In this document: positions 1-64,000 of the stretch, piece after piece
Layout of the letters: every line of letters begins with the position of its first letter
How positions within the stretch are numbered: the first letter of the stretch is position 1
Assembly: GCA_963793095.1 (NCBI GenBank)
Contig: CAWBYY010000004.1
Span: 305,107-369,106, forward strand
Reading direction: 5' to 3'
DNA length: 64,000 nucleotides
Source of the DNA: an uncultured Chloroflexia bacterium
GTDB lineage: Bacteria; Chloroflexota; Anaerolineae; Anaerolineales; UBA4823
Notes under the pieces: generated by a model
The model's database searches: none
The model's input: the letters and a program-made list of their open reading frames with translations, nothing else
What the model was told of the DNA's origin: nothing
Translations under genes and position numbers: made by a program

Positions 1-2
1 CT

Positions 3-878
3 TTAAACTCGCACAAGGGTACATACGGCACTGCACTTATTGTTGCTGGTTCAGTAAACTATACTGGGGCTGCATATCTCGCTGGTATGGCAGCCTATAG
101 GGTAGGTACCGGATTGGTCACTATGGCTATCCCATCCCCGTTGCACACCGCTCTTGCAGGAATTTTTCCCGAGGCTATATGGCTGCCCTTACCTCACAAT
201 AGCGGTTTTATCGCCTCAGATGCCGTTGAAATTGTTCTGGATAATGTCAGTAAAGTTACTGGCATGTTGATTGGACCAGGATTTGGGATAAATCAATCAA
301 CATCAGGGTTTATTTCAGGAATTCTTAAACATGGAAAAGCCAGAATTGAAAATGCTGGTGATAAAAATCCCAATTTTGAACTTCCGCCTTCAGTAATCGA
401 TGCCGACGGGTTAAAGCTTATTGCAGAATTAAAACATTGGTGGAGGTATTTACCTCCTCTAACAATCCTGACACCTCACCCGGGGGAAATGGCGGTACTG
501 ACCGGCTTGAGTGTTAAGGAAATTCAATCCAACAGGCTGGAAATCGCGTCTGAATACAGTAAAAAATGGGGCCAAATCCTGGTTCTCAAAGGCGCGTTCA
601 CAGTTATTGCACATCCAGATGAAATCGTTGCAGTGATTCCAATTGCAACTCCTGCATTATCAAAAGCAGGTACTGGGGACGTGTTGGCGGGTATGATCGT
701 TGGTTTTTTAGCCCAGGGATTACAACCCTTTAAATCAGCAGTACTCGGTTCCTGGATTCATGCAAAATCAGGGGTGCTAACTGCCGAAGAACATGGGAAT
801 ACCGCTTCTGTTATTGCAGGTGACTTAATGGATGCAATCCCTGAAATAATATCGACAATCACCGGATTAAAAAAATAG
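3..878 (+). CDS. nnrD: NAD(P)H-hydrate dehydratase (NnrD/YjeF C-terminal domain), 5' end outside window
   Basis: Frame is open from base 3: HKGTYGTALIVAGSVNYTGAAYLA, then VIDADGL, LTPHPGEMA, VLKGAFT and LSKAGTGDVLAG, all YjeF_C motifs. Confidence 0.92.
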   Translation, partial: LNSHKGTYGTALIVAGSVNYTGAAYLAGMAAYRVGTGLVTMAIPSPLHTALAGIFPEAIWLPLPHNSGFIASDAVEIVLDNVSKVTGMLIGPGFGINQSTSGFISGILKHGKARIENAGDKNPNFELPPSVIDADGLKLIAELKHWWRYLPPLTILTPHPGEMAVLTGLSVKEIQSNRLEIASEYSKKWGQILVLKGAFTVIAHPDEIVAVIPIATPALSKAGTGDVLAGMIVGFLAQGLQPFKSAVLGSWIHAKSGVLTAEEHGNTASVIAGDLMDAIPEIISTITGLKK

Positions 879-924
879 GATTGCTTCCGAATTCCTGACC
901 CTGATTCAGTCTTTAGCAATCCTA
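876..924. terminator. Inverted repeat between convergent genes, possible terminator
   Basis: TAGGATTGCT (876-885) / AGCAATCCTA (915-924), 10-bp arms with a 29-nt loop; no clear U-tract. Confidence 0.3.
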
Positions 925-1023
925 ATAATCAAATTATTAATACTGGCTTTCTTCAGATACGCAGATTGGCTCCATCCAACTTCCAAATTCTGGAGAAATT
1001 CTTCCCATCAACACCTCATCAGG

Positions 1024-1311
1024 TTAAGATTCCACCTGGTCGATTTCTTCAACAATTATCCCTTCTTCAGTTTTTTCCTGTTTCTTTGATAGACGTGTTT
1101 TTTGTTCTTCCAACACAACCTGCCCGCGCTTTTGAAGATCTGAAACCCCATCTTTTGTTTTTTCCTGCAATTCGATGCTTTTATCCTTAATCATCGTCCG
1201 GGTTTCTTCTCCTGACATAGGAGCTAAAAGTAATGCAACTGCTCCACCTACAAGCGCCCCCATTAAAAAACCTGATAAGAACGCACCAAATTCTCCATCT
1301 TTCTCTGCCAT
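1024..1311 (-). CDS. YtxH domain-containing protein
   Basis: N-terminal FLSGFLMGALVGGAVALLLAPMSGEETR is the YtxH signature, followed by a charged helical tail. Confidence 0.85.
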   Translation of the reverse strand: MAEKDGEFGAFLSGFLMGALVGGAVALLLAPMSGEETRTMIKDKSIELQEKTKDGVSDLQKRGQVVLEEQKTRLSKKQEKTEEGIIVEEIDQVES

Positions 1312-1325
1312 TTCTATCTCCTTTT

Positions 1326-1832
1326 TTAGTCCGATTTTCTTGATGTGCGCCGGGATAATCCAAGCAAAATTAAGAGTTGTCTTAGACCGGCTGCATATTC
1401 ATTCGCTTTGATAACTGGTTGAACAAGATTTTCACTGAGAAAAGCGGTTGTTCCACGCAAATTACTTACAGTTTCATTTGTTGATTCAACTATTGGCTTT
1501 ATTTCATTCTGCAACAAGTTCAGTAATTTGGCTAATTGAATCATCAATATAACCAATGTTAATCCGATTAATATCGATTCAATTGCCAGAAAAATGATAA
1601 AGACATCCCGGATCTTACTTGTATTGGTGGTTGGCAGCATCAAATAGTAGACAGTCACTGCTAACACCAGCATAAAAATGATAACCAGAAATATTCCAAT
1701 TATTACGTATTTTTTCTGATCTGAGGTTAATTCTTGTGGATCGTAATCGGTTTGTCCTGAGCTGCTGCCAATATACTTAGCGTTGTTCTCAGGTTGAATT
1801 GATTCTTCTAAGTAGTTTTTTTCTTGACTCAT
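1326..1832 (-). CDS. Membrane protein with two TM helices and a C-terminal coiled coil, YtxG/DUF948-like
   Basis: Two hydrophobic segments, then LQNEIKPIVESTNETVSNLRGT; lies directly upstream of the YtxH gene, like the ytxG-ytxH pair. Confidence 0.55.
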   Translation of the reverse strand: MSQEKNYLEESIQPENNAKYIGSSSGQTDYDPQELTSDQKKYVIIGIFLVIIFMLVLAVTVYYLMLPTTNTSKIRDVFIIFLAIESILIGLTLVILMIQLAKLLNLLQNEIKPIVESTNETVSNLRGTTAFLSENLVQPVIKANEYAAGLRQLLILLGLSRRTSRKSD

Positions 1833-1867
1833 TATGATGTTCTCTTCCAGGAAGATACAGCCTCGCC

Positions 1868-1876
1868 ATTATAACA
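1868..1876 (-). promoter_or_regulatory. Extended -10 promoter element for the ytxG/ytxH-like pair
   Basis: Minus strand reads TGTTATAAT about 35 nt upstream of the 1832 start. Confidence 0.4.
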
Positions 1877-2033
1877 TGAGGGGTAAAGCTTTTTTTCCAA
1901 TATGCAGAAGTATTTTTGATACTAATTAATAAATTCGGTTATTCAGTTCTAGCTATCACAAACTTTGAACAAGTTTATAAATCCAAATATAATTGCAGTT
2001 GATTTCACTAACTACATAATGATTTCGGCTAAA

Positions 2034-2054
2034 TATTCGATTATATAACGAATA
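2034..2054. promoter_or_regulatory. Near-perfect palindrome, candidate operator upstream of potA
   Basis: TATTCG-A-TTATATAA-CGAATA; palindromic except for one extra base. Confidence 0.3.
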
Positions 2055-2217
2055 CTCATGAATTACGAACAATCATTTATTCCCCAAAAGTTTAGTAAAT
2101 AAAGAATTGTATTATCTTATAGATTATAATTCCATTTGATTTCAAATCAAATTTGGGGCACATCCGACGGTTGAAACAACGAAACTTCAAAATCTTCATT
2201 CATCATAATAAACCTAA

Positions 2218-3088
2218 TTGATTGTGAAAGAATTTGCGGTTGAACTCAAAAATGTAGTAAAAAAATTTGGAAATGTTACAGCCGTAAATGATGTTTCACT
2301 AAAAATTCCAGATGGGGAATTTTTCTCATTACTGGGACCCAGCGGGTGTGGGAAAACGACCACTCTGCGTCTGATTGGTGGATTTGAACTGCCTACTGAT
2401 GGAGAGGTTTTTATCCAGGGAGAAACCCAGGGATACAAACCCCCTTTCTGGAGAACGGTCAATACTGTTTTTCAGAATTATGCCCTTTTTCCTCACATGA
2501 ACGTTTTCCAGAATGTGGCATTTGGGCTGTAAATGCAGAAAATCCCGAAACCTGAAATTGAAAAAAGAGTAAATGAAACCCTCGAAATGGTTCATTTACC
2601 TAAAATGGGAAGCCGTAAACCCAACCAACTATCTGGCGGACAGCAGCAAAGAGTTGCCCTGACGAGAGCATTAATTAACCACCCAAAGTCTTGTTGTTGG
2701 ATGAACCGCTGGGCGCTCTTGACCTTAAACTGAGAAAAGCGATGCAGTTAGAACTCAAGATCCTCCACCAAAGAGTGGGAATAACTTTCATTTATGTAAC
2801 CCATGATCAGGAAGAAGCACTTACAATGTCTGATCGAATTGCAGTAATGGAATTTAGTAAGATTCTTCAAGTAGGTCCTCCAGAAGAGATTTATAAAAAC
2901 CCGCGAAAGTATTCGTGGCTGAATTTATCGGTGGGACAAATTTTATGAATGCGAGTGTAATCTCGATTAACTCTGATGTTGTTTGCTTGCTGGTTAAGGA
3001 ACAATTCGATGTTAGCTCTACAAAGGTTCCCGGTTTATCAACCAATCAGTAAGTATCCCTTGCTGTTAGACCAGAAAGAGGGTCTTAA
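2218..3088 (+). pseudogene. potA: Spermidine/putrescine ABC transporter ATP-binding subunit, disrupted and truncated
   Basis: Walker [37 protein letters not shown] and [10 protein letters not shown] are present. In-frame TAA at 2530 and 3050, frameshifts near 2690 and 2910. The frame ends just after VSLAVRPER; no potBCD follows. Confidence 0.85.
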
Positions 3089-3127
3089 TATGAATACTCC
3101 GAATTCTATTAACAGGATCTGACCTTT

Positions 3128-4576
3128 ATGTTTATTAATGGAAAATATACATCTGGATATGCCGAGCAAATGTTTTCAGTGATCAATCCTGCAACTGAAG
3201 AGATTATTGATGAAGTCTATCGTGGCACACAATTGGATTCCCAGGCTGCCGTGGAAGCGGCGAAAAAAGCGTTTCCAGAATGGCGCAAGACGCCCGCTTC
3301 AGAAAGAGCTGCAATTCTGCATTCAGTCGCTGCAAATATTCGCCAACACCATGATGAGTTAGTTAAGCTGCTAACAATGGAAGAGGGGAAACCGGTCCCT
3401 GAAAATAATGAAGAGCTGTGGTGGACTGAGGAAACTTTTGATTACTATGCCGAGATCGGACGCCACAACAGGGGAGAGGTGATCCCACCCGGGGATCCCT
3501 CCCAATTTAACTTTGTCTTGAAGGAACCCTGGGGGGTTGTCGCCTGTATTGTCCCCTGGAATTATCCACTGTTGCTCCTGGTCTGGAAGATAGCTCCTGC
3601 TCTTGCTGCGGGGAACACAGTTGTTATCAAACCTTCCAATCTCACCCCTTTGACCACATTGAGGATCGCCCAGATTGCTTTTGAACGATTTCCACCTGGT
3701 GTGGTGAATATTCTTACAGGATTTGGTCCGGAAGTTGGTGAACCTCTGGTGTTGCACCCGGATGTATCCATGATTGCTGTAACCGGTTCTCTGGAAGTAG
3801 GCCAGCATATTGCCAGTCTTGCAGCTCCTAAAATGAAAAAACTGCACCTGGAATTAGGAGGAAAAGACCCAATGGTAATTGCGCCGGACGTTAATATCTC
3901 CACTGCAGTGAGCAGTCTGGCATATGCTTCACTAATAAACACCGGCCAGGTCTGTACCAGTACTGAAAGAGTGTACGTAGATATCAAAATATTTTCAAAT
4001 TTCGTCGAAGAGCTTACTGATTTTGTCTCGAAATTACGGTTAGGAAATGGACTCGATGAGGGGACTGATATCGGTCCCATGATTCGGGATAAATTTCGGA
4101 GAAAAGTCGATGCTCAAATCAACCAGGCTGTCAAATCTGGGGCGACTGTTCTCACAGGAGGAAAAATTCCCGAAAAATTCACACGCGGCTATTTCTATGA
4201 ACCAACTGTAATGGTCAATGTAGACCATTCAATGAGCATCATGCGCGATGAGACCTTTGGACCGGTTATCCCGATCATGCCCTATAAAGATTTTGATGAG
4301 GCGATAAATCTGGCGAATGACAACCAGTTTGGCCTCGGTGCATCATTAATGACCCATGATGCAAAACTTGTCAAACGTTTTTTTGAAGAAGTCCAGGCAG
4401 GAAGTATCTGGATTAACGATCCATTGACCGATAATTTCGCTGGCCCATTTGGCGGGATGAAAATGAGTGGAATCGGAAGAGAATTGGGACAGGAAGGATT
4501 TGATGAATTCTGCCAGGTAAAACACGTTCACTGGGATATCGAGGGTAATTTGAAGGATTACTGGTATCCATATTAA
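3128..4576 (+). CDS. NAD(P)-dependent aldehyde dehydrogenase (aminoaldehyde/betaine-aldehyde-like)
   Basis: IVPWNYP, KPS, ELGGKDP, catalytic GQVCTS, ETFGPV and PFGGMKMSGIGRE. Confidence 0.95.
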   Translation: MFINGKYTSGYAEQMFSVINPATEEIIDEVYRGTQLDSQAAVEAAKKAFPEWRKTPASERAAILHSVAANIRQHHDELVKLLTMEEGKPVPENNEELWWTEETFDYYAEIGRHNRGEVIPPGDPSQFNFVLKEPWGVVACIVPWNYPLLLLVWKIAPALAAGNTVVIKPSNLTPLTTLRIAQIAFERFPPGVVNILTGFGPEVGEPLVLHPDVSMIAVTGSLEVGQHIASLAAPKMKKLHLELGGKDPMVIAPDVNISTAVSSLAYASLINTGQVCTSTERVYVDIKIFSNFVEELTDFVSKLRLGNGLDEGTDIGPMIRDKFRRKVDAQINQAVKSGATVLTGGKIPEKFTRGYFYEPTVMVNVDHSMSIMRDETFGPVIPIMPYKDFDEAINLANDNQFGLGASLMTHDAKLVKRFFEEVQAGSIWINDPLTDNFAGPFGGMKMSGIGRELGQEGFDEFCQVKHVHWDIEGNLKDYWYPY

Positions 4577-4605
4577 TCAAGTAATTTCTCCAACTTACCT
4601 TAAAT

Positions 4606-5202
4606 CTATTCACCTGCCAGCAATTCGATTTCTGAAAAAACATACTTGAGTTCATCAACCATTTGGGAGTCGGATTTTTCCTGGAAAATTTCAATCAGCG
4701 AACGGTAATACCAGAACATCCCTTCTTTACCACCATTAAACTTTTCCCAAACCTTGTCACCTTCGCGTTTATAAACCTGAAGAAGTGAACGTGCATTATG
4801 GAGTTTATCCGCCAGGGATACTAACAATATGGCCGGGTCGGCTTGTGTCAATTCGGCCAGATATTCTACTTTTCTAATTTTCCAGGGAGGTTTTGGTGTT
4901 TGAAACGTATCGCTGCAGCCTGCAACAATCGCGGCAACTTTCTCGCCAAAATGAAACTTAATCAATTCAAGCGTTTCTAAACCGCCCTGGTCTTCCGCTG
5001 CATCATGAAGCAAAGCCGCAATAGCCTGGTCCTCATCGCCGCCATTTTCAACCACCAGTGAGGCAACTGACAGGAGATGGGTGATATAGGGAGCGTTTGT
5101 AGCTTTTCTTCTCTGCGAAAAATGAAGTTGATTGGCTATGATAAAGGCTCGTTCAAACCGGCCTGATAAATTTTTGTTATCCATTAAATCTCCGCTACTC
5201 AA
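4606..5202 (-). CDS. Stand-alone RelA/SpoT-type HD hydrolase (small alarmone hydrolase/Mesh1-like)
   Basis: QRRKATNAPYITH, ALLHDAAED and LADKLHNAR motifs; no synthetase domain. Confidence 0.8.
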   Translation of the reverse strand: MSSGDLMDNKNLSGRFERAFIIANQLHFSQRRKATNAPYITHLLSVASLVVENGGDEDQAIAALLHDAAEDQGGLETLELIKFHFGEKVAAIVAGCSDTFQTPKPPWKIRKVEYLAELTQADPAILLVSLADKLHNARSLLQVYKREGDKVWEKFNGGKEGMFWYYRSLIEIFQEKSDSQMVDELKYVFSEIELLAGE

Positions 5203-5205
5203 CTC

Positions 5206-6387
5206 TCAGGCAGGGATTGTAAGGCTGCTAAGAACACTTGGGTAATAGGTTAATAACTCAATTCCTTCTTCGGTAACCAGCACTGTATCTGAATGCCGGT
5301 ATCCTCCCAAATTTCCAGCATACAACCCTGGTTCAACAGTGAATACCATACCCGGTTTAATAACTGTATGATCTCCAATATCAAGAAACGGACCCTCATG
5401 GTAACGCAGTCCGATAGCATGTCCAGCATGGTGTTTCCAGAATTTCATCAGGTCATGTTTTTCATAATATAAACGCACTTCCCTGTCAACTTCTGAACAG
5501 GGTATTCCGGGTTGGATCGCCTCCAGAGCAGTTTGCTGTAATCCTAGCATGTGGTCGAACAGGTACTTTTGATCATCATTTGGAGTACCGATGATCATTG
5601 TCCTTTCGAGTTCAGAGTTATATCCCCAGACAGGTGCATTAGCCCCGGTTACCAGGACATCTCCTGTTTGGAAGACAATATTTCCAGCCAGCGAATGCGG
5701 AACAGAAGCGTTACGGCCGATCTGGCCTCTATAACCAGCATGCGCCCCACTATCGAATGCGCTTTGGGATTGATAAACAGGACCAATCGCATCCAGCATG
5801 GATCTGGTTGCTTCCATACTGGCTCTAAGGCTCACTTCGGTTTCTGTTTCACCTGGTCGAGTATAGCGCTGAAGTAGAGTGTGAGCCAGATTGCCCCATT
5901 TAACACTCTCCTTTATTAGCGTTATCTCCGCAGGGCTTTTTATCGTCATTTTCTCTTCGATAAAATCCGAAATTTCAAGCGGTATATTTCCGGCTAATTC
6001 TGTCAGAGTTGGCCCTTTGTATCCGAAAATAGTTGGGTAACCATCATTATCTGAGCAGAATAGATCTCCAATACCCATATCATTCAATAACTTCAGTAAT
6101 CCTTCCATCGGGTGCAAAATATAAGGATACTCAGGATAGGAAACCACCTGGTCAATTGTAATCTTTGTTTCAGCGTGCTCCTGCTCAAGAAAAGGTACAT
6201 ATAATGCCTGGTCACCTTTAGTATTCATTATGAAAACAATCGGTCGTTCGGTTGGGATGAATGCAAAACCGCAATAATACAGGATGTAGTAATTGTTAAA
6301 TAAGATGACACCCTCGGCGTTTAATGAGAGTAAATGTTCCTGCAGCGCCCTGGTCCTGGTTCGATATTCATTTACAGACAATTTCAT
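5206..6387 (-). CDS. M24 (pita-bread fold) family protein, creatinase/Xaa-Pro peptidase-like
   Basis: Creatinase-like N-domain, IKSPAEI, HAGHAIGL, VFTVEPGLY and DTVLVTEEG; metal ligands partly non-canonical. Confidence 0.85.
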   Translation of the reverse strand: MKLSVNEYRTRTRALQEHLLSLNAEGVILFNNYYILYYCGFAFIPTERPIVFIMNTKGDQALYVPFLEQEHAETKITIDQVVSYPEYPYILHPMEGLLKLLNDMGIGDLFCSDNDGYPTIFGYKGPTLTELAGNIPLEISDFIEEKMTIKSPAEITLIKESVKWGNLAHTLLQRYTRPGETETEVSLRASMEATRSMLDAIGPVYQSQSAFDSGAHAGYRGQIGRNASVPHSLAGNIVFQTGDVLVTGANAPVWGYNSELERTMIIGTPNDDQKYLFDHMLGLQQTALEAIQPGIPCSEVDREVRLYYEKHDLMKFWKHHAGHAIGLRYHEGPFLDIGDHTVIKPGMVFTVEPGLYAGNLGGYRHSDTVLVTEEGIELLTYYPSVLSSLTIPA

Positions 6388-6404
6388 CTATCTGATCTCC
6401 ACAT

Positions 6405-6818
6405 TTAATTATTAATTTTAAATTCACTTGTGAACGGTACGGAGGGACGCAATGTGTTGATTACCGAACAGTATTTGTCCTCTGATAATTTGATTGCCTT
6501 CTTCAGTTTTTCAGGATTTACCGGTCCTTCAACGATATACTGGAGGTGGATTTTCGTAAAAATATATGGGGGCTCTTCATTTTGATCGCCGTGACAGATA
6601 ACCTTTAAGTCTTTTAAAGGCTCACGCTGTTTAACAAGAATTTCGACAACATCATAAGCAGAACAGGATGCCACAGACATTAACAACAGGTCTGAAGGTT
6701 TGACCCCCTCCCATTCAAATTGCTGCTCGGGTGAGCGTCCGATCACAACCGAATGACCGTTCGAATCGCTTGCCATCATTAGTTTTTCTTCAATCCATCT
6801 GAGTGTTATTGTTGACAT
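6405..6818 (-). CDS. OsmC/Ohr family protein
   Basis: KPSDLLLMSVASCSAYDV and EDKYCSVINTL carry both conserved Cys. Confidence 0.9.
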   Translation of the reverse strand: MSTITLRWIEEKLMMASDSNGHSVVIGRSPEQQFEWEGVKPSDLLLMSVASCSAYDVVEILVKQREPLKDLKVICHGDQNEEPPYIFTKIHLQYIVEGPVNPEKLKKAIKLSEDKYCSVINTLRPSVPFTSEFKINN

Positions 6819-6858
6819 TGTTACGAAGTCTCCAAGAATAAAAATGTTAAAATATTAA

Positions 6859-7902
6859 TTAAACCCTCCACATATTTCGGGCTTCCCTTACAACCGGTAT
6901 CCAGGAATTCCCTTCAGATCTGGGCGGTGGTCCAAGATAGTCATTCCATTCCTCCCCAAGGAGCGCCGCGACAGCTGCCTGAAGACAAGCCGCGGCTGCT
7001 TCAAGATCATACCCTCCTTCCAGAAACAGGGCGATACGCCCCTGACAGTTTGTACCAGCCCAATCTACCATCCATTTAATTATCCTGCCGAAGCCTTCCG
7101 CCGATAGGACAAGATGGCCAAGGGGATCCCTCCAATGCGGGTCAAAACCTATGCTCAACAGTAGCATTTCTGGCATATATTTATCCAGGAGTGGGATGAC
7201 CAGCTCTTCAAATACCGCTCTGAAACCCGTATCACCCGTACCTGGTGGAAGCGGAAAATTTGCAGTGTAGCCTTGCCCCTTACCGCCCCCGGTTTCTTTC
7301 AATTGTCCTGTACCAGGGTAAAGTGGAGACTGGTGGGTTGAAAAGAAGAATACATCATCCCTTTCCCAGAAGATATCCTGGGTGCCATTTCCATGATGCA
7401 GATCGATGTCTACAATTGCCAGTTTATTAGCTTTAGATCCAAAACCCGCCTCTAAATTTAAAAGGTAATTTGCTGCAATAGCGATATTATTAAGAAGACA
7501 GAAGCCCATTCCTTGTCTTCTGGTAGCATGGTGACCAGGAGGTCTTGTCAATGCCAAACCAGCCCTGCTTTCTCCGATCCAGACAGAATTTGCTACAGAT
7601 AGAGCGCCGCCGGCAGAATTTAGCGCAAGTTGATACGAACCGGTAGTTGTGTAGGTATCGGCGTCGAGCCGTAAACCCGACATGCAGGATTTGTATAAAT
7701 TCTCTATATAATCTTTGTCATGGACTTTCCTGATTAAATCCCCAGACGGCTCCTGAGGTTCTAGTTTTGGAAATGCATCCCACCATCCCGCCTCCAGTAA
7801 AGCAGTTCGAATCGCTTCAATCCTTTCAGGACGTTCCGGATGTCCCGGTTCGAAATGCACTTCATGTCCCTCGGGGTAATAAAAAACCAATTCATTAACC
7901 AT
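6859..7902 (-). CDS. Histone deacetylase family amidohydrolase (AcuC/acetylpolyamine amidohydrolase-like)
   Basis: HPERPERI, RPPGHHA, GFCLLNNIA, DIDLHHGNGTQDIF, GFDPHWRDPL and LEGGY. Confidence 0.93.
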   Translation of the reverse strand: MVNELVFYYPEGHEVHFEPGHPERPERIEAIRTALLEAGWWDAFPKLEPQEPSGDLIRKVHDKDYIENLYKSCMSGLRLDADTYTTTGSYQLALNSAGGALSVANSVWIGESRAGLALTRPPGHHATRRQGMGFCLLNNIAIAANYLLNLEAGFGSKANKLAIVDIDLHHGNGTQDIFWERDDVFFFSTHQSPLYPGTGQLKETGGGKGQGYTANFPLPPGTGDTGFRAVFEELVIPLLDKYMPEMLLLSIGFDPHWRDPLGHLVLSAEGFGRIIKWMVDWAGTNCQGRIALFLEGGYDLEAAAACLQAAVAALLGEEWNDYLGPPPRSEGNSWIPVVREARNMWRV

Positions 7903-8110
7903 TATGACTACGTCCTTTCTATTATGGTGAGGCCTATTCTGCCTGACCTCAGATTAAATGTCAACTACAGTGCTCAAATAAGAACCGGGTATCAGATAAT
8001 AAAAATTGTATTCCTCAAACTTCAATTGTAAAAATCTAAGGTAATATTCTTTCACTGCCAATTTACATAACTAACCAAACAGCACAAAAGACCCTGATCT
8101 GGAGCAGCAA

Positions 8111-9295
8111 ATGACCCAGTCCGATATTACCTATGTCAGCCACCTTGAATGTTCAAACTGCCATAAAACATATGATGCAAATAAACTGACAAACCTGTGT
8201 CCTCAGTGCAACAAACCAATATTCGTTCGGTATGACCTGAATGCAGTGAAGAAAAGGATGAACCGGGAAGAGATTTCATCAAGAGAACCCACCCTCTGGC
8301 GCTATCACGAACTCCTTCCCCTTAAAAATCCAGCCAACAGGGTCAGTTTGGGAGAAGGTAATACTCCTTTGATCAAAGCCAGGCGTTTGGGGAAGTCGCT
8401 TGGTTTGAGTAATCTTTACATAAAGGATGAAAGCCAGAACCCTACTGGATCATTCAAGGACCGGGGCATGTCTGTGGCGGTATCGCGTGCTTTAGAATTG
8501 GGCGTATCATATTTCTGCATCCCGTCTGCAGGAAATGCCGCCAGTTCTTTGAGCGCTTATGCTGCCTTTTCGGGTTCACTCGCCCAGGTATTCATGCCCG
8601 AGGATGTTTCAAGGACTTTTTTAGTTGAATGTAAAAATGCCGGCGCTAATGTTGCGCTTGTAAAAGGGACAATCGCTGATGCAGGAATCAAGGCTGGAGA
8701 ATTTGTTCGAGAATCAAACAGTTTCAATATCTCAACCCTAAAAGAGCCGTACAGACTGGAAGGTAAAAAAACAATGGGGTATGAAATTGCGGAACAGTTT
8801 GGCTGGAAACTTCCGGATGTAATCATTTATCCTACTGGTGGAGGGACTGGTCTTATTGGGATGTGGAAATCATTTGATGAAATGGAAAAACTCGGCTGGA
8901 TTGATAGAGCTCGTCCACGGATGGTGGCGGTGCAATCATCTGGCTGTGCTCCTATTGTCGAAGCTTTTAACAACGATCTCTATTTCGCCTCTCCCTGGGA
9001 AAATCCGAAAACAATCGCTGAAGGCCTGCGGGTACCGGCAGCAGTGGGAGATTTTTTAATCCTGAAAGCTCTGAATGAAAGTAAAGGAATTGCTCTTTCT
9101 ATAGGTGATGAAGAAATCATCCAATCAATAAAAGAATTCGGGCAGTTTCTGGGAATTCTTGTCTCCCCTGAAGGCGCAGCAACCCTGGCTGCTTTGAAGA
9201 AACTTCTCAGAGCTGGCTGGATCGAAGCTGAAGAAGTAGTAGTCTTATTTCAAACTGGGAGCGGATTGAAGTACTCTCACCTTTTAGATTATTGA
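8111..9295 (+). CDS. thrC: Threonine synthase with N-terminal zinc ribbon
   Basis: CxxC...CxxC N-terminus, SLGEGNTPL, PLP-lysine motif NPTGSFKDRG, SAGNAA and YPTGGGTG. Confidence 0.9.
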   Translation: MTQSDITYVSHLECSNCHKTYDANKLTNLCPQCNKPIFVRYDLNAVKKRMNREEISSREPTLWRYHELLPLKNPANRVSLGEGNTPLIKARRLGKSLGLSNLYIKDESQNPTGSFKDRGMSVAVSRALELGVSYFCIPSAGNAASSLSAYAAFSGSLAQVFMPEDVSRTFLVECKNAGANVALVKGTIADAGIKAGEFVRESNSFNISTLKEPYRLEGKKTMGYEIAEQFGWKLPDVIIYPTGGGTGLIGMWKSFDEMEKLGWIDRARPRMVAVQSSGCAPIVEAFNNDLYFASPWENPKTIAEGLRVPAAVGDFLILKALNESKGIALSIGDEEIIQSIKEFGQFLGILVSPEGAATLAALKKLLRAGWIEAEEVVVLFQTGSGLKYSHLLDY

Positions 9296-9379
9296 CAATA
9301 AAAAATGGTGATTTTACAATACAACAAGATATTGGTTAGTCTTAATAAATAACTTTAAAAAAAATGCAAGGAGTTTAAA

Positions 9380-9778
9380 ATTAAACCAAAACTATTTTTA
9401 CTCCTGATATGCATTGCCTTGCTTTTTGTTTCCTGCACAACAACTTCTCCTGAGGCGGAAGCCCAATTTTGCCAATCAATGGGAGAATTGGGTGAATCTC
9501 TGGCAGAGTTCAAATCAGCAAGTGAGCAAAACGACATGGGTGCATTGCAAGCAGCCTGGGAGGATATGGTTGAAGCCTTTGGTGAAGTTCAAGAATCAGC
9601 CAGTCAAATGCGTGAGGTGAATTCGAATGACCTGGCACTTACATGGAGGAATCTAGAAACAACAGCAAAAGCTGCCTTGGGTGCCTCTAATCCTTCTGAT
9701 TCGATTGCAGGAATTGAACAGGCCTGGAGTAATGTGGAAAAAGCTTACAATAATTTAATCGAAGTGAATTGTAAATGA
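9380..9778 (+). CDS. Small helical lipoprotein of unknown function (start probably ATT at 9380)
   Basis: AAGGAG at 9368-9373, 6 nt before ATT; the frame reads IKPKLFLLLICIALLFVS-C (signal peptide and lipobox). The ORF track starts at an internal TTG. Confidence 0.6.
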   Translation: MKPKLFLLLICIALLFVSCTTTSPEAEAQFCQSMGELGESLAEFKSASEQNDMGALQAAWEDMVEAFGEVQESASQMREVNSNDLALTWRNLETTAKAALGASNPSDSIAGIEQAWSNVEKAYNNLIEVNCK

Positions 9779-9891
9779 TAATAGCTTGTATTAAAACCTT
9801 CACGATTCTGTTCAAAGAATTATTCATGAACGGATAATTTTCCATAACCGCAATTAAAAAGGCAAAATTAATTTCTTTTTCTTAAAAAATT

Positions 9892-10614
9892 GTGACCGAT
9901 CTCCTTTTCCATATAGATAGCTACCTGCAAGAATTTAATGCTGAAATTATTGGGTTAGCTGCAGACGAGAAAGCTGTGATTCTCAACCGGACTGCCTTTT
10001 ATCCTGGAGGCGGAGGCCAACCTGCCGACAATGGTTATTTGAACTTTAACGGGGAGAGGATCGCGGTTAAGAGGGCAAAAAGAGTTGGTGGAGATATACT
10101 TCATTATCTCGAAATAATACCTGATTTTCAAGTACAGGGGTCAAAAGTGCAAGGTCAGATAGACTGGGAAAAACGCTACCAGTTGATGAGAACCCATACG
10201 GCAATGCATGTCCTTTGCGGGGTGATTTTCAGGGATTATGGAGCATCCGTCACAGGTGGGGATATGCAGCCGTTAAAAGGTCGCATGGATTTTGAATTTG
10301 AGACCATGCGTAAAGAACTGGTGAAAGAAATTGAGGAGGCGGTAAATTTTGAGATCGACCAGGCCCGTGAAGTATCTGCCAGAATCCTGCCTCGGGAAGA
10401 TGCCTTCCAGATACCAGATTTAATCAGGACAAAAATTAACCTGCTGCCTGAAGGGATCACTGAAGTGCGTGTCGTTGAAATCGAAGGGTTAGATATTCAA
10501 GCTGACGGCGGCACCCATGTTAAGAACACCTCCGAAATTGGAAATATTACTATTGCAGATTATAAGAGTAAGGGAAGAATTAATAAACGAATTTACCTTG
10601 AAATATCTGAGTGA
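9892..10614 (+). CDS. alaX: Free-standing alanyl-tRNA editing protein (AlaX-M type)
   Basis: TAFYPGGGGQPADNG, MRTHTAMH and DIQADGGTHV. Confidence 0.92.
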   Translation: MTDLLFHIDSYLQEFNAEIIGLAADEKAVILNRTAFYPGGGGQPADNGYLNFNGERIAVKRAKRVGGDILHYLEIIPDFQVQGSKVQGQIDWEKRYQLMRTHTAMHVLCGVIFRDYGASVTGGDMQPLKGRMDFEFETMRKELVKEIEEAVNFEIDQAREVSARILPREDAFQIPDLIRTKINLLPEGITEVRVVEIEGLDIQADGGTHVKNTSEIGNITIADYKSKGRINKRIYLEISE

Positions 10615-10653
10615 AAGCGGAGCCACCCAATTTATTAAGGTTGGGCGATTAGA

Positions 10654-12024
10654 TTGAATTTAAGAAAGAACATAGTAATCTGCGGCGCTGGCATTGCAGG
10701 GATTAGTGCTGCCTACGCATTGGCTGTCCAGCATGGCATCAAAGAAATCCTGCTGGTAGATCAAAACCCGCCGTTAAGTCTCACAAGCGACCAATCATCG
10801 GAATGTTACCGCAACTGGTGGCCAGGTCCTGATGGCGCTATGGTTGGGTTGATGAACCGCAGTATCGATATTATGGACCAGATTTCCGCTCAAAGCGGAA
10901 ATTCTATCCACATGAACCGCAGGGGTTATTTATACCTGACTGCCGATTTCGATAAGATACCCGAGATTATCTCTGGTTCGCAAACGATCACAAAACTTGG
11001 GGCGGGTCCACTCCGCATACATCGTGAATATGATTCGGAATATTTTTCTAAATCCAAAGATCCGGATATTTCTCATGACCAAACTACCGGTGCGGACCTT
11101 ATCCTCAATGGAAAGCTGATCGAAAAAAATTTCCCGTTTTTGTCTGGAGAAATTGCTGCCGCTTTACACATAAGACAGGCAGGCTGGTTAAGCGCGCAGC
11201 AGCTTGGAATGTATTTGCTCCAATGGGCACGCCTTCATGGAGTTCAATTTCTGCAAGCCCGGGTTGAAGGAATTAAATTACGAAATCAGCGCGTAAATGA
11301 TGTTCTGCTCAATGACGGTACTCATATAACGCCAAATATTTTTATCAATGCTGCTGGACCTTTCTTGAAAGATATCGGGAATATGATGGGTATAGAAATC
11401 CCTGTATTTTGTGAGCTTCATCAAAAGGTATCCATTAAAGATCACAAAAAAATTATCCCAAGGGAGGTTCCATTGCTGATCTGGACAGACAAACAACATC
11501 TTCCCTGGTCAGAAGAAGAACGCCATGAAATAAAAACCGACCCTGATTTAGGTTGGCTGCTTGAGGAACTTCCCTCCGGTATCCATACCCGGCCGGAGGG
11601 TGGATCGCTCAGCGAGATTATTCTTATGCTGTGGGAATACAAATCAAAAATAATGGAGCCCGAATTTCCCATCCCGCAAGACGAATTCTATCCCGACATG
11701 CTGATTCGCGGCCTCCAGAGGATGATCCCAGCTATGGCTGGCTATTCTGGTCAAATTCCTAAACCAGTTATTGATGGCGGGTATTATACAAAAACACTCG
11801 AGAATCGCCCATTAATTGGACCTACTGATATTGAAGGATCGTTCATTTTAGGAGCATTATCTGGTTTTGGGATAATGGCTGCCTGTGCAGCAGGGGAACT
11901 GCTTGCCTCAGAAATCCTTGGCAAACCTCTCCCAAATTATGCACCCATGTTCTGGATGAACCGATATGATAATCCCGCATATATGAAAAAAATCGAAGGG
12001 TGGGATTACAGCGGTCAATTGTAA
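10654..12024 (+). CDS. FAD-dependent oxidoreductase, D-amino acid oxidase/sarcosine oxidase beta family
   Basis: VICGAGIAGISAA Rossmann motif, INAAGP, GGYYTKTLENRPLIG and LSGFGIM. Confidence 0.85.
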   Translation: MNLRKNIVICGAGIAGISAAYALAVQHGIKEILLVDQNPPLSLTSDQSSECYRNWWPGPDGAMVGLMNRSIDIMDQISAQSGNSIHMNRRGYLYLTADFDKIPEIISGSQTITKLGAGPLRIHREYDSEYFSKSKDPDISHDQTTGADLILNGKLIEKNFPFLSGEIAAALHIRQAGWLSAQQLGMYLLQWARLHGVQFLQARVEGIKLRNQRVNDVLLNDGTHITPNIFINAAGPFLKDIGNMMGIEIPVFCELHQKVSIKDHKKIIPREVPLLIWTDKQHLPWSEEERHEIKTDPDLGWLLEELPSGIHTRPEGGSLSEIILMLWEYKSKIMEPEFPIPQDEFYPDMLIRGLQRMIPAMAGYSGQIPKPVIDGGYYTKTLENRPLIGPTDIEGSFILGALSGFGIMAACAAGELLASEILGKPLPNYAPMFWMNRYDNPAYMKKIEGWDYSGQL

Positions 12025-12468
12025 TTAATTATCTGATACGAAATCTCTTATCCCCAGCAAGGCTAAACTGTAAGACCTCCAGCCGAATCCAGAGATTTTT
12101 CCCAGACAAACTGGTGAAATTAGAGATTTTCGCCGGAAAGATTTCCTGGAGTCAACGTTGGATAAATGAACTTCAATAACTGGAATTCCGATCCCAGCAA
12201 TTGCATCCCTCAATGCTACTGAAGTATGGGTATATCCACCCGGATTAAATACAATCCCATCTGCCCATTTTCTGGCTTCCTGGATCGCATCGATTAATTC
12301 TCCCTCATGATTAGATTGCTGGGTCCGCAGTTTGATCCCCATTTCTTCACACATTTTTAGCAGCCAGCTGTCCAATTCATTTAGGGATTGGGATCCGTAA
12401 ATCTCCGGCTCACGCTCTCCAAGCATGTTCAAGTTCGGACCGTGAAGTACAAGGATATTAATCATCAA
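12025..12468 (-). CDS. aroQ: Type II 3-dehydroquinate dehydratase
   Basis: LHGPNLNMLGEREPEIYG, QSNHEGELID, NPGGYTHTSVALRDA and EVHLSN. Confidence 0.97.
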   Translation of the reverse strand: MMINILVLHGPNLNMLGEREPEIYGSQSLNELDSWLLKMCEEMGIKLRTQQSNHEGELIDAIQEARKWADGIVFNPGGYTHTSVALRDAIAGIGIPVIEVHLSNVDSRKSFRRKSLISPVCLGKISGFGWRSYSLALLGIRDFVSDN

Positions 12469-14039
12469 ATACCTCCAGCTTTCAGGAATTCTTCGTCATC
12501 TATCTCGATCCCCCACTTAACTTCGCCTATTCTGACTGGCAAAACTGCTTTTAATTTTCCCGATACTCGTTTTTTGTCCACTCCCAGAGCTGATTTTATT
12601 TTATCTCGATCCAGCGATCCTGGAATTTCCACCCTCAGATCAAGGGCTCTCAGAGCGCTGGAAATTATTTCTTCCAAACCCGGTTCCCCGATTCCCAATT
12701 TTTCGGATACCCGGGCAGCGGCTACTATTCCGATTGCAACTGCCTCGCCATGTTTGATCGAATAACCGGATGCAGTCTCGATTGCATGGCCTAAAGAATG
12801 ACCCAGATTTAACACCGCTCTCTCTCCTTTCTCATAAGGGTCATTCTGAATCACTCTAATTTTTACCATCACCGCCCTGCTGATAATTTCAAACCATTCA
12901 TTTTCCAGCGCTTGTATCCCACTGCTGCACAATTGAAAGAGAACTGGATCGGCAATGATCCCGTGTTTCACCACTTCCGCCAGCCCATTTCGAATCTCCT
13001 CCACGGGCAAGGTGTTTAGCGTTTCCGGATCAACCAATACATAACCGGGGTGGTGGAAAGATCCAATCAGGTTCTTACCAGACGGTAGATCTGCGCCTGT
13101 TTTACCTCCCAGACTGGCGTCAACCATCGCCAGCAGGGAAGTTGGAAGGGCTGCCCACCGGATTCCACGTTTATATGTTGCTGCTGCAAACCCTGCCAGA
13201 TCACCCACTACACCACCACCCAAAGCGACAGCAGTAGAATTACGGTCAAGACCCGAATTTAGAAACCCTTCCCAGATTCGTTCGATTGTATTAATTGTTT
13301 TATATCCTTCACCTGGCGGAATGACTACATTATTTACAATGTAGCCTGATGCCCTGAGTGATTCAATAACACCTGCCAGGTGATAACGCGCAACATTCTG
13401 ATCGCTTACAATGCAGACTGGTTCGTTAAAGCCCCTGGATTGAAATGCTTCCCCAACTGACTTGAGGCTGCCTGGATTCACCCTTACATCATAGTCGTAA
13501 TCCTGCCCGTGGACCCGGAACATACCAATCATGATTTGAACTAATTCACACAACTTTGAAATATTAAATTTTGATGAATCCAGCTGGATTGGGAATGAAT
13601 CATAGTGATTTCTTCTCTCTACCAGCAAATCAGCCAGTTGAATTTCAGGATTTGAACTGACCAGCGGTCGTTCATGCTTGTCTTTATCCAATCGTTTTAA
13701 TAACACTTCGTAAGGGGAACGCAAACAAATTACTGGACCATTGTTTTCCACCAGAGAGCGGTTGCGATCATCCAGCAATGCTCCGCCTCCGAGTGCGACA
13801 ACCTGAACCCCTTCATTTACTGCTGAATTCAATTCTCTGCTTTCTAAATCTCTAAATCTAATTTCTCCCTCTTTCGAAAAGATGGTTGGAATATCCATTC
13901 CCGCAATCTCGGCAATTCTCCTATCAAGATCGCTAAAGGTGAGCTTCAATTCACGACCTAAATGCTCTCCCAGGGTGCTTTTACCCGATCCGGGAGGACC
14001 GTAAATGAAAATTTTTTCTTCTGATTGGTTCCCAGCCAT
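12465..14039 (-). CDS. aroKB: Bifunctional shikimate kinase / 3-dehydroquinate synthase
   Basis: N-domain GPPGSGKST, DLD, FRDLE and ALGGG; C-domain ALGGGVVGDLAGF, PTSLLAMVDASLGGKTG and LNLGHSLGHAIE. Confidence 0.95.
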   Translation of the reverse strand: MAGNQSEEKIFIYGPPGSGKSTLGEHLGRELKLTFSDLDRRIAEIAGMDIPTIFSKEGEIRFRDLESRELNSAVNEGVQVVALGGGALLDDRNRSLVENNGPVICLRSPYEVLLKRLDKDKHERPLVSSNPEIQLADLLVERRNHYDSFPIQLDSSKFNISKLCELVQIMIGMFRVHGQDYDYDVRVNPGSLKSVGEAFQSRGFNEPVCIVSDQNVARYHLAGVIESLRASGYIVNNVVIPPGEGYKTINTIERIWEGFLNSGLDRNSTAVALGGGVVGDLAGFAAATYKRGIRWAALPTSLLAMVDASLGGKTGADLPSGKNLIGSFHHPGYVLVDPETLNTLPVEEIRNGLAEVVKHGIIADPVLFQLCSSGIQALENEWFEIISRAVMVKIRVIQNDPYEKGERAVLNLGHSLGHAIETASGYSIKHGEAVAIGIVAAARVSEKLGIGEPGLEEIISSALRALDLRVEIPGSLDRDKIKSALGVDKKRVSGKLKAVLPVRIGEVKWGIEIDDEEFLKAGGI

Positions 14040-14042
14040 AAT

Positions 14043-15224
14043 CTACTGGTTGTTCTCCGGCCAGAAAATATGACCCTCGCCATTCAGAAAAATATCTTCA
14101 AGACGGCATTTTTTTAATTTTGCAAACCGGTCCTTGATCTCAGCCATATTGTCACCACCAAGTTTCTCAAGTAAAACATCCGCGATTGTAACCGCAACCA
14201 TTGCTTCAATTATTGGTACTGCCCGCGGTACCGGGCAGAAATCGGACCTCTCGTAGCGAGTATCGACCTCCTTTCCTGTATACAAATCGACTGTACGTTG
14301 AGGAATAAGGGTAGTCGCGATCGGTTTCATTGCCGCCCGCAGTACGATCGGCATTCCATTACTAATCCCGCCTTCGATGCCTCCTGCCCGGTTGGTCGGA
14401 CGGTGCAGAACATTTCCCCTGAGTTCAACTGGATCATGTACTTTTGTGCCTTGCAAACGGGTGTTTTCAAACGCAGGGCCAATTTCACAACCTTTAATCG
14501 CCTGGACGCTCATAACTGCCGCGCATAGCCGGGCATCCAGCCTTCGATCCCATTGTATGTAAGAACCGAGCCCGGGGGGTATACCAAGAACTATAGTTTC
14601 GATTATTCCACCCAGTGTATTTTTGTCCTCCATAACCCTTCGAATGAGGGTTTCCATTTCAATGCTTTTCCCCTTATCCGGACATCTGACCGGACTTTCC
14701 TCCGCCAGATCAATCCGCTCCTTTAAATCTACATTTTCTACATCAGCAGCAATATCTCCTATTGATATTACATATCCTCCAACCTTTACATTTAATGATG
14801 TCAGAAACTGCTTGCATATCGATCCTACAGCTACTCTGGCGGCTGTCTCCCGGGCGGAGGCTCTTTCTAACGCTGGGCGCAGATCGTTATAGCCGTATTT
14901 TAATGTGCCAGTAAGATCTGCGTGACCCGGTCTCGGTGCAGTTAAAGGAGGGATTATTTCGCCTTTCCATTTCAGGTGATCGCGGTTCTTTATAATTACA
15001 GAAATCGGTCCCCCGGTTGTTTTGCCTTCCATGTACCCGCCTATAATCTCAGCCTGGTCTGATTCAATTTTCATCCGGGGTCCAGCTCCATAGCCTTTCT
15101 GCCGGCGGGCTAAATCCGCATTTATTTTGCCTAGCGATAATTCCAACCCTGCCGGTACACCCTCCAAAATTGCGACCAGTCCAGGTCCATGGGACTCCCC
15201 TGAAGTTAAGAATCTAATACTCAT
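14043..15224 (-). CDS. aroC: Chorismate synthase
   Basis: RFLTSGESHG, RRQKGYG, PRPGHAD, ERASARETA, GGIEGGISNG, MKPI and RSD. Confidence 0.97.
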   Translation of the reverse strand: MSIRFLTSGESHGPGLVAILEGVPAGLELSLGKINADLARRQKGYGAGPRMKIESDQAEIIGGYMEGKTTGGPISVIIKNRDHLKWKGEIIPPLTAPRPGHADLTGTLKYGYNDLRPALERASARETAARVAVGSICKQFLTSLNVKVGGYVISIGDIAADVENVDLKERIDLAEESPVRCPDKGKSIEMETLIRRVMEDKNTLGGIIETIVLGIPPGLGSYIQWDRRLDARLCAAVMSVQAIKGCEIGPAFENTRLQGTKVHDPVELRGNVLHRPTNRAGGIEGGISNGMPIVLRAAMKPIATTLIPQRTVDLYTGKEVDTRYERSDFCPVPRAVPIIEAMVAVTIADVLLEKLGGDNMAEIKDRFAKLKKCRLEDIFLNGEGHIFWPENNQ

Positions 15225-15226
15225 AT

Positions 15227-16388
15227 CTATATCCAGTTTTGTAATCTTTCCATTGCTTCCACTATTCTTGCCAGTGTTTGTACAAGAGCGATCCGAATAA
15301 ATCCCTCTCCGTTTTTTCCAAATACAGTTCCCGGCGTAAAACTCACCCCAGTATTTTCCAGGGCGGAGTTAACAAAATCATCACTTCTTCTGCCCCCGGG
15401 TACTGGGCACCACACGTACAGCGTTGCGCCAGAAATAAACGGTCTTAAACCCATTTTATGCAGGTAGCTGATCACAACCTCTCTTCTCTGGCGGTATTTT
15501 TCATTTCGGGCAGTCCTCCACTGCTGGTCACCGGTAAGCGCTTCGACAGATGCCTCAATGATTGGTTTAAAATGGCCGCTGTCAATGTTTGTTTTTAATT
15601 TATAAAAATTTGAAATGGCAGCTGGATTTCCGACAACCGCACCTGACCTCCATCCAGCCATGTTATGCGATTTTGAAAGTGAATTGAATTCAACCGATAC
15701 ATCAATCCCGTACTCGCAGTCCAGTATACTGGGAGCAGTTGAATTGTCATCAAGCACCTGGGTATATGCTGCATCATGGCAAAGTATAAATTTGTGTTCC
15801 ACTGCTGATTCAATAATTTTTTTAAAAAAATCCTTCGATGCAGTCGCGCTGGTAGGGTTATTTGGATAATTGAGCCAAAATAATTTTGATCTCTCCAGAA
15901 TAACTGTATCAAGCTGTTCCAGATCAGGTAAATAATGGTTTTCTGGCGATAATGGCAGTTTGACCACTTCCCCTCCTGCAAATAACGCCGCTTGCTCGTA
16001 AGTTAAAATATGCCGGGTCAGGAACCAGCACCACGTCGCCTTTATTAATAAACGACTGGGTCAGGTTGAAAATACCTTCTTTTGATCCTAATAACGGCAA
16101 AACCATGGTCTCAGGATCCAGATTGACATTGTATTCACGCTTATACATGCTTGCCCAGGCTTCCCTCAGATTATTGGTTCCCTTATGAGGCTGGTAACCA
16201 TGCTCATCCTTGTTTTTTGCGTGAAGAATCAATTTATCAATAATGGATTCAGAAGGCGGCATATCTGGTGAACCTACATCCAATCTGATCACATCAACCC
16301 CGCTTTTCTGCATTTTTTGAATTGTCCTTCCCTGGTTAGCGAAGAAAAGTTGATTCAGATTATCCATTCTTCCAGCAGGTTCAATCAT
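15227..16388 (-). CDS. Class I/II PLP aminotransferase (DapL-like) inside the aro operon; one +1 frameshift
   Basis: LDVGSPD, LLGSKEGI, PDPAY, LNYPNNPT, HDAAY and EFNSLSKSHNMAGWRSG. Removing one base from the A-run at 16005-16008 restores PDPAYLTYEQAALFAGG. Confidence 0.88.
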
Positions 16389-16389
16389 A

Positions 16390-17307
16390 TTATTTACTCC
16401 CTCGCTTTTCGATCTCGATTGACTGACGCATAAATTCAGTTGAAGGTGATTTTCCAGTCCATTTTTCGAAAGCCAGAGCAGCCTGCTCCACAAGCATACC
16501 TAATCCTGATGTTGCGTATAAATTTTGCTGGTTAGCAAGTTTAACCAGTCTTGTGACTCCTGGATTATAGATCAGATCGTATACAAGCGCATTTGCAGGC
16601 AGATCTCTCTCATTAAACCACGGGCTGCTATTAACATCCGGCCACATTCCTGCGGAGGTGGCATTGACCAATAAATGCACCGGATGTTGTATTGAATTGA
16701 TTTCTTCCACCGAAAGCTTTATTGATTTCACTGCCCAGCCCCCCCAAAACTGATTAATTCTATGCGCAATTTCATTACTTTTTTCAACTTTCCGAGCAGC
16801 AAGGGTTACCTGCCAATTCTCTCTTATCAATCCATACACCACTGCCCGGGCAGCCCCGCCTGAGCCCAATGTCAGAGCATTGCGCTGCTCTAGACATCTC
16901 GGATCTGATTCATCAGGAAGGGAATTAAAAAAATTATTAAGGTCTTTCAAAAAACCGCTTACATCAGTATTGTCACCAATGAGCTTATTTTGATCCAGAA
17001 ATATTGTGTTCACTGCCCCAGTTTGGTCAGCAGTATCTGTGAGTCCATCCAGGTGTGTGATAACGGTTGTTTTATAAGGTATGGTTACATTTAAACCAAC
17101 AATTCGACCCTGTTTAACCTCATCCAGGATTTTACTCAACCGGTCTTCCAGGTATTTATCTGCTGGAATTGGATACAGCTTATATTCGCCATCCAGGTTT
17201 GTGTCAGCAAGCGCAGCGGTATGTAATTTTGGAGACAGGCTGTGCTCCAATGGATATCCAATTAAACCCAGTGAATAGAACTTCTTCGCCGACATAATCT
17301 GAAACAA
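16390..17307 (-). CDS. aroE: Shikimate dehydrogenase
   Basis: GYPLEHSLSP, GLNVTIPYK, GAVNT, GDNTD, GSGGAARA, DLIYNP and GLGMLVEQA. Confidence 0.96.
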   Translation of the reverse strand: MFQIMSAKKFYSLGLIGYPLEHSLSPKLHTAALADTNLDGEYKLYPIPADKYLEDRLSKILDEVKQGRIVGLNVTIPYKTTVITHLDGLTDTADQTGAVNTIFLDQNKLIGDNTDVSGFLKDLNNFFNSLPDESDPRCLEQRNALTLGSGGAARAVVYGLIRENWQVTLAARKVEKSNEIAHRINQFWGGWAVKSIKLSVEEINSIQHPVHLLVNATSAGMWPDVNSSPWFNERDLPANALVYDLIYNPGVTRLVKLANQQNLYATSGLGMLVEQAALAFEKWTGKSPSTEFMRQSIEIEKRGSK

Positions 17308-17310
17308 GAA

Positions 17311-18684
17311 TTAAGTAATTTGTATATCTGCCCCTAGATACTTGAAAATATTTACAAAATCCGGAAATGATTCTTCAATTACTTCTGCACCATTTACCCG
17401 GATTTCATCCTGGCTTGCCAGTCCAGCAACAGCCAGAGACATCGCCAGGCGATGGTCGCCGTATGAAACCACATCTCCACCTGAAACCTGATGGCTTCCA
17501 TCGATAATAAAGCCATCAGGTTTCTCTTCGATTTGGACGCCAATTTTGGATAACTCAGAACAAATTGCGGCGATCCTATCCGATTCTTTATATCTTAATT
17601 CCTGCGCATCCATAACCCTGGTCTTACCTTCTGCATATGCTGCAGCAACCGCAAAAACAGGAAATTCATCAATCATCCTGACAATATCCAAACCGGATAT
17701 TTCCATTCCTTTTAACCTTGAACTGCGAACAATCAGATCGGCAACCGGCTCATCGTTTAGTAACTGCTGGTTTCGAATTTTAATGTCTGCACCCATCTTC
17801 TGCAGAACCTCCAGTAATCCAATTCGGGTCGGATTAACCCCTAAGCCCGTTATTTCAATTTCAGAATCCTGGCAGATCAACCCTGCTACTAAAACAAATG
17901 CCGCAGATGAAAAATCACCTGGCACAGTCATCCTGAGAGGAGACAAGCCTTTATTTTCTGGAGGGAAAATCCTGGTAATAAAATTGCCTCCGGAAGGTTC
18001 CTTTACTTCACTTATATCATCACCACTGATCTTATGTATTTCCACTCCCATTGTTTTTAACATTCTTTCCGAGTGGTCTCGTGACGGTCCCGGTTCAATT
18101 ACGGTAGTCTCCCCCTCCGCTGCCAGGGCTGCTAATAGTATGCATGTCTTTACCTGGGCGCTCGCAACCGGGAGTGAATATTTTATCGATTTCAATGGGA
18201 TTGGTGCCCGGCTGATTTTCAAAGGTGCGCATCCATCCTTATCTTCAATAGGTACACCCATTTGTTGAAGCGGCTTAACAATCCGAGTCATGGGCCGTTT
18301 ACGCAAACCTTGCGATCCATCCAGAACAGCGGATTTACCCATTCCGGGTAGTGCTCCCGCCAGCATTCGCATCGTAGTGGCTGAATTACCGCAGTCAATT
18401 TTCCTTACTAGATCTTTAAATTCTGGTGGATTCTTCAGGATGCCTTTTCCAGATATTTTTAACGTGGTCCCTTGAATTTCCCATATGAAACCAAGTTCAT
18501 ATAAACCATCCAGCATCGCCCGGGTCACTTTAGATTTCAGAAAATTCGATATCTCACTTTCACCCTCAGCCATTGCACTGAACAGCGCCGCCCGGTGGGA
18601 TATAGATTTATCCCCGGGAATATTTAATTCGTTCTGACTGCTGAGATTTCCTTTGAGTGGTTTACCGGATTTGATCTTTAACAT
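17311..18684 (-). CDS. aroA: EPSP synthase
   Basis: PGDKSISHRA, CGNSATTMR, SAQVK, RDHSERML, IDEFPV, KESDRI and DHRLAMS. Confidence 0.97.
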   Translation of the reverse strand: MLKIKSGKPLKGNLSSQNELNIPGDKSISHRAALFSAMAEGESEISNFLKSKVTRAMLDGLYELGFIWEIQGTTLKISGKGILKNPPEFKDLVRKIDCGNSATTMRMLAGALPGMGKSAVLDGSQGLRKRPMTRIVKPLQQMGVPIEDKDGCAPLKISRAPIPLKSIKYSLPVASAQVKTCILLAALAAEGETTVIEPGPSRDHSERMLKTMGVEIHKISGDDISEVKEPSGGNFITRIFPPENKGLSPLRMTVPGDFSSAAFVLVAGLICQDSEIEITGLGVNPTRIGLLEVLQKMGADIKIRNQQLLNDEPVADLIVRSSRLKGMEISGLDIVRMIDEFPVFAVAAAYAEGKTRVMDAQELRYKESDRIAAICSELSKIGVQIEEKPDGFIIDGSHQVSGGDVVSYGDHRLAMSLAVAGLASQDEIRVNGAEVIEESFPDFVNIFKYLGADIQIT

Positions 18685-18726
18685 AAATATCTTCCATAAA
18701 ACAGGAACTGAAGCGAGTTGGTTTTT

Positions 18727-19617
18727 TTATCTTTTTTTCATTTCGGTGAAGGTTTGGGCAGCAGCTGTGATTATTTTTCTCAATTCTGAGTAATCTTCCT
18801 TTTCAAGAATAACTTTTATCTTTTGAAAATGATTTCCGTATTGATCCATCGTTTCTAAAATATTAGTACGGTTTGTCACCAAAATATCCATCATCATATT
18901 GATATCACTTCCCGCAAGCCTCCCGGTGTCGCGGAAACCTGGCCCAATAAGTATAGTTGACTCCGGTGGTGTACTTAAGGCAAGAGTGATTGCAGTTAAA
19001 TAAGGAAGGTGGCTGGTTGAAGCGATTAATTTATCATGCACATCCGCCTCCACCCAGACCGGAATCGCCCCTATCCTGACGACCAATTCCTCAGCCAGGT
19101 GGCTGGCTTTAACGCTGGTCCGTTCCATTTTTGTTAAACAGAAAGGCGCATTCAGGTAAAGATTGCTTTCAGCATATACGATAGAAGATTTGTCCTTGCC
19201 GCATATTGGATGTCCGCCAATAGGGTCAAAACGTGGAGGAAGCGTTTCAAATGCATCTACAATCCCTTTTTTTGTCGAACCAATATCCAAAATGACTGCG
19301 CATCCGTTATGAATTTCAGGCATTTGTTTTATTAGTTTAATAATCGATAGAACTGGCGCTGCCAGGATTACCAGGTCAGAATTGTGGAGCATATCATCCG
19401 GGTTCGCAGACACATGATCAGCCAGTTTTTTATTGATCATTGCGTCTAAAGTTTCCAGGTTAGGATCATAAGCATAGATTTTCTTGCATTTCCCTCGTAA
19501 AGCCATTGCGAGGGAACCACCCATTAATCCCAGCCCAAAAATCGCTATACGGGAGGAAGAAAGAAAATCCGATTTTTGCCTATCATGACTTTGTTGTTTT
19601 TTCTCTGATTCAACCAT
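18727..19617 (-). CDS. tyrA: Prephenate/arogenate dehydrogenase (TyrA, no ACT domain)
   Basis: GLGLMGGSLA, DIGSTK, GGHPICG, HD..IA..SHLPY and GPGFRD. Confidence 0.93.
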   Translation of the reverse strand: MVESEKKQQSHDRQKSDFLSSSRIAIFGLGLMGGSLAMALRGKCKKIYAYDPNLETLDAMINKKLADHVSANPDDMLHNSDLVILAAPVLSIIKLIKQMPEIHNGCAVILDIGSTKKGIVDAFETLPPRFDPIGGHPICGKDKSSIVYAESNLYLNAPFCLTKMERTSVKASHLAEELVVRIGAIPVWVEADVHDKLIASTSHLPYLTAITLALSTPPESTILIGPGFRDTGRLAGSDINMMMDILVTNRTNILETMDQYGNHFQKIKVILEKEDYSELRKIITAAAQTFTEMKKR

Positions 19618-19655
19618 CTAAGACATATCCAGGATTATTTTGTAAACAACAAAAT

Positions 19656-20675
19656 TTACCGACTGATAGTTCGGCCTACTGCCTGAGCGACCGCTTCGAC
19701 TTCTTTCATCATGTCTAGAAATCGCTCTGGCTTAAGGGACTGCCCGCCATCACTGAGAGCTTCACCGGGATTGGGGTGGACTTCCACCATGAGACCGTCC
19801 GCTCCTGCTGCGATCCCAGCCCTTGCGACTGCGTTTACATACTCCCAATGTCCTGTGCTGTGGCTTGGATCCAGGATTACCGGCAGGTGGGTCAGCGATT
19901 TCAAGACCGGAATGGCGTTGATATCGGTTGTATTCCGGGTAGAGGTCTCAAATGTACGAACCCCCCTCTCGCAGAGAATTACCCTTTTATTTCCATGAGA
20001 GAGAATGTATTCAGCAGCCATTAATAACTCTTCCACGGTTGCCATCATGCCTCGCTTTAATAACACCGGGTGTCCACTTTCCCCAACCTCATGGAGCAGG
20101 TTGAAATTCTGCATATTACGGGCTCCGATTTGAAGGACGTCCACATATGGCATCATTATTTGGATCTGAGATATGCTCATAACTTCAGTCACAATTGGCA
20201 GACCCGTCACTGCTTTTGCCTCTGCCAGCAGTTCCAGCCCTTCTTCCCTCAAGCCTTGAAACGAGTAAGGTGAGGTTCGCGGTTTATATACCCCTCCCCT
20301 GAGAGCATGCGCGCCGGCGTTTTTAACCGCTTTTGCGGCTTCTAATATTTGCGACCGGCTTTCTACCGAGCAGGGACCCGCAATAATCACCACACCCTTA
20401 TCGCCTATTTTCATGCCATCAAAATTGAAAATTGAATTCTGGGGTCTGAACTCCCGAGAGGCAAGTTTAAAAGGTCTTGATATCGGCAACACCCGGTCTA
20501 CGCCCGGCAAATGTAAAAATTGATCTTTAAAGACCGGACGGCTCTCACCCACCGCGCCGATAATAGTCCTCTCTTCCCCGGTTGAGATATGGGCAGTCAG
20601 ACCAAATGATTCAACCCGTTTAACGACAGTTGTTATTTGCGGTTCTGTCGCATCGGTTCGCATAATTATCATCAT
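19656..20675 (-). CDS. aroF: DAHP synthase, type I-beta with N-terminal regulatory domain
   Basis: IAGPCSVES, YKPRTSPYSFQG, QIGARNMQNF, LCERG, DPSH and IEVH-like MVEVHPNP. Confidence 0.96.
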   Translation of the reverse strand: MMIIMRTDATEPQITTVVKRVESFGLTAHISTGEERTIIGAVGESRPVFKDQFLHLPGVDRVLPISRPFKLASREFRPQNSIFNFDGMKIGDKGVVIIAGPCSVESRSQILEAAKAVKNAGAHALRGGVYKPRTSPYSFQGLREEGLELLAEAKAVTGLPIVTEVMSISQIQIMMPYVDVLQIGARNMQNFNLLHEVGESGHPVLLKRGMMATVEELLMAAEYILSHGNKRVILCERGVRTFETSTRNTTDINAIPVLKSLTHLPVILDPSHSTGHWEYVNAVARAGIAAGADGLMVEVHPNPGEALSDGGQSLKPERFLDMMKEVEAVAQAVGRTISR

Positions 20676-20705
20676 GTCGGTATCCTCCTAGACTATCTTT
20701 CATCC

Positions 20706-21080
20706 TTATGAAACATTATCAGATAAATCCGGCCGTAATATTTTCGCCTCTCTGAGATATACATGCCGGATTTCTTCCTGAGTCAATTCCGTGTTCCAGT
20801 GGATAAGTACCCGGATGCACTTTTCCAAACTATCTGGAGCAGTTATCTCCTGGGAACCAAATAATGGGACCATGCACCATCCAATTTGGCGGGCTGCTTT
20901 AGCAGGGAAAACAGCATCCAGGTCCTCCGTGACGCTGAAAAATACACTGGCGATTGAGTCTGGTTCCATCTCCGGATTTCTTTCTAGGATTGTCTCCAGC
21001 AATTCCCGTGTGGCATCCAGGATCTGCTCTTTGTTATTTTTTGTTACTGTTATCGCTCCGCGTACACCCCGGACTGGCAT
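20706..21080 (-). CDS. aroH: Chorismate mutase, AroH class
   Basis: MPVRGVRGAIT, FFSVTEDLDAVFPA, CIRVLIH and HVYLREAKILRPD; start placed at ATG 21080. Confidence 0.95.
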   Translation of the reverse strand: MPVRGVRGAITVTKNNKEQILDATRELLETILERNPEMEPDSIASVFFSVTEDLDAVFPAKAARQIGWCMVPLFGSQEITAPDSLEKCIRVLIHWNTELTQEEIRHVYLREAKILRPDLSDNVS

Positions 21081-21093
21081 AATCTTCTTCTCC

Positions 21094-21126
21094 AAATAAA
21101 AAATGCGAGACCGCTGGCCTCGCATT
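21094..21126 (-). terminator. Intrinsic terminator in the aro operon leader (attenuator terminator)
   Basis: Minus strand AATGCGAGGCC-AGC-GGTCTCGCATT-TTTTATTT: 11-bp stem with one G.U and a U-tract, ending about 14 nt before the aroH ATG. Confidence 0.85.
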
Positions 21127-21155
21127 CTGGATAATATTTATTCTATCTTTTCCGC

Positions 21156-21233
21156 TTACGCGTAACCAACGGCTGCATTATTTATGCTGCCATAATAATA
21201 GTAAGCAGAAAAGTATAACTTTATCTTAATCAA
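21156..21233 (-). CDS. Tyr-rich leader peptide (25 aa) MIKIKLYFSAYYYYGSINNAAVGYA
   Basis: TTG start, run TAC TAT TAT TAT, 6 Tyr and 1 Phe in 25 codons; lies between a promoter and a terminator ahead of the tyrosine pathway operon. SD is weak. Confidence 0.8.
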   Translation of the reverse strand: MIKIKLYFSAYYYYGSINNAAVGYA

Positions 21234-21255
21234 TGTTCTTTACCAGAATGCATAG

Positions 21256-21284
21256 AGTCTAAACCAGGCGATTAAATACGTCAA
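21256..21284 (-). promoter_or_regulatory. Sigma70-type promoter of the aro leader
   Basis: TTGACG (21284-21279), 17-nt spacer, TAGACT (21261-21256). Confidence 0.7.
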
Positions 21285-21327
21285 GGGATTTTAAGGGTTA
21301 TTTTGAGATATACTCAATCTAACATAA

Positions 21328-23847
21328 ATGACCTCCCTAAGTATAGCTGATATGCCAGAAAAGTCTCCAGGGAAGGCTGTATTGATCAGCTTATTCCTGT
21401 TATCAGGTGCACTGCTAGTATTCGAGATAACCCTGACGCGGTTGTTTTCTGTAACCCAGTTTTACCACTTCGCATTTATGGTAGTAAGCATTGCATTGCT
21501 TGGTTTCGGAGCAAGCGGTACAACCATAGCTATTTTCCCTTCATTTGTAAAAAATGATCAATATCTCACCACTTCTGCGTTGGCTCTGGCAGCTGCAATT
21601 TCAATCATTGCTTCTTACTTAATATCGAACTGGTTGCCTTTTGATTCATTCAGCATTGCCTGGGACAGGTCGCAGGTTTTAATCCTGATCATCCATTACA
21701 TCTCACTTGCCAGCCCTTTCTACTTCGGCGGTATGCTGGTTGGCTTTCTCCTGTCCAAATATCCAGATTCAGCAAACCGGACTTATGCATATAATCTCAC
21801 TGGCTCCGCAGTGGGATGCCTTTTTGCGGTAATTCTGCCTAATCTGGTCAATGGGGTCGGCACAGTTGTTGCAGGTTTTACCCTGGGGGTTTCTGCCGCC
21901 CTTATCCCATCAGTATCATTATTGATAAAACAAAGAAAAACTGTTCATCCCAAGCGGTTATCCATGATATTCATCACAGCGGGAGTTCTACTTTTTATAT
22001 CAATGATCGACCTCAGTTTTCGGTATCTTGACAGGACACCGTACACATGGCTGGAATTAAAAATATCCCCATATAAAAGCCTTTCATATACCCTTCAGTA
22101 CCCTGGTGCCCATATTGTGTCAAGCCAATGGAATTCCTACTCAAGAATTGATCTGGTCAGGAGTGAAAGCATCCGTTCGCTTCCCGGTTTGAGCTATCGA
22201 TATCCAGGCACCATCCCAGAACAGGATGGATTGTTAAAAGATGGGGATGACCTTAATCCCGTTATAAAAAAGCTTGCAGAAAATGAGATTTATACATACC
22301 TGCCAACCTCTGTAGTTTACAATCTCAGACCATCTGGAGATGTTCTGGTTCTGGAACCAGGTGGTGGGCTGGAAATTCTTACAGCTCTCCACCATGATCC
22401 AAAAAGGCTTACTGTTGTTGAAGAAAACCCTCTGATTGTCCAGGCTGCTTCCCAAATTTACTCAAGCAGTTCTCTCAATTATGAACCTGGTATGGCAAGA
22501 AATTACCTCAAGAGTTCAAAGGATCATCACGATATTATTGTTTTATCACTGATCTCTAATTATCATCCGGTCCGTTCCGGTGCTTACAGCCTTGCTGAAG
22601 ATTACCGCTATACGGTCGAGTCAATTCAGGACGCGGTAAACAGGTTGAAACCAGACGGTATTCTGGTATTTACCAGGTGGCTCCAAAATCCTCCCAGCGA
22701 ATTCCTGCGGGCTTTTGCCATCAGTTTGCATGCACTTGAAGGTCTGGGAATCAACCCCCGGGATACTATCATTGCATTCAGGGGCTTCAATACAGGAACT
22801 TTGCTGGTTAAAAAGACTGGTTTTTCAGCAGACGAGCAGTCCGAGATAGAGCGGTTCCTTGAAGAAAGGAGTTTTGATCTGGTCTACGCGCCCGATATCA
22901 ATCCTTCTTTGGTCAATAAATACAGCGTACTACCGGAACCGCTGTATTATTTGGCTTTTCAGGATATTGTTAATTCAAAAAACAGGTCCGAATTTTACCG
23001 TAAGTATAGTTACGACGTATCCCCTCCAACAGACAATAGACCGTTTTTCGGACAGTATTTTAAGTGGAGCCAGACCTCTCAAATTCTTGCAGAATACGGA
23101 AAAACATGGCAGCCTTTTGGGGGCGCAGGTTTTTTTGTAGTATTTGTGTTACTGTTTTTGACAGGTTTTATCGCTGTCCTCCTGATCATAGTCCCGGTTG
23201 TGATTGCACAGATCAGAATATCAAATCTTCCCCATTCTACAGAAGTTAATAACAGACCTGACGCGGACCTTAAGAGACGCTTCTTTCCTTATTTGTTATA
23301 TTTTGGTTTCCTTGGATTTGCCTTTTTGATGGTAGAGATTCCCTTAATACAAAAATTTATCCTGGTGCTGGGTCATCCTGCCACATCTCTAACCACGATA
23401 CTATTCACAATATTATTTTTTTCAGGTTTAGGTAGCATGATGAGTCCAAAACTTAATTTAAACCTTGTATTTATATTTTTATTGATCATACTTTTGTTGA
23501 TGTCGCTGTTTCTTGCTGTTATCTCCAATCAATTATTAGGTCTCCCACAAATAGTTCGGATCGCTCTGACGATAGGAGTAATCGCTCCGGTTGGCTTTTT
23601 AATGGGCATTCCATTCCCAAAAGGGATCGGGTTGACAACCTCCAGCGAATCTAATCCAATCTTGATCCCCTGGGTCTGGGCGGTAAATGGCTCCACATCG
23701 GTAATCTCTTCGATACTGGCAGCTCTGATTGCATTATCCCTTGGTTTTAACTGGGTTTTTATAATTGGCGGTCTCTTTTACCTTGGATCGTACCTGGTCG
23801 CGCTGAGAATATTCAATCTCCGCCCTTTTCAATACCTTTCCCGGTAA
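21328..23847 (+). CDS. Polytopic membrane protein with central spermidine-synthase-like SAM-binding domain
   Basis: About 7 N-terminal TMs (FEITLTRLFS, YAYNLTGS), then WNSYSRID, VLVLEPGGGLEI, DIIVLSL and PPTDNRPFF, then about 7 C-terminal TMs (VEIPLIQK, WAVNGSTSV). Confidence 0.8.
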   Translation: MTSLSIADMPEKSPGKAVLISLFLLSGALLVFEITLTRLFSVTQFYHFAFMVVSIALLGFGASGTTIAIFPSFVKNDQYLTTSALALAAAISIIASYLISNWLPFDSFSIAWDRSQVLILIIHYISLASPFYFGGMLVGFLLSKYPDSANRTYAYNLTGSAVGCLFAVILPNLVNGVGTVVAGFTLGVSAALIPSVSLLIKQRKTVHPKRLSMIFITAGVLLFISMIDLSFRYLDRTPYTWLELKISPYKSLSYTLQYPGAHIVSSQWNSYSRIDLVRSESIRSLPGLSYRYPGTIPEQDGLLKDGDDLNPVIKKLAENEIYTYLPTSVVYNLRPSGDVLVLEPGGGLEILTALHHDPKRLTVVEENPLIVQAASQIYSSSSLNYEPGMARNYLKSSKDHHDIIVLSLISNYHPVRSGAYSLAEDYRYTVESIQDAVNRLKPDGILVFTRWLQNPPSEFLRAFAISLHALEGLGINPRDTIIAFRGFNTGTLLVKKTGFSADEQSEIERFLEERSFDLVYAPDINPSLVNKYSVLPEPLYYLAFQDIVNSKNRSEFYRKYSYDVSPPTDNRPFFGQYFKWSQTSQILAEYGKTWQPFGGAGFFVVFVLLFLTGFIAVLLIIVPVVIAQIRISNLPHSTEVNNRPDADLKRRFFPYLLYFGFLGFAFLMVEIPLIQKFILVLGHPATSLTTILFTILFFSGLGSMMSPKLNLNLVFIFLLIILLLMSLFLAVISNQLLGLPQIVRIALTIGVIAPVGFLMGIPFPKGIGLTTSSESNPILIPWVWAVNGSTSVISSILAALIALSLGFNWVFIIGGLFYLGSYLVALRIFNLRPFQYLSR

Positions 23848-24664
23848 AAGGCACAAACGAAACCCCACCCAGATTATATGCCCTCATTTCCCCCTCCTCT
23901 TTTACAAACTTCCAGAGTGTTTGATATCCACCTGGTGGACCAATCGGAATAACCAATCTGCCCCCCTCCTTTAATTGCTGCGCAAGTGGGATAGGGAGAT
24001 GGTCTGGCGCTGCGGTCACAATAATGGCATCAAATGGACCTTGATCAGGCCAACCGTAATATCCGTCATCTTGTTTTACATTTACATCATTGAAACCTAG
24101 ATCTATTAGCCTTTCGGCTGCGCTTTCGGCCAATTCAGGCACAATTTCAATGCTGTAAACATCAACAAAACCTAATTCCGACAGCACCGCAGCCTGGTAA
24201 CCAGAACCGGTTCCAATCTCAAGCACAATTTCGCCTTGCTTCAAGTCAAGCAGCTCCGTCATCAAGGCAACGATATAAGGCTGGGAAATAGTTTGACCAT
24301 ATCCAATCGGCAGGGGGTGGTCATCATAAGCCTGAGATAAAAATTTTTCAGGGACAAATTTATGCCTGGGCACAGTTCTCATTGCACGGAGCACATCGGG
24401 ATTTTTTATCCCCCTTGTTTCAATGGTTCGTTCCACCATTGAATTCCTGGTGACCTGGTAGTCATCTATCTCCCCGATATTTTCAGAGTCCACCAGGTTG
24501 AATTCGACTGTTTCTGTTTCAGGTGTGATTTCATCCGGTACTTCGCCGTTAGAATTTAATCCAGGTGATTCCACCGGAATCCCACAGCCAGACAATAGCA
24601 CTATGCCTATTAAATGGATGAATATTACTCTTGCAAGCCCAGTTCTGATCAGATTAATGCTCAC
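23813..24664 (-). CDS. pcm: Protein-L-isoaspartate O-methyltransferase with N-terminal lipoprotein signal
   Basis: VPRHKFVP, AYDDHPLPIGYGQTISQPYIVA, LEIGTGSGYQAA, PFDAIIVTAA and GGVSFVPF; N-terminus ends in the lipobox LLSG-C. Confidence 0.93.
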   Translation of the reverse strand: MSINLIRTGLARVIFIHLIGIVLLSGCGIPVESPGLNSNGEVPDEITPETETVEFNLVDSENIGEIDDYQVTRNSMVERTIETRGIKNPDVLRAMRTVPRHKFVPEKFLSQAYDDHPLPIGYGQTISQPYIVALMTELLDLKQGEIVLEIGTGSGYQAAVLSELGFVDVYSIEIVPELAESAAERLIDLGFNDVNVKQDDGYYGWPDQGPFDAIIVTAAPDHLPIPLAQQLKEGGRLVIPIGPPGGYQTLWKFVKEEGEMRAYNLGGVSFVPFTGKGIEKGGD

Positions 24665-24673
24665 TGCTCTATG

Positions 24674-25189
24674 CTAAATAAATTCTGCGAAATCATTTAC
24701 AGACCTTCGATCCCGTATAACCGGTTTTTCATCCCCATAACCAATTGGGAGCAACGCGATAGGCTTGAGTTCGGATTCCAGATTTAAAATATTTCTAACT
24801 TCTTCCTCTCTGAAAGCACCCACCCACACGCTTGCCAGCCCAATTGCTGTTGCGGAAAGTGTCGCATAAGTACAGGCAATTGTCGCATCCTGCACTGAAT
24901 AAAGGTCTCTTCCGCGTGTTTTATATTTCCATTCATTCCGGGTTGAATTGGTGCAGAAAACAAGCACAACCGGAGCCTGGTAAACAAAATCCTGATTTAA
25001 GGCTGCACTCGATAACTTGCGGCGGGTTTGTTCATCCTTCACAACATATATTTCATATGCCTGTAAATTGCCCGCTGATGGAGCCAATCTGATTGATTCT
25101 AAAATTTCTAAAATTAATTTATCCGAAATTGATTCTGTTTTAAATTTCCGTATTGAATTACGCTTTCTGACAACTTCAAAAAATTCCAT
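24674..25189 (-). CDS. Nitroreductase family flavoprotein
   Basis: KRNSIRKF, LAPSAGNLQ, QDATIA and GLASVWVGAF. Confidence 0.92.
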   Translation of the reverse strand: MEFFEVVRKRNSIRKFKTESISDKLILEILESIRLAPSAGNLQAYEIYVVKDEQTRRKLSSAALNQDFVYQAPVVLVFCTNSTRNEWKYKTRGRDLYSVQDATIACTYATLSATAIGLASVWVGAFREEEVRNILNLESELKPIALLPIGYGDEKPVIRDRRSVNDFAEFI

Positions 25190-25322
25190 TCTACTCCCCG
25201 GTGACAATCAATTATTTGGATGGCTTATTCCCAGAACGGCTTTTAGCCTTCTTATGAGCAAAGGATCTGAATCCCGTTTCATTACAAATTATAAATAATT
25301 TTATAAGAAATTCAAAATACTT

Positions 25323-26639
25323 CTATGAATTTAAAAATTGGGGAATGGTCGAATTGGACATGACAGCACCAAGGTCATCTCCATAAGATATAACCCGGAT
25401 GGGCACTCCGAGCGCCTGCAGTGTTTGGCCAAGTTCAACCGAACTGAAACCCCCACCAAAAGAAGCGGCGTTGATCAATATCGCAATTGGCTTCAATCCC
25501 CTGCGGATCATTAAATCGGCAGTCTGAAAGATTTTTTCCGATGGATTTGATGTTACTAGAATTGCAGTGCTGCCGCGTGGTAAATGTCGGGCCTGCAGTT
25601 CAACCAGCGATACGAGCGGCATACTTCCAGTTGGGTTAGCAAGAGCCAGTGATTCGAGGATTTTTCCCAGTTGACGCCCGCCGCGATCAGCTGGAAGAAT
25701 TCGTAGATGCGGGCTCGCAGAAACCAATCCCACAGCGCGTCTTTTTTCAAGATAATACCTGGCCAGTGAAGCGCAGATCGTGACCGCATATTCTATTGTA
25801 GAGAGTGGTAATTGGAATACAAATCTCTTTTGCCAGAATTCCTGGGGCTCAATAACCTGCTCAGGCAGCTCTTGTTCCACATTGACGGATTGATCTGCAT
25901 CCAGGAATATCCAAACATCAGCCAGAGGATCAAGTTCAAACTCCTTCACTATCAGTTGATTTCGTCGTGCAGTGCTCAACCAGTGAATCCGGTTTAAAGG
26001 ATCACCCTCTTCATATTCACGAACCCCAGCTGCATTTGATGTAACTGTGTGGGTCATTCTGCGCAAAGCCTCACCGCCTGGCAGCAATCCGGCAGGGTTG
26101 GGAAAGCTCTGTATGCCAACCATAGGGGGATAAACAAGCAGTTTGTTTTCAGTGGTTATACTTCTCTCATTTGGAAACATACCGAATAAATCGCCCGAAA
26201 CCATTACAGTCGGACCTAAGGTAAAAACTCCCCTTTTTGTGAGGCGCGTACGGGATAAATATGAATGTCCTTCCTGCCCCCGAATCATTGTCACAACATG
26301 CGAACCATGCGAACCCGGCAGACTTGAACCATCACGGATTTCAATCCAGAGACGTAGGAATTTTCCGGTGTTGAATACCTCGAACCTTTCTTCAAATATC
26401 TGGCCGACCTGCGACCGGTATGTGCGTGATTTTCGGATCACTCTTATGCCGCGCAAAGTATAAAATGACATAAACCAACTTGTCAGTATCAGCAGTACCC
26501 AAAGATAACCCAATCGATAATAGAATGAATTACCAGTTATCGCGCCAGCGAGTAAACTCAACGCCAAGAAAAATAATACAATCCGCAGCGGTGAGCTTAT
26601 TGATTGAATTTTTTTATTCGATAATTTCTTCAGTTTCAA
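25323..26639 (-). CDS. DUF58 domain protein with N-terminal TM pair (MoxR partner); start approximate
   Basis: [41 protein letters not shown] and VKEFE. Confidence 0.88.
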
Positions 26640-27600
26640 GATTCGCTTCAATTCGGGTTGGGTCACCACCCGGAACAGGGACAATGCTTATCACGTCTTC
26701 GACTATCTGGTTGGCACTTAAATCCCGCAAACGTGCCCCGGGACCAATGATTAATCTATGTGCTAAAGTGGGTACCGCCAGCATTTGGATGTCATCCGGT
26801 AATATATAATCGCGCCCCTTGATGGCCGCCAATGCCTGAGAAGTACGGTACAACGCCAGGCTGCCTCTGGGGCTGGCGCCCAGGTAAACCTCCGGATGCT
26901 TTCTGGTCTGGTGCATAAGATTCACAATATACTGTTTGAGTGAAGGCGAAATATAAACTTTCTTTATCGCCTCTTGCATAGCTTTTAATTCCTCTACAGC
27001 TACTTCTTGGCCCAATTCCTCAAAAGGATGGACGTACTGCTGGCGGTCCAGTATTAGTATCTCATCTTCAGAAGCCGGATACCCCAACTCCACTCGCAGA
27101 AGAAACCGGTCTACCTGGGCTTCAGGGAGCGGAAAAGTGCCTTCATATTCGATCGGGTTTTGGGTAGCCAGCACCATAAAAGGCCTGGGTAGGGTATGGG
27201 TAATGCCATCAACAGTTATTTGCCTTTCTTCCATCGCCTCCAGCAGAGCCGCCTGGGTTTTTGGCGTCGCCCGGTTTATCTCATCTGCCAGTACAATCTG
27301 CGCCATAATTGGCCCGGGACGAAATTCAAATTCCCGGCTAACCTGATTAAAAATTGATACACCTGTTACATCACTTGGAAGCATATCTGGTGTAAATTGA
27401 ATCCGCTTGAAGGAACAACCTAATGATTTCGCGATGCTTCTCGCCAGCATCGTCTTGCCGACACCAGGTACGTCTTCAATCAAAATATGACCCTGGCATA
27501 ACAATCCAATCACCGATAATTCAACCGAGGATTTTTTTCCGATGATTACTTTTTCAATATTCGAAATTAATCTTTCCGCAAACAATTGGACTTTTTCCAT
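26614..27600 (-). CDS. moxR: MoxR family AAA+ ATPase
   Basis: [64 protein letters not shown] and GASPR. Confidence 0.96.
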
Positions 27601-27821
27601 TTATCTCTCCAGATCAAAATTATCCATACCATTCAATTATATCCCTGCCTCGGAACACATTAAGTACAATCATCAAGCAATCTGAGTTCAAAAAATATTG
27701 AATATATAACCACAACTACGAGATACCTTCATCTTTCTAATATGGAAAATGTTATCCGGTTGTTCATCAATCTGAAAGAATATCCTGCGGAATAGTAAAT
27801 TGTGTGGATGTGAATCCATTT

Positions 27822-27838
27822 TTTTCCATAATGGAAAA
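27822..27838. promoter_or_regulatory. Perfect palindrome in a divergent intergenic region, candidate operator
   Basis: TTTTCCAT-A-ATGGAAAA; a related half-site (AATATGGAAAA) occurs near 27740. Confidence 0.4.
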
Positions 27839-27861
27839 CCTGGTTTTATTCGTTATGCCCC

Positions 27862-27890
27862 TTGCAATTACGATAATCAAACCCTATAAT
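27862..27890 (+). promoter_or_regulatory. Sigma70-type promoter
   Basis: TTGCAA, 17-nt spacer, TATAAT; AGGAGG SD lies before ATG 27957. Confidence 0.65.
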
Positions 27891-27956
27891 TCTCTTTCGG
27901 GTGAATGAAGGGAACGACTTTAATAAATATATCCTTTTTCAGGAGGCTCAATAAAG

Positions 27957-28658
27957 ATGAGCCAGCCGTTTAAATTATTCAGGCTGCAGCAAAAAGACAG
28001 TCAAATAGATCAATTACATGTTCGGTTAAGACAGATTGAAACTGAAATCAAGGATGATATTTCTTTGAGGAATGCGGAAAAAGAGGCGGAAAGGACCGAG
28101 AAAGAATTCCATGAAGGTAGAAATTTGTTAAAGAAAGCTGATGACAACCTCCAGAATCAAAAATTGAAAATTGAAACTGCAGAATCTAATCTATACAGCG
28201 GAAAAGTAAAAAATCCCAAGGAATTACAAGATTTAGAAAGTGAAGCCGCTTCCTTAAGACGTTACTTTTCGGTCCTGGAGGACCGTTATCTTGAAGCCTT
28301 GCTTATTGAAGAACAACTGGAAGAAGAATACAAAATTGCACAGAATGAATTTGTTTCTGAAAATGAAAAATATTCCAGGAAGTTGAGTATGCTTGAAGGG
28401 GAAAAGAAAAAACTGGAATCTGATCTCAACCGCCTTTCCCAGGAAAGAGCAGCTATTGCAAATTCGATTGATACAGATGATCTGAGACTTTATGAAAAAC
28501 TGCGAGAAATTCGTAGTGGGGTTGCTGTAGCCAGAGTAACTGATAAAGCCTGCTCTGCCTGTGGCACTACTCTCAGCGCAACGTTACTGCATGCGGCCCG
28601 CAATCCAAATCAAATTTCACGCTGCGACACTTGCAGCCGAATATTATATCTGGGATGA
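27957..28658 (+). CDS. Coiled-coil protein with C4 zinc ribbon (DUF164/CT398-like)
   Basis: Long heptad region with VKNPKEL; C-terminal ACSAC...CDTCSRILY. Confidence 0.9.
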   Translation: MSQPFKLFRLQQKDSQIDQLHVRLRQIETEIKDDISLRNAEKEAERTEKEFHEGRNLLKKADDNLQNQKLKIETAESNLYSGKVKNPKELQDLESEAASLRRYFSVLEDRYLEALLIEEQLEEEYKIAQNEFVSENEKYSRKLSMLEGEKKKLESDLNRLSQERAAIANSIDTDDLRLYEKLREIRSGVAVARVTDKACSACGTTLSATLLHAARNPNQISRCDTCSRILYLG

Positions 28659-28750
28659 ATTAAACGGAAACCGGTTATCTCCCGATATAAAATTATTTAT
28701 TCCGATAGGCGACAGGAAAGGATCAGCTGGAGAAGTCGCATTTCAAATTT

Positions 28751-29056
28751 TCAACCATTCCCCATTTTTGATACTGCGCTTATATTCATGGCATCGGAAA
28801 GAAGGATATCAATATGTTCTTTTTCGATATCCTTGATTGAAATTAATTTTTGCCTGGCCGTATCGCCGGAGATTATCCTGACACTGGAACGGGGAATTTT
28901 CAGAATTGTTGACAGATATTTAATCAGGGCTTTATTCGCTTGTCCTTTTTCAGGCTTCTCTTTTATCCGGATTTTATAAGTACCATCCGAAAGAATATCA
29001 TAAATCTCAGTTCTTTGTGCCTTGGGAATTACCCGGACTTTGATGCAGGATTCCAT
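28751..29056 (-). CDS. yggU: DUF167 (YggU) protein
   Basis: IKVRVIPKA, KPEKGQANKALI and SGDTARQK. Confidence 0.88.
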   Translation of the reverse strand: MESCIKVRVIPKAQRTEIYDILSDGTYKIRIKEKPEKGQANKALIKYLSTILKIPRSSVRIISGDTARQKLISIKDIEKEHIDILLSDAMNISAVSKMGNG

Positions 29057-29099
29057 TTTACTGCACACAAACCAATAATTTTTATACCCACGATAACTA

Positions 29100-29354
29100 T
29101 TAGAATATATTACGAATGAACATATTGATTATTTGAAGGATAACAATCAAAATTATCGGGCTGAAATCAAACATGCCAACTGGAGGGATTAATCGGCGGA
29201 TAGGCTTTAACATTGGTTCAACTATCCGGTCAAAAAACTGGCGCACAGGATGATAGGGAGGTATAAAAAATGTCAGCACTGCCTGGATAATTACTACCAG
29301 GATTACCAGTTGGATAAATCTTGAAATGAGATAAGGTATCAACTCCATAATCAA
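29100..29354 (-). CDS. yggT: YggT/YlmG family membrane protein
   Basis: IVEPMLKPIRRLIPPVGMFDFSPII. Confidence 0.92.
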   Translation of the reverse strand: MIMELIPYLISRFIQLVILVVIIQAVLTFFIPPYHPVRQFFDRIVEPMLKPIRRLIPPVGMFDFSPIILIVILQIINMFIRNIF

Positions 29355-29374
29355 TTAACTTCTATCATTTTTGT

Positions 29375-30101
29375 TTATCGAGAGCCCATGATGGCGGTAC
29401 CAATTCTGACAATCGTCGCTCCTTCTTCAACAGCAGTTTCATAATCAGCGCTCATTCCCATCGATAGTTCTATCCATTCATTTTCAGGCAGTGAATGCCT
29501 AAGGTAAGATTGTAATTTTCTCAATTTCTTAAAATAAGGCCGCACTTTTTCCTTATCCAAAAAAAGAGGCGGCATTGTCATCAATCCAGTGACTTCGAGG
29601 TTATCGAGTGAGATTATTTGTTCGATCTGTGGTATTAAACTTTCCCACTTATCTTCCTGCCATGCAGAAAAACCGTACTTTGATTCTTCAGCGCTCAGAT
29701 TAAAATTCAAACAAAACCGGCGCCTTTCTATTAGCCTCGCCTAGAAATCGATCCAGGCGTTTTGCCAGTTTCAGGCTGTCCAAAGATTGTACACAATGAA
29801 AATTTTCGCTAACCAGCCGAGCTTTACGACTTTGTATATGCCCAATCATATGCCATTCTATATCACTGCAATCAGAAAAATGATCAATTTTACCGATCGC
29901 TTCCTGGACATAATTTTCTCCAAAGGTTCGAATTCCAGCATTGTAAGCCTGCTCAATTTTTCCAACGGATTGGCCTTTAGTAACGACTACCAGTTGGACC
30001 TCATCCGGGTTCCTGCCAGATGAGATAGCGGCATTTCCTATTCTCTCCAAAACTTCCCGGTAATTTTTACAGATGGAATTATTATCCAATTTATTTCCCA
30101 A
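29375..30101 (-). CDS. yggS: PLP homeostasis protein YggS/PLPBP; one +1 frameshift
   Basis: LVVVTK, FGENYVQE, WHMIGHIQSRK, GLMTMPP, LSMGMSADY and RIGTAIMG; extra base in the A-run at 29702-29705. Confidence 0.92.
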
Positions 30102-30146
30102 ATTTGAAGAAAAACGTTTTTTATTTGTCCCATATATACCAGATTT

Positions 30147-30944
30147 TTATATATTCAACGCAATCAGAGCTCCAAATCTTCCCGTTTTCCCCTTCTCGCC
30201 GCGATGCGAATACCAATCAGAGGGGGTACAGGCAGTGCAGATTGGAGAGATTTCGATGGTTTTGACACCTGCTGATTTTAAATTATGTTCATTGGCTTTT
30301 TTCAAATCAAACTTTTTTTTCTCCCTGCTTTTACTTGCAGTTTCAAATAAGAAGGTATTTGCTCCAGTTCCATATGAATCTCTAACTGATTTGATAACCT
30401 CCGCGCCAACCTCGTAGTGTTCAGTACAGATTGATGGTCCTATGACGGCAATAATATCTCCAGTTCTTGAGCCGTATTCATGCGACATCTTTTTTACAGT
30501 TTCCGAGGCTATTCTCCCAACTGTTCCCTTCCAACCTGCATGGGTTATTCCGATTACCTTTTTTTCCGGGTCATATAGGAAAATTGGAACGCAGTCAGCA
30601 AACCGCATAAACAGCCCCAGGCCATTTACGTTTGTTATCAACGCATCCGCTTTTTCTATCTCGGTTTTTTTATTTCTTATTGAATTCACTCGAATGACTT
30701 TATTGCTGTGAACCTGCCATACATCAAAAATTCTGCGATTGTCCAATTCAAATGTTTTGAATACTCGTTCTCGGTTTTCAATTACCCGGTTAATGTCATC
30801 GCCGACAGTTAGACCTACATTTAACGTGTTCCAGGGTTCAGGACTGACCCCTCCATGTCTTGTAAAAACACCGTGCAAGATATTATGGCCGTTGAAAATA
30901 TCAAATGTTAAATATCGAGTGTATTCAGTTTGGTGAAAATGCAT
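30147..30944 (-). CDS. pgeF: PgeF/YfiH/YlmD family (laccase-like/purine nucleoside phosphorylase)
   Basis: FTRHGGVS, LNVG, QVHS, ADALIT, FADCVPI, HAGWKG, GPSI, CTAC and SHRG. Confidence 0.93.
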   Translation of the reverse strand: MHFHQTEYTRYLTFDIFNGHNILHGVFTRHGGVSPEPWNTLNVGLTVGDDINRVIENRERVFKTFELDNRRIFDVWQVHSNKVIRVNSIRNKKTEIEKADALITNVNGLGLFMRFADCVPIFLYDPEKKVIGITHAGWKGTVGRIASETVKKMSHEYGSRTGDIIAVIGPSICTEHYEVGAEVIKSVRDSYGTGANTFLFETASKSREKKKFDLKKANEHNLKSAGVKTIEISPICTACTPSDWYSHRGEKGKTGRFGALIALNI

Positions 30945-30987
30945 TTTTTATTGTTATCACCCCGGATAGATATTTATACCCTGAAAT

Positions 30988-31980
30988 TTAAATCCTATCC
31001 TGATGAGTGCGTTTGAATTTTCCTGCTAAAATCTTACGTGTATCAGCCATTGTCTCTTCAATAAGAGGATAGCCAAACCAGGCAGTTGTAAATCCGAATA
31101 AAGCGCCTGTAATAGACCTTAACACAGGTGTGCTCTCCCGATATGGCAGCAAGCTGAATGGAGGCTGGCTGATAATCTGGCTTATGCCGTCCAATCCAAT
31201 AGGCACAATTCCAAATATAATCCAAAGGTACCAGGGAAGTGGTTTTAAACGTTTCCCGCTTAACGCATAAATAAGCCCAAATAATAAAATCGCAGCATAA
31301 GTTGCAATATCGCGCTGGCACAATGCAACCTTATAACCAACATGTTCATCGCCATAATACCCACGGGCGGCAAATATATCGTGGGCTGAATTCCCTTCAC
31401 CTAAACCAGTCGCCTCTGAAAAACCCATCCATTCTTCAAGCCCAGCTTGGGATCTTGGATAAAAAGGTTGATCTCCAAATATAAAGAAAGACCTGAATGA
31501 CAGCTGGTGGCAAACCATACCATACCCGCGATATATCAGCAGGGCAGGTGTTTTATAACCGGATTTCATTAATATGGGGGCAACGAATGGCAGGCCAATA
31601 TAAAAAGCGGCAAGGATATTGAACACTGCCAGGTAATGTTTTGAAAACCAGAATGTAAAATTATCAGCCTTCGTCCAGCTTTCAGGCTTGCGGACTATAG
31701 CGTTTTTTCCTCGGATCTCTTGCGGATGTTTTTCAGAAACTTCCTGAACAGCCAGTAATGTTCTCGTGATATCTTCATTTTTAAAAGGTGCTTTTAACTG
31801 ATACGAACCCACCTCAAGAACCGGAATGCTCTCTCCATATGTTCTTTTCAAATCTGGATCGCTATCAATATTGACAATTGTTAACTTATGTGGAATTTGA
31901 TTTTCCAGTGAGCTTAAATGTTCAATTGCTTCATCACATAAGTGGCATTCATTACGGCTGAAAAGCACAACCTCTATCAT
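30988..31980 (-). CDS. Glutaredoxin-like (CHLC) domain fused to DUF2085 membrane domain
   Basis: N-terminal FSRNECHLC...SIPVL; C-terminal MVCHQLSFRSF, ALCQRD, PIGLDGISQ and RSITGALFG. Confidence 0.75.
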   Translation of the reverse strand: MIEVVLFSRNECHLCDEAIEHLSSLENQIPHKLTIVNIDSDPDLKRTYGESIPVLEVGSYQLKAPFKNEDITRTLLAVQEVSEKHPQEIRGKNAIVRKPESWTKADNFTFWFSKHYLAVFNILAAFYIGLPFVAPILMKSGYKTPALLIYRGYGMVCHQLSFRSFFIFGDQPFYPRSQAGLEEWMGFSEATGLGEGNSAHDIFAARGYYGDEHVGYKVALCQRDIATYAAILLFGLIYALSGKRLKPLPWYLWIIFGIVPIGLDGISQIISQPPFSLLPYRESTPVLRSITGALFGFTTAWFGYPLIEETMADTRKILAGKFKRTHQDRI

Positions 31981-32552
31981 TCTGCTCCAATTTTTTCCAT
32001 GTATTTATGGAATTGATCTTCATTCATCACGCCCACATGAAGTGCCTGAATCAATCCCTCCCGGTCTACAAAAAATGTGGTGGGAAAACCAAGAACCTGA
32101 TATTCCAATGCGACATGAGCATCCAAATCATATAAGATTTCGTATGTCAATCCCATTTTTTCAATAAATGGCAACACTTCATCTTCAGATTCTTGATTGT
32201 TTACAGCCAGAATTTCTAAATCAGGGGAATATTCTTCATACATCTCTTGAAACATGGGCATTTCATAGACACACGGACCACACCAAGTCGCCCAGAAGTT
32301 TACAACTACAACCTTTCCCCTTAAATCAGATAGTCTGATGGTTTCCCCCGCGATATTCTGTAATTCAATATCAGGCGCGGGTTTGCCTACTGAGGGGACT
32401 GAAACAGATCCTTCATTACCAGCTGAGATTTCTGCATTTCTATTCCTCAGGATACCTGCGCCTGCAAAGGTAATAAATCCCAGGCCAGCACCAATCAGGA
32501 TACCTACAGTGATTTTATTCAATCCATTTTTTCTGGTGGGGTTTGCCGGCAA
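31977..32552 (-). CDS. Membrane-anchored TlpA/ResA thiol-disulfide oxidoreductase
   Basis: N-terminal TM, GKPAPD, VNFWATWCGPC and cis-Pro FPTTFF. Confidence 0.92.
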   Translation of the reverse strand: MPANPTRKNGLNKITVGILIGAGLGFITFAGAGILRNRNAEISAGNEGSVSVPSVGKPAPDIELQNIAGETIRLSDLRGKVVVVNFWATWCGPCVYEMPMFQEMYEEYSPDLEILAVNNQESEDEVLPFIEKMGLTYEILYDLDAHVALEYQVLGFPTTFFVDREGLIQALHVGVMNEDQFHKYMEKIGAE

Positions 32553-32608
32553 GTTTATTCCTCCAACAGGTTGAAATTTATTTAGTTAATTTTATGCTAT
32601 GCACAAAA

Positions 32609-33520
32609 TCAAGATATCCCATCCGATTCTGCCGGGTCATCCTTGATCATCAAAGACATTGGTAGAGCGATTGGGAATAAACCGGTGCCAAAGAACCACC
32701 AGTCAAGGAATTTCCTCCCTTTTCTGGAAGCGATTACAGCCGGGATTAACCCCAGTAAAATAAGCGCCACAAACAAGATCAGTAACAATCTGCCTAATTC
32801 AAGTTCATTAAATACGCCGAAGAATGTCCCAAAACTTGCCAGTCGTTCAAATCTGCCGGTAAAAAGGAGTACACCAATGATAATTAGCAGTATTCCGCTA
32901 ATTTTTTCAACATAATAAGCCACTTTAGCGTAGCGCCTGATTCCATTTGCAATGATGTCAATTTCCACCGATGCAATCAGGAATGGGACCGCAAGTCCAG
33001 CTGAATAAGCCGCCAGTAACAATCCTCCATGAACGGAAGAACCTCCACTAAGAGAAATCGTTAGAATCGTACCGAGAATTGGTCCCACACAGGGCGACCA
33101 TCCTGCTGAAAAGAAAACACCCATCAAAAATGATGCAAGGTAACCGCGTTTGCGATCGGGTGCAGATTGGGGACGTAAATCATATTCTAAAAATTTTATC
33201 CGGTACATTCCAGTCAAATGGATGCCAAAAATAATTACAACAATGCCGCCAATTTTTGTGAGCCAGTACCGCAGGTCATACAGAATTCCTCCAATGGCGG
33301 AAGCAGCTATACCAAGCAAGATAAAAATAACACTGAAACCCACCACAAATGCCAGCCCATGACTGAACGCAATCCAGGAGTTTTTCCGTTCACCAGAAGC
33401 CACCGACCGGCCACCAAGATATCCAATATAAGCCGGTACCAGGGCAAACACACAGGGTGATAAAAACGACGCCAATCCAGCTAAAAAAGCAAGCCAAATA
33501 CCAATATCTGCTAGCTCCAT
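32609..33520 (-). CDS. ccdA: CcdA transmembrane electron transporter with C-terminal extension
   Basis: SFLSPCVFALVP and AGWSPCVGPILG carry both redox Cys. Confidence 0.92.
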   Translation of the reverse strand: MELADIGIWLAFLAGLASFLSPCVFALVPAYIGYLGGRSVASGERKNSWIAFSHGLAFVVGFSVIFILLGIAASAIGGILYDLRYWLTKIGGIVVIIFGIHLTGMYRIKFLEYDLRPQSAPDRKRGYLASFLMGVFFSAGWSPCVGPILGTILTISLSGGSSVHGGLLLAAYSAGLAVPFLIASVEIDIIANGIRRYAKVAYYVEKISGILLIIIGVLLFTGRFERLASFGTFFGVFNELELGRLLLILFVALILLGLIPAVIASRKGRKFLDWWFFGTGLFPIALPMSLMIKDDPAESDGIS

Positions 33521-33549
33521 AAAGTATTATCTCCAGTAGAGAACAAGGT

Positions 33550-34644
33550 TTAAGTTTGTTCTTTTACAAATACTTTTGTACTGCCTTCACCAGAAATAGT
33601 TATTTCTCCTGGATCCGGTTCAACAACAGGCAATGTCCAGCGGAAGATCCACTTGGCATCCTCCGGATAGGCATTCACACAACCGTGCGATTTAGCGATT
33701 CCATAACTGTTGTGCCAAAAAGTGGAATGAATTGCCATACCTTTTCCAGAAAAAAGGACAGTCCATCCAATCCCAGGTAGATCATAACCGCCACCGGTTG
33801 TACCACCGGTCATATGTACCGATACCAGTTTACGCCAGATAGTGTGATTTCCAACCGGTGTTGCCCATTTATCAGACTGGTTACCTTCTGAATCGTATCT
33901 CCCGCCAGTTGAGACTCTGCAAAAATAGACCTCATTATTTCCCTCGAAACAGGAGAGCGTCTGGTGAAGCAGGTCTACTTCAACTCTTTTATCCTGAACA
34001 TCCGGTGAAAGCGGCGTCATTTCTTCATCACTGATCACTCGCAGCGCTTCCGCCTTCACCCAAAAGATATCCCCAAATGAACCATATTTTTCCATAACCC
34101 GAAACCAGGTCTGGCCAGTCTCATCAACCTTTATTTCATCAACCCACATGATCTGGCTATAGTATAGGCGTGGGGTGTTTGTGTTCTTCAACCAGGGTGA
34201 TCGGGCTGGTGGATTTGCAAGCACCAGATCGACAAAAGGTACACTCACCTCCACCCAAACTCCTTCCGGTTTTGGTAATTCTGACAGCGGTTTATTAGGC
34301 AAATTGTAGACCTGCTGCAGGTTGGGAGCGTATACATAACCTTCGGGGATTTCGACAAATCTTTGATTTATCCAAAGCGGTCTGGAACCGGTTACCTCGC
34401 GCAGCCAGGGAACAACATCGTCTATATTTAATTCTCCAACATCGGGACTTTCGTCGTCTGGATGCAGTTTAATCGGTACTCTGCCATCAAGCACACGTCC
34501 AAGTTTTTCAGCATTTGGAAATTCAACAGTATTACTTCGACTGAACGTGTAAAATAACGAATCTAAAGGTTGAATATAAACCAGACTCAATCCCGCTGCT
34601 GCCGCTTTAATAAATTCACGGCGTGTGATGTTGTTTGCACTCAT
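33550..34644 (-). CDS. Tat-exported L,D-transpeptidase (YkuD domain)
   Basis: ITRREFIK twin-arginine motif, VSTG, TPVG and AIHSTFWHN...SHGCVN. Confidence 0.9.
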   Translation of the reverse strand: MSANNITRREFIKAAAAGLSLVYIQPLDSLFYTFSRSNTVEFPNAEKLGRVLDGRVPIKLHPDDESPDVGELNIDDVVPWLREVTGSRPLWINQRFVEIPEGYVYAPNLQQVYNLPNKPLSELPKPEGVWVEVSVPFVDLVLANPPARSPWLKNTNTPRLYYSQIMWVDEIKVDETGQTWFRVMEKYGSFGDIFWVKAEALRVISDEEMTPLSPDVQDKRVEVDLLHQTLSCFEGNNEVYFCRVSTGGRYDSEGNQSDKWATPVGNHTIWRKLVSVHMTGGTTGGGYDLPGIGWTVLFSGKGMAIHSTFWHNSYGIAKSHGCVNAYPEDAKWIFRWTLPVVEPDPGEITISGEGSTKVFVKEQT

Positions 34645-34661
34645 TTTTTGCTAACCAGGCT

Positions 34662-35768
34662 TTATCCTTCAATTACACCAACTTGTGTACTATTCTCTCC
34701 AGTTACAGTAACATCTACCATTCCTGGATCATACTGAACAGACGGCAGAGACCAGCGGAAAATCCACTTTGCATCCTCAGGATTGCAGTTTACGCAGCCG
34801 TGTGAAACGGGATCGCCAAAGTTATTATGCCAGAATGTTGAATGGATTGCTACTCCGCCGGTTGCGAAAATAGAAGACCACCCAATCCCAGGCAAATCAT
34901 AACCAGCCCCGGTTGTGCCGCCGCTCATCTGCAGGGATATATATTTCCTTGTAAATACATGGCTGCCTGCAGGTGTTTCCCATTTGTCAACTACATTTCC
35001 ATTGATATCAAATTTTGCGCCTGTCGAAACCCTGCAATAATAAACCTCATCATTTCCTTCAAAACAAGACAGGGTTTGATCACTTACATCGACCTGCACA
35101 CGTTTATCTAGCGTTCCTGCATTAATGGGTTGGAGTTCTTCCAAAGTGATTGGACGGAACGCCTCCCCAGCAGCCCATAACATATCCACTCCACCGTAAT
35201 AATTTGGGTTTACCCTATAAAGTGTGTTTCCCTGGGAGTCTTTTCTGATCTGGTCCACCCAGAAAACCTGACTGTAATAAAGCCTTAATGGCAGGCCATC
35301 TTCAAGTTTAAATTTTACCCAAGAATTTGAGGAAGGCTCTTTATCCAGCCTTGCATCCACAAAAGGTACAGTTACCTCTGCCCACATCCCTTTGCCCAAA
35401 CTCGAATCAGGCAACTCAGATATAAGTTGATTAGGACGGTTAAAAACAGGTTGGATGTATGGACCGTAAATATATCCCTCCGGTGTTTCTACCCAACGCT
35501 GGTTGTTGAAGATATAATTCGGCTGATTTCCTACAATTTCCTGGTACCAGGGCAGAACCGCATCCTCATATAAATTCTTGATTGTTTCACTGTTCGGGTC
35601 AGGTTTTAACTTTACTTCCACCATGCCAACGCAAATCCTGCCTAGTTTTTCATCTGCAAAGTTTTTGAATAAAATAGGCAAAGATTTTTCTGGATTATAA
35701 ACTACACCTCCTAACCCTAATCCAGCGATCTTAATAAATTCACGTCGAGTAATTCTGTCCTTCTCCAT
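34662..35768 (-). CDS. Tat-exported L,D-transpeptidase (YkuD domain), tandem paralog
   Basis: ITRREFIK, VSTG, TPAG, GYDLPGIGW and AIHSTFWHN...SHGCVN. Confidence 0.9.
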   Translation of the reverse strand: MEKDRITRREFIKIAGLGLGGVVYNPEKSLPILFKNFADEKLGRICVGMVEVKLKPDPNSETIKNLYEDAVLPWYQEIVGNQPNYIFNNQRWVETPEGYIYGPYIQPVFNRPNQLISELPDSSLGKGMWAEVTVPFVDARLDKEPSSNSWVKFKLEDGLPLRLYYSQVFWVDQIRKDSQGNTLYRVNPNYYGGVDMLWAAGEAFRPITLEELQPINAGTLDKRVQVDVSDQTLSCFEGNDEVYYCRVSTGAKFDINGNVVDKWETPAGSHVFTRKYISLQMSGGTTGAGYDLPGIGWSSIFATGGVAIHSTFWHNNFGDPVSHGCVNCNPEDAKWIFRWSLPSVQYDPGMVDVTVTGENSTQVGVIEG

Positions 35769-35903
35769 GGATTGCTGGTTTATAGTTTTAATGCCTAACC
35801 GAATAAGGATACACTCAAAAAATACACACTCAATAAAAGGACCATAAAATTGGAATTAATATTCAGTGAGAGAAATCAGGTAAAATTTTCGATATTTTAT
35901 GCT

Positions 35904-38366
35904 TTACAGTTTATAACCCTTTATTCGCAGGCTGTTGCTGACTACAAAGATACTGCTAAAAGCCATCGCTCCTGCAGCGAGCATTGGATTTAATAAACCC
36001 ATCGCTGCTGCCGGGATAAGCAGCACATTATAGAAAAAAGCCCAGAACAGGTTCTGTTTTATTGTTTTTAAAGTTTTACGCGAGAGTGAAATGGCATGCG
36101 GCACTCCAATTAAATCACCACTTATCAGGACAATTGGCGCTGCAGCAATTGCCACATCGGTACCAGTTCCGATTGCTATACCTACGTCACTTTCAGCCAG
36201 CGCTGGGGCGTCATTTATACCATCGCCCACCATCGAAACTGATGCACCAGTGGATTTAATTTCTTTTATTTTTTTGGCTTTTTCACCTGGAAGCACTTCC
36301 GCCAGTACTGAATCTACCCCCACCTCTTCTGCGATCGCTTGAGCCGTTCTCAGGTTATCACCGGTTATCATCCACACTTCAAGACCCATTTTGTGCATTT
36401 CACTCACTGCTCTCGCTGACCTCTCCTTTACTGTATCGGCAATTGCCAACAATCCTGCTACATCATCCCCAACAGCGATTAAAACGGCTGTCTTAGCATC
36501 ATTTTGGATTTCTTCAACTTTCTTCTGAAGACCATTTAATCGCAAACCCTGCTCAACCATCATTCTGAAATTTCCAACTCTGATGTTTTTACCTTCAATT
36601 TGAGCTTGAATCCCCATTCCGGATATTGCCTTAAAATTTTCAGGTTGCGATAATGATAAATTAAGATTTTTCGCTTCCGATAGTATCGCCTCACCTAATA
36701 AATGTTCGCTCCCTTGCTCTGCTGATGCGGCCAGCCGTAGTAATTCTGTTTCGTAATATGATTTATCTTCCTGATCTCTGCCCTCTAATAAATAACTGAA
36801 ATTTTCAGAAAGAAATATATCTGTGACTGCAGGTTTACCTTTTGTAATCGTACCGGTCTTATCCAGGACAATTACCCTGACATTTCCAGCCTGTTCCAAA
36901 GCCTCACCATTTTTTATTAGAATACCCGCCTCTGCGCCTTTCCCGGTTCCGACCATCACGGCGGTTGGCGTCGCCAGACCCATCGCACATGGACACGCAA
37001 TCACCAAAACTGCAACCATATTGATAAGAGCCATGGTAAATGCGCTATCTTCAGATCCTGGAGGAACTGGTATTAAAAAATACCAGATTCCAAATGTAAC
37101 CAGCGCGATGACAATTACAATTGGAACAAAAACGGCTGAGACTCTGTCTGCAAGTTTTTGGATCGGCGCTTTGCTGTTCTGGGCTTCCTCTACTAATTTT
37201 ACAATTTGAGCAAGGGTGGTGTCTTTTCCAACCCGCTGTGTTTCAAACTTTATATAGCCAAACTGGTTGATCGTCGCTCCAATAACAGGATCGCCTGGAC
37301 CTTTCTCGACGGGAAGCGATTCTCCGGTGATCATTGATTCATCGACCGAGGTCCGGCCTTCGATAATCTCACCGTCCACTGCTATTTTTTCGCCGGGTCT
37401 GACGATGATGGTATCACCTACTTGAACATCATCCACCTTAGTTATGATCTCCTCGCCGTTCCGTAGGACCCTTGCGTTATTGGGTTGCAGATCAAGAAGA
37501 TTTCGGATAGCGTCGCTTGTTCTCCCGCGAGCACGGGCTTCGAGATATTTTCCGACTTTTATCAGGGTGATTATCACCGCCGAAGTTTCAAAATATACAT
37601 GTCCATCGATAAATCCAAGCACCACCGTTATGGAATAGAAATAAGCTGCGGATGAACCCAACACAATCAATACATCCATATTTGCAGTTCTATTTCGCAG
37701 GGACTTGAAAGCACCGACATAATAATCCCAGCCAACATAAAATTGAACAGGAGTGGCTAAAGCCCACATCAACCAGTTCATCCAAGAAGCATGTTGAATA
37801 TGAGCTGGCAGCAAACCAAAGTCTCGTCCCATCGAAAGAATCAACAGAGGGATTGTAAATACCAGTCCCACGATTAACAATTTTTTCTGGCGTTGGGCTT
37901 CTTTCGCTCTGGCAGCCTGTTCCGCATCCAGGTTATCCATTCCCAGATCAATTACATCGAATCCAAGTGATCTAATTTTTTTTATTACATCTGTTGAGGA
38001 GACCACATTGGGGATAAATTCGATCCTCGCCCGCCCATTCGCTAGATTTACACTTACATTTAACACTCCCTCTATCTGAGCCACACTGCGTTCAATCAGA
38101 CGAGCATCCGAGTCATCGCTCAATCTCTGGATAAGGATTTCGATCTCACCGCTGGCAATTCCATAACCAGCCCGGTCAATCCGGTTTATAAAGTCATCCA
38201 AGTTAGCGATTTCTGGATCGTACAGTATTGCTGCACGCTCAGAAGCCAGGTTGACACTCGCATCTTTTACTCCATCGACTTTTTTCAGGTTACGTTCGAC
38301 GGTTGCAACACAATTAGCGCAAGTCATCCCGGTGATGGGCAGTATCAGGTTTTTTTCTGAAGACAA
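35904..38366 (-). CDS. copA: Cu(I)-exporting P1B-type ATPase
   Basis: [36 protein letters not shown] in TM7 and MAFSS in TM8. Confidence 0.96.
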
Positions 38367-38421
38367 ATTTATCCTCTTATTGGTACAATCGCCGCTGGTT
38401 ATTAAGGGAAATTCTGTGAAT

Positions 38422-38625
38422 TTAATCGGCAGGGTAATTTATTTCTTCAAGCAATGATTTAATTATTTCTTCTGTCGCAGGTGGTTCAAAAGTGATGGTT
38501 GCCTGTTTCGTGGATATCTCTGCTTCTACCGATAAAACTCCTGGTAATTCAGATACTTCAGATTTAACTGTATGAACGCAGTGCCCGCATGAAATGTTTG
38601 GAATACTGTATGTTACCGTTGTCAT
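38422..38625 (-). CDS. copZ: Copper chaperone
   Basis: [13 protein letters not shown] motif; start at MTTVTY. Confidence 0.92.
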
Positions 38626-38685
38626 AATAACCTCCAGAATATTTTTTTTGGCTTTTCGCTGATCCTTTGACAATTTCTTTTCAAA

Positions 38686-38964
38686 TCACGTCCTGGTAGC
38701 GGTTTCAAAAACCTCAGCTATTTCCTTCAGAACTCTTTCTCTTTCATCAACATCCTCACCCCGAACTGCGGTTGTTAAACAGGTATCAAGATGCTGTTCA
38801 AGTATTATCGAGCTTACCCGGTTTAATGCTGCCTGAACAGCCTGGATCTGGCGGATAATATCGATACAGTAAACATCATTATCCATCATTCGAATAATTC
38901 CACCAATATGGCCTTCGATATTCTTCAGTCGCTTGAATGCATCTTCGTGTTTCATTTTATCCAC
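38686..38964 (-). CDS. csoR: Copper-sensing repressor
   Basis: RLKNIEGHIGGI, YCIDIIRQI and EQHLDTC (Cys-His-Cys ligands). Confidence 0.92.
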   Translation of the reverse strand: MDKMKHEDAFKRLKNIEGHIGGIIRMMDNDVYCIDIIRQIQAVQAALNRVSSIILEQHLDTCLTTAVRGEDVDERERVLKEIAEVFETATRT

Positions 38965-38981
38965 TCACATACAACCTGGTT

Positions 38982-39008
38982 ATACCCCCCCCATGGGGGT
39001 CGGGATAT
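38982..39008. promoter_or_regulatory. CsoR-type operator (C-tract/G-tract inverted repeat)
   Basis: Minus strand ATATCCCGACCCCCATGGGGGGGGTAT with a perfect core CCCCCATGGGGG (38988-38999), just downstream of the -10. Confidence 0.75.
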
Positions 39009-39036
39009 TTATATCAAATTTTATCCTTTATGTCAA
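39008..39036 (-). promoter_or_regulatory. Promoter of csoR-copZ-copA
   Basis: TTGACA (39036-39031), 17-nt spacer, TATAAA preceded by TG-n. Confidence 0.7.
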
Positions 39037-39061
39037 TTATTCTAACCCTTTTTTTATAATT

Positions 39062-39835
39062 CTAACGAGCAGTTGGAGATATCGCCTCGAATATTTCAAC
39101 CAGTTCTTGATATGAAACAAATCCTACCCATTCCTTTTGATTTTTACCTTCCCCATCAACCAGAATAAAATGAGGCTCTTTCTGGAAGCGCAATTCCTTT
39201 TTAAAAAATTCATTTGCAGGATCATCGATATCCAGGTATGTGAAAATAATATCCCCGCCATACTTCTCTTCAAGGTTTTGAATCTCTGGTGCAAGGGCCT
39301 GGCAGGCTCCACACCAGAATGCAAAAAATTCGAAAAACTGATATTTTCCGCTGTTTAACTTAACCCGGGTTGGGTCACTTGCCCGGAGTTCAGATTTGAT
39401 CCAGTCAGGTAGTTCTACCGGTGTGCTGATAGTTTCTGGCATAACCGCTGTCTGCGTAATGGCAGCTTGGTTTCCCGTTGGTGTGATTGTAGAATTTATT
39501 ACAGGGATGGTTTCTGTGATAAATTCGCCTGTCGGTGTAAAGAATCCCCTGATAATTGCATTCAGTTCATCCTCCGCCCCCGGAGTCTTATTCAGGTTTC
39601 TTACATTAGTTCCCCTGGGAATTTTGATGGCATTCTCCACTCCGACTCCATTTACTTCCAGCTCCGCTGCAGTCTTTGTGGCTTTCTTCGGAATTCGTTC
39701 TTTAATTCCTGCAGTCGCAGAAGGAGACAATAACGCCTCTATCGGCATTGTTAAAGTCCTGCATGCCAGAAGAACAAACCCAATTATTATCAGGAATGGA
39801 ATAAACCTGATGTGAATCCGGCTATAATACTTCAT
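39062..39835 (-). CDS. Lipoprotein with Thr/Pro-rich linker and C-terminal thioredoxin domain
   Basis: Lipobox LLA-C, low-complexity linker and FFAFWCGAC. Confidence 0.8.
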   Translation of the reverse strand: MKYYSRIHIRFIPFLIIIGFVLLACRTLTMPIEALLSPSATAGIKERIPKKATKTAAELEVNGVGVENAIKIPRGTNVRNLNKTPGAEDELNAIIRGFFTPTGEFITETIPVINSTITPTGNQAAITQTAVMPETISTPVELPDWIKSELRASDPTRVKLNSGKYQFFEFFAFWCGACQALAPEIQNLEEKYGGDIIFTYLDIDDPANEFFKKELRFQKEPHFILVDGEGKNQKEWVGFVSYQELVEIFEAISPTAR

Positions 39836-39985
39836 TTCAATTTGGGCATCTATCCGAGTTATTTATTCAATCTTACCGCACAAAACATTAAAAATAAAAT
39901 TTACCCAAAGTATCAAGGATTTTTACTGTAGCCGCCAGATCAATTGGTTAATGATTTTTTCAATAAACACTTAATTTTATTGTCC

Positions 39986-40591
39986 ATGGAACAACCAGAT
40001 ATTAAGAAAACAAAGAATTCAGCTAACATCATTTTCACAAACAGCAGATGGGCAGCTTTTTCCATAATACTCCTTTTCTCAGGGCTGGTTTGGATTTTTA
40101 TCAGCCGGATCGATCAGACCAGTGTCGGAGCAGAAGGTCAATCCGCCCCGTTTATTGGGTTCGATGCGCCAGAGTTTTCCCTCCTGAATGATAGAGGGGA
40201 AACCGTCTCATCGCTCGACTACCTGGGAAATCCCTTTATTATAAATTTGTGGGCAAGCTGGTGTCCACCATGCAGGGCTGAAATGCCTGCCCTGGAGCGT
40301 GTTTACCAGGAGTACAATAGTGCAGGCTTGGAAATTTTATCGATTAATATTACATCTCAGGATGACAAGCAAAAAGCTATCCAGTTCACCCGGGAAATTG
40401 GGATTTCATTTCCAACCCTTTTTGATGAAAAAGGTCAAATTTCAGAGCTCTATCACCTTCAGGCGCTTCCGACCACTTTTTTTATTGATGAAAATGGCGT
40501 AATCCAGGATATTGTAATTGGAGGCCCGATGTCCGAAACGCTCTTGCGCACCAGGGTTGAGGAAATGTTTAACACTCAGGGTGATCGGTGA
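39986..40591 (+). CDS. Membrane-anchored TlpA/ResA thiol-disulfide oxidoreductase
   Basis: TM segment, GFDAPEFSL, INLWASWCPPC and LPTTFF. Confidence 0.92.
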   Translation: MEQPDIKKTKNSANIIFTNSRWAAFSIILLFSGLVWIFISRIDQTSVGAEGQSAPFIGFDAPEFSLLNDRGETVSSLDYLGNPFIINLWASWCPPCRAEMPALERVYQEYNSAGLEILSINITSQDDKQKAIQFTREIGISFPTLFDEKGQISELYHLQALPTTFFIDENGVIQDIVIGGPMSETLLRTRVEEMFNTQGDR

Positions 40592-41352
40592 TGTTCCCCA
40601 TAATAAATATAGGTCCTTTTGCTATTCAAGCCCCTGGATTGTTTGTGCTAATCGGAATTTGGGGGGGACTTTTCCTGGCTGAAAGATACCTGGATCGCTA
40701 CAAAATTGAACCGAAGAAATTCAATAATCTGGTTTTTATCTCATTAATATCAGGTTTAATTGGCGCCAGGCTATTTTTTGTAATCCAATATTTAGAAATC
40801 TTCCTCCAAAACCCGCTAAGTATTCTTTCAATTAATCCAAATCTTTTTGATATGTTTGGCGGGATAATCTGTGCAATCCTTGCTGGCATGATATTCGGGA
40901 ATAAAAATGGATTTAAACTATGGGTGACTCTGGATGCGATTACGCCTATTCTGGCAGTCCTTTCGATTTCAATCGGTCTGGCGCATCTTGCTTCTGGTTC
41001 CCACTTTGGGATACCAACAAATCTCCCATTTGGAATTGAATTATGGGGACAAATTCGCCACCCTGTACAAATCTATCACATCCTTGCAGCAATGATGATC
41101 CTCGTATTTCTCTGGCCGGGAAGAAAATTTAACGCAGGATTACCACCCGGAGTTTATTTCTTATTTTTTATTTCAATCAGTTCAGCAGCATACCTGTTAA
41201 TTTCGGGATTCCAGGCAAAGAGTCATGTCATTTTTTATGGCTTTCGCAGTGAACAAATAATAGCGTGGATGATACTGGCAATTTGTTTATATGGCATAAA
41301 AAAATTAGGTAACAGGTCGGCTGACCATATTAATAACAAACGATCTCTATGA
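40588..41352 (+). CDS. Lgt-like membrane protein with degenerate signature
   Basis: MFPIINIGP, GLIGARLFFV, RHPVQIY and RSEQ resemble Lgt, but the GRxGNFxNxE motif is replaced by GLAHLASGSH. Confidence 0.7.
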   Translation: MMFPIINIGPFAIQAPGLFVLIGIWGGLFLAERYLDRYKIEPKKFNNLVFISLISGLIGARLFFVIQYLEIFLQNPLSILSINPNLFDMFGGIICAILAGMIFGNKNGFKLWVTLDAITPILAVLSISIGLAHLASGSHFGIPTNLPFGIELWGQIRHPVQIYHILAAMMILVFLWPGRKFNAGLPPGVYFLFFISISSAAYLLISGFQAKSHVIFYGFRSEQIIAWMILAICLYGIKKLGNRSADHINNKRSL

Positions 41353-41406
41353 AACTATTTTTAATTTTTAACATCTAAAATAATAAAAGGATCAGAGCGT
41401 AAAACT

Positions 41407-41814
41407 ATGCTAAATATTGGTTATGAAATCCAGTCAATGCTTCCATATGAACAAGCAATGGAAGAGGTTAAAATTGCTCTCAATAACGAAGGATTTGGAT
41501 TCCTTACCTTTATTGATGTACGGAAGACAATTCGTGAAAAACTTGATAGATAATTCAAACCTTATGCTATCCTTGGTGCATGCAACCCTCCCCTTACACT
41601 AAGAGCCCTTTCCAGCGACCCTGCAATAGGACTTTTACTTCCGTGTAATATTACAGTAGAAGATGATTTGAAAGGTGGAACAATTATTCATATTTCAAAT
41701 CCGGAAACACTGCTTTTATCAATTGAAGTTAAACATAATGAAGAGCTTCGTGAAGTAGCATTTCAGGCAGGTGAAAAAATTAAAAAAGTTGTTGATAAGA
41801 CAAGCGGAATTTAA
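41407..41814 (+). pseudogene. DUF302 domain protein with one in-frame TAA (pseudogene or base error)
   Basis: EGFGFLTFIDV...KLDR*FKPYAILGACNP...LLPCNITV; TAA at 41551-41553; not in the ORF track. Confidence 0.8.
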
Positions 41815-41843
41815 TTACAATAAGAGAATATTTATATTAAATC

Positions 41844-42194
41844 ATGGACAAAATTTTTATTAATAATCTGGTAGCTCGCGGAATAATTGGTATAAACGAT
41901 TGGGAAAGAGAAAAACCACAGGAGATCAGGATCAATATCATCCTTTTTGCTGACTTGATCGAGGCAGGAGAATTGGACGATATATCAAAAAGCATAAATT
42001 ATAAAACTGTCGCAAAAAAAACGATTGCATTGGCAGAATCTGCCCAACGGTACACAGTTGAAGCGCTCGCATCCGACGTAGCAAAGTTATGCCTGAAAGA
42101 ACCGGGTGTGTTGAAAGTACAAGTCCGCGTTGAAAAACCCGGCGCAGTCCGTTTTTCGGAATCAGTAGGTGTAGAAATTGAAAGATCAAATTAA
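41844..42194 (+). CDS. folB: Dihydroneopterin aldolase
   Basis: MDKIFI, GIIGINDWE, INYKTV, VEALA and VEKPGA. Confidence 0.93.
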   Translation: MDKIFINNLVARGIIGINDWEREKPQEIRINIILFADLIEAGELDDISKSINYKTVAKKTIALAESAQRYTVEALASDVAKLCLKEPGVLKVQVRVEKPGAVRFSESVGVEIERSN

Positions 42195-42705
42195 AAATCA
42201 GAAATTTAGTTATAAGAACCAGGTTTATCTGGGTCTGGGTTCGAATATTGATCCTGAAAGAAACATATTAAAGGCTGTCGAACTGCTGCAAAACATCTTT
42301 CATCTTGCAGGAATATCAAGTGCCTGGGAATCTTTTCCTGTCGGATCTAATGGGCCCAAATTTATTAATGCAGCCTTAAACTTCAATACCGATTTGAACC
42401 TGGATAAATTGAAGCAAGATGTTCTCATTCCGGTTGAAGCCCAATTGGGACGTGTTCGAACCAGCGACAAGTATGCCCCCCGGACAATTGACCTGGATGT
42501 TTTAATTTGGAATGAAGAGACCGTTGATCAAGAGCTGGTGAAACTCCCTCATTTAGCTGTCCCTGTCGCAGAATTATCTCCTGGATTCAGACCATTCAGG
42601 GGAACTGAAACTATCGAGGAAATTGCCGGGGTATTAAATTCAAACAAAGCGCTGGTTTTCTGCCCTGAAATCAGCCAGAAATTAAGAGAATTATTTCGGT
42701 CATAA
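42178..42705 (+). CDS. folK: 6-hydroxymethyl-7,8-dihydropterin pyrophosphokinase
   Basis: [22 protein letters not shown] and LPH. Confidence 0.92.
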
Positions 42706-43335
42706 AACCGGATTCGATCGGCGTGAAATATTTGCCAGAAACTCCTCTCTGGTGGCAAGACTCTGGCGGAAAGCACCCAGCATCGTTGAAGTTGTCATCC
42801 TTGCATCATGTTTTTTTACCCCGCGCATCGTAGCACAAAGATGCAAGCCTTCTACAACTACCGCAACTCCTAATGGGTGCAGTAAAGTATCAATAAATTC
42901 CGCGATCTGACGGGTCATTCTTTCCTGGACCTGAAATCTTTTAGCAAATAAATCAACAATCCTTGGAATTTTTGACAAGCCGATAACTCGTTCACGTGGT
43001 AAATAAGCAACATGCGCACGACCGATGAAAGGCAGTAAATGGTGCTCGCACAGGCTGTAAAATTCAATATCTCTTACGACAACCATTTCGTCATATTTCA
43101 CATCGAATAAGGCATCGTTTACGAGAGATATTGGATCTGTGCGGTACCCTTCAAGTAATTCTTCATACATCCTGGCAACTCTTTCTGGAGTTCGCCTTAA
43201 CCCCTCCCGATTAACATCTTCACCTATCGCCTCAAGCAATTTAAGGATTGATTGTTGAATTCCTTCATAATCAATATCGCTGTCCGAGATCAAATCTGCA
43301 GCATTTTTTATAGCTGTTGTATTATTAAAAGTCAT
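42700..43335 (-). CDS. folE: GTP cyclohydrolase I
   Basis: [37 protein letters not shown] and HLCATMRG. Confidence 0.97.
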
Positions 43336-43336
43336 A

Positions 43337-43906
43337 TTAGCCCACTTCCGGTTCTATCAATCCAAATGAACCATCTCTACGTCGATACAGAACATTTATT
43401 GAATTTGTATTTGCATTAAAAAAGATAAAAAAACTTTCATGACCAAGCAGCTCCATTTGTTCTAATGCTTCAAACTCATCCATTGGTGTCAACATAAACT
43501 GCTTTCTGCGAGCAATCACCGGCTTCAATTCACCCGTGTCTTCTTCTAACAAATCCTGTTCCACCACAAATTCACCTGCTGGCGTCCCATCCCCTCTACC
43601 CCTATATCTTTTCCCTTTATACCTTTCTATTCGGCGCTGGATCTTTTCCAGAGCGATATCAATTGCTGCAAATATATCATCTGCCCTCTCTTCAGACCGC
43701 AAGATAAATCCTTTTCCCCGAACAGTAATCTGGGCTACCTGGCGATCAGCTGCGCTACGGGCAGATTTAATATACGCGAGATCTACCCTTGCTTCTTCAA
43801 TACCAGGTAAATATCTATCCAGCTTGGAGATCTTTTTATCGACATATTCCCTGATTCTTTCTGTAATCTCCATATTTCTTCCTGAGATCTCAACATCTAG
43901 TGTCAT
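43337..43906 (-). CDS. hpf: Long ribosome hibernation promoting factor
   Basis: [21 protein letters not shown]; C-terminal [16 protein letters not shown]...NVLYRRRDG. Confidence 0.94.
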
Positions 43907-43969
43907 CTTTACCTCCAAACACCTGATTATTTTTAGTATTTTGTAACTGACAAACCAGCCAATTTATAA

Positions 43970-44730
43970 TTAACTTACAGCAAAATAGCGTGAACGGGCA
44001 AGAGTGAGGCAAAATACTTCCTTCGCTCCCGCCGTTTTCAAAGCAGCAGCACAGGCTTCCAGTGTGGCGCCGCTTGTTGTGACATCATCAATTAGTAGAA
44101 CTCTTTTTCTTTCCACATAATCCGAATCTGCAAGAAACGCTCCATTAACATTTACCATCCGTTGGGTAAAGGTTAAACCCACCTGGGAGTCAGTCTCCCT
44201 TATTTTTAATAACCCTTTAGTTAGATAAGGTTTTCCAATTGCCAGAGCGACCGGACGGGCTAAAAGCGGGATTGATTGTATCCTCTCTCAAAGTATCGCT
44301 TTTCACCCAATGGAACCGGTATCACTGTATCAGGATTCCAATCATAACCTTCAAGTAACTTGATTAATGGGCGAGCTAAAATCTCTCCGAGCGTTTGATC
44401 GCCGCGGTATTTCAATCTGTGAATAACACTTCTCAGCGAACCTTCGAAATATGCCCATGATCTTAATTTGTCAAAAGAGGGGGTGCGAAGCATACAGTTG
44501 TGACAGGTGGAATATTTATAATTCGGGCGTCCGCACCTATCACATACTCGGTCCGGCAGACGTTGGACAGTTTTCTGGCAATTTTCACACCATCTTGATC
44601 CAAAAACGTCACATCCTCCACAATTGGGTGGGAAAAACAAATCCAATCCCATCCAGGAATATTTATACAAACGATAAACAAACCTTTCCCTTGTTTTTGG
44701 TTGATCAATTAAATTTTGAGATGATTTCAA
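43970..44730 (-). CDS. comF: ComF family phosphoribosyltransferase-like competence protein; one frameshift
   Basis: Double zinc ribbon (FPPNCGGC, CDRC, CHNC), VIHRLKY, PVPL, RGYNQS, then LLIDDVTTSGATL; shift near 44265. Confidence 0.9.
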
Positions 44731-44855
44731 GGATTGATGAGTTAACCTAGTGGGTCAAGGTATTGATAACAAGCATAACAATCAGGCTCATTTGTAATTA
44801 TTGTTTCGATGTGTTTATTCGATTGGTTTCCTTATCCCAGATTGATAAATGAAAA

Positions 44856-45002
44856 TCAGATCGTTTGTAAAAAATCATCAATGTAATTGGTTATCCATGG
44901 CCCCAGTAATTCAATGATCACCCAAACGATAATAACAACTAAAATAATAATAAGGGCATATTCGACCAGGCCCTGCCCGGATTGGTTCGAATCTGGAGAC
45001 AC
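44856..45002 (-). CDS. flp: Flp/Fap (type IVb/Tad) pilin, 48 aa, missed by the ORF track
   Basis: GGAGG SD, GTG start, MSPDSNQSG|QGLVEYALIIILVVIIVWVIIELLGPWITNYIDDFLQTI*: G(-1), E(+5) and Y(+6) Flp motif plus hydrophobic helix. Confidence 0.88.
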   Translation of the reverse strand: MSPDSNQSGQGLVEYALIIILVVIIVWVIIELLGPWITNYIDDFLQTI

Positions 45003-45041
45003 TTGAATAACCTCCATTTATTCTGGATTATTGTTGACCTG

Positions 45042-45070
45042 ATTATAGAAAATTATTAAAGAAAAAGCAA
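45042..45070 (-). promoter_or_regulatory. Promoter of flp (possibly flp-comF-hpf)
   Basis: TTGCTT (45070-45065), 17-nt spacer, TATAAT (45047-45042). Confidence 0.65.
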
Positions 45071-45093
45071 TATGCAGAATTTAATAAAGTCCT

Positions 45094-46344
45094 TTACCGT
45101 AAATAATCTGAGACTTTTTCCAAAGGCAGCTGGTCAGGATTTACTGCCCACCATTTCACCCAGTAAAGCCCTACTAAAATAACCAGGGGAGTAAGAAAAT
45201 AAATTATCGGGTCCAGGTCAGGCTGTATACCTCTCTGAACGCCATTCAATAATAGGAGCCAGATCCCAATCGAAGTAACCAGCAGAAAAATTACAATTAA
45301 CCATCTCCCAAGCAGTCCCCACCGTTTATACCAGGTAGCCAGAATAAGCATAATCGTCGGGAACAGCAATATGTAGTTTTCCAGAGTGCTGTAAACACCA
45401 ATCAAAGTTGTAGCGGTCAGGGTAACCATTGCAGTCCAGGTGAACCAGCGTTCATCCTTACCAATACTCGACCTCCACTCAATTAGAAGCATGGCTACCA
45501 TCACACCGGTTAGAATCCATCCTGTCTGCTTTCCTACCCCAGGAACCCAGTTCATTAGGATGGAACCGGGAGTACTGATGAACATGATATCGTTGTACCG
45601 GATTATCTGGCGGACATTTTCCAGCAACCAATCCTGAATGAACAGGCTTCCAAAGATGATTAGAAAAACCAAACTACCCAGGAAAGTCCAGATTATTCTC
45701 CAGCGCCCTTTGAATATTGACCAGACAATAATAAATAAATAAAGCATAATTACCATTTGCGGTTTAATGCTGGCCATTGCAAGTAAAACTCCCCCTAAAG
45801 CATCCTGTTTGGAACGGATAGCCAGAAGAGCGCTGGTCACCAGGAAAGCAACTAAAACTGAGACATTGCCACTTATTACTGGCCGAATTCCATGATACCA
45901 GAGAAAAATAAATATAAACAAACCTATTAGCATTAATATAGATGGTCGCCAGTCTACCAGTACCAAACTGACAATTAATAATCCCACCAGAATGAATTCT
46001 AAGAATGTCATCCATAAAGAAAAAGCGGAATCGTGATTCTCAATCAGAGCAAAGGGCACATACAGGATGATTGAATAAAATGGGTATACGAAATAACCTG
46101 GATCTTCATTAGATTTTGCCAACCGTCCATATACTGTTCGTTGAATCTCACTGGTCGCTTGTTCACTGAAAGGATTTGTCCCTTCCATCAGGAAAGATCT
46201 GGTGCCCTGCCAGCGAGGAATAAATTTATTCATGCCCATGTTCTGAGATGCATACTGGTAATTCAACCAGGTTGCGATCCCAATAATTGAAACAATCAAA
46301 ATGATCAACCCAAAGAGCAAAAGATTAGCTCGATTGTTACTCAT
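45094..46344 (-). CDS. GT-C fold membrane glycosyltransferase (GT87/DUF2029-like)
   Basis: Many TMs, GYFVYPFYSIILYVPF, SGNVSVL, MASIKPQ and ENY. Confidence 0.75.
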   Translation of the reverse strand: MSNNRANLLLFGLIILIVSIIGIATWLNYQYASQNMGMNKFIPRWQGTRSFLMEGTNPFSEQATSEIQRTVYGRLAKSNEDPGYFVYPFYSIILYVPFALIENHDSAFSLWMTFLEFILVGLLIVSLVLVDWRPSILMLIGLFIFIFLWYHGIRPVISGNVSVLVAFLVTSALLAIRSKQDALGGVLLAMASIKPQMVIMLYLFIIVWSIFKGRWRIIWTFLGSLVFLIIFGSLFIQDWLLENVRQIIRYNDIMFISTPGSILMNWVPGVGKQTGWILTGVMVAMLLIEWRSSIGKDERWFTWTAMVTLTATTLIGVYSTLENYILLFPTIMLILATWYKRWGLLGRWLIVIFLLVTSIGIWLLLLNGVQRGIQPDLDPIIYFLTPLVILVGLYWVKWWAVNPDQLPLEKVSDYLR

Positions 46345-46366
46345 TATTTTTTTACTTGTTATTTAA

Positions 46367-46404
46367 TAAAAAATGCTTTCCAAATAAGTAAACAGGAAAG
46401 CATT
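46367..46404 (-). terminator. Intrinsic terminator after sigA
   Basis: AATGCTTTCC / GGAAAGCATT 10-bp stem followed by a U-tract on the minus strand. Confidence 0.65.
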
Positions 46405-46487
46405 ATAACCAGATAATCGGATTTTCCGGTAATTTTTGGTGATAAAATTCAAAAAATTACAGCGCCTGGAAGGAAATATCCTTTGTT

Positions 46488-47716
46488 TTAACCCAGGTAT
46501 TCACGCAATTTGCGGCGTATTGCTGGGTGACGCAACCTGCTTAATGCCTGAGCTTCAATCTGGCGGACTCTTTCTCGGGTCACCCCCATTTTACGTCCAA
46601 CCTCTTCCAGAGTATAAGCCTGACCATCCAGCAGACCATATCTTAATTGTAATATCCGGACTTCGCGGGGAGGCAAGCCATCCAGTACAACGTCCAGGTG
46701 TTCACGCAGCAAGTTGAATGTCGCAGTATCGTCAGGCGCGGATATCTCGTCATCCTGAATAAAATCTCCAAGCACTGAAATCTTCCTCGTCATCGGTAGG
46801 TGTCTCCAAAGAAAGCGGCCTGCGCGCAACCTGGATCATATTCTCAACCTTTGAAGGATGGACTTCTAAAGCGGTAGCTAGTTCTTCCACAGTTGGGTCG
46901 CGACCCAATCTCTGTGTGAGCTGGTGCTGGATTCTCAACAGCTTATTAATTTGATCGCCCATGTGTACCGGAACCCGGATCGTCCGACCCTGGTCTGCAA
47001 TCGCCCTTGTAACTGCCTGCCTGATCCACCAGGTCGCATATGTACTGAATTTATGGCCTCGACGGTAATCAAATTTCTTAGCCGCTCTGATCAACCCGAT
47101 ATTGCCTTCCTGAATAAGATCAAGAAATGGCACGCCCCTTCCCATATATTTTTTAGCCACGCTGATGACAAGCCTTGAATTTCGCGGTAATTAGATGTTC
47201 CCTGGCAAGCCATCCATCCTGGACAAATAATTGTAGTTCCTGCCTCCTCCTTACTGTGACATTCCCCCGTGCCAGTTCTTCGCGTGATAACCTGCCCTGT
47301 TCAATTCGCTGTGCAAGTTCAACTTCTTCCTCTGCAGTTAACAAAGGAACCCTCCCAACTTCCTTTAAGTAAAGTCCGATTGTATCGTCTGTGTCAATAT
47401 TGGCAAGGAAGTTTTCTTCTATCGATATTTCACGGCTGACTTCGTCATCGAGATCTTCTTCTTCAGTCAAGTCATCGTCACTGGGTTCAACAGCAGTTAA
47501 TTCGTCAATGTAGGCGATGCCCGCACTCAGCAATGCCGCGAATGCTTCTTCCAGTTGGTCAACATCCTGTTCAGCATCAGGAAATAAATTTAATATATCA
47601 TCAATAGTTACAAAGGACTTCTGCCGTCCCAGTTCAATCAATCTAGCAATTGCTGGGTGCTCTTCCTGCCCTTCTATTTCACTCAGAAATTTATCATCAA
47701 TCATCAGTACTCCCAC
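46488..47716 (-). CDS. sigA: Primary sigma70 factor (regions 1.1-4); two +1 frameshifts
   Basis: [43 protein letters not shown] and TRERVRQIE; extra bases near 47180 and 46779. Confidence 0.93.
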
Positions 47717-47785
47717 TTATGAAACAGAATACACCTGTTTTATTCGAAAATCAATACCCAAATTAAAAATTTTTATTTTCTCAAT

Positions 47786-48327
47786 TCATAACCCTTCTGT
47801 TAGAAAGGGTGGATTATTGATTAGATTTACCAGCGCTTCAACTCCAGATACGCTTACAACAAAAACTCTGTCATCGCCCGTTCCAATATAGTAACCACTC
47901 TCAGTCTGGGTCTTCTGACCTATAAGGAAGGTGTCCATTTCGTTTTGTAAATATCCTAACTCGACGATATACCCAGGATTATCTAATCCAGTTGCCTGCC
48001 CGGGTGGGGCTGGATCTAATTCTGAGAGTATCCTTGAGGTGACAAAATTGGTGACTGCGTTTTCCAATGCGGTTGTGTCTACCATTTCATCCACTGGTTT
48101 TACTAAAACCCAATCATTACCTTTTTTTCAACTTCAATGTATTCACCCGTGTCTTTTTTAATCATCACTGACTTAATTTCAATGAATGACTTATCCACGA
48201 GTGTCTCTGCAGTTATTGAGGGTGTAATGTTTGCTGCCTGTTCTACATTTCTCCTGCTGATCATTACGGCTGCTAAAATTAAACCTGCCAGAATAAGGAT
48301 TACAAACCAGGTTGACCGTCTGATCAT
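47786..48327 (-). CDS. DUF4340-like membrane-anchored protein; one frameshift
   Basis: N-terminal TM, TGLDNP, FLIGQKT...GYY and VFVV; one base missing in the 7-base run at 48122-48128. Confidence 0.7.
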
Positions 48328-48330
48328 AGC

Positions 48331-49890
48331 CTAACCTCTCTGACGTCGTTTGAACCATACAACAAAACCCGTTACCAATGCGAGACCCGGTATCAATATC
48401 ACAGTGACCAGCAGTATCAGATTACTTGTCACTGGTGTTAATGGCATGAGTGAACGCCGGGTAGTCTCTTTTGGTGTTAAACTGATAATATCTTCTTTGC
48501 CTGCTAACCAGTCGATGACATTAACAAACAAGTCACCGTTCGCATATGCAAAGAAGTTGGAATTATTTGCGAAATCCGAATCACCCATAACAACCAGCTT
48601 ACTATCCGAAGTGAAGATTTCCGCAACAACCGCCAGCGAAACTGGTCCTGGCAAATCCTGTTCTTGATTAAATGCTGCTTGCTCTGGATTGCTTGCAACT
48701 GAATCCAAATCCGTTTCAGCCCAGGATTGCTGGCCTGTTTTCACCAATTCTGACCTGCTTATCTGCGTTTCAGAATCAGAAACCGTCACACTCCTGACTG
48801 TCGGATACTGAGAGGCGATATTTTCCAATTTAATTGTGATTGGATGGGAGCTATATTCAGCAGCAAAAGGAGCAAATATTTGCATTGAATTAAGATCAAT
48901 TACAATATCATTTCCCATTATTATCCCCCAATCTTCTTCCAGGTAATTTGCAAGGTAATCGGTTTGTCCTTCAAACTCTGTCACAGGAAGCGGTTCCTGC
49001 ATTACAAATAAAGACCCACCCAGCATTATATATTCATTCAAAATTTCAACTTCATTTGAAGCAATAGGAATTCTAGGACCAGCGATTACAATAACATTTG
49101 CATCATCTGGAATTTCATTTGTGGATAATAAATTCAGGTTATCAACGGAATAATTCCTGCTCTCCAGAGATCGTTTAACCTGAGAATAGCCTTCTTCATC
49201 TGTATCTTCTGGATTATATTCCCCATGCCCTGTCAGGAAATAGACCTTGCGTAATTCTGGGCTTATCAATCTGACCAATGCCGCTGTAATTTCTTGTTCG
49301 CTTATAAACGAAACTGGCTCCTGATAGTTACCTTTTTTAAGCACAATCGTTCCATCTCGGGAGATCTGCGCCTGCTCAGCAGCAATAGGATTAGCATCAG
49401 GGTCAATAAACTCGAATTCAAATTTACCATTTGAGTGAAATTTATAAAGTTCAAGCAGCTCCCTGGCCTCATCCGAAGATATTCTCGGGGTAAAGAAAGC
49501 GGATGCAAAAACTGGTGAATCAAGCCTCTTTAATGTCTCGATCGTTTCAGGCGCCAGGGTAAAATTTTTATCTTCAGTCAGATCTTTCCGTAAAGGGTTT
49601 TGATATGATAGATAATTCAGGACAATTAATACCCCCAAAAATGCAGCGCTGAAGATCAAAGCATTACTGCCATACCGGGCATGTCTCCCAGAAAAAAACC
49701 GTCTGATCCGGTTGCGATCCAAAATTACATAAAAAACAAAACTGAAAACCGCAATTCCCAGTACTAACAGTAAAAATTCATCCCAATCTGGCCTGAAAAA
49801 GAAGATTGCGACTGCTCCAATCCCAGCGATTCCAGCAATAATTATTAATACATTTGTCAGATGCCTTCTATTAATCTCCATTAACGCCAC
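48331..49890 (-). CDS. GldG-like ABC auxiliary membrane protein
   Basis: DLTEDKNFTL, FIDPD, VYFLTGHGE, VIAGP and GDSDF...NGDLFVNVIDWL. Confidence 0.88.
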   Translation of the reverse strand: MALMEINRRHLTNVLIIIAGIAGIGAVAIFFFRPDWDEFLLLVLGIAVFSFVFYVILDRNRIRRFFSGRHARYGSNALIFSAAFLGVLIVLNYLSYQNPLRKDLTEDKNFTLAPETIETLKRLDSPVFASAFFTPRISSDEARELLELYKFHSNGKFEFEFIDPDANPIAAEQAQISRDGTIVLKKGNYQEPVSFISEQEITAALVRLISPELRKVYFLTGHGEYNPEDTDEEGYSQVKRSLESRNYSVDNLNLLSTNEIPDDANVIVIAGPRIPIASNEVEILNEYIMLGGSLFVMQEPLPVTEFEGQTDYLANYLEEDWGIIMGNDIVIDLNSMQIFAPFAAEYSSHPITIKLENIASQYPTVRSVTVSDSETQISRSELVKTGQQSWAETDLDSVASNPEQAAFNQEQDLPGPVSLAVVAEIFTSDSKLVVMGDSDFANNSNFFAYANGDLFVNVIDWLAGKEDIISLTPKETTRRSLMPLTPVTSNLILLVTVILIPGLALVTGFVVWFKRRQRG

Positions 49891-50639
49891 CTTCGCATTT
49901 CCATAGAGATCGAGGCAACCATAAGTGAGATAGCTGTGACACTCAGGTAGTAGACCACATCTCGAAGATCCAGGATGCCGGAAAACAGGTTTGAAAAGAA
50001 GTGATCGCTGAAGTTCAAATAATTAATCAGCTCAAAATTTCCTCCACCTGCACCAGCAATCCTGGCCACAGGATCCAGAATCCACCAGATGATAATGAAC
50101 ACTCCCAATGTAGTTATAAAAGCGGCAATCTGGTTGCTGAAAAATGAAGAAACCGCCACGCCAACTGCAATCAATGCCGCTCCAAGTAAAGCTATTCCCA
50201 GATAACCGCTGATAAATGGCCCCTGGTCAATGCCTGGTTCGATCAATTGATTCAGGATCAATGGGTAAATTAGCGTTACAGCGACAATTGTCAGGATCAG
50301 CAGAAATCCTCCCAGCCATTTACCTACCACAAGTTCATAATCCTTCACTGGCGAGGTCAACAGTAACTCAATTGTCCCTAAACGCTGCTCTTCTGCAAGC
50401 AGTCTGGTGGTTACCGCTGGAATCAACAAAACCAGCATTGTCGCTAAAGGGGCTAAAAAGACCTCAATACCGGGAGCATATCCAGGTTGGATTATAGATA
50501 CCTGTAAATTTAAATAGAAAAAGATCCCCAGAACTGCTAGCATTACAAAAGCGATCATATAAGGGACCCAGTCCGCAAAATATCTTCGATACTCGCGGCT
50601 GGCGATTATCCAGATATTAACCATGAGCCTTACCATCAC
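49881..50639 (-). CDS. GldF-like ABC-2 permease
   Basis: IASREYRRYF, RLLAEEQRLGTIELLLTSPV...VVGKW and DVVYY. Confidence 0.9.
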   Translation of the reverse strand: MMVRLMVNIWIIASREYRRYFADWVPYMIAFVMLAVLGIFFYLNLQVSIIQPGYAPGIEVFLAPLATMLVLLIPAVTTRLLAEEQRLGTIELLLTSPVKDYELVVGKWLGGFLLILTIVAVTLIYPLILNQLIEPGIDQGPFISGYLGIALLGAALIAVGVAVSSFFSNQIAAFITTLGVFIIIWWILDPVARIAGAGGGNFELINYLNFSDHFFSNLFSGILDLRDVVYYLSVTAISLMVASISMEMRRWR

Positions 50640-50660
50640 CTTCTGAATCAGCCTGAACGT

Positions 50661-51599
50661 TCATAATGGAGCTATCTCATCCCTTTCCTCACGCGTTAAT
50701 TTAAGGAATATTTCTTCGAGGCTCAAATCTGCTTTCCGAATCTCAAGAAGGTCATAACCAGCAGAAACAACCGCTTTTGCTAAATCCGGTCTCGGTTCAG
50801 TACCTGGGAGAGTCTCAATTTCCAGAATTCCATTTTGTATCGAAAGAATCCTGTTGACCCCGTTCACACCTCGGACATGAGATTCGATCCCCTCCTGATT
50901 GCCGCCTATCTCCATAAAAATGTGTTGAGCGCCGGATATTCGGGATTTTAATCTTTCCGGTGAATCTTCAGCTACCAGCTTGCCCCCATTTATTATCAAC
51001 ACCCTGTCACAGACCTGCTGCGCCTCGGAAAGAATGTGGGTTGACAGTAATATTGTTCTTGTTTTTCCTAAATCCTGGATCAGGCTCCTTACTTCGATTA
51101 ATTGGGCTGGATCCAAACCGATCGTCGGTTCATCCAGAATCAGAACTTCCGGATCATGAACCAGCGCCTGTGCAAGGCCAGCACGCTGTTTTAACCCTTT
51201 TGACAGACTGGAGATATAACTTTCTGACCGATCCTCCAAATTCATTAACTTTATAACCTGGTTAACTCTCTCTTCTGCATTTTTAGTGCGGCGCAGATTG
51301 GCCATGTATTTTAAATAATCAAATAAAGTCATATCTGGATATAGAGGATTAGATTCAGGCAGGTAACCCACCCGTCTTCTTACCTCCAAGGACTGATCAA
51401 CAACATCATACCCGGAGATGGATGCTTTCCCCGAAGTCGGAGGCATGTAACCGCACAAGATCCGTATGGTGGTAGTTTTTCCGGCTCCATTTGGGCCAAG
51501 AAAACCGAGTATTTCATTCTCACCAACATGAAATGAGAGCGAATCGATCGCACGGTTTGGTCCGTAATCCTTTGTTAACCCTTCTACTTCAATCATCAA
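50661..51599 (-). CDS. GldA-like ABC ATPase
   Basis: GPNGAGKTT, GYLPESNPLY, LSKGLKQR, ILDEPTIGLDP and LSTHIL. Confidence 0.93.
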   Translation of the reverse strand: MMIEVEGLTKDYGPNRAIDSLSFHVGENEILGFLGPNGAGKTTTIRILCGYMPPTSGKASISGYDVVDQSLEVRRRVGYLPESNPLYPDMTLFDYLKYMANLRRTKNAEERVNQVIKLMNLEDRSESYISSLSKGLKQRAGLAQALVHDPEVLILDEPTIGLDPAQLIEVRSLIQDLGKTRTILLSTHILSEAQQVCDRVLIINGGKLVAEDSPERLKSRISGAQHIFMEIGGNQEGIESHVRGVNGVNRILSIQNGILEIETLPGTEPRPDLAKAVVSAGYDLLEIRKADLSLEEIFLKLTREERDEIAPL

Positions 51600-51628
51600 T
51601 GTCCCGTGAAAACCAATTTACTGACATG

Positions 51629-51665
51629 AAAAAGCACCGCCGCCCGTTCAGGCTGCTGTGCTTTT
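51629..51665. terminator. Terminator-like hairpin inside the 5' leader of the Gld-like operon
   Basis: AAAAGCAC.GC.GCC-loop-GGC.GC.GTGCTTTT with T-tracts on both strands, in a divergent intergenic region where no gene ends. Confidence 0.5.
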
Positions 51666-51825
51666 ATTATCAAACCTAATGTTTATACAATAAACAAACA
51701 ATCAAAGTCAAGTATCTTGAATACTTCTAATAAAAATTTAATACTTCCATTTCTTGTGAGCCTGAAATGTGGTTGAAATCTTGCACGAAAAACAGGATTA
51801 AGGCATACTATTGTTATTGGAGTAA

Positions 51826-53382
51826 GTGAACATGACTATGATACCTTTACGAGTTTATGTCAGGCAGATCAAACAATTGATCATTACCAGGCAGACGGAA
51901 GAAGCGATTTCACACTGCCTCCATATCTTAAAAACGTATCCTAAGTACCTGGATGCATATCGGGTTTTGGGTGAAGCTTATCTCGAAAAAGGCAATCAGG
52001 CTGAGGCATCAGACATTTTTCAGCGGGTGCTCTCATCAATACCTGACGATTTTGTTGCCCATATTGGTATGAGCGTTATTCGTGAAGAAGACCAGAAATT
52101 GGATGAAGCTATCTGGCATATGGAACGCGCTTACGAAGTTCAACCATCAAACAGTACCATTCAATCCGAGATACGCAGGTTGTATGGTTCCAGGGAAGGT
52201 ATTGAACCCCAGAAAGTCCGCCTGACCAGAAGCGCCCTGGCGCGTATGTATGTTAAAGGAGAGCTTTTCCCGCAAGCGATCGGGGAATTGCAGGCCGCCC
52301 TGGCTGAAGATCCAAACAGGTTTGACCTCCAGATATTATTGGCAGATGTTTATTTTCGAACTGGAGCGGATGACAAGGGAATTGTAATATGCAACCAGAC
52401 CCTCGATAAACTTCCTTATTGCCTGGGAACAAATTTATTACTGGCTCAATTTTACCTGGATAAAGATCAAAAAGATGAAGCTGAGCCATTCATGGAGCGT
52501 CTGTTTGAACTTGATCCATATTATGCCCACCTTGATAACCTCAATAAAAATCCGGAAACAGTCTCCGACGAGTTAATTCAAATTGAAAAATTTATCTTAT
52601 CCCCATTAGCAGTCGCGGCGGTTAAGGAATCTCTGGAAAAAGTAATTGAGGATTTTCAGAACAATAAATCCCAGGAAGAACATACAACCGCAGTTATCGC
52701 TGCTGCTGAAATCGGCGGTGAAATTATGGATGATGAAACCAGTTCCCCTCCTGTTGAGGTGGAAGATAGCAGCCAGGTCTCCGAAGATATCGAACCTGTT
52801 CATCACTCTGATTGGCTGCAGGAACTGGACAAAGAAATAGAAGATGAAGAAGATACAAAGCCCGTGATTGTTCCTGTATCTTCAGAAGCGGAAATTGAAC
52901 AGGTTGAAGCTAGCAAGCTTGATCAAGAAATTCAGGAAAAATCCCAGTCTGAAATCCCGGATTGGTTGCAGGAACTGGCTGATGAGGAAACGTCTTTGGA
53001 AAGTGATGAAGCTGGTGAAGAGATAACAGATAAACCCGTAGATATTGACGGTATTGAAGATGTTTCCGATGAAGTAGTTTTGGAAAAAATGTTTCCCTCC
53101 GAGACGGAGCCTGAGGAGAAAGGTTTCGAAGAGCACGTCCATGGTGATTTGACCAGGTCCCTGGAAAGCGTTCAGACAGGCAAAACTGAAAAATCTTCTC
53201 GAAATTATTCGGAGTTGATAAAATCGTCCCAAAATCTACCCGAGGTTATAAAGGAATTGGAGCAGGCAGCAGACCAGGATCCAGAAAATGAATCCATCCT
53301 GCGAAATCTTGGGGACGCCTATCTACGGAATAATCAGTTATCCGAAGCCATGGAAGCTTACACCAGAGCAGAAAAACTTTAG
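51826..53382 (+). CDS. TPR protein with long acidic disordered region
   Basis: N-terminal TPR-like helices (AYRVLGEAYLE, ALARMYVKG), an E/D-rich middle with two DWLQEL motifs, and a C-terminal TPR (LGDAYLRNNQLSEAMEAY). Confidence 0.8.
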   Translation: MNMTMIPLRVYVRQIKQLIITRQTEEAISHCLHILKTYPKYLDAYRVLGEAYLEKGNQAEASDIFQRVLSSIPDDFVAHIGMSVIREEDQKLDEAIWHMERAYEVQPSNSTIQSEIRRLYGSREGIEPQKVRLTRSALARMYVKGELFPQAIGELQAALAEDPNRFDLQILLADVYFRTGADDKGIVICNQTLDKLPYCLGTNLLLAQFYLDKDQKDEAEPFMERLFELDPYYAHLDNLNKNPETVSDELIQIEKFILSPLAVAAVKESLEKVIEDFQNNKSQEEHTTAVIAAAEIGGEIMDDETSSPPVEVEDSSQVSEDIEPVHHSDWLQELDKEIEDEEDTKPVIVPVSSEAEIEQVEASKLDQEIQEKSQSEIPDWLQELADEETSLESDEAGEEITDKPVDIDGIEDVSDEVVLEKMFPSETEPEEKGFEEHVHGDLTRSLESVQTGKTEKSSRNYSELIKSSQNLPEVIKELEQAADQDPENESILRNLGDAYLRNNQLSEAMEAYTRAEKL

Positions 53383-53405
53383 ATAATAATTATTTGGAGG
53401 TTTTT

Positions 53406-53855
53406 GTGGAACGGTCACTTGTGCTAGTAAAACCAGACGGTGTTCAACGTGGTCTGATTGGTTTAGTCATCTCTCGTCTTGAAAATCGGGGATTGTTGCT
53501 GGTCGGGGCAAAATTTATGCCTGTTTCAAGAGAATTAGCTGAAAAACATTATGCTATCCACAAAGGGAAACCTTTTTATGCAGGCTTGATCACTTATATT
53601 ACTTCATCGCCGGTAATGGCGATGGTCTGGGAAGGTCCTAACGCTGTCCAGGCTATACGTCAGACTATGGGCTCCACAAGACCCACAGAAGCATCCCCAG
53701 GTTCAATACGGCACGATTTTGCCCTTGAAGTTGGACGAAATTTAACCCACGCTTCCGATTCTCCTGAAAACGGCATCCAGGAAGTAAAACTCTGGTTTAA
53801 TGAAGATGAACTTGTGGACTGGAACCGTTATTCAAACCCCTGGATTTTTGAATAA
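53406..53855 (+). CDS. ndk: Nucleoside diphosphate kinase
   Basis: LVKPDGVQRGL, HKGKPFY, GSIRHDF and RNLTHASDS; GGAGG precedes GTG 53406. Confidence 0.97.
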   Translation: MERSLVLVKPDGVQRGLIGLVISRLENRGLLLVGAKFMPVSRELAEKHYAIHKGKPFYAGLITYITSSPVMAMVWEGPNAVQAIRQTMGSTRPTEASPGSIRHDFALEVGRNLTHASDSPENGIQEVKLWFNEDELVDWNRYSNPWIFE

Positions 53856-53989
53856 ACAGTAATAATTTTATCCATTTTATTTCCCGGAAGACAATAAAAT
53901 TTAACATCATCAGGACCAATCCAGCATAAGCGCGCGGTTCATTTCTGCATTCTGGATGTCTTTCTGAGTTTTGATATAATTCCAACTAT

Positions 53990-55911
53990 ATGAATAAAAT
54001 TACTCCAGAAAAAATTTCGGAGACACTCGAAGCTATTCTGCCCGGTGTTCAAAAACCTGGACGATATACTGGCGGTGAACTCAACCAGGTTATTAAAGAC
54101 TGGGAATCGGCCAGAACACGCGTGGCTCTGGTATTCCCGGATATTTATGATCTGGGGATGTCCAATCTCGGTTTAGCCATTCTATATGACATTCTCAACA
54201 GGCAGCCAGATGTACTTGCCGAACGTGTATTTTCACTCTGGTCGGATATGGAAAAATCCATTCGAGAATTGCAAATCCCGCTTTATTCGCTGGAAACAAA
54301 GCACGCGCTTTACGAATTTGATATCATCGGTTTTTCACTCCCTTATGAAACTCTGTATACAAACGCCCTCAACATCCTGGACCTTGGCGAAGTGCCGCTT
54401 CTGGCAGAGAACAGGAAGGAACAACATCCCTTGGTTATTGCGGGAGGACACGCCGCATACAACCCCGAACCGATGCACGCATTCATCGATGCCTTTGTCA
54501 TCGGAGAAGGTGAAGAGGTCATCTTAGAAATTGTGGATGCTCACCAGGAATGGAAGGATTTAAACAGCGCCAGACCGGAATTACTCCTCAAGCTGTCAAA
54601 TATCTGGGGCGTTTACGTTCCTTCACTTTACCGGGCTGATTACCACCAGGATGGAACTATATCCTCTGTAAACAGGATTGAGAGGAATGCTCCATATCCG
54701 GTTGTGAAACGGATTGTGCCCAAACTGCCTCCACCGGTTACTCGATTTATAGTCCCTTATATCGATACAGTCCACAATCGCATCCCGATTGAAATCATGC
54801 GCGGATGCACCCGCGGTTGGTAGATTCTGCCACGCCGGCATGATTACCCGTCCGGTACGTGAAAGATCTGTAGAAGAAATTCTGGATTCAATTGAACAAT
54901 CTCTTTTACAGACCGGTTATGAAGAAATCGGATTGCTGTCTCTCTCTTCTTCAGACTACACTAATATTTCAGCGTTGGTTAAGAATATCAGCCAGCGATT
55001 TCAGACTGACCATCTCAGGGTCTCGCTGCCTTCTTTGCGGATAGAGTCCTTTTCAGTTGACCTGATGGATAATTTAGATAATACAAGGCGGGGCGGTTTT
55101 ACCCTGGCGCCAGAAGCTGCCACTGAACGAATGCGCAACCTAATAAACAAACCGGTATCCACTGAACAGGTACTCGAGACGTCCCGTGAGATTTTCAAAC
55201 ACGGCTGGTCGAAGATTAAACTTTACTTCATGATCGGACATCCATCAGAAACGCTGGAGGATGTGATTGCTATCGCCGATTTATGTAAGGCGGTTCTGAA
55301 AGAAGGGCGAAAGTTTAAGGGTAATCGCGGCATCTGTCACTGCAGGTGTGAGTACATTCGTTCCTAAGCCCCATACACCATTCCAGTGGGTCGCTTGCGA
55401 AAATATGGAGGTAATCGAGGAAAAACAAAGTTTGCTAGACAAAGTCCCTGCGTGGACCCGGGTTGAAATTAAACTGGAATTCACCGGAAATTTCCATGCT
55501 GGAAGCCGGTCGTCACCGGAGACCGGCGAATGTCTCAGGTAATCCTTGAAGCCTGGAAAATGGGCGCAAAATTTGACGCCTGGAATGATCACTTTCAATT
55601 CGATATCTGGTTGCAGGCATTTGAGCAGACTCGGGTTAGACCTGGCGCTTTTACACCCACCGTGAGCGTCCGATCGATGAAATATTTCCCTGGGAGCACA
55701 TCGACTACGACAGTACGGAAAAAATTTCTAACGGAAGACTATCTCTGGAGCTTGGAACGGCAGAACTAGGGTTGACTGTCGCGAACAGTGTTTTGCCTGT
55801 GGGATTTTACCAACATTTGCCGACTTTCGCCGCGCTCACCCTGGCGACGTCTGGCAGTGTCCGGAGGTAAAATTCAAACCAGATTTCAGAGTTCCGGAAC
55901 ATAATCGCTGA
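53990..55911 (+). CDS. TIGR03960-type B12-binding radical SAM protein; several frameshifts
   Basis: VQKPGRYTGGE, FPDIYDLGMSNLG, AGGH, NPEP, EIMRGCTRG[C]RFC (extra G near 54820), SLPSLR, KLYFMIG, FVPKPHTPFQW and a C-terminal CREQCFACG. Confidence 0.9.
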
Positions 55912-55982
55912 TTAAATCCAAGCTCGGTACTCAGCGATTAATGAAGCTGGTCATATAGTAATTGATCGAAAATTCCAAACCG

Positions 55983-56610
55983 ATGCGAATCCGGATAGTT
56001 TTTTCAAAATTGGATCAGATGCGCTTTACGGGCCATCTGGATCTTTTAAAGACCTGGGAGAGATCTTTTCGTCGGGCAGACCTTCCGGTTACTTATTCCC
56101 AGGGTTATAATCCGCGCCCGCTGGATCAATATCGGGGCAACTCTGCCGCTGGGCTTCACTGGTGAAAGTGAATTAATGGATATATGGCTTGATACCCGGT
56201 GTCCGCCCGCAGGAGTTCTGGAGACTTTAATTCCGGCTCTCCCACCTGGAATTATGGTTAAATCAATTCGAAGAGGTTGAGACAGATTCCCCTTCATTAC
56301 AGAGGCTAATCTCTGGTTCTGATTACATTGTCACACTTCCGGATTTTGTCAACGAACTCCCATTGCGATTAATGGATCTATTACGCGAGAGAAAGAAATC
56401 TGGCGTGAACGCCGGGGGAAATCGTACGACCTTCGTCCCTTGATACTTGATCTTTCTGGAATCCGATCCAATGATAACTCGACTTAACAAATAAAGATGC
56501 GCCTTCTAACCCAGGAAGGTGCAACCGGCCGGCCGGATGAGGTCCTTTCATCTCTAAATATTGAACCGCATAGGACCCGGATACACCGCCTGAGGCTCAT
56601 CATCAATTAA
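55983..56610 (+). CDS. TIGR03936/DUF2344 radical SAM-associated protein; frameshifted
   Basis: RIRIVFSK, FTGHLDL, FRRADLP.YSQGYNPRP; later DLRPLI and GRPDEVL in shifted frames. Confidence 0.85.
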
Positions 56611-56657
56611 AAATCAATCGAGAAAATCTTCCCATGGTAAAATCTGGATAATTTACA

Positions 56658-56729
56658 GCCCCCATAGCTCAGTGGATAGAGCGTTGCCCTCCGGAGGCAA
56701 AAACCCGCGTTCGAGTCGCGGTGGGGGTA
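56658..56729 (+). tRNA. tRNA-Arg(CCG), CCA not encoded
   Basis: Acceptor GCCCCCA/TGGGGGT, D-arm GCTC/GAGC with A20, anticodon arm TTGCC-CTCCGGA-GGCAA, T-arm CCGCG-TTCGAGT-CGCGG, discriminator A. Confidence 0.95.
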
Positions 56730-56745
56730 CTCAAGATTTTTTTAC

Positions 56746-56780
56746 CAACCCCTGGGTATCTTTCAGGGGTTGTACTTTTT
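56746..56780 (+). terminator. Terminator after the tRNA
   Basis: CAACCCCTG / CAGGGGTTG 9-bp stem followed by TACTTTTT. Confidence 0.65.
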
Positions 56781-56791
56781 GAAATTTCCCG

Positions 56792-59125
56792 GTGACGATC
56801 TTGAACTTCCTCCAGTTAAAATATGTTGCATTATTGTTACTGGTTATGGCTCTGTTTTCCTGTACTAATATGGAATTCAGTGGGGAAATTCCTGCCTGGG
56901 CGTACGCGGATCTAATTGCCCTTGATCCACCAGACACCTCCGATCCCGGAAAGGACATTATTGCGGTCTACTCACGATTTGTAAATGATGAAATCCAGCT
57001 CAGGCTGGACTTTCTGGATCAGAGCGATCATTCCTCTTATGATCTGCATCTGGCTCTGGATACATCTCCAGGAGGCAGTAACCATTCACCTCTGAATTAT
57101 GGATCAGAACTGCATTGGGAGGATTGGATAAAAATACCAGCGTCAGGTGATATCCAGATTCTTTCAACTTCAAAAAGATATCAGAAGGAATGGGGTATGC
57201 TGGTTTTTCGTGATCCGGAACGTGATTTTATTGTAATTAAATTCGACCGGATCGCGCTGCTTGGACCTTACCGGGCAGATTGGGAAAAACCAGGCATTGA
57301 TTTACAGGCATTCACAACAGAAACAGATTTAAAGGAGGTTGTCGATGCAACCAGTGTTGCAAATACTAACGACACCCCGCCAGAACCTGTAAACGTATTG
57401 TTTGCCTTCAATAATACACTGCCTGGATACAGCCCCTCACAGGTTTTACGGAAGTGGGATGGCGCCCATACAGGTCCATTCGGCGGCAGGCATGGTCTGT
57501 TCAACCTTCTCCGTACAGCCCGCAGCAGCCGTATCCCGCTAGTATTGCTGGATTTAAAGTATCCTTCAACTCTCGCCGCCCTGGATGCAATAGGTGCGCT
57601 TGCGACCTTCCGCCAGATGGAAGATGAAGGTCTTCTGATTCTGCCCCTGCCGCTCCCTGATACCCGTTATTCGCCTCTGGAAGTTGATCAGAGGTTCATG
57701 GATACCTGGATCCAAATATTAGAAAATAACGCAATTTCTCACGGTTTAATGCCCTCTCTCAGCGTGTTTAACCCCGAATCTAACTTGATATCCCTTAATG
57801 GATACCCGTTTTTTTCTCAAACCACCACTGTTGAGGAGCAAACCACTCCCAAATTTAAGAATATCCTGCAATCCGGTAATACTAAGACTATCCGACTGGA
57901 CTACTTCTTTAATTCGCTCTCTGGTCAGCAGGTTGATTTAAAGGTCCAACCCTCGATACTCGCCGCTTATTAATTTCAGAGGCAATCTCCAACAATCTCT
58001 CTCCGCTGATCCGCAGCGACCGCATCATTGTGCTGGGAGGAGATCTGCCAGCCAGCGCCTGGGGTGTTCCTGAGATTGGGCGGGCTTCCTTCCAGTATTT
58101 CGCTTCCCATCCCTGGGTTAAACCTGTAGATGTTAAAACATTAGAATTTCTAATACCAGAAAGGAACCCGCGGGATGTATTTGAAGGATACTTTTACAAT
58201 TTAAATGGTCAAAATCGCAGTCTTTCTGATCGTGTTGTTGACACTTTACTAATGGCATTTAACCATCTGCCAGATAATCCGCTCGCAAAAACCGCACTCG
58301 ATTCATATATCTCCTTTTTCTACCCGATCTACCCATTTAATAACAATCTTGTTGAACTGCGGAAAAACTACATCCCCCATCTCTGGACCCTGGTGGAAGC
58401 AGCAAAATGGGCTGGGGATCCATCTGAAAATTCTGACTGTAGAAGGGATATCGATCACGACGGCTCTATTGAATGTTTGCTTACATCCAGAAATGTATTT
58501 GCGGTTATCGAACCAGATGGCGGCTATTTGTCATTTCTTTTTATCAGAAATTCCGGTCAATTCCACCAGATAATCGGTCCATCTTCCCAGTTTACAACTG
58601 GAACTACAGACCCGCTTTTCTGGGATAAATCGCAAGGATTTCACGCGGATCCGAGGGTTATGGTTGGCGCCTTCGAAGATCATGGGATTATGTTTCAGGC
58701 TGAAACCAGCCAAAATGGGATCAAATTATTCAGTAATTCTATCGATTACGCCAAGTCTTTCAACCTTCTAGATAAGGGGATTAACTGTTGAATACACCGG
58801 GATAAAAACCGGTAGTACGCTTTCGACAACCATTCCTCTTACTCTGGATCTGAGGAGATTCTTTTATAATTCAAGCGAAAACCCATTAATCTATACGAAT
58901 AATAAGGGATTTCTTAATATAAAGCTGGGTGGAAACGTTCTCCTACAGGTAAAGACCTCTGCTGATATGCATGTCGATTCAACCCTGGACATGATAGATT
59001 TCTTGAAAAGGACAGAGAACCCCAATTTCGAGTATCCGCCTGGTTTCTACCTTCCTTACCCTTTCACCCTGATAAAAATAACCGGGTTGCAAGATTTTCA
59101 GACCTCTATAAGTCTCCTACAATAA
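56792..59125 (+). CDS. Large lipoprotein of unknown function (possible GH57-like remote homolog); two frameshifts
   Basis: Lipobox LFS-C; frames join near 57940 (DTRRLLISEA...) and 58785 (VEYTGIK...ENPNFEYPPGFYLPYPF...LLQ*). Confidence 0.7.
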
Positions 59126-59214
59126 TTATTTGTTATGATATAAAAATGATATATTAGTTTGAATAATTAAATATAGCGGGCTTAATAAATGTAAAGCCCA
59201 GGGGTAATTATTAG

Positions 59215-60198
59215 ATGAGCTTTGATTCTTTTGAAGAATTCCAGGCGGAAGTAAATTCCTTACATCTGGATGGAGATTATTATCGTGCCATTGAGCTAAT
59301 TTTAAGCAATAAAGAGCGGTTTCCTTCCAGGTATGGCCTGATAAATTACTGGTTAATTAGCTTATATTCGCTCACAGGAGATACCGAGCATGCGCTGAAA
59401 ACTTTCGGTCAGACAGTTTCATCCGGTTTCTGGTTCAGCGATTTTTTACTCCGGAAAAACCCCGATCTACAATCGCTGCAGGGGTTGGAGAAATTTGAGC
59501 GTTTGGTCGCATTAAATAGGGAAAACCGCACACTTGATAAGAGCCACCAATTTCCCCTTTTAATCCTGCGTTCCGAAGGTGCATGTTTATCCTCCGCTGA
59601 GCCCTGCCCTATAATGCTGGTCATCCATTCATACGCTGCCACTGCTGCAGAATCACTTGATTTCTGGCGCGCAGGTTCTGAGGCTGGCTATCTGGTTGCT
59701 GCACCGCAATCTTCACAGGCGCTGTGGAAAGGCGCCTACATTTGGGATGATCTGGAAACCTCCACATCAGAAATTGTGGGGCATCTCCAATCAATTCAGG
59801 ATAAATATGAAATCGATCCGGAACACATTATCATTTCCGGTATCAGAAAGGGAGCGGAACTGTGTATAAAACTCGCCCTAACCAGGACAATCCAGACGAA
59901 AGGGTTTATCTTAATTAATCCCGATTTTTCTTTTATGTTTCAGCCAGATCCTTTCTCCTTAGAAAATCAAACCAATTATCCTGAAAAAGAACATGAGGGG
60001 TGGAATTTGCGGGGTTATATAATCAATGGTGAAAATACCGCATCACAAAGAGAAAATCTACTGGAAGCATTTACAAATTCCATGTTAGAACTTGGCATCG
60101 TATGCAATTCGGTTTATGTTCCCGATGCAGAATATGAACATATACCGGGTTATGACCCATTCCTGCTGAGAGCGATCGATTTTATCGCTCAGGATTGA
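59215..60198 (+). CDS. TPR-like N-domain plus alpha/beta hydrolase-fold domain
   Basis: GFWFS..LRKNPDLQSL motif, then MLVIH, LVAAPQS, IDPEHIIISG and GFILINP. Confidence 0.7.
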   Translation: MSFDSFEEFQAEVNSLHLDGDYYRAIELILSNKERFPSRYGLINYWLISLYSLTGDTEHALKTFGQTVSSGFWFSDFLLRKNPDLQSLQGLEKFERLVALNRENRTLDKSHQFPLLILRSEGACLSSAEPCPIMLVIHSYAATAAESLDFWRAGSEAGYLVAAPQSSQALWKGAYIWDDLETSTSEIVGHLQSIQDKYEIDPEHIIISGIRKGAELCIKLALTRTIQTKGFILINPDFSFMFQPDPFSLENQTNYPEKEHEGWNLRGYIINGENTASQRENLLEAFTNSMLELGIVCNSVYVPDAEYEHIPGYDPFLLRAIDFIAQD

Positions 60199-60200
60199 AT

Positions 60201-60800
60201 TTACCTGTATAGATTGCGTGATTGGATAATCTTGTATACCTTATCCGGAAGGAAGTACCGGTATGGTCGTTCACTTTTAATCCGTTTCCGGATTTGTGAG
60301 GAGGAGATTTCCAGAAGAGGTGCGGAGATGAACCGTACTTTTTCTACAATACCCGGAAGTTGAGCTTCAATTTCATCAAGGTCCGGTTCGGTGCCGGGTC
60401 GGCACATTACTCCAATCTCATCACTGGCTCTAACAAGGCTCTCTGAATTATGCCAGCCTGGCAAATTGATTAATGAATCCCCGCCAATCAAATAAATCAA
60501 TGTATCAGAAGGGTATTGCTGGTGTAAGAGGTGCATTGTTTCATCTGCGAAATGGGGAGGGGAACGGGTTATATCAATATTTGAGAGGTTAAAATTCTTA
60601 TCTTCATTTACCATCGCTTCGACCATGCTGAGTCTTTCCGCAAGAGGCGCCATTTCCTGGAGTGGTTTATGCGGCGGGTCTGGCGTTAAAACCCACAATA
60701 CAAGATCGAGATTCAAGACCATAATCGACTCGGAAGCAAGAATCTGGTGCCCGACGTGGGGTGGGTCAAACGTCCCACCAAAAATTCCTAATCTGCTCAT
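60201..60800 (-). CDS. nadD: Nicotinate-nucleotide adenylyltransferase
   Basis: GIFGGTFDPPHVGH, PPHK, LIGGDS and EISSSQIR. Confidence 0.96.
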   Translation of the reverse strand: MSRLGIFGGTFDPPHVGHQILASESIMVLNLDLVLWVLTPDPPHKPLQEMAPLAERLSMVEAMVNEDKNFNLSNIDITRSPPHFADETMHLLHQQYPSDTLIYLIGGDSLINLPGWHNSESLVRASDEIGVMCRPGTEPDLDEIEAQLPGIVEKVRFISAPLLEISSSQIRKRIKSERPYRYFLPDKVYKIIQSRNLYR

Positions 60801-62090
60801 TAATCACTCCACTCCAATACATAGTCGCCAATGTAAACTGTATCCCCAACTTGCACGCCAGCTTCTTTCAAAGCAGCATCGATGCCGAGATTTTCCAGAA
60901 TATGCTGAAACCTTCTCACCGATTGATAATGGTCCCAGTAAGTCATATGCGCGGCTCTTTCTATTGCTGCACCAGAAATCCGAAAACCTTCACCTTCAGG
61001 GATGATCTCAAATTCAGTTGGATCCGCGCTAACCCGGTAAACTGGTTTCTCATCCATTTCTACCTGTACCGGCAGATTTCTCATTAGCTGGTATGTCTGG
61101 TTGATTAATTTATCCAGTCCAATCCGGTGCAGTGCTGATATCGCAATCGGTTCATGTGCACCAACCAAGCCTGTGACTGGAATTTCCGCGTTTGAACCAA
61201 ACTTTTGAAGAAAAGCTGGCCAGCGTTCTTTCGCTTCAGGCATATCGAATTTATTGAATGCCACAATTTGAGGCTTTTCCTTAAGATTTGGGTCAAACAG
61301 CGCAAGCTCACTGTTTATCTGAGAGAAATCCAGTATCGGGTTTTCGGCTGTGCCATCGATTATATGGATCAACATTTTTGTACGCTGGATGTGACGTAAA
61401 AATTCATGACCCAGACCAATACCACGATGGGCGCCTTCAATGAGGCCTGGTATATCTGCCAGTACTAGCTCTGTATCAAAATCGATTTTTAACACACCCA
61501 GGTTTGGCTCTATTGTGGTAAATGGGTATGACCCGATTTTTGGTTTAGCACCGGTGACTGCTGCCAGCAGGGTGGACTTACCGGCATTTGGCGCGCCTAC
61601 AATCCCAACATCTGCAATTAATTTCAATTCAAGCCTTAGAACTCTTTCCTCACCCGGTTCTCCTCTTTCTCCGATCTGGGGTGTTTGTCTTGTAGAGGAA
61701 ACAAACCGGGTATTTCCTCTTCCGCCGCGTCCACCTCTCGCGAACTGATAATTTCTGCCCCACTAAAGTCAGATCTCCTAAAAATTCGCTGGTTTCCTCA
61801 TCGTAAACGAGAGTTCCAGCTGGAACCGGAATGGTCAAATTTTCACCGGATCGACCTGTTTGCTTGTTTTTTCCGCCATTCTTGCCATTCCCGGCAGAAA
61901 AATTCTCTTTATATCGGAAATTGGAAAGAGTATTTAGATTGGATGCAACCTCCAGCAGGATATCCCCCCCCTTGCCTCCATCACCCCCGTCCGGTCCTCC
62001 TCTGGGTACAAATTTTTCTCGCCTGAAATGGATCGATCCATCTCCCCCTTTTCCTGATTTTATCCTGATTATGGCAGTGTCGATAAACAT
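60800..62090 (-). CDS. obgE: GTPase ObgE with C-terminal DUF1967 domain; one frameshift
   Basis: [38 protein letters not shown] and NKFD; extra base near 61742. Confidence 0.95.
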
Positions 62091-62167
62091 TATTACTATG
62101 ATTGGGTAATATAAAACGGTATCTGATTAATCAATGCGATTATACCAAACGGTATCCCTGTTTGTAC

Positions 62168-62195
62168 GCTATTTGTGGCAGTTTGCACAAATAGC
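62168..62195. promoter_or_regulatory. Rex-box-like operator overlapping the rex promoter
   Basis: GCTATTTGTG-GCAGTTTG-CACAAATAGC; the core TTGTG-N8-CACAA matches the Rex operator layout. Confidence 0.75.
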
Positions 62196-62264
62196 ATTAT
62201 TATGGTAAATTCAAAATAATACTAACAAACACACCATTAATATTCTATATGACTGGAGTGAGCC

Positions 62265-62885
62265 ATGAAAACCAAATTGATACCTGATATTATTATCAGC
62301 CGTCTGCCGATGTACCTTCGCACATTGCAGCGGATGCAGGAAGAAAACCGTAAAGTGACCTCCTCACAAGAATTGGGAGAACGCCTGGGAATTTCAGCTG
62401 CCCAAATTCGCAAGGATCTATCTCAATTTGGAGAATTTGGCAAACAGGGAACTGGTTATAACATTGATTACCTTTTGGAACAATTATCAATTATTCTTCA
62501 CGTTGATCGAGAGTGGGATATTGTTGTGGTCGGCGCTGGAGATATCGGGAGCGCGGTAGCCAGGTACAGGGGGTTCAAAAACCGTGGATTTAAAGTAAAA
62601 ACCATTTTTGATAATAATGCTGCAAGGATTGGCAGTGAAATCGGCGATTATACTGTCCAGGATTCAATTAACATGACCACTTATATCAAAGACAATGGAA
62701 TAAAAATCGCCATGATCGCTGTTCCAGTTGTCCACGCTCAGGAAGTCGCTGATCAGCTAGTTGAAGCCGGTATTCAAGCAATACTGAATTACGCCCCGAT
62801 ACACTTAAATGTCCCGGATTCAGTCTATGTCCAGTACATTGACCCTTCAATCCACCTTCAAAGGATGACTTATTATCTTTCCTGA
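62265..62885 (+). CDS. rex: Redox-sensing repressor Rex
   Basis: RLPMYLR, SSQELG, QIRKDLSQFGEFGKQGTGY, VGAGDIG and ILNYAP. Confidence 0.97.
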   Translation: MKTKLIPDIIISRLPMYLRTLQRMQEENRKVTSSQELGERLGISAAQIRKDLSQFGEFGKQGTGYNIDYLLEQLSIILHVDREWDIVVVGAGDIGSAVARYRGFKNRGFKVKTIFDNNAARIGSEIGDYTVQDSINMTTYIKDNGIKIAMIAVPVVHAQEVADQLVEAGIQAILNYAPIHLNVPDSVYVQYIDPSIHLQRMTYYLS

Positions 62886-62893
62886 TCTGAATT

Positions 62894-63902
62894 TTATACC
62901 ACTACCAGGTTGCGCCGGATAAGTGGGAACATCGCCAAACCATGAAACGCCCCCTCAGCAGTGCAGACTGTTGGATTATCCACAAGGTAGGCAGGCACCC
63001 CCAGTTCTTTTGTTAATAACTTATCAATTCCTCTCAACAGGGCACCCCCTCCAGTGACCGCAACCCCACGATCGATAATATCGGAGACCAGCTCGGGTGG
63101 AGTTTTTTCCAAAACCCGTCTGGCAGTTTCAACAACGTCCCTCAATGGATCTTGGAGTGCCTCCACAACTTCTCCGGTTGTCAACGTCGCCGGTCTCGGC
63201 AGCCCACTTACCTGATCCTGACCCTGGATATCGACCGTCTTTTCTTCATCCTGGGGCACAGCTGCACCGAATCTTTAATTTTATCTGTTCAGCGGTCAAT
63301 TGCCCGATAATCAAACCATATTTCTTCCGGACGTATGAAATTATCGCCTCATCAAGCGCCATACCTCCCTGACGTAAAGTATCTGCAGCGACAATTCCAT
63401 ACATTGCCATAACTGCCGCCTGGGTGGCGCCAGCACCAAGACACAGGATCATATTCCCTGATGGAGTTCCAATTGGTAAATCGACTCCAATTGCAGCGGC
63501 AAGAGGCTGCTGGATAAGGACTGCCTCTCGGCTGCCCGCCTGCAGGATCGCTTCATGAACTGCTCTGCTTTCGACGCTTGTCACTCCATTGGGTACCGTG
63601 ATCATCACCCGAGGGCGGAAAATTCGCATCGGTCCGCCTACTTTTTTCAACACCGCCTCTAGCATATATTCTGTTACTTCATAATCTGCGATAACCCCAT
63701 TATGCAAAGGGCGTGTAATTTCCAAAGATTCCGGTACGCGACCCATCATATTTTGAGCTTCCTGCCCCCAGGCAACCATCTTTTGTTCATCTGTCACAAT
63801 TGCCGCCACAGTTGGCTCTTCCAGAATAACGTTATTTCCTTCGGATACGCGGATAAAATATGTCCCCAGGTCAATCCCCAGGTCCTTTGAAAACATCGCC
63901 AT
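62894..63902 (-). CDS. mreB: MreB/Mbl-like actin homolog with degenerate nucleotide motifs; one frameshift
   Basis: LGIDLG, EPTVAA, GVIADY, PNGVTSVESRAV, AAAIG, GQLTAEQIK and TGGGALLRG; extra base near 63269. Confidence 0.9.
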
Positions 63903-63908
63903 GATTAT

Positions 63909-63998
63909 TTACTCTTCACTCTTTACCACTCCGGGTCGTCCACGCCTCTGCTGGTATCCGCGATATTTCCTTGCCGCTTCCAAACGTAGATTTGAACG
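63909..63998 (-). CDS. 3' end of an unidentified gene continuing beyond the window
   Basis: Open frame ...RSNLRLEAARKYRGYQQRRGRPGVVKSEE* stops 6 nt before the mreB-like start. Confidence 0.45.
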   Translation of the reverse strand, partial: RSNLRLEAARKYRGYQQRRGRPGVVKSEE

Positions 63999-64000
63999 TT

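Follow-up and report, generated by a model that had tools for sequence, protein, structure and literature searches.

A DapL-like aminotransferase encoded in an aromatic amino acid operon of an uncultured Anaerolineales bacterium probably acts in the tyrosine/phenylalanine branch

Positions 15227-16388 of the window, that is, of the 64,000-nucleotide stretch of contig CAWBYY010000004.1 analyzed here as a whole, raise the question of which reaction is catalyzed by a PLP-dependent aminotransferase (AT) encoded amid the genes of the shikimate pathway. The initial annotation expected automatic pipelines to name this enzyme LL-diaminopimelate (LL-DAP) aminotransferase, and JGI and some NCBI records indeed call its homologs "LL-diaminopimelate aminotransferase". 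It proposed instead that the enzyme converts 4-hydroxyphenylpyruvate to tyrosine, or prephenate to arogenate. Our analysis indicates that the AT is probably a Tyr/Phe-branch aminotransferase and not a DapL, and that it belongs to an aro-operon-linked subfamily which, judged from sequence comparison, is of the same ancestral stock as the DapL2-type LL-diaminopimelate aminotransferases.

Based on ORF calls and profile matches in the 64-kb window, the minus strand from 12025 to 21125 carries a nine-gene aromatic operon in the order aroH, DAHP synthase, tyrA, aroA, aroE, AT, aroC, aroK-aroB fusion and aroQ, which encodes seven of the seven shikimate steps together with chorismate mutase and TyrA. 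The first gene, aroH (20706-21125; TIGR01796, 147 bits), encodes an AroH-type chorismate mutase; translation probably starts a few codons further in than listed, the TIGR01796 model beginning at ORF residue 18. It is followed by the genes for a DAHP synthase with an N-terminal ferredoxin-like domain (19656-20675; NF006421, 500 bits; PF18152), a prephenate or arogenate dehydrogenase with PDH_N and PDH_C domains (tyrA, 18727-19617), EPSP synthase (aroA, 17311-18684; TIGR01356, 400 bits) and shikimate dehydrogenase (aroE, 16390-17307; TIGR00507, 223 bits, over the cutoff). Downstream of the AT gene are those for chorismate synthase (aroC, 14043-15224; NF003793, 420 bits, over the cutoff), a fusion of shikimate kinase and 3-dehydroquinate synthase (aroK-aroB, 12465-14039; TIGR01357, 347 bits, and an SKI domain) and type II 3-dehydroquinate dehydratase (aroQ, 12025-12468; NF003807, 200 bits), all on the minus strand. 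The reported position of a class I/II PLP aminotransferase between aroE and aroC was confirmed on the same strand, with the ATG at 16388 lying 1 nt past the aroE stop and the stop at 15227 lying 2 nt before the aroC ATG. As had also been noted, it is the sole gene of the operon without an assigned step, the remaining eight being assigned by profile matches. The further claim that a gene is lacking for transamination alone holds within the operon and fails genome-wide, where 3-4 aspartate-AT-like genes, hisC and others are present; these other class I aminotransferases and HisC could share aromatic keto acid transamination. The pheA gene is located on another contig of the same genome.

A break in the locus had been overlooked, and the assembly as given does not contain a single intact ORF: translation table 11 yields two overlapping frames, 15924-16493 and 15227-15967. 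Residues 1-127 are encoded in the N-terminal frame (16008-16388, minus strand), which ends in ...VPDPAY and is 96% identical to residues 1-127 of P0003, a protein of 386 aa that is intact in an independent assembly and ~95% identical to the window AT. Residues 129-386 and the stop are encoded in the C-terminal frame (15227-16003, minus strand; 258 aa), which starts with TYEQAAL and is 94% identical to residues 129-386 of P0003. The frames meet at a T4 run with one extra T (16005-16008, minus strand), a +1 frameshift site seen as a single-base gap in the DNA alignment with three orthologs: the window reads TATTTTAAC and the orthologs read TA-TTTAAC, so that the frame shifts after residue 127. 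If one T is ignored, the gene has 386 codons, and P0003 reads PDPAY-L-TYEQ, exactly as predicted for the AT with one T removed. Neither half has any further stop, and the gene of a genome from the same genus (G002) is intact and 79% identical. A conservative screen for adjacent ORFs that are in different frames and match successive segments of an intact paralog counted at least 104 other genes split in the same 12-contig assembly of 4.5 Mb, of which 78 belong to the +1 class of the AT, and two related few-contig MAGs (G005 and G001) have comparable breaks within the same operon. Because P0003 is intact and 95% identical, the site is a homopolymer and at least 104 genes are split likewise, the extra T most likely arose through an error in sequencing or assembling the homopolymer, and the organism therefore probably has an intact AT gene. 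Programmed frameshifting was ruled out, since the orthologs and P0003 are encoded in one frame. That the AT is a true pseudogene in this strain, with a real frameshift and its function moved to another aminotransferase, would agree with the presence of the extra T in the assembly and of several other class I aminotransferases in the genome. It is nevertheless unlikely, as both halves are otherwise clean and nearly identical to intact P0003, the break falls within a homopolymer in an assembly whose split genes point to systematic indel error, and the operon is broken similarly in G005 and G001.

To which family does the enzyme belong? PF00155 matches both halves over the gathering score (117.5 and 54.2 bits), and the SxSK-motif catalytic lysine as well as the cofactor and substrate anchors are present, which identifies the AT as a class I (fold type I) PLP aminotransferase. 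Among NCBIfam models, those for DapL (NF006756 and TIGR03540) match best; both match each half, at scores under their cutoffs. TIGR03540 scores 297 and 120 bits on the halves of the window AT, against an equivalog cutoff of 593.25. With P0003 and P0001 (the protein of G002) as intact stand-ins for the split AT, it scores 431.7 and 430.3 bits (rounded to 432 and 430 below), about 160 bits under that cutoff; NF006756 scores 447 bits on P0003 (cutoff 507). Homologs encoded in dap context (L076, L062, L075 and L058) pass the TIGR03540 cutoff with 596-638 bits, namely 596 in Dehalococcoides mccartyi, 630 in another Dehalococcoidia member, 638 in Methanospirillum and 630 in a Thermodesulfobacteria MAG. 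Aro-linked homologs score 403 (L077), 407 (L056), 457 (L026), 432 (P0003) and 430 (P0001), and members in neither context score 498 (Bellilinea) and 522 (Thermosporothrix). Other assignments were excluded by their own models. The AT is not a DapL1 of the plant/Chlamydia type (TIGR03542 on P0001, 146 bits, cutoff 364.7), nor a member of the DapC families (TIGR03538 and TIGR03539, 186 and 178 bits, cutoffs 475 and 356) or of the BacF/MtnE family (NF005977, 345 bits, cutoff 494), and the aspartate-AT models score far under their cutoffs.

The genomic setting offers little for a DapL to act on. Profile searches of the 90% complete genome gave no match for dapF, lysA or dapB, and for dapA at best a DapA-family paralog of 127 bits (cutoff 206), which implies that neither the substrate of DapL nor the steps downstream of it are encoded; because the genome is 90% complete, these absences are not absolute. 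Searches by tblastn with DapA, DapB, DapF, LysA and DapL1 queries from Anaerolineales agree that the genome is without the DAP pathway, and profile searches did not find dapF and lysA in two genomes of the same genus. Weak LysW-like matches (C1:44813-47950) were considered as a lysine cluster and rejected, their neighbors being GreA, a Ddl-like ATP-grasp gene and transporters. Of 31 genomes from the same order, 5 had dapF, 5 had dapB and 9 had a lysA match over the cutoff, and ~25 had a close homolog of the AT. In one relative (G019), dapB-dapA-lysA adjoin the gene for a true DapL1 (TIGR03542, 525 bits, cutoff 365), and a separate gene elsewhere encodes the G019 member of the window family.

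Gene neighborhoods tie the close homologs to aromatic synthesis. Nine relatives, sampled from one order, and 8 further named Anaerolineae MAGs share the arrangement aroA-aroE-AT-aroC-aroKB. The AT family directly follows aroQ in L032, L034, L038 and a Thermotogae MAG, lies between tyrA and aroA in L056, with ilvE-pheA-aroH-DAHPS-tyrA upstream, and in the Bacteroidota genome L077 stands between the prephenate dehydratase and prephenate dehydrogenase genes (pheA-AT-tyrA-DAHPS/CM-aroA). The linkage to aro, pheA or tyrA is thus kept across at least four gene orders and two phyla. Other homologs are dap-linked: 16 from Dehalococcoidia lie immediately downstream of dapF, one from Thermodesulfobacteria follows dapA-dapB and one from Methanospirillum precedes lysA.

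The phylogenetic comparison with dap-linked DapL-type enzymes that the initial annotation had suggested separates these contexts, placing the window AT in an aro-linked clade apart from the dapF-linked one. In the tree of 93 rows (IQ-TREE, quick search, PMSF, SH-aLRT support only), 16 of the 18 dap-linked homologs fall in a Dehalococcoidia clade with support 100, and the other two are among the basal rows. The sister of the Dehalococcoidia clade is a 61-row Ktedonobacteria/Anaerolineae clade with zero dap-linked members, and within it 25 of the 26 aro-linked rows, including the window AT and the Bacteroidota copies, form one group (support 90), whose own sister consists of 17 Anaerolineae copies in neither aro nor dap context. 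The aro label requires 3 changes on the tree, against a mean of 23 when shuffled, and the nested all-aro sets around the window AT have supports of 96-100.

The catalytic machinery is retained. Catalytic Lys239 (SLSKSHNMAGWR), Asp205, Tyr208, Asn177 and Arg365 are all encoded in the C-terminal frame, and among 23 homologs K239, D205, Y208, R247, R365 and Y65 are conserved and N177 is nearly invariant. We then compared columns (P0001 numbering) that are conserved within, and different between, the dap-linked and aro-linked groups. The resulting signature, from dap-linked to aro-linked, is L15F/Y, T45P, P66Q, V129T, H235N, Y241H, T244A, G355V/I and Y356F. Dap-linked members across four phyla keep L15, T45, P66, V129, H235, Y241, T244 and G355; the window AT has F15, P45, Q66, T129, N235, H241, A244 and V355, the full aro-type signature, and the Bacteroidota aro-linked members also carry aro-type states at the signature columns. 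Retention of DapL-specific residues had been named as a finding that would speak against an aromatic role; the residues common to all dap-linked members are in fact replaced in the window AT. Q66, T129 and H241 are seen in the aro-linked clade alone and adjoin Tyr65, the PxYxxY loop and catalytic Lys239. From this position beside known active-site motifs, the signature residues may be expected to contact the substrate. They may also partly reflect shared ancestry instead of function, the Bacteroidota copies being nested in the same clade.

Gene fusions point in the same direction. The representatives at 50% identity include three fusions of prephenate dehydratase (PDT) to an AT and one of an AT to prephenate dehydrogenase (PDH), and the AT domains of these PDT/PDH fusions have the aro signature and are nested, with support 100, in the Bacteroidota aro-linked clade, which stands beside the clade of the window on the 93-row tree. 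A DAP-decarboxylase-type-AT fusion and a formyltransferase-AT fusion retain DapL-like residues. In addition, a Foldseek search with the AF2 model of P0003 (pLDDT 92.6) gave Bacillus subtilis BacF as the top PDB match (TM 0.95, rmsd 1.7 Å, 36% identity), followed by the uncharacterized aminotransferases 2X5D, 2O1B and TTHA0342 and then by archaeal aromatic and aspartate ATs. In the bacilysin pathway, the substrate that BacF transaminates is a ring-pyruvate derived from prephenate, tetrahydro-4-hydroxyphenylpyruvate. The 1-beta prephenate aminotransferases (5WMH and 6F77) rank 34-44 with 22-27% identity, indicating no close kinship; DapC of Mycobacterium tuberculosis (2O0R) ranks 45 with 22% identity, and no DapL1 structure is among the PDB matches listed.

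The region upstream of the operon suggests how its expression may be controlled. A leader peptide ORF on the minus strand (21156-21233) has a TTG start, ends in ...KLYFSAYYYYGSINNAAVGYA* and is rich in Tyr and Phe codons, and a terminator-like G+C hairpin followed by a T-run (21100-21130, minus strand) was read from the sequence between the leader and aroH. In each of the 8 related aro operons examined, aroH is likewise preceded by a leader ORF rich in Tyr and Phe. An Rfam search of the leader region found no significant family, Phe_leader scoring at chance level (20.6 bits vs 55). Leader, hairpin and T-run form a classic attenuator layout, and by such attenuation the expression of the operon, and hence of the AT, would be tied to the supply of Tyr and Phe.

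Taken together, the failure to reach the DapL cutoffs, the absence of a DAP pathway, the aro-linked clade, the replaced DapL residues, the PDT and PDH fusions, the kinship with BacF and the leader all support a role in the Tyr/Phe branch, as originally proposed. In the mechanism that we envisage, the AT gene would share a transcript with those for chorismate mutase, TyrA and the whole shikimate pathway, controlled by a leader-peptide attenuator rich in Tyr and Phe codons. Lys239 would carry PLP as a Schiff base, with the cofactor presumably held by Asp205, Tyr208, Asn177, Arg247 and Tyr65 of the partner subunit, and Arg365 would bind the alpha-carboxylate of the substrate. Glutamate or aspartate would most likely serve as the amino donor that charges the enzyme to the PMP form. 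The charged enzyme would then act either as an aromatic aminotransferase (EC 2.6.1.57) on 4-hydroxyphenylpyruvate and phenylpyruvate, following TyrA and PheA in the pathway, or as a prephenate aminotransferase (EC 2.6.1.78-79) ahead of them, yielding arogenate. Operon context, fusions and kinship fit prephenate as well as the two keto acids. A literature search found no paper characterizing the aro-linked clade and no biochemical or genetic data for any of its members.

Against this proposal stands the reading that the AT is a genuine DapL2 LL-diaminopimelate aminotransferase that lies in an aro operon by chance and makes LL-DAP for lysine or the cell wall. The best NCBIfam matches are DapL models, the AT is the top TIGR03540 match of its own genome, and homologs of ~40% identity from Dehalococcoidia, Methanospirillum and Thermodesulfobacteria score above the DapL cutoff and have dap-linked genes. 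Moreover, GapMind in 2020 (PMC7311316) listed Echvi_0124 of Echinicola vietnamensis, which adjoins the prephenate/arogenate dehydrogenase gene Echvi_0125 (tyrA), as a possible diverged DapL. We consider this reading highly improbable, since the AT falls 160 bits short of the equivalog cutoff, its own genome has a weak dapA paralog and no dapB, dapF or lysA, as is likewise the case in most relatives that keep the AT, the residues of the DapL clade are replaced, no dap linkage occurs within the clade of the AT and the operon has a Tyr/Phe leader. The Echinicola lysine gap has also since been closed otherwise, with an alternative DapE of the succinylase route (GapMind 2026, PMC13759103). Nor is the AT likely to be a broad-specificity housekeeping aminotransferase of the aspartate, alanine or methionine type with no special aromatic tie. 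Class I aminotransferases are promiscuous, and AlaC-like, MtnE-like and aspartate-AT-like models are among the family neighbors at 290-350 bits, but such an enzyme would hardly be linked to aro, pheA and tyrA over so many gene orders and in two phyla, be fused to PDT and PDH, and have a clade-specific signature beside its active-site motifs; we rate this reading as very unlikely.

Within the Tyr/Phe-branch role, a narrower version would make the AT specifically a prephenate aminotransferase (PAT), the fourth independently recruited class of PATs, with the TyrA and PheA of these bacteria acting on arogenate. We regard it as a tentative possibility. Prephenate, like the ancestral DapL substrate, is a dicarboxylic keto acid, and the aro-type enzymes gain the polar residues Gln66 and His241 beside active-site motifs. 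DapC-type enzymes are reported by Graindorge et al. in 2014 to have been recruited as PATs in the same manner. The fusions to PDT-family and TyrA-family enzymes are compatible with an arogenate route, and at the position that contacts the side chain the window TyrA (SHLPY) resembles neither the Aquifex PDH (SHLPH) nor the Synechocystis arogenate dehydrogenase (ADH; SHLPV). On the other hand, keto-acid transamination fits the same context and fusions equally well, among the closest structures to the window TyrA the prephenate-specific enzyme of Aquifex outscores the arogenate enzyme of Synechocystis (114 vs 90 bits), and BacF, the nearest solved structure, uses a monocarboxylic ring-pyruvate. 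Two published criteria were set aside. The position 222 rule for TyrA specificity (Schenck 2017, PMC5681985) covers Chloroflexi TyrAs that are Dehalococcoidia clade II sequences, and the window TyrA is clade III-like, where that position is variable; the determinants of arogenate versus prephenate dehydratases (ADT vs PDT; PMC13217925) are plant-specific and thus not transferable to PheA.

The aro-linked DapL-like clade is therefore best regarded as a likely further case in which aromatic synthesis has recruited an aminotransferase lineage, one that is misnamed in many records. The DapL name wrongly assigns a step of lysine/DAP synthesis to Anaerolineae, and probably to many Bacteroidota, and leaves the last step to Tyr and Phe unassigned. 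A corrected name would alter metabolic reconstructions, gap-filling tools and predictions of auxotrophy in uncultured Chloroflexota. It would be the second case, after the DapC-type prephenate aminotransferases, of a DAP-pathway aminotransferase lineage drawn into aromatic synthesis. The residue signature, together with a TIGR03540 score of about 400-460 bits, separates the aro-linked from the dap-linked enzymes. Should the clade indeed consist of prephenate aminotransferases, Anaerolineae and many Bacteroidota would make Tyr, and perhaps Phe, via arogenate, and lysine synthesis would be the wrong assignment for thousands of database entries that bear the name "LL-diaminopimelate aminotransferase". 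The AT is a ready target for deciding between the arogenate and keto-acid routes in these phyla.

Compared with known systems, the AT is closest in sequence to the DapL2-type enzymes (TIGR03540/NF006756), with which it shares fold and family, 39-42% identity to dap-linked members and all PLP-binding residues; it differs from them in scoring under both curated cutoffs, in belonging to a separate clade that is never dap-linked, in occurring in a genome without the DAP pathway and in the replacement of eight dap-linked residues. The nearest solved structure is that of BacF (YwfG of B. subtilis; PDB 6L1L/6L1N/6L1O), and BacF and the aro-type enzymes have A244, I355 and F356 in common, whereas BacF has other residues at 15, 45, 66, 129 and 241 and serves secondary metabolism, not primary Tyr/Phe synthesis. 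Echvi_0124, a DapL-like AT encoded next to a TyrA gene as in the Bacteroidota aro-linked L077, L093 and L100, appears from this match, which is one of gene order alone, to belong to the Bacteroidota aro-linked type. The known PATs act in the same branch as that proposed for the window AT and comprise 1-beta aspartate AT (Arabidopsis 5WMH and Rhizobium 6F77), branched-chain AT and N-succinyl-DAP AT (DapC type) classes, and the window AT belongs to none of these.

In the aminotransferase tree, the homologues adjoining aro, pheA or tyrA genes in Bacteroidota (L077, L090, L093, L099, L100 and L104, together with the fusion proteins P0131, P0159, P0174 and P0222) sit inside the Chloroflexota aro-linked clade, beside L056. 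The four fusions join the aminotransferase to prephenate dehydratase (PDT-AT) or prephenate dehydrogenase (AT-PDH). Because the Bacteroidota sequences nest within the Chloroflexota clade, the tree suggests horizontal transfer of aro-linked aminotransferases between the two phyla.

A sister clade of DapL-like aminotransferases from Anaerolineae, comprising 17 tree rows (L020, L033, L035, L036, L039-L041, L043, L046, L048-L050, L053-L055, L065 and L068), lacks both aro and dap genes in its neighbourhoods. The signature of the clade is mixed, with F15, P45, N235 and A244 of the aro type and V129 and Y241 of the DapL type (P0001 numbering), and L043 from Bellilinea, the only member scored on the DapL model (TIGR03540, cutoff 593), reached an intermediate 498 bits. 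At least one host genome of this clade (G021) is missing dapF and dapB. DapL-like residues are also found in P0176 and P0263, 50% representatives of formyltransferase-aminotransferase and Orn/DAP-decarboxylase-aminotransferase fusion proteins, the latter type being a possible LysA-DapL Rosetta stone.

Genome-wide searches of the subject's own genome (G000) found neither a DAP pathway nor a clear LysW/alpha-aminoadipate cluster. Its sole LysW-like matches score 32 and 24 bits and fall in small ORFs on either side of greA and a Ddl-like ATP-grasp gene (contig C1, 44813-47950). The relative G019 carries a compact dapB-dapA-lysA-DapL1 cluster (L023, 2092-6818), and a complete DAP route of this kind is rare among the sampled Anaerolineales.

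Across all 12 contigs of G000, frameshifts break up no fewer than 104 genes, a lower bound since only genes with an intact paralog as witness were counted, and the split genes show a 3:1 skew toward one shift class. The assembly contains systematic indel errors, and any pseudogene call in it therefore requires read-level support. The N-terminal truncation of a further class I aminotransferase paralog (contig C2, 504141-505028; L004/L110), whose frame is open from about profile position 95, is probably another frameshift artefact.

Upstream of aroH, the minus strand of the window encodes a Tyr/Phe-rich leader peptide (LYFSAYYYYG...) accompanied by a terminator-like hairpin (21100-21233), a region matching no Rfam family. 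Comparable leaders, frequently ending in ...AVGGA*, precede aroH in all eight of the eight related Anaerolineae aro operons, and the arrangement looks like leader-peptide attenuation in Chloroflexota.

Follow-up and report, generated by a model that had tools for sequence, protein, structure and literature searches.

A conserved tyrosine- and phenylalanine-codon leader before the shikimate and tyrosine operon of Anaerolineales, a probable ribosome-mediated transcription attenuator

Described attenuators and how the aro leader compares with them

The textbook leader-peptide attenuators are those for Trp, Phe, His, Leu, Thr and Ile/Val, and the biosynthesis of tyrosine is classically controlled by repressors (TyrR) or by T-boxes. 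Here we describe a leader RNA in a 64,000-nucleotide stretch of DNA (the window) from an uncultured Chloroflexia bacterium, which lies before an operon for chorismate and tyrosine biosynthesis and is hereafter called the aro leader. Like the E. coli pheL-pheA leader (RF01859; the trpL and hisL paradigm), it has a run of codons for aromatic products in a short leader peptide, the 1:2 / 2:3 / 3:4 pairing logic and an intrinsic terminator that closely precedes the first biosynthetic gene, and it also shares with the E. coli paradigm a terminator that is more stable than the antiterminator, with what would be a kinetic decision between the two. Unlike pheL-pheA, to which it has no detectable homology, it carries Tyr and Phe codons rather than Phe codons only, it would control a nine-gene chorismate and tyrosine operon rather than pheA alone, and it is found in Chloroflexota (Anaerolineales); its antiterminator strand lies within the last codons of the upstream open reading frame (uORF) and is predicted to invade the terminator loop as well as the 5' arm. 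An Rfam scan of positions 20000-22500 at E ≤ 10 gave no family that reached its threshold and no T-box match. Membership of Phe_leader (RF01859) was rejected (20.6 bits and E = 2.7, against a gathering score of 55), and the sub-threshold matches to this family and to L20_leader were both set aside as driven by the generic shape of a hairpin plus a terminator.

The closest characterised case, compared here by functional description only, is the aroR leader (Phe-Tyr-Phe) of Corynebacterium glutamicum upstream of aroF, encoding a DAHP synthase (Neshat et al. 2014, as described in PMC11802643), which according to the account of it in PMC11802643 responds to Phe limitation while Tyr availability is without effect on transcription. 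As described there, aroR is likewise a ribosome-mediated attenuator with aromatic codons and with a DAHP synthase gene in its operon, but it has three aromatic codons and comes from Actinomycetota, where the aro leader has 7-8, and the two operons differ in content. In the literature searched, aroR was the only characterised leader found to have a Tyr codon in its regulatory block.

Two further comparisons are instructive. As in the Tyr-specific T-box leaders of Bacillota (tyrS and some aro genes), scarce or uncharged Tyr-tRNA would lead to antitermination, but a T-box binds the tRNA directly and needs no translation, whereas the aro leader has a conserved uORF. The enterobacterial ilvL leader of ilvGMEDA resembles it in having codons for several amino acids in one leader peptide (here Tyr and Phe, with an occasional Trp), although the amino acids, the RNA and the taxon all differ. 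A search of the full-text literature, the scope of which did not take in the survey of Lopatovskaya, Seliverstov and Lyubetsky, turned up no account of a leader with Tyr codons from Chloroflexi or Anaerolineae. The original prediction, made from the sequence of the window, knew of no characterised poly-Tyr leader on a whole shikimate operon in Chloroflexota; this holds for Chloroflexi and Anaerolineae in that search, but an aromatic leader before a DAHP synthase gene does have a precedent in aroR of C. glutamicum as PMC11802643 describes it. The mechanism would be a classical one; the RNA family that would use it spans the order, is apparently uncatalogued and has a principal specificity that would be new.

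Layout of the leader and of the operon behind it

All elements of the leader lie on the minus strand of the window. The promoter has TTGACG as its -35 element (21284-21279) and, after a 17-nt spacer, TAGACT as its -10 element (21261-21256), 22 nt 5' of the uORF start. The uORF, MIKIKLYFSAYYYYGSINNAAVGYA, occupies 21233-21156 and has 25 codons, with a TTG start at 21233-21231 and a TAA stop at 21158-21156; Tyr codons are at positions 7, 11-14 and 24 and a Phe codon at position 8. The regulatory block TAC TTT TCT GCT TAC TAT TAT TAT (Y F S A Y Y Y Y) is at 21215-21192. Behind the uORF an intrinsic terminator (21128-21094) consists of a stem at 21128-21100 with the core AUGCGAGGCC / GGUCUCGCAU, the loop AGC and the U-tract UUUUUUAUUU, and it is followed by the aroH Shine-Dalgarno sequence GGAG (21093-21090) and the aroH ATG at 21080 (together 21093-21078, from sequence and Pfam). 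A translatable uORF is therefore placed between a promoter and the first gene of the operon, and an intrinsic terminator between that uORF and the gene. In a consensus scan for terminator-like sites over 10 kb this hairpin ranked best, with 13 pairs.

Two nested helices precede the terminator. P1 is a 13-bp helix between region 1, CUUUUCUGCUUAC (21213-21201), which overlaps the Tyr/Phe codons Y-F-S-A-Y, and a part of region 2, GUAAGCGGAAAAG (21159-21147), which spans the stop codon. P2 (21196-21165) is formed by the Tyr-Gly codons AUUAUGGC and an apical stem pairing with GCCGUUGGU, and the first half of the antiterminator strand is tied up in it. The minimum free energy (MFE) fold of the whole leader, -50.1 kcal/mol (z = -4.3 against dinucleotide shuffles, 0 of 200 of which were as stable), includes both the P1 helix and the terminator. 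The promoter, the 25-codon uORF with its four consecutive Tyr codons, the helix between the Y-F-S-A-Y codons and the stop-codon region and the terminator with its U-tract had all been predicted from the window alone, and each was recovered at the coordinates given above; a caveat made at the same time is upheld for the window, where the TTG start has a weak or no clear Shine-Dalgarno sequence, although most relatives use ATG.

An additional element, absent from that first list, is an antiterminator pairing between GCCGUUGGUUACGCGU (21173-21158; codons A V G Y A stop) and AUGCGAGGCCAGCGGU (21125-21110), which takes in the terminator 5' arm, the loop and the first bases of the 3' arm; 15 of its 16 positions pair in the window. 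In the family the equivalent string is GCC GUU GGC, the codons A-V-G, which is the reverse complement of GCCAACGGC, the top of the terminator with the end of the 5' arm, the loop and the start of the 3' arm, and an extra CGC pairs with GCG at the base of the 5' arm. Antiterminator and terminator are mutually exclusive.

The operon (21080-12025, minus strand) is tightly packed and its nine genes, assigned by Pfam, cover the entire route from DAHP to tyrosine. In order they are aroH, a type I chorismate mutase (21080-20706; PF07736, E = 6e-46), a DAHP synthase with a ferredoxin-like domain (20675-19656), the prephenate dehydrogenase gene tyrA (19617-18727), aroA for EPSP synthase (18684-17311), aroE for shikimate dehydrogenase (17307-16390), a class I/II aminotransferase (about 16388-15227, frameshifted in the assembly), aroC for chorismate synthase (15224-14043), an aroK-aroB fusion for shikimate kinase and dehydroquinate synthase (14039-12465) and aroQ for a type II dehydroquinase (12468-12025). 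Neither pheA nor any trp gene was found by Pfam within the nine-gene operon. The gene order behind the leader is syntenic in relatives, with aroH-DAHPS-tyrA in all 20 that were examined.

Some further observations were made in this region. The aminotransferase is split into two overlapping ORFs on the minus strand, 16493-15924 and 15967-15227, and contigs from three public metagenome runs (X1, X2 and X3) are one base short at 16005 compared to the window, suggesting that the frameshift is probably an assembly error or a strain-specific indel and not a true pseudogene. In one relative (L213, G032:C30) pheA is inserted between tyrA and aroA within an otherwise conserved operon, so that the same leader would there control both the Tyr and the Phe branches. 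Opposite the leader a divergent ORF of 839 amino acids (21328-23847, plus strand) had no Pfam match at E ≤ 0.001. A run of uncertain kind (X25) contained a 209-nt contig over 21121-21329 and only two other low-depth fragments in 20 kb, and it was set aside as RNA evidence.

Conservation, codon content and covariation

AroH was searched for in 61 genomes, the window's own and 60 from its genus, family and order, and the 450 nt upstream were read for the best 30 matches. A short Tyr/Phe-rich uORF ending 73-94 nt before aroH was present in 30 of these best 30, with the consensus ..RFFAYYYFYG..AAVGGA and then a stop codon, and a promoter of the form TTGAC[AGT]-17-TAnAnT was found 5' of the uORF in all 30 relatives; the TTGACG-17-TAGACT of the window is identical in L002 and L003, which are of the same genus. 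A covariance model (R1) found one copy in the window's own genome and matched 171 of 401 sampled genomes of the order, in 76 of 123 genera, nearly always as a single copy per genome and including several complete single-contig genomes of the families f15 and f16. In a phylum-wide sample the model gave no matches outside the order except one that was marginal, and a class-wide search picked out Tyr/Phe leaders ahead of aroH in three further families, all of them weak and diverged. The aro leader is not a product of chance and is conserved across the order Anaerolineales. A degenerate DNA pattern run on a species-genome collection was discarded as too permissive, 64 of the 80 listed loci being chance matches in GC-rich genomes; the 16 of the 80 listed loci that remained after filtering with the covariance model all belong to Chloroflexota MAGs (labelled Anaerolineales, Anaerolineaceae or Anaerolineae).

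The uORFs hold clustered codons for end products of the pathway, the operon comprising tyrA and the common aromatic pathway. Among 60 distinct leaders the means per 27 residues were 3.95 Tyr, 3.03 Phe and 0.38 Trp, and Tyr made up 15.2% and Phe 11.7% of leader residues compared to 3.2% and 4.3% in the long ORFs of the window, although this set of 60 was filtered partly on aromatic content and the unfiltered 30 of 30 is therefore the cleaner statistic. The copy in the window is unusually Tyr-biased (6 Tyr and 1 Phe), and the mixture of Tyr and Phe codons across the family suggests that the family senses Tyr and Phe, not Tyr alone. The proposal of a tyrosine-sensing leader accordingly fits the Tyr-dominated copy from which it was made and is refined for the family, where the two residues are mixed. 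Given that Tyr is without effect in C. glutamicum aroR (as PMC11802643 reports it), Tyr sensing should not be assumed from codon content alone.

Rare second copies of the leader occur, one before a separate DAHP synthase gene and one before pheA. The latter (L195; G665:C249:14459-14565, minus strand) precedes a gene for prephenate dehydratase, and its uORF, MNNKIFIVNCKFDFIDG.., has Phe codons and no Tyr, which argues that the codons are matched to the gene under control. The pheA of the window's own genome directly follows a leuB-like gene and lacks a leader of this kind.

Other leaders came to light alongside these. In other families of the class, the model matched before aspartate kinase genes in L039 (1501-1610, minus strand) and L042 (1501-1608, plus strand); the uORFs there, MTTTMMTTTPKRVAVASS and MSTGTMMTTTPHRVAVASSWM, each ending in a stop codon, are Thr-rich, and a similar design of GCCGU.. 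and a ..CCAAACGG.. terminator loop follows, making them candidate Thr (or Thr/Met) attenuators, possibly on the same scaffold. A simple scan of the window's own genome also picked out, outside the window at G000:C1:137892-138050 (plus strand), an Ile/Leu/Val-rich uORF, MFVISLIIILISLLVLLVLIENPQRVWAARRIRKD, and then a terminator, 34 nt upstream of a dihydroxy-acid dehydratase-like gene (ilvD) and with pheA about 12 kb downstream; this is a candidate branched-chain amino-acid leader attenuator.

Conservation at the nucleotide level is striking in the 3' half of the uORF and in the terminator. Covariation was assessed on a model-fitted alignment of 97 matches, 79 of them distinct, the model encoding only P2 and the terminator and not the antiterminator. 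Across the 79 distinct sequences the antiterminator was 95.0% paired, with compensatory (double) changes at 7 of 12 pairs; it beat 500 of 500 shuffles on all five measures, and controls in which the partner was slid by 1-3 columns gave 30-54% pairing. The amount of antiterminator covariation is limited because its core is so highly conserved. The terminator was 98-99% paired, with compensatory changes at 5-7 pairs in the family alignments, and the P2 core (ACGGC:GCCGU plus the apical stem) was 84% paired, with double changes at 5 pairs (79 sequences). The G that opens the antiterminator strand covaries with each of the two bases that it can alternatively pair with, which is the signature of a switch. 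The orthologous aroH leaders, named at the outset as the place to look for Tyr-rich uORFs and covarying stems, have both, as the uORF is Tyr/Phe-rich in 30 of 30 and both terminator and antiterminator covary. The nucleotide motif GCCGUUGGCGG is retained in another reading frame in three relatives (L006, L015 and L029), which suggests that the conserved 'AAVGGA' tail reflects a constraint on the RNA and not on the peptide.

So high a conservation of the RNA core, its retention out of frame in those three relatives and the large structured domain formed by the P1/P2 hairpin are also what might be expected if a protein or ligand bound the leader, as in a riboswitch or a T-box-like or TRAP/PyrR-like switch, with the uORF incidental to a U/A-rich internal loop. 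We consider this very improbable. The reading frame itself is kept: the four codons preceding the conserved Gly fall within an ORF with a start codon in 30 of 30 leaders when read in the Tyr/Phe frame, compared to 7 and 15 of the 30 when read in the other frames, and without exception the loop reads in register as UAU/UAC/UUU codons. Moreover the Tyr codons are replaced by Phe codons in the pheA-linked copy, the stop codon is positioned in 30 of 30 so that a terminating ribosome would cover the antiterminator strand, and no Rfam family, T-box included, matches even at E ≤ 10.

Folding under a ribosome footprint and the proposed attenuation

When the leaders were folded sequence by sequence, nearly all contained the nested hairpin. 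P1, linking the codons just 5' of the aromatic run to the stop-codon region, was present in the MFE of 28 of 30 leaders; in P1b the Ala codon GCC pairs with Gly codons GGC, and in P2 the Tyr-Gly codons pair with GCCGU. The sequence of P1 varies by lineage while its complementarity is maintained, cognate strands pairing at -12.8 kcal/mol compared to -10.1 kcal/mol for non-cognate strands, with 0 of 5000 permutations as good.

Each leader was then folded under a ribosome mask; counted from the first base of the A-site codon, this footprint took in 15 nt on the 5' side and 12 nt on the 3' side. With the full terminator included, the window sequence formed the terminator (8 of 8 bp) when there was no ribosome or when the ribosome was at the stop codon, and with the ribosome on the Tyr run it formed the antiterminator (11-12 of 12 bp) and lost the terminator. 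Such equilibrium switching with the full terminator was seen only in the window and in L002, its closest relative; in the other 28 of 30 leaders the terminator was thermodynamically favoured even under the footprint mask. As the terminator is the equilibrium fold in these 28 of 30, the switch must be kinetic, which is beyond proof by folding programs. In the E. coli trp leader, too, the terminator is the equilibrium fold and the choice is kinetic.

This equilibrium result is the one expected for a kinetic switch, and for this reason a co-transcriptional intermediate, the leader ending at the last antiterminator nucleotide, was folded instead. With the ribosome on the Tyr/Phe run the antiterminator formed in 26 of 30 leaders, compared to 5 of 30 with the ribosome absent and none of the 30 when it was placed at the stop codon. 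In these simulations the outcomes are the three-state logic of a classical attenuator, with superattenuation when the leader is untranslated, termination when translation is completed and read-through on stalling. The modelled folds also contain an anti-antiterminator (1:2) that overlaps the regulatory codons, and in most of them it takes a stalled ribosome to free region 2.

The dominance of the terminator at equilibrium in most relatives would also suit a terminator that is not regulated, whether constitutive or leaky, or a hairpin that marks a small RNA's 3' end, with the uORF tuning expression by, for example, mRNA stability or re-initiation and without sensing amino acids. This we hold to be very improbable, as such a terminator would be costly before the sole aroH/tyrA/shikimate operon, covariation preserves a pairing that destroys it, the codon enrichment is specific to Tyr and Phe, and the codon content follows the downstream gene. 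Equally poor are the prospects of the transcript 5' end as the main antiterminator of the window, in a ribosome-independent or additional geometry, for although GCAUUCUGG (21251-21243, in the 5'-UTR segment) and CCAGAAUGC (21130-21122, at the base of the terminator) are perfectly complementary over 9 nt (-19.3 kcal/mol, z = -3.4 against shuffles in the window), this pairing does not appear in the MFE fold, is lacking (z about 0) from most of 29 relatives including the same-genus L002 and L003, may lie partly 5' of the start site, which would be expected about 7 nt downstream of the -10 element, and is superfluous in that the conserved antiterminator accounts for the switch without GCAUUCUGG; it was rejected as the family mechanism, being real in the window but lineage-specific and not conserved.

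The leader is therefore, in our judgement, very probably a classical ribosome-mediated (leader-peptide) transcription attenuator of the nine-gene aro/tyr operon. This reading was already part of the original prediction, and it is supported by the sequence-level tests of the reading frame, the promoter, the covarying terminator and antiterminator, the anti-antiterminator and the conserved operon. From these we infer that the uORF is translated, that stalling depends on the charging of Tyr- and Phe-tRNA and that termination is regulated. Transcription would start from the TTGACG-17-TAGACT promoter, and the leader RNA would fold co-transcriptionally so that P1 (21213-21201 with 21159-21147) encloses P2 (21196-21165) and buries GCCGUUGGUUACGCGU (21173-21158), while a ribosome would translate the 25-codon uORF. 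With ample charging of Tyr-tRNA (and Phe-tRNA), the ribosome would reach the stop codon and its footprint would cover the antiterminator strand, so that the terminator (21128-21100 and the U-tract) forms and transcription ends before aroH. Should no ribosome be loaded, P1 and P2 would retain the antiterminator strand and the terminator would form too. When charged Tyr-tRNA or Phe-tRNA runs short, the ribosome would stall on YFSAYYYY and its footprint would melt the 5' strands of P1 and P2, and the freed strand could then pair with the emerging 5' arm and loop of the terminator (21125-21110), allowing RNA polymerase to read into the operon. Read-through would depend on the pairing of GCCGUUGG with the terminator loop.

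A wider reading, which we put forward tentatively and think less likely than its alternative, is that this is the first natural leader-peptide attenuator with mainly tyrosine regulatory codons and that Anaerolineae have in it a portable attenuator chassis, retargeted by codon swaps. The core of such a chassis would be a GCCGUU strand in the last uORF codons that invades a terminator loop with ..AACGGC.., and its variants would be the Tyr/Phe leaders before aro-tyrA, the Phe-only leader before pheA (L195) and possibly the Thr leaders before aspartate kinase (L039 and L042).

A complete shikimate and tyrosine operon would here be under a Tyr/Phe-codon leader, in an abundant and poorly studied phylum. 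The aro leader merits an entry as an RNA family, from which the annotation of hundreds of Anaerolineales genomes would benefit; because Rfam has no matching family, its uORF and terminator would be missed by pipelines that rely on Rfam. It is also a naturally occurring example in which to ask whether attenuation can be driven by Tyr codons; in C. glutamicum aroR, on the account in PMC11802643, it reportedly is not.

The leader is, in addition, a simple handle on transcription-translation coupling in Chloroflexota, a phylum in which we know of no demonstration of such coupling. If the chassis reading is true, the order-wide presence of the leader would imply that transcription and translation are tightly coupled in Chloroflexota.

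Follow-up and report, generated by a model that had tools for sequence, protein, structure and literature searches.

Putative L,D-transpeptidase genes in an envelope gene cluster with CcdA, TlpA and DUF2085, next to a separate copper-efflux operon in Anaerolineales

The window, a 64,000-nt stretch of the genome of an uncultured Anaerolineales bacterium, carries on its minus strand the genes csoR-copZ-copA, two L,D-transpeptidase genes (LDT1 and LDT2), ccdA, tlpA, a Grx-DUF2085 fusion gene, pgeF, yggS, yggT and a DUF167 gene, in this order in the list of open reading frames. Features given below lie on this strand unless stated otherwise. Families were assigned by Pfam and NCBIfam profile searches, which agree with the co-oriented order from csoR through Grx-DUF2085 into pgeF proposed in a first-pass annotation of this DNA; coordinates and strand also hold. 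That annotation treated the genes as a single co-oriented run. The stretch is instead made of three units: the cop operon, an envelope operon extending from LDT1 to DUF167, and flanking thioredoxin genes. For comparison we used 82 distinct loci from related Anaerolineales species, with 29 full-length loci and 62 with enough upstream sequence to score the genes on that side.

The flanking thioredoxin genes lie upstream of csoR, where a thioredoxin lipoprotein and a second TlpA had been reported. The nearest neighbour of csoR encodes a Trx-fold lipoprotein (39062..39835; Pfam Thioredoxin, 2e-11) with lipobox LLAC and active site WCGAC, and is found in 16 of the 29 full-length relatives. The second TlpA belongs to a divergent tlpA2-lgt pair on the plus strand (39944..41352), in which tlpA2 (39944-40591; WCPPC, membrane anchored) overlaps lgt (40588-41352). 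In a distant Chloroflexota genome (L134), a tlpA2-lgt pair again lies close to copA, there together with two DUF2085 genes.

The cop operon starts with csoR (38686..38964; PF02583, 1.3e-25), whose product, a copper-sensing repressor, has the ligands C33, H58 and C62 (C-H-C). It is followed by copZ (38422..38673), an HMA copper chaperone gene (CGHC) matched by PF00403 at 4e-15 over residues 21-80, with the ATG near 38625 as its probable true start. The product of the third gene, copA (35904..38366), is a P1B-1 Cu(I)-exporting ATPase that scores 586 bits with TIGR01511 (cut-off 397) and contains the motifs GMTCANC, CPC, DKTGT, YN and MxxSS. A promoter can be read from the sequence at 39008..39036, with the -35 box TTGACA (39036-39031), a 17-nt spacer and the -10 box TATAAA (39013-39008). 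A G/C-tract inverted repeat of the CsoR-operator type, ATACCCCCCCCATGGGGGTCGGGATAT (38982..39008), abuts the -10 box and is the sole C4-N(2-8)-G4 palindrome of the entire window. With a C-H-C CsoR, an inverted-repeat operator in the promoter and a P1B-1 ATPase bearing CPC, csoR-copZ-copA is a separate copper-efflux unit, predicted to be CsoR-repressed.

LDT1 (34662..35768; PF03734, 1.9e-18) consists of a Tat-type signal (TRREFIK), two β-rich N-terminal domains and a YkuD domain with the catalytic motif H309...S322-H323-G324-C325. LDT2 (33550..34644; PF03734, 6.7e-16) is a paralogue of the same architecture, 52% identical to LDT1 and present in 19/29 full-length relatives. The PF03734 scores of the two proteins (67.9 and 59.6 bits) are well above the cut-off of 23.4. 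In 106 aligned LDT sequences G324 and C325 are invariant and H309, S322 and H323 are at least 90% conserved; the motif aligns to the SHGC motif of LdtMt2. The predicted structure of LDT1 (pLDDT 86, pTM 0.83) has the YkuD β-sandwich, with Foldseek matches to LdtMt2, LdtMt1 and Ldtfm at a probability of 1.00. By domain, motif and predicted fold, LDT1 and LDT2 are thus putative YkuD L,D-transpeptidases. The proposal of single-Cys enzymes could not be kept: LDT1 contains 5 Cys and LDT2 three (C232, C242 and the catalytic C322), and C235 and C245 are at least 90% conserved beside C325 in the 106 orthologues. Neither protein has the lone Cys of the E. coli DsbG client class, and the four other YkuD paralogues of the genome lack C235 and C245. 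In the LDT1 model, strands 232-237 and 240-246 pair C235 with V242 and C245 with T232. The two cysteines therefore lie on opposite faces of the hairpin, which makes it unlikely that they form a simple regulatory disulfide. A scan of the phylum found this LDT architecture confined to the order, and a homologue search for distant relatives returned close relatives only. The two enzymes are not the sole candidate cross-linkers, as the genome encodes about seven PBP transpeptidase domains (8 matches, two of which are split pieces of one gene).

Downstream of the LDT genes, ccdA (32609..33520; PF02683, 2e-17, 63.7 bits against a cut-off of 27.1) encodes a DsbD_TM electron conduit with one Cys per half, carried by the SPC motifs at C23 (LSPCV) and C144 (WSPCV), and with two additional helices at its C-terminus (about residues 235-303). 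Circular permutation affects some of the cluster CcdA genes in this group. The product of tlpA (31977..32552) is a TlpA/ResA-like, membrane-anchored thioredoxin with AhpC-TSA/Redoxin Pfam matches and a hydrophobic N-terminal segment; its WCGPC motif is invariant in 29/29 full-length relatives. The tlpA stop overlaps the start of the next gene (ATGA), which encodes a fusion of a Grx-like domain (DUF836, CHLC) with a four-helix DUF2085 membrane domain (30988..31980; PF09858, 55.2 bits against a cut-off of 25, with the CH...C motif). Alignment of 98 sequences showed C157 and H158 to be invariant and C221 at least 90% conserved, and the model of the fusion protein (pLDDT 94) predicts C157-H158 and C221 on the outer face of the membrane. 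A DsbB/VKOR-like fold was considered for DUF2085, and a Foldseek search of the PDB with this model matched the Grx domain only. A literature search found nothing informative on the family.

The remaining genes of the operon are pgeF (30147..30944), a peptidoglycan editing factor of the YlmD/YfiH family (TIGR00726, 194.6 bits against a cut-off of 141); the PLP-binding yggS (ylmE, 29375..30101); the membrane protein gene yggT (ylmG, 29100..29354; PF02325, 3.9e-18); and DUF167 (yggU, 28751..29068; PF02594, 6.3e-23), the last of the unit. Both pgeF and yggT occur in 29/29 full-length relatives. In the window a frameshift at 29700-29710 divides yggS into two ORFs; in relatives the adjacent matches are in frame and the gene is intact. 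In Bacillus subtilis the order ylmD-ylmE-(sepF)-ylmG is found downstream of ftsZ. The pgeF-yggS-yggT genes share the order of this conserved envelope gene group; here, unlike in B. subtilis, LDT, CcdA, TlpA and DUF2085 genes come before them, and neither sepF nor divIVA was found among the genes of the run.

The caveat, in the first-pass annotation, that the 135-nt gap after copA might hold its own promoter was well founded. Alignment of relatives revealed a sigma-70 promoter at 35806..35833, with the -35 box TTGAGT (35833-35828), a 16-nt spacer and the -10 box TATCCT (35811-35806); the consensus in relatives is TTGACC-17-TATGCT, and it is conserved with or without a cop operon upstream. Direct repeats in the gap, considered as a regulator site, correspond to the -35 box and the bases immediately preceding the -10 box of this promoter. 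A palindrome search of the window, including the region upstream of LDT1, detected no second CsoR-type operator, and an Rfam scan of the gaps for riboswitch or leader RNA gave no match at E up to 0.1. Successive gaps within the LDT operon are 17, 29, 56, -4, 43 and 45 nt. This spacing and the conserved promoter suggest that LDT1 through DUF167 are co-transcribed. A hairpin followed by a T-run after DUF167 (28665..28684) is the sole terminator-like site in the LDT operon and probably marks its end. As the copA-LDT1 gap showed no terminator-like hairpin, transcription from the cop promoter may read through into the LDT operon. Judged from its sequence, the LDT operon has no dedicated copper control, and cop is an adjacent, independently regulated operon.

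These features bear on the proposal of the first-pass annotation when it is read as one copper-responsive module in which CsoR-controlled expression would couple copper efflux to a relay rescuing copper-poisoned LDTs. Besides the co-orientation and the possible read-through, copA is adjacent in 34/62 loci with enough upstream sequence, and rearranged copA-tlpA-DUF2085 neighbourhoods occur in two distant Chloroflexota genomes (L134 and L140). Moreover, a second locus type, found at 7 places in 5 genomes, has an LDT beside DUF2933, Rieske, cupredoxin and stand-alone DUF2085 genes, a two-component system and a permuted CcdA. Inhibition of LDTs by copper, invoked by the same annotation, is indeed published (Peters 2018, as reported where PMC12729407 cites it). 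However, the LDT operon keeps its own promoter in species without cop upstream, and the only operator is that of csoR. Among full-length loci cop adjacency (19/29) is no better than that of unrelated genes on the same side, folE (19/29) and comF (18/29), and cop is beside the permuted-CcdA cluster type in 0/12 cases. A copZ just upstream of the LDT gene in two loci, a candidate sign of copper control, proved to be a truncated remnant with no operator. We regard a single copper-responsive module as very unlikely. What stands of the proposed copper or oxidative-stress module is the LDT-CcdA(-TlpA) linkage, the extra LDT cysteines and the existence of the second locus type with its copper-type genes; the separate control of cop and the losses of relay genes described below go against it.

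Conservation of the neighbourhood, suggested as a check of the module, was seen for part of it. The invariant core in 82 loci is LDT-(Grx-)DUF2085-pgeF-yggS-yggT, with the LDT directly upstream of the redox genes in 82/82. Core genes are present in 29/29 full-length loci; conservation drops to 6/29 in the downstream flank and to about 18/29 in the upstream flank. CcdA is found in 77/82 loci; TlpA is found in 50/82. The LDT stays in the 32/82 clusters without TlpA and in the 5/82 that have neither CcdA nor TlpA; there is therefore no strict need for a locally encoded relay.

Such variation raises the possibility that LDT and DUF2085 form the functional pair, with DUF2085 as a membrane partner of the Tat-exported LDT that would, for example, dock it, activate it or handle a thiol or metal on the outer side of the membrane, and with CcdA, TlpA and Grx as exchangeable accessories servicing DUF2085. 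LDT-(Grx-)DUF2085-pgeF is the sole unbroken adjacency; in the five loci without CcdA and TlpA the LDT abuts DUF2085; and the accessories vary, CcdA being canonical or circularly permuted and TlpA and Grx present or absent. The conserved C157-H158 and C221 in a predicted outer-face loop, and the return of an LDT with a stand-alone DUF2085 at the second locus type, are also consistent with such a pair. Outside the order, however, DUF2085 accompanies CcdA-TlpA, ccm or copA and never an LDT. A single ancestral event may account for the pairing, since LDTs of this architecture are restricted to the order, and neither structural analogues nor literature suggest a mechanism for DUF2085. We consider this pairing as the basis of the cluster quite unlikely. 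A broader role is unlikely too, if a little less so: DUF2085, whether or not fused to its cytoplasmic Grx-like domain, would be an undescribed outer-face Cys/His membrane component, either an acceptor of CcdA or a parallel relay, serving as a dedicated partner of the lineage-specific LDTs in Anaerolineales and in cytochrome c maturation in sister orders. If true, cell-wall cross-linking would have a new control point, dependent on a thiol or metal, in DUF2085 and the three-Cys Tat LDTs. The cluster provides a first functional context for DUF2085, with CcdA, TlpA, LDTs, ccm genes and copper proteins as its partners.

The first-pass annotation had set cytochrome c aside for want of cytochrome c or ccs genes nearby. 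Locally this is correct, as no cytochrome c, ccm or ccs gene was found by scanning the window, but the same genome encodes, on other contigs, multihaem cytochromes and the Ccm system I genes ccmABC and ccmEFH, the ccm genes lying on C1 and C8; no ResB was found in the genome. Furthermore, three sister-order genomes contain the CcdA-TlpA-DUF2085 triad inside ccm operons without an LDT (for example ccmB-ccmC-ccdA-tlpA-DUF2085), so the dismissed explanation is still alive. It would make CcdA-TlpA(-DUF2085) the thioreduction branch of Ccm system I, its position by the LDTs and pgeF-yggST being inherited order with no shared function. Among this genome's paralogues, the window's TlpA and CcdA are the most similar to those of the sister-order ccm operons. 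Co-occurrence with Ccm across 27 genomes is suggestive, although phylogenetically clustered: in the order, 21/21 sampled genomes with cluster CcdA have Ccm, which is absent in 3/5 that lost this CcdA; all three sampled genomes lacking Ccm also lack cluster CcdA, which fits a cytochrome c role at least equally. Two same-genus genomes, however, keep Ccm without cluster CcdA, and the co-loss is therefore not strict. The genome also has two further CcdA paralogues and a CcmG-type thioredoxin gene (C8:83723-84117, GVPETYIID) directly beside ccmA. While the same two protein families make up the CcdA-ResA/CcmG branch, the window's TlpA lacks the GxPET motif that this CcmG-type paralogue has, and is below the equivalog cut-offs for ResA (135.4 vs 170), TlpA (73.5 vs 230) and DsbE (78.5 vs 123). 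In addition, the LDT-relay adjacency persists in 77/82 loci while both flanks decay, and the second, rearranged locus again associates an LDT with DUF2085 and CcdA. A relay devoted to cytochrome c alone seems rather unlikely.

We favour, with a probability of roughly 0.45, an envelope operon in which LDTs and DUF2085 are expressed together with a CcdA-to-TlpA reductant hub derived from the ccm-linked triad; this hub would probably hold their exposed thiols in the reduced state, copper efflux being a separate neighbour. From what is established for these families, CcdA would take electrons from a thioredoxin-type donor in the cytoplasm and pass them through the membrane to the anchored TlpA; more speculatively, this donor may be the tethered Grx-like domain. 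The relay would descend from the CcdA-TlpA-DUF2085 triad of sister-order ccm operons and, in Anaerolineales, would have been captured into a cell-wall operon. It is most likely a multi-client reductant hub, like E. coli DsbD. Conserved co-location within this one order suggests the LDTs and DUF2085 as clients: the relay probably keeps the exposed thiols of the Tat-exported three-Cys LDTs encoded upstream reduced, and may do likewise for the outer-face Cys/His site of DUF2085. Copper would act only indirectly, by oxidising or binding such thiols, with read-through from cop possible.

The precedent cited in the first-pass annotation is published: in E. coli DsbD is a hub, and DsbG and DsbC hold the catalytic Cys of the YkuD transpeptidases YbiS, ErfK and YnhG reduced (PMC10907172). 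Both systems combine a DsbD/CcdA conduit with an exported thioredoxin-fold protein. However, the conduit here is a minimal CcdA instead of the three-domain DsbD, the thioredoxin a membrane-anchored TlpA/ResA type instead of the dimeric DsbG, and the relay genes are linked to LDT genes, which in E. coli they are not. The LDTs here, described from sequence, are Tat-type with three conserved Cys. A DsbD-like reductase and a TlpA/CcmG-like anchored thioredoxin are also shared with Salmonella ScsABCD and P. aeruginosa dsbDEG, which are copper-induced and tied to copper tolerance according to PMC10907172 and bioRxiv 10.1101/2020.08.17.255257. In contrast, the relay genes described here, with no operator and with a promoter that is kept without cop, have no detectable copper-responsive element; ScsA and ScsC homologues are absent, and the relay lies in a peptidoglycan-related operon.

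LDTs rely on one exposed cysteine, and we know of no mechanism for the upkeep of this thiol in bacteria outside Proteobacteria. Throughout an order of abundant bacteria, most of them uncultured, the cluster ties LDT genes to a reducing relay; it is a candidate for LDT thiol protection in a different envelope type. For annotation, the neighbouring copper operon should not be taken as part of the same regulon, and CcdA/TlpA genes distant from ccm genes should not be presumed to be without a cytochrome c role. The circular permutation of some CcdA genes in this group is a further point for annotation.

The locus comprises 12 genes, all on the minus strand between positions 38964 and 28751, in the order csoR, copZ, copA, LDT1, LDT2, ccdA, tlpA, Grx-DUF2085, pgeF, yggS, yggT and DUF167. 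Each assignment is supported by Pfam and NCBIfam. LDT1 (35768-34662) and LDT2 (34644-33550) encode YkuD L,D-transpeptidases, tlpA encodes a tlpA/resA-like anchored thioredoxin, and Grx-DUF2085 fuses a glutaredoxin-like (DUF836) domain to DUF2085. Upstream lie a thioredoxin lipoprotein gene on the same strand (39835-39062) and a divergent, overlapping tlpA2-lgt pair encoding a thioredoxin and a lipoprotein diacylglyceryl transferase (39944-41352); such a pair is also found in a distant Chloroflexota genome (L134:9692-10945), beside copA and two genes for DUF2085. A frameshift at 29700-29710 divides yggS (29375-30101) into two ORFs that overlap. Since comparable breaks affect ccmF (C1:946-2773), a CcmG-like gene (C8:83723-84117) and another LDT gene (C2:1406017-1407094) of the same assembly, an assembly indel error is more likely than a pseudogene.

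Judged by their motifs, the copper genes are canonical. CsoR contains the ligand residues C33, H58 and C62, and CopA has the CPC, DKTGT, YN and MxxSS motifs and scores above the TIGR01511 cut-off. Immediately after the predicted cop promoter, TTGACA-17-TATAAA, comes ATACCCCCCCCATGGGGGTCGGGATAT (38982-39008), an inverted repeat of G/C tracts and a predicted operator of the kind expected for CsoR. This operator was the sole match when the whole window was scanned for C4-N(2-8)-G4 palindromes, and no RNA element was found with Rfam. The 135-nt gap between copA and LDT1 contains no terminator-like hairpin. As the first-pass annotation had allowed, the gap holds a predicted promoter of its own, TTGAGT-16-TATCCT (35833-35806), which aligns with the conserved TTGACC-17-TATGCT upstream of LDT1 in relatives, including three without an upstream cop operon. 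From LDT1 onward the intergenic gaps are 17, 29, 56, -4 (ATGA), 43 and 45 nt, and the first terminator-like site outside coding sequence on the minus strand lies just past DUF167. We read the cop genes and LDT1 to DUF167 as two probable transcription units, with possible read-through from the first into the second, and the LDT unit as probably lacking dedicated copper control. The same annotation had taken the genes as one co-oriented run, a module that would keep the cross-linking enzymes active under copper or oxidative stress. The conserved promoter before LDT1 and the presence of a CsoR-type operator only at csoR speak against a single unit; with the LDT promoter also conserved in the three relatives that lack cop, a single copper-regulated module appears quite improbable, and the case for copper is less strong than first put forward. 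A conserved element, CTCTCACTGAATATTAAT (consensus CTCTnACnAAACnTTAAT; 35855-35872, minus strand), lies about 25 nt upstream of the LDT-operon -35 and is a candidate UP element or regulator site.

A search with LDT1 gave 39 loci. The Grx-DUF2085 alignment search gave at least 555 relatives, of which the best 80 were retained; these 80 were all metagenome-assembled and from Anaerolineales or unclassified Chloroflexota. In the full-length set (29 loci with 10 kb on either side), LDT1, CcdA, Grx-DUF2085, PgeF and YggT were present throughout, YggS and a zinc-ribbon gene at 28 loci, TlpA at 23 and LDT2 at 19. CopA was found at 19 of the 29, to be compared with folE (19) and comF (18) in the upstream flank, and downstream flank genes at 6. 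Among 82 distinct pooled loci with sufficient upstream sequence, an LDT gene lay directly upstream of (Grx-)DUF2085 in every case and CcdA was encoded at 77 (63 canonical, 14 circularly permuted). The neighbourhood conservation implied by the earlier reading stands for these genes but holds less well for TlpA (50/82) and copA (34/62, and 0/12 alongside permuted CcdA). When 27 genomes were sampled more evenly from the order and classed by gene spacing, about 7 had CcdA and TlpA, about 14 had CcdA only, 5 had neither and 1 had no cluster, which is a lower share of TlpA-containing clusters than among the pooled loci. From these counts, the unbreakable core is LDT-DUF2085-pgeF-yggS-yggT, the relay genes ccdA and tlpA are frequent yet replaceable, and the copper operon is retained no better than ordinary neighbour genes. 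At five loci the LDT gene abuts DUF2085 with no CcdA or TlpA between them, and pgeF-yggS-yggT still follows downstream. Such loci would fit a partnership with the LDT centred on DUF2085, which we nevertheless consider unlikely.

In the circularly permuted CcdA proteins of related genomes (L036:11154-11933, L153:11810-12577, L159:9808-10590 and L136:6228-7130), the helix bearing FLSPCVLPLVPAY, normally the first, sits at the C-terminus. This type was found in clusters without TlpA and without the cop operon. The window's CcdA carries a C-terminal extension of two extra predicted helices past DsbD_TM (residues ~235-303; 32609-32815), the length of which differs among relatives (226-351 aa).

The two LDTs, previously described as single-Cys enzymes, contain five (LDT1) and three (LDT2) cysteines. 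Among 106 orthologues the catalytic C325 (LDT1 numbering) is invariant, and C235 and C245, in the motif LSCFEGxxEVYxCRVSTG, are conserved in at least 90%; this pair is missing from all four other YkuD paralogues of the genome. The N-termini of both proteins carry a twin-arginine motif, (S/T)RRxFLK (alignment consensus SRRxFLK), whose second Arg (R8) is invariant and whose F11 is at least 90% conserved in the same orthologues. A paralogue gives a weak Pfam TAT_signal match. The predicted model of LDT1 is confident (pLDDT 86), and its C-terminal domain matches LdtMt2 and Ldtfm. In this model, C235 and C245 sit in a tight hairpin of strands 232-237 and 240-246; because the predicted register sets them on opposite faces, we do not propose a disulfide between them.

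The predicted model of Grx-DUF2085 is very confident (pLDDT 94) and consists of a Grx fold (residues 1-84) resembling the DUF836 protein 1TTZ, followed by four membrane helices. Neither a PDB analogue of the membrane part nor, in the literature searched, an informative paper on the DUF2085 family was found. By the positive-inside rule, loop 140-221, which bears the invariant C157-H158 and C221 (conservation of at least 90%), would face outward and the CHLC of the Grx domain would be cytoplasmic. We tentatively suggest that DUF2085 presents a thiol or metal site at the outer face and serves CcdA/TlpA as client or acceptor, and that CcdA might receive electrons locally from the tethered Grx domain.

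This LDT architecture is limited to the order and one sister genome, and the full Grx-DUF2085 fusion mostly to the order. Elsewhere in the phylum DUF2085 is mostly stand-alone, and at 20 distant loci no LDT gene adjoined it. The partners of DUF2085 there include ccm genes, in the arrangements ccmB-ccmC-ccdA-tlpA-DUF2085 (L131:8355-12874), ccmE-ccmB-ccmC-ccdA-tlpA-DUF2085 (L136:3166-8414) and ccmE-ccmF-ccmH-tlpA...DUF2085 (L135:5572-12574). Other loci read ccdA-tlpA-DUF2085 (L133), copA-tlpA2-lgt-DUF2085-DUF2085 (L134) and copA-tlpA-DUF2085-DUF2085-FtrD-like (L140). The ccm-linked TlpA and CcdA resemble the copies in the window more than they do the other paralogues of the genome. This marks the relay with DUF2085 as the older unit, with links to cytochrome c maturation and in some cases to copper, which Anaerolineales joined to the LDT and the pgeF-yggST group. 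In the sister-order ccm (system I) operons DUF2085 comes last, behind ccdA and tlpA, a position that suggests a possible and so far undescribed accessory role in cytochrome c maturation.

CcdA-family proteins pass electrons from cytoplasmic thioredoxin to exported TlpA-type thioredoxins. The earlier statement that no cytochrome genes explain CcdA and TlpA holds for the window but fails for the genome, where contig C8 carries ccmABC and C1 has ccmE/F/H together with multihaem cytochromes; no ResB was found. A purely cytochrome c role of the relay would agree with these genes and with the homologous triad (CcdA, TlpA and DUF2085) inside sister-order ccm operons. It is rather unlikely, however, given a separate CcmG-type gene beside ccmA (C8:83723-84117), a TlpA-like gene carrying GVPETYIID, a motif that the window's TlpA lacks. 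The genome encodes three CcdA paralogues and several TlpA-like proteins. Of the 27 genomes of the order, all 21 with cluster CcdA have Ccm genes, three of the five that lost this CcdA lack them, and a pair from one genus retains Ccm with no cluster CcdA. The association is suggestive, the hypergeometric p of ~0.007 (six genomes without cluster CcdA, namely the five that lost it and one without the cluster) treating all 27 genomes as independent and the pattern resting on one or two lineages. At the end of contig C8 (C8:17-2014) lies a separate thiol-redox locus, in which a VKOR-like fragment and a second CcdA are accompanied by two thioredoxin-like proteins.

A DsbD-type hub serves more than one client, CcmG and the LDT-protecting DsbG among them (PMC10907172), and LDTs are described as inhibited by copper (Peters 2018, as cited in PMC12729407). 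The likeliest mechanism, to which we give a probability of about 45%, is that in Anaerolineales a CcdA-TlpA reductant hub would be expressed together with the LDTs of the locus, DUF2085 or both, and hold their thiols reduced, perhaps still serving cytochrome c maturation. The idea has a precedent in E. coli, where DsbD and DsbG protect LDTs, and all parts here belong to known families. What is new is that, throughout the order, LDT genes are physically coupled to a CcdA-type relay and to DUF2085 within the pgeF-yggST group; also new are the Tat-type LDT family with three cysteines, the permuted forms of CcdA and a context for DUF2085. A recent LDT review mentions neither DsbG, thioredoxins nor Chloroflexota. 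We count as results the gene content, the motifs, two predicted promoters and one predicted operator, the conservation pattern and the origin of the triad; the comparative evidence is solid and testable, and the function is offered as a proposal.

A second locus type, absent from the window's genome, was found in five genomes of the order at seven places (L153-L159, e.g. L159:4665-10590). There the LDT gene neighbours a DUF2933 protein, a stand-alone DUF2085, a NarL-type two-component system and permuted CcdA, with a Tat-type Rieske protein seen in L153 and a cupredoxin-like lipoprotein in L159. This LDT belongs to the same family, with SRGC replacing SHGC and the second extra Cys missing. That the association recurs here, rearranged and accompanied by copper-type proteins, is the strongest argument that these LDTs and DUF2085/CcdA are genuinely connected with metal or redox stress. 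Its copies may be one mobile metal-stress block. Finally, the window's genome has a possible second copper-responsive unit at C7:17864-18855, where a CsoR-type box, ACACCCCCCCTATCCTTGGGGGGGGAT, stands between a TlpA-like lipoprotein paralogue and, immediately downstream, a GAF histidine kinase paired with a response regulator.

Follow-up and report, generated by a model that had tools for sequence, protein, structure and literature searches.

An orphan Flp pilin gene retained beside comF-hpf in Anaerolineae points to loss of a class-wide tad operon

Tad pili have been considered in two quite different physiological settings. In the Anaerolineales, a conserved and highly transcribed 'Tfp' cluster, pilA(flp)-cpaB-cpaE-cpaF-tadB-tadC, has been read as encoding a pilus for adhesion and aggregation (Xia et al. 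2016, PMC4877987). In Micrococcus luteus, natural transformation depends on a Flp pilus (Angelov et al. 2015, PMC4322843), and Tad-dependent DNA uptake has also been described for Liberibacter crescens (PMC8513845). A separate body of work concerns ComFC, which one account places in ssDNA transport at the membrane (PMC9005727), and its genomic neighborhood: in the streptococcal comFA-comFC-hpf unit, as described in pneumococcus, hpf immediately follows comFC and is transcribed in part by read-through from it (Slager et al. 2019, PMC6560143). In the literature we found no description of a tad-comF-hpf supercluster, of a tad-comF link in Chloroflexota, or of the retention of an orphan Flp.

The DNA analyzed here, referred to as the window, is a stretch of 64,000 nucleotides from contig CAWBYY010000004.1 of an uncultured member of the Anaerolineales. 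We denote the window's own genome G000, two congeners G001 and G002, and a further Tad-less relative G007. The initial annotation had described a 48-aa Flp pilin that has its own promoter and SD and precedes comF by 125 nt on the same strand; all of these elements are confirmed from the sequence. Every feature of the flp-comF locus lies on the minus strand, and the locus and its surroundings are laid out as follows.

46488-47716: rpoD, the housekeeping sigma-70 gene, 2 kb from comF and split into three ORFs
45094..46344, minus strand: GT87-family membrane glycosyltransferase, adjoining flp on its upstream side
45042..45070, minus strand: sigma-70-like promoter of flp, with -35 TTGCTT at 45070-45065, a 17-nt spacer and -10 TATAAT at 45047-45042
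45015-45011, minus strand: SD of flp, GGAGG, read from the sequence
44856..45002, minus strand: flp, with GTG start at 45002 and TGA end at 44856, 48 aa, Flp-type prepilin-like
44731..44855, minus strand: flp-comF spacer of 125 nt, the putative deletion junction, where the terminator of Tad-positive relatives is missing
43970..44730, minus strand: comF (ComFC-type, double zinc ribbon plus PRTase), with TTG start at 44730, in two frames in the assembly
43337..43906, minus strand: hpf, long-form ribosome hibernation promoting factor, 189 aa, with SD GGAGG
42700..43335, minus strand: folE, GTP cyclohydrolase I, 1 nt past hpf, a downstream neighbor kept in many relatives

The promoter of flp is not listed by a stricter promoter scan, its -35 element matching at only 3 of 6 positions, and another promoter-like sequence (TTGTCA-16-AATAAT, 43953-43926) is found ahead of hpf. 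The hpf product carries the S30AE N-terminal domain (PF02482, 85.1 bits) and the C-terminal dimerization domain (PF16321, 74.3 bits), and it scores 80.8 bits against TIGR00741, for which the cut-off is 40.9. Between flp and comF there is neither an intrinsic terminator nor significant RNA structure (z = -0.9), and the proposal of a flp-comF-hpf unit that is likely co-transcribed holds. The sequence of the spacer itself is unconserved among G000, G001, G002, and G007.

The flp product, MSPDSNQSGQGLVEYALIIILVVIIVWVIIELLGPWITNYIDDFLQTI, consists of a short leader, a G/XXXXEY site (SG/QGLVEY), one hydrophobic helix of about 22 aa, and a short acidic tail, NYIDDFLQTI. Its N-terminus, MSPDSNQSG/QGLVEYAL, in which the site is followed by the hydrophobic stretch ALIIILVVIIVWVIIELLG, has the architecture of Flp/Fap pilins, short prepilins of about 50-80 aa whose processing site precedes some 20 hydrophobic residues, and among small ORFs of the 4.5-Mb bin flp alone has the G-x4-EY motif. 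Scans of the 48-aa ORF against Pfam and NCBIfam gave no match to PF04964 (Flp_Fap) even at E up to 10, the weak Pfam matches being to TadE (0.024) and Class_III signal (0.08), and membership in the family was therefore shown via relatives. PF04964 is matched by five of nine aligned relatives, and the positional orthologue in the Tad-positive relative G025 scores 33.6 bits against Flp_Fap, with a cut-off of 32.2. In hhalign, a profile of four orphan sequences aligns to a profile of 16 Tad-linked Flp sequences with 99.1% probability (E 7.5e-19, 51% identity). By tblastn, flp finds its relatives at E 1e-9 to 1e-10, and 59 of 61 related genomes carry homologues, frequently multi-copy or in tandem. 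Taken together, these comparisons indicate that the 48-codon ORF is a diverged yet genuine member of the Flp lineage.

The neighboring comF is interrupted in the assembly, with an N part encoding the zinc ribbon (44730-44260) and a C part encoding the PRTase (44182-43970). Both expected elements of the family, a 4-Cys zinc ribbon and a type I PRTase, are present, the former matching DZR_2 (38.3 bits, N part) and the latter Pribosyltran (35.9 bits, C part), and an alignment of ComF from 10 relatives has invariant Cys and DDV.TTG columns. The intact ComF of G002 falls below the NCBIfam cut-offs for TIGR00201 (101 vs 233.6 bits) and GntX (112 vs 304), although these are nonetheless its best-scoring families; sequence searches of the PDB for a ComFC homologue returned generic PRTases only. 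Aligned against G001, G002, and G007, the sequence lacks one base between 44269 and 44268; in those three genomes and in G052, comF forms one uninterrupted ORF of about 250 aa. The assembly is indel-prone, with about seven frame breaks in some 38 kb of coding sequence relative to G002, or about one per 5-6 kb; two of them are in rpoD, whose three ORFs correspond to regions 1.1-1.2, 2-3, and 4. Because of this, the frameshift in comF is probably an artefact, most probably an assembly indel, and a genuine pseudogene is disfavored.

The wider context of this gene pair becomes apparent when the same position is followed through the class. In 71 of 80 named, hpf-anchored Anaerolineales loci, including those of the cultured Ornatilinea apprima P3M-1, Leptolinea tardivitalis YMTK-2, and Anaerolinea thermolimosa IMO-1, the genes occur on one strand in the order flp-cpaB-tadZ-cpaF-tadB-tadC-comF-hpf. 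The tad-comF-hpf order recurs in 22 of 40 other Anaerolineae families and in all nine of the Tad-positive relatives that we fetched, and of the 50 ATPase-positive genomes in the order-level sample, at least 39 carry the T2SSE gene 2.2-2.5 kb ahead of comF in the same orientation. The plus strand of G025 may serve as an example, reading LuxR-type response regulator, DegS-like kinase, flp, CpaB/RcpC, TadZ, CpaF, TadB, TadC, ComF, HPF, and folE, with Pfam support for Flp_Fap, RcpC/CpaB, a REC+ParA-type TadZ, T2SSE, two T2SSF, ComF, and HPF; the end of tadC and the start of comF are 23 nt apart. Judged from gene order, a genomic link between the Tad pilus and ComF is strongly supported at the level of the class, and flp of the window is, by position, the orthologue of the major-pilin gene leading this class-wide operon. 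The Tad-ComF link suggested in the initial annotation thus finds support as synteny, with tadC adjoining comF-hpf in most Anaerolineae, and none as a functioning pilus in this organism.

Against this background, the adjacency of flp and comF is best explained as a deletion scar. The ancestral operon would have been (RR-HK)-flp-[terminator]-cpaB-tadZ-cpaF-tadB-tadC-comF-hpf. Within the window's lineage, which comprises the genus, G007, and a few MAGs, the genes from cpaB to tadC were deleted together with the pilin terminator: a GC hairpin with a U-run stands after every single-copy Tad-linked flp examined and is missing after the orphan flp of G000, G002, and G007. The upstream RR-HK pair would also have been deleted. 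A GT87 homologue is located 3-6 kb upstream of RR-HK-flp, on the same strand, in nine Tad-positive family members, and therefore flp was apparently left between two deletions; since these homologues, at only 35-45% identity, are probable orthologues, the upstream deletion is likewise only probable. Together, the deletions would have brought GT87, the pilin promoter, flp, and comF-hpf-folE into contiguity, and the order GT87-flp-comF-hpf-folE is found in G000, G001, G002, and G007. The TTGC-N17-(C)TATAAT promoter and AAGGAGG SD upstream of flp occur in Tad-positive relatives as well and are ancestral. Removal of cpaB to tadC and of the terminator would have fused comF-hpf-folE to this promoter, such that comF-hpf(-folE) may now be transcribed from what was formerly the promoter of the pilin.

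The machinery removed from this position does not reappear elsewhere in the bin. The initial annotation had noted that the window lacks tad assembly genes, and the same is true across the 4.5-Mb bin. Profile searches for T2SSE (the CpaF/TadA ATPase) gave nothing over the cut-off in G000, G001, G002, or G007, nor in G051 (closed), G052, G059, G067 (100% complete), or G189 (99%), and in G000 there were no matches to the T2SSF platform (PF00482) or to the Pfam A24 prepilin peptidase (PF01478); the T2SSE, T2SSF, and A24 profiles were detected in 12-13 of 14 reference genomes used as controls. In tblastn searches of G000, CpaF of G025 matched a P-loop only (E 0.002), TadZ matched receiver domains only, and family-level CpaB, TadB, and TadC found nothing. 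For minor pilins of the TadE/TadF/TadG type, the unlinked TadE/TadG trios of four Tad-positive relatives likewise had no tblastn match in G000 at E up to 1e-5. A diverged A24 homologue was found by tblastn outside the window (C4:112562-113125; pairwise E 5e-23). Its catalytic GFGD motif, intact in the A24 proteins of G007 and the Tad-positive relatives, has become Y(R/K)ND in G000 and G001 (YRND in G000, where both Asp residues align), and the G000 copy is missing its N-terminal part and is 38% identical to that of G001. The prepilin peptidase thus appears to be decaying in the genus of the window, unlike flp. Because T2SSE, T2SSF, CpaB, and minor pilins are absent and the one peptidase homologue is degenerating, no Tad pilus seems buildable in the organism.

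The bin is 90% complete and compositionally heterogeneous, with a contig GC of 0.435-0.514 and tetranucleotide composition in two groups, and for G000 taken by itself a Tad locus on unbinned DNA would be possible. We considered whether the bin is a mix of two organisms and rejected this, as hpf and comF are single-copy and the long ORFs of the window are without close duplicates. Such mixing would not be decisive because the Tad-less state is repeated in G001, G002, G007, and closed genomes.

These results bear directly on the proposal that ComF is co-expressed with a functional Tad-type pilin whose assembly machinery is encoded elsewhere, giving Tad-pilus DNA uptake. The other components that had been listed for inventory, comEC, dprA, and a comEA-like gene, are all present in G000, and no comFA was identified. 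Their presence would accord with such a route, as would the intact Flp motif, the lack of a terminator ahead of comF, the class-wide tad-comF linkage, and the known Tad-dependent transformation of M. luteus (PMC4322843). Yet G000 is without T2SSE, T2SSF, CpaB, and minor pilins, G001, G002, and G007 are without T2SSE, the deletion at the ancestral site of the tad genes can be seen on a contig that runs through without interruption, and the catalytic motif of the peptidase is degenerate, so that we regard a working route as extremely improbable. Reading the flp-comF pair as a marker of Tad-pilus DNA uptake fails here, with G000, its congeners, and G007 all lacking Tad machinery: the pair cannot mark such a route because the machinery between the two genes has been deleted.

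The adjacency is not a peculiarity of one genome, as it is found in G001, G002, G007, and other ATPase-less lineages. Of 15 ATPase-less genomes that could be assessed, drawn from many families, 12 retain a Flp-like ORF upstream of comF in the same orientation, 20-370 nt from comF and with no Tad genes between, as judged with a Flp HMM. Lineages in which the HMM finds such an ORF are G048, G051, G052, G059, four more MAGs with a GT87-flp-comF arrangement, and 11 further families of the class; in four genomes with GT87 and comF, flp is a motif variant by the same HMM. Some of the ATPase-less genomes that keep flp-comF are closed (G051) or nearly or fully complete (G189, 99%; G067, 100%). At the order level, the copy adjacent to comF is the sole flp-like gene of ATPase-less genomes, save for a second match in G002. 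Seven families at the class level have in common a distinct tail, L[IL]xGDD[IL]R...W(F)P. Some class-level genomes with a comF-adjacent Flp-like gene encode T2SSE elsewhere, and therefore assembly of the pilin in trans is possible there, but not in the clade of the window.

Retention of this kind raises the question of whether flp is simply a remnant that has not yet decayed and has no function of its own. The scar itself would suit this explanation, flp-comF being a by-product of deletion, and so would the loss of flp in the relatives G019, G146, and G092 and the degeneration of the cleavage motif in G051 and its loss in several class-level lineages. The pattern of sequence change argues otherwise. 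Identity of the Flp protein to that of G000 is 96% in G002, 83% in G001, and 81% in G007, and dN/dS is 0.017-0.03 (omega about 0.02-0.03) over 48 codons in four genomes, with synonymous sites saturated at dS of at least 1. The GTG start and SD of flp are conserved in the Tad-less clade, and a CTATAATCA box is found in 4/4 clade members. Orphan flp thus appears to be under strong purifying selection, with dN/dS about 0.02. A neutral remnant would be expected neither to stay 81-96% conserved despite saturated dS nor to remain an intact ORF in so many families, and the peptidase of the same genomes, at 38% identity between congeners, illustrates what relaxed selection has done over the same time span. 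We consider a functionless remnant very improbable.

A different account of the constraint is that it acts in cis: the promoter, SD, and translated ORF of flp would be needed as a leader for expression of comF-hpf, for instance by way of translational coupling, mRNA stability, or co-translational targeting of the mRNA to the membrane, and the peptide would have no role. This would explain why the ancestral promoter and SD are conserved, why the terminator has been lost, and why the ORF always lies upstream of comF within the same short range and on the same strand. However, the constraint spans the peptide into its extracytoplasmic tail (ITNYIDDFLQTI; also in the subfamily with the GDD[IL]R tail), further than a leader would require, and tight coupling of flp to comF is unlikely because the spacer is 125 nt long and unconserved. 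A leader role for flp is, in our judgment, improbable.

Comparison with Tad-linked pilins adds a temporal dimension. Tad-linked Flp is almost invariant across the order. Among pairs with an HPF identity of 0.70-0.85, the median identity of Flp is 0.88 between Tad-linked proteins, 0.55 (maximum 0.68) between orphan and Tad-linked proteins, and 0.85 between orphans, a pattern indicating that the sequence changed in a burst once Tad had been lost and then came under constraint again. Because of this burst and the strong purifying selection, we infer a role for Flp that is independent of a pilus. We therefore favor, as quite probable, the reading in which the locus is the relic of a tad operon whose pilin promoter and flp have been fused to comF-hpf, no pilus is made, and the peptide has a pilus-independent membrane function. 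In the lineage of the window, no Tad pilus would then be assembled, and the Flp peptide would persist as a small single-pass membrane protein, whose role may be tied to ComF and ComEC, membrane proteins of DNA uptake. A more far-reaching version, which we put forward tentatively and think rather unlikely, holds that the Tad pilus of Anaerolineae serves as their competence pilus, with comF as the final gene of the operon, and that after loss of the pilus flp was selectively kept ahead of comF and gave rise to a new family of Tad-independent small membrane proteins (such as those with the GDD[IL]R tail and the W/E-helix form of the window) acting at the membrane with ComF and ComEC in pilus-free DNA uptake or ssDNA handling.

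Pilins are usually assumed to be useless without their machine, and a Flp that stays unassembled is not known to have a function. A type IV pilin gene that appears to be under strong purifying selection in many lineages without a pilus ATPase or platform contradicts this assumption and points to a pilus-independent role for Flp-like proteins. There is also a warning for annotation, in that an orphan Flp beside comF is no evidence of a pilus. At the level of the class, a tad operon adjoining comF-hpf in most lineages is, to date, the strongest indication from genomes that the 'adhesion' Tad pili of Anaerolineae, which are abundant and belong to filaments of wastewater and sediment, may serve DNA uptake as in M. 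luteus. The tad-comF-hpf junction makes cultured Anaerolineae a sensible place to look for Tad-dependent DNA uptake; the genome of the window is itself a Tad-less derivative.

In relation to described systems, the window's pilin resembles those of the flp-1/tad locus of Aggregatibacter actinomycetemcomitans and the pilA-cpa locus of Caulobacter crescentus in being a small prepilin with a G/XXXXEY site and a single hydrophobic helix, and the ancestral Anaerolineae locus has the canonical order cpaB, tadZ, cpaF, tadB, tadC with a post-pilin terminator. Unlike those loci, the genome of the window keeps the pilin gene only, all assembly genes having gone, and the pilin has diverged, with Trp and Glu in the helix and an acidic tail. 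The cluster found to be ancestral at the flp-comF position is that of Xia et al. 2016 (PMC4877987), whose account does not mention comF, competence, or flp-only lineages. M. luteus and L. crescens provide precedent for Tad pili in DNA uptake together with ComEA and ComEC, and Anaerolineae combine tad, comEA, comEC, dprA, and comF; the tad clusters of M. luteus are not linked to comF, which goes unmentioned there (PMC4322843), whereas in Anaerolineae tadC adjoins comF. With the streptococcal comFA-comFC-hpf unit the window has the comF-hpf order in common, but the upstream partner in Anaerolineae is the tad operon or an orphan pilin in place of comFA.

The primary sigma-70 factor gene of the window is split into separate open reading frames.

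46488-47716, minus strand: primary sigma-70 (rpoD-like) gene, in three ORFs covering r1.1-r1.2, r2-r3 and r4

Because these two frame breaks fall in an essential gene, they point to assembly indels as their source. Other frame shifts relative to the orthologues of the congener G002 lie near window positions 16000, 21090, 29080 and 29708, and 'pseudogene' calls anywhere in the window should be treated with suspicion. Across the whole bin, contigs C1-C12 span GC fractions of 0.435 to 0.514, and their tetranucleotide profiles separate C3, C4 and C7 from C1, C5, C8, C9 and C11, with C2 and C12 in between. This two-group pattern could arise from compositional domains or from a partly mixed bin; a search of the bin found no close duplicate homologues of the window's genes.

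Within the locus itself, a promoter-like element lies between comF and hpf.

43926-43953, minus strand: promoter-like TTGTCA-16-AATAAT

Judged from this motif, hpf-folE may thus be served by its own promoter as well. An additional folE copy on contig C2 encodes a protein with 59% identity to the probe, FolE of the Tad-positive relative G025. A degenerating homologue of the prepilin peptidase lies elsewhere in the same genome.

C4:112562-113125 (contig coordinates, outside the window): degenerating A24 prepilin-peptidase homologue

It adjoins a secD/secF-like gene, lacks the N-terminal domain and carries YRND in place of the catalytic GFGD (YKND in the congener G001), and a Pfam search did not recognise it.

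At L112 (CP070639, Anaerolineales bin917), a tadC-like HSP close to a run of masked bases is the sole remnant upstream of comF, and this locus may represent an intermediate stage of tad decay. The relative G027 has two tad-comF clusters (C1:4812-5502 and C15:167163-167852), one of them with comF broken across two frames. At L145 (DUEG01000007), the tad-comF-hpf-folE cluster is closely followed, past folE, by another flp that lies on the opposite strand together with HK, RR and GT87 genes, an arrangement suggesting that GT87-RR-HK-flp can move or be duplicated as a module.

Flp-like proteins also neighbour comF in other families, where a conserved subfamily is marked by the tail L[IL]xGDD[IL]R..W(F)P. 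At class level, its genes lie directly 5' of comF at loci L198, L199, L213, L215, L221, L222 and L223, and several members have degenerate cleavage motifs (DSFIEY, GESFVEF and SASLIEL).
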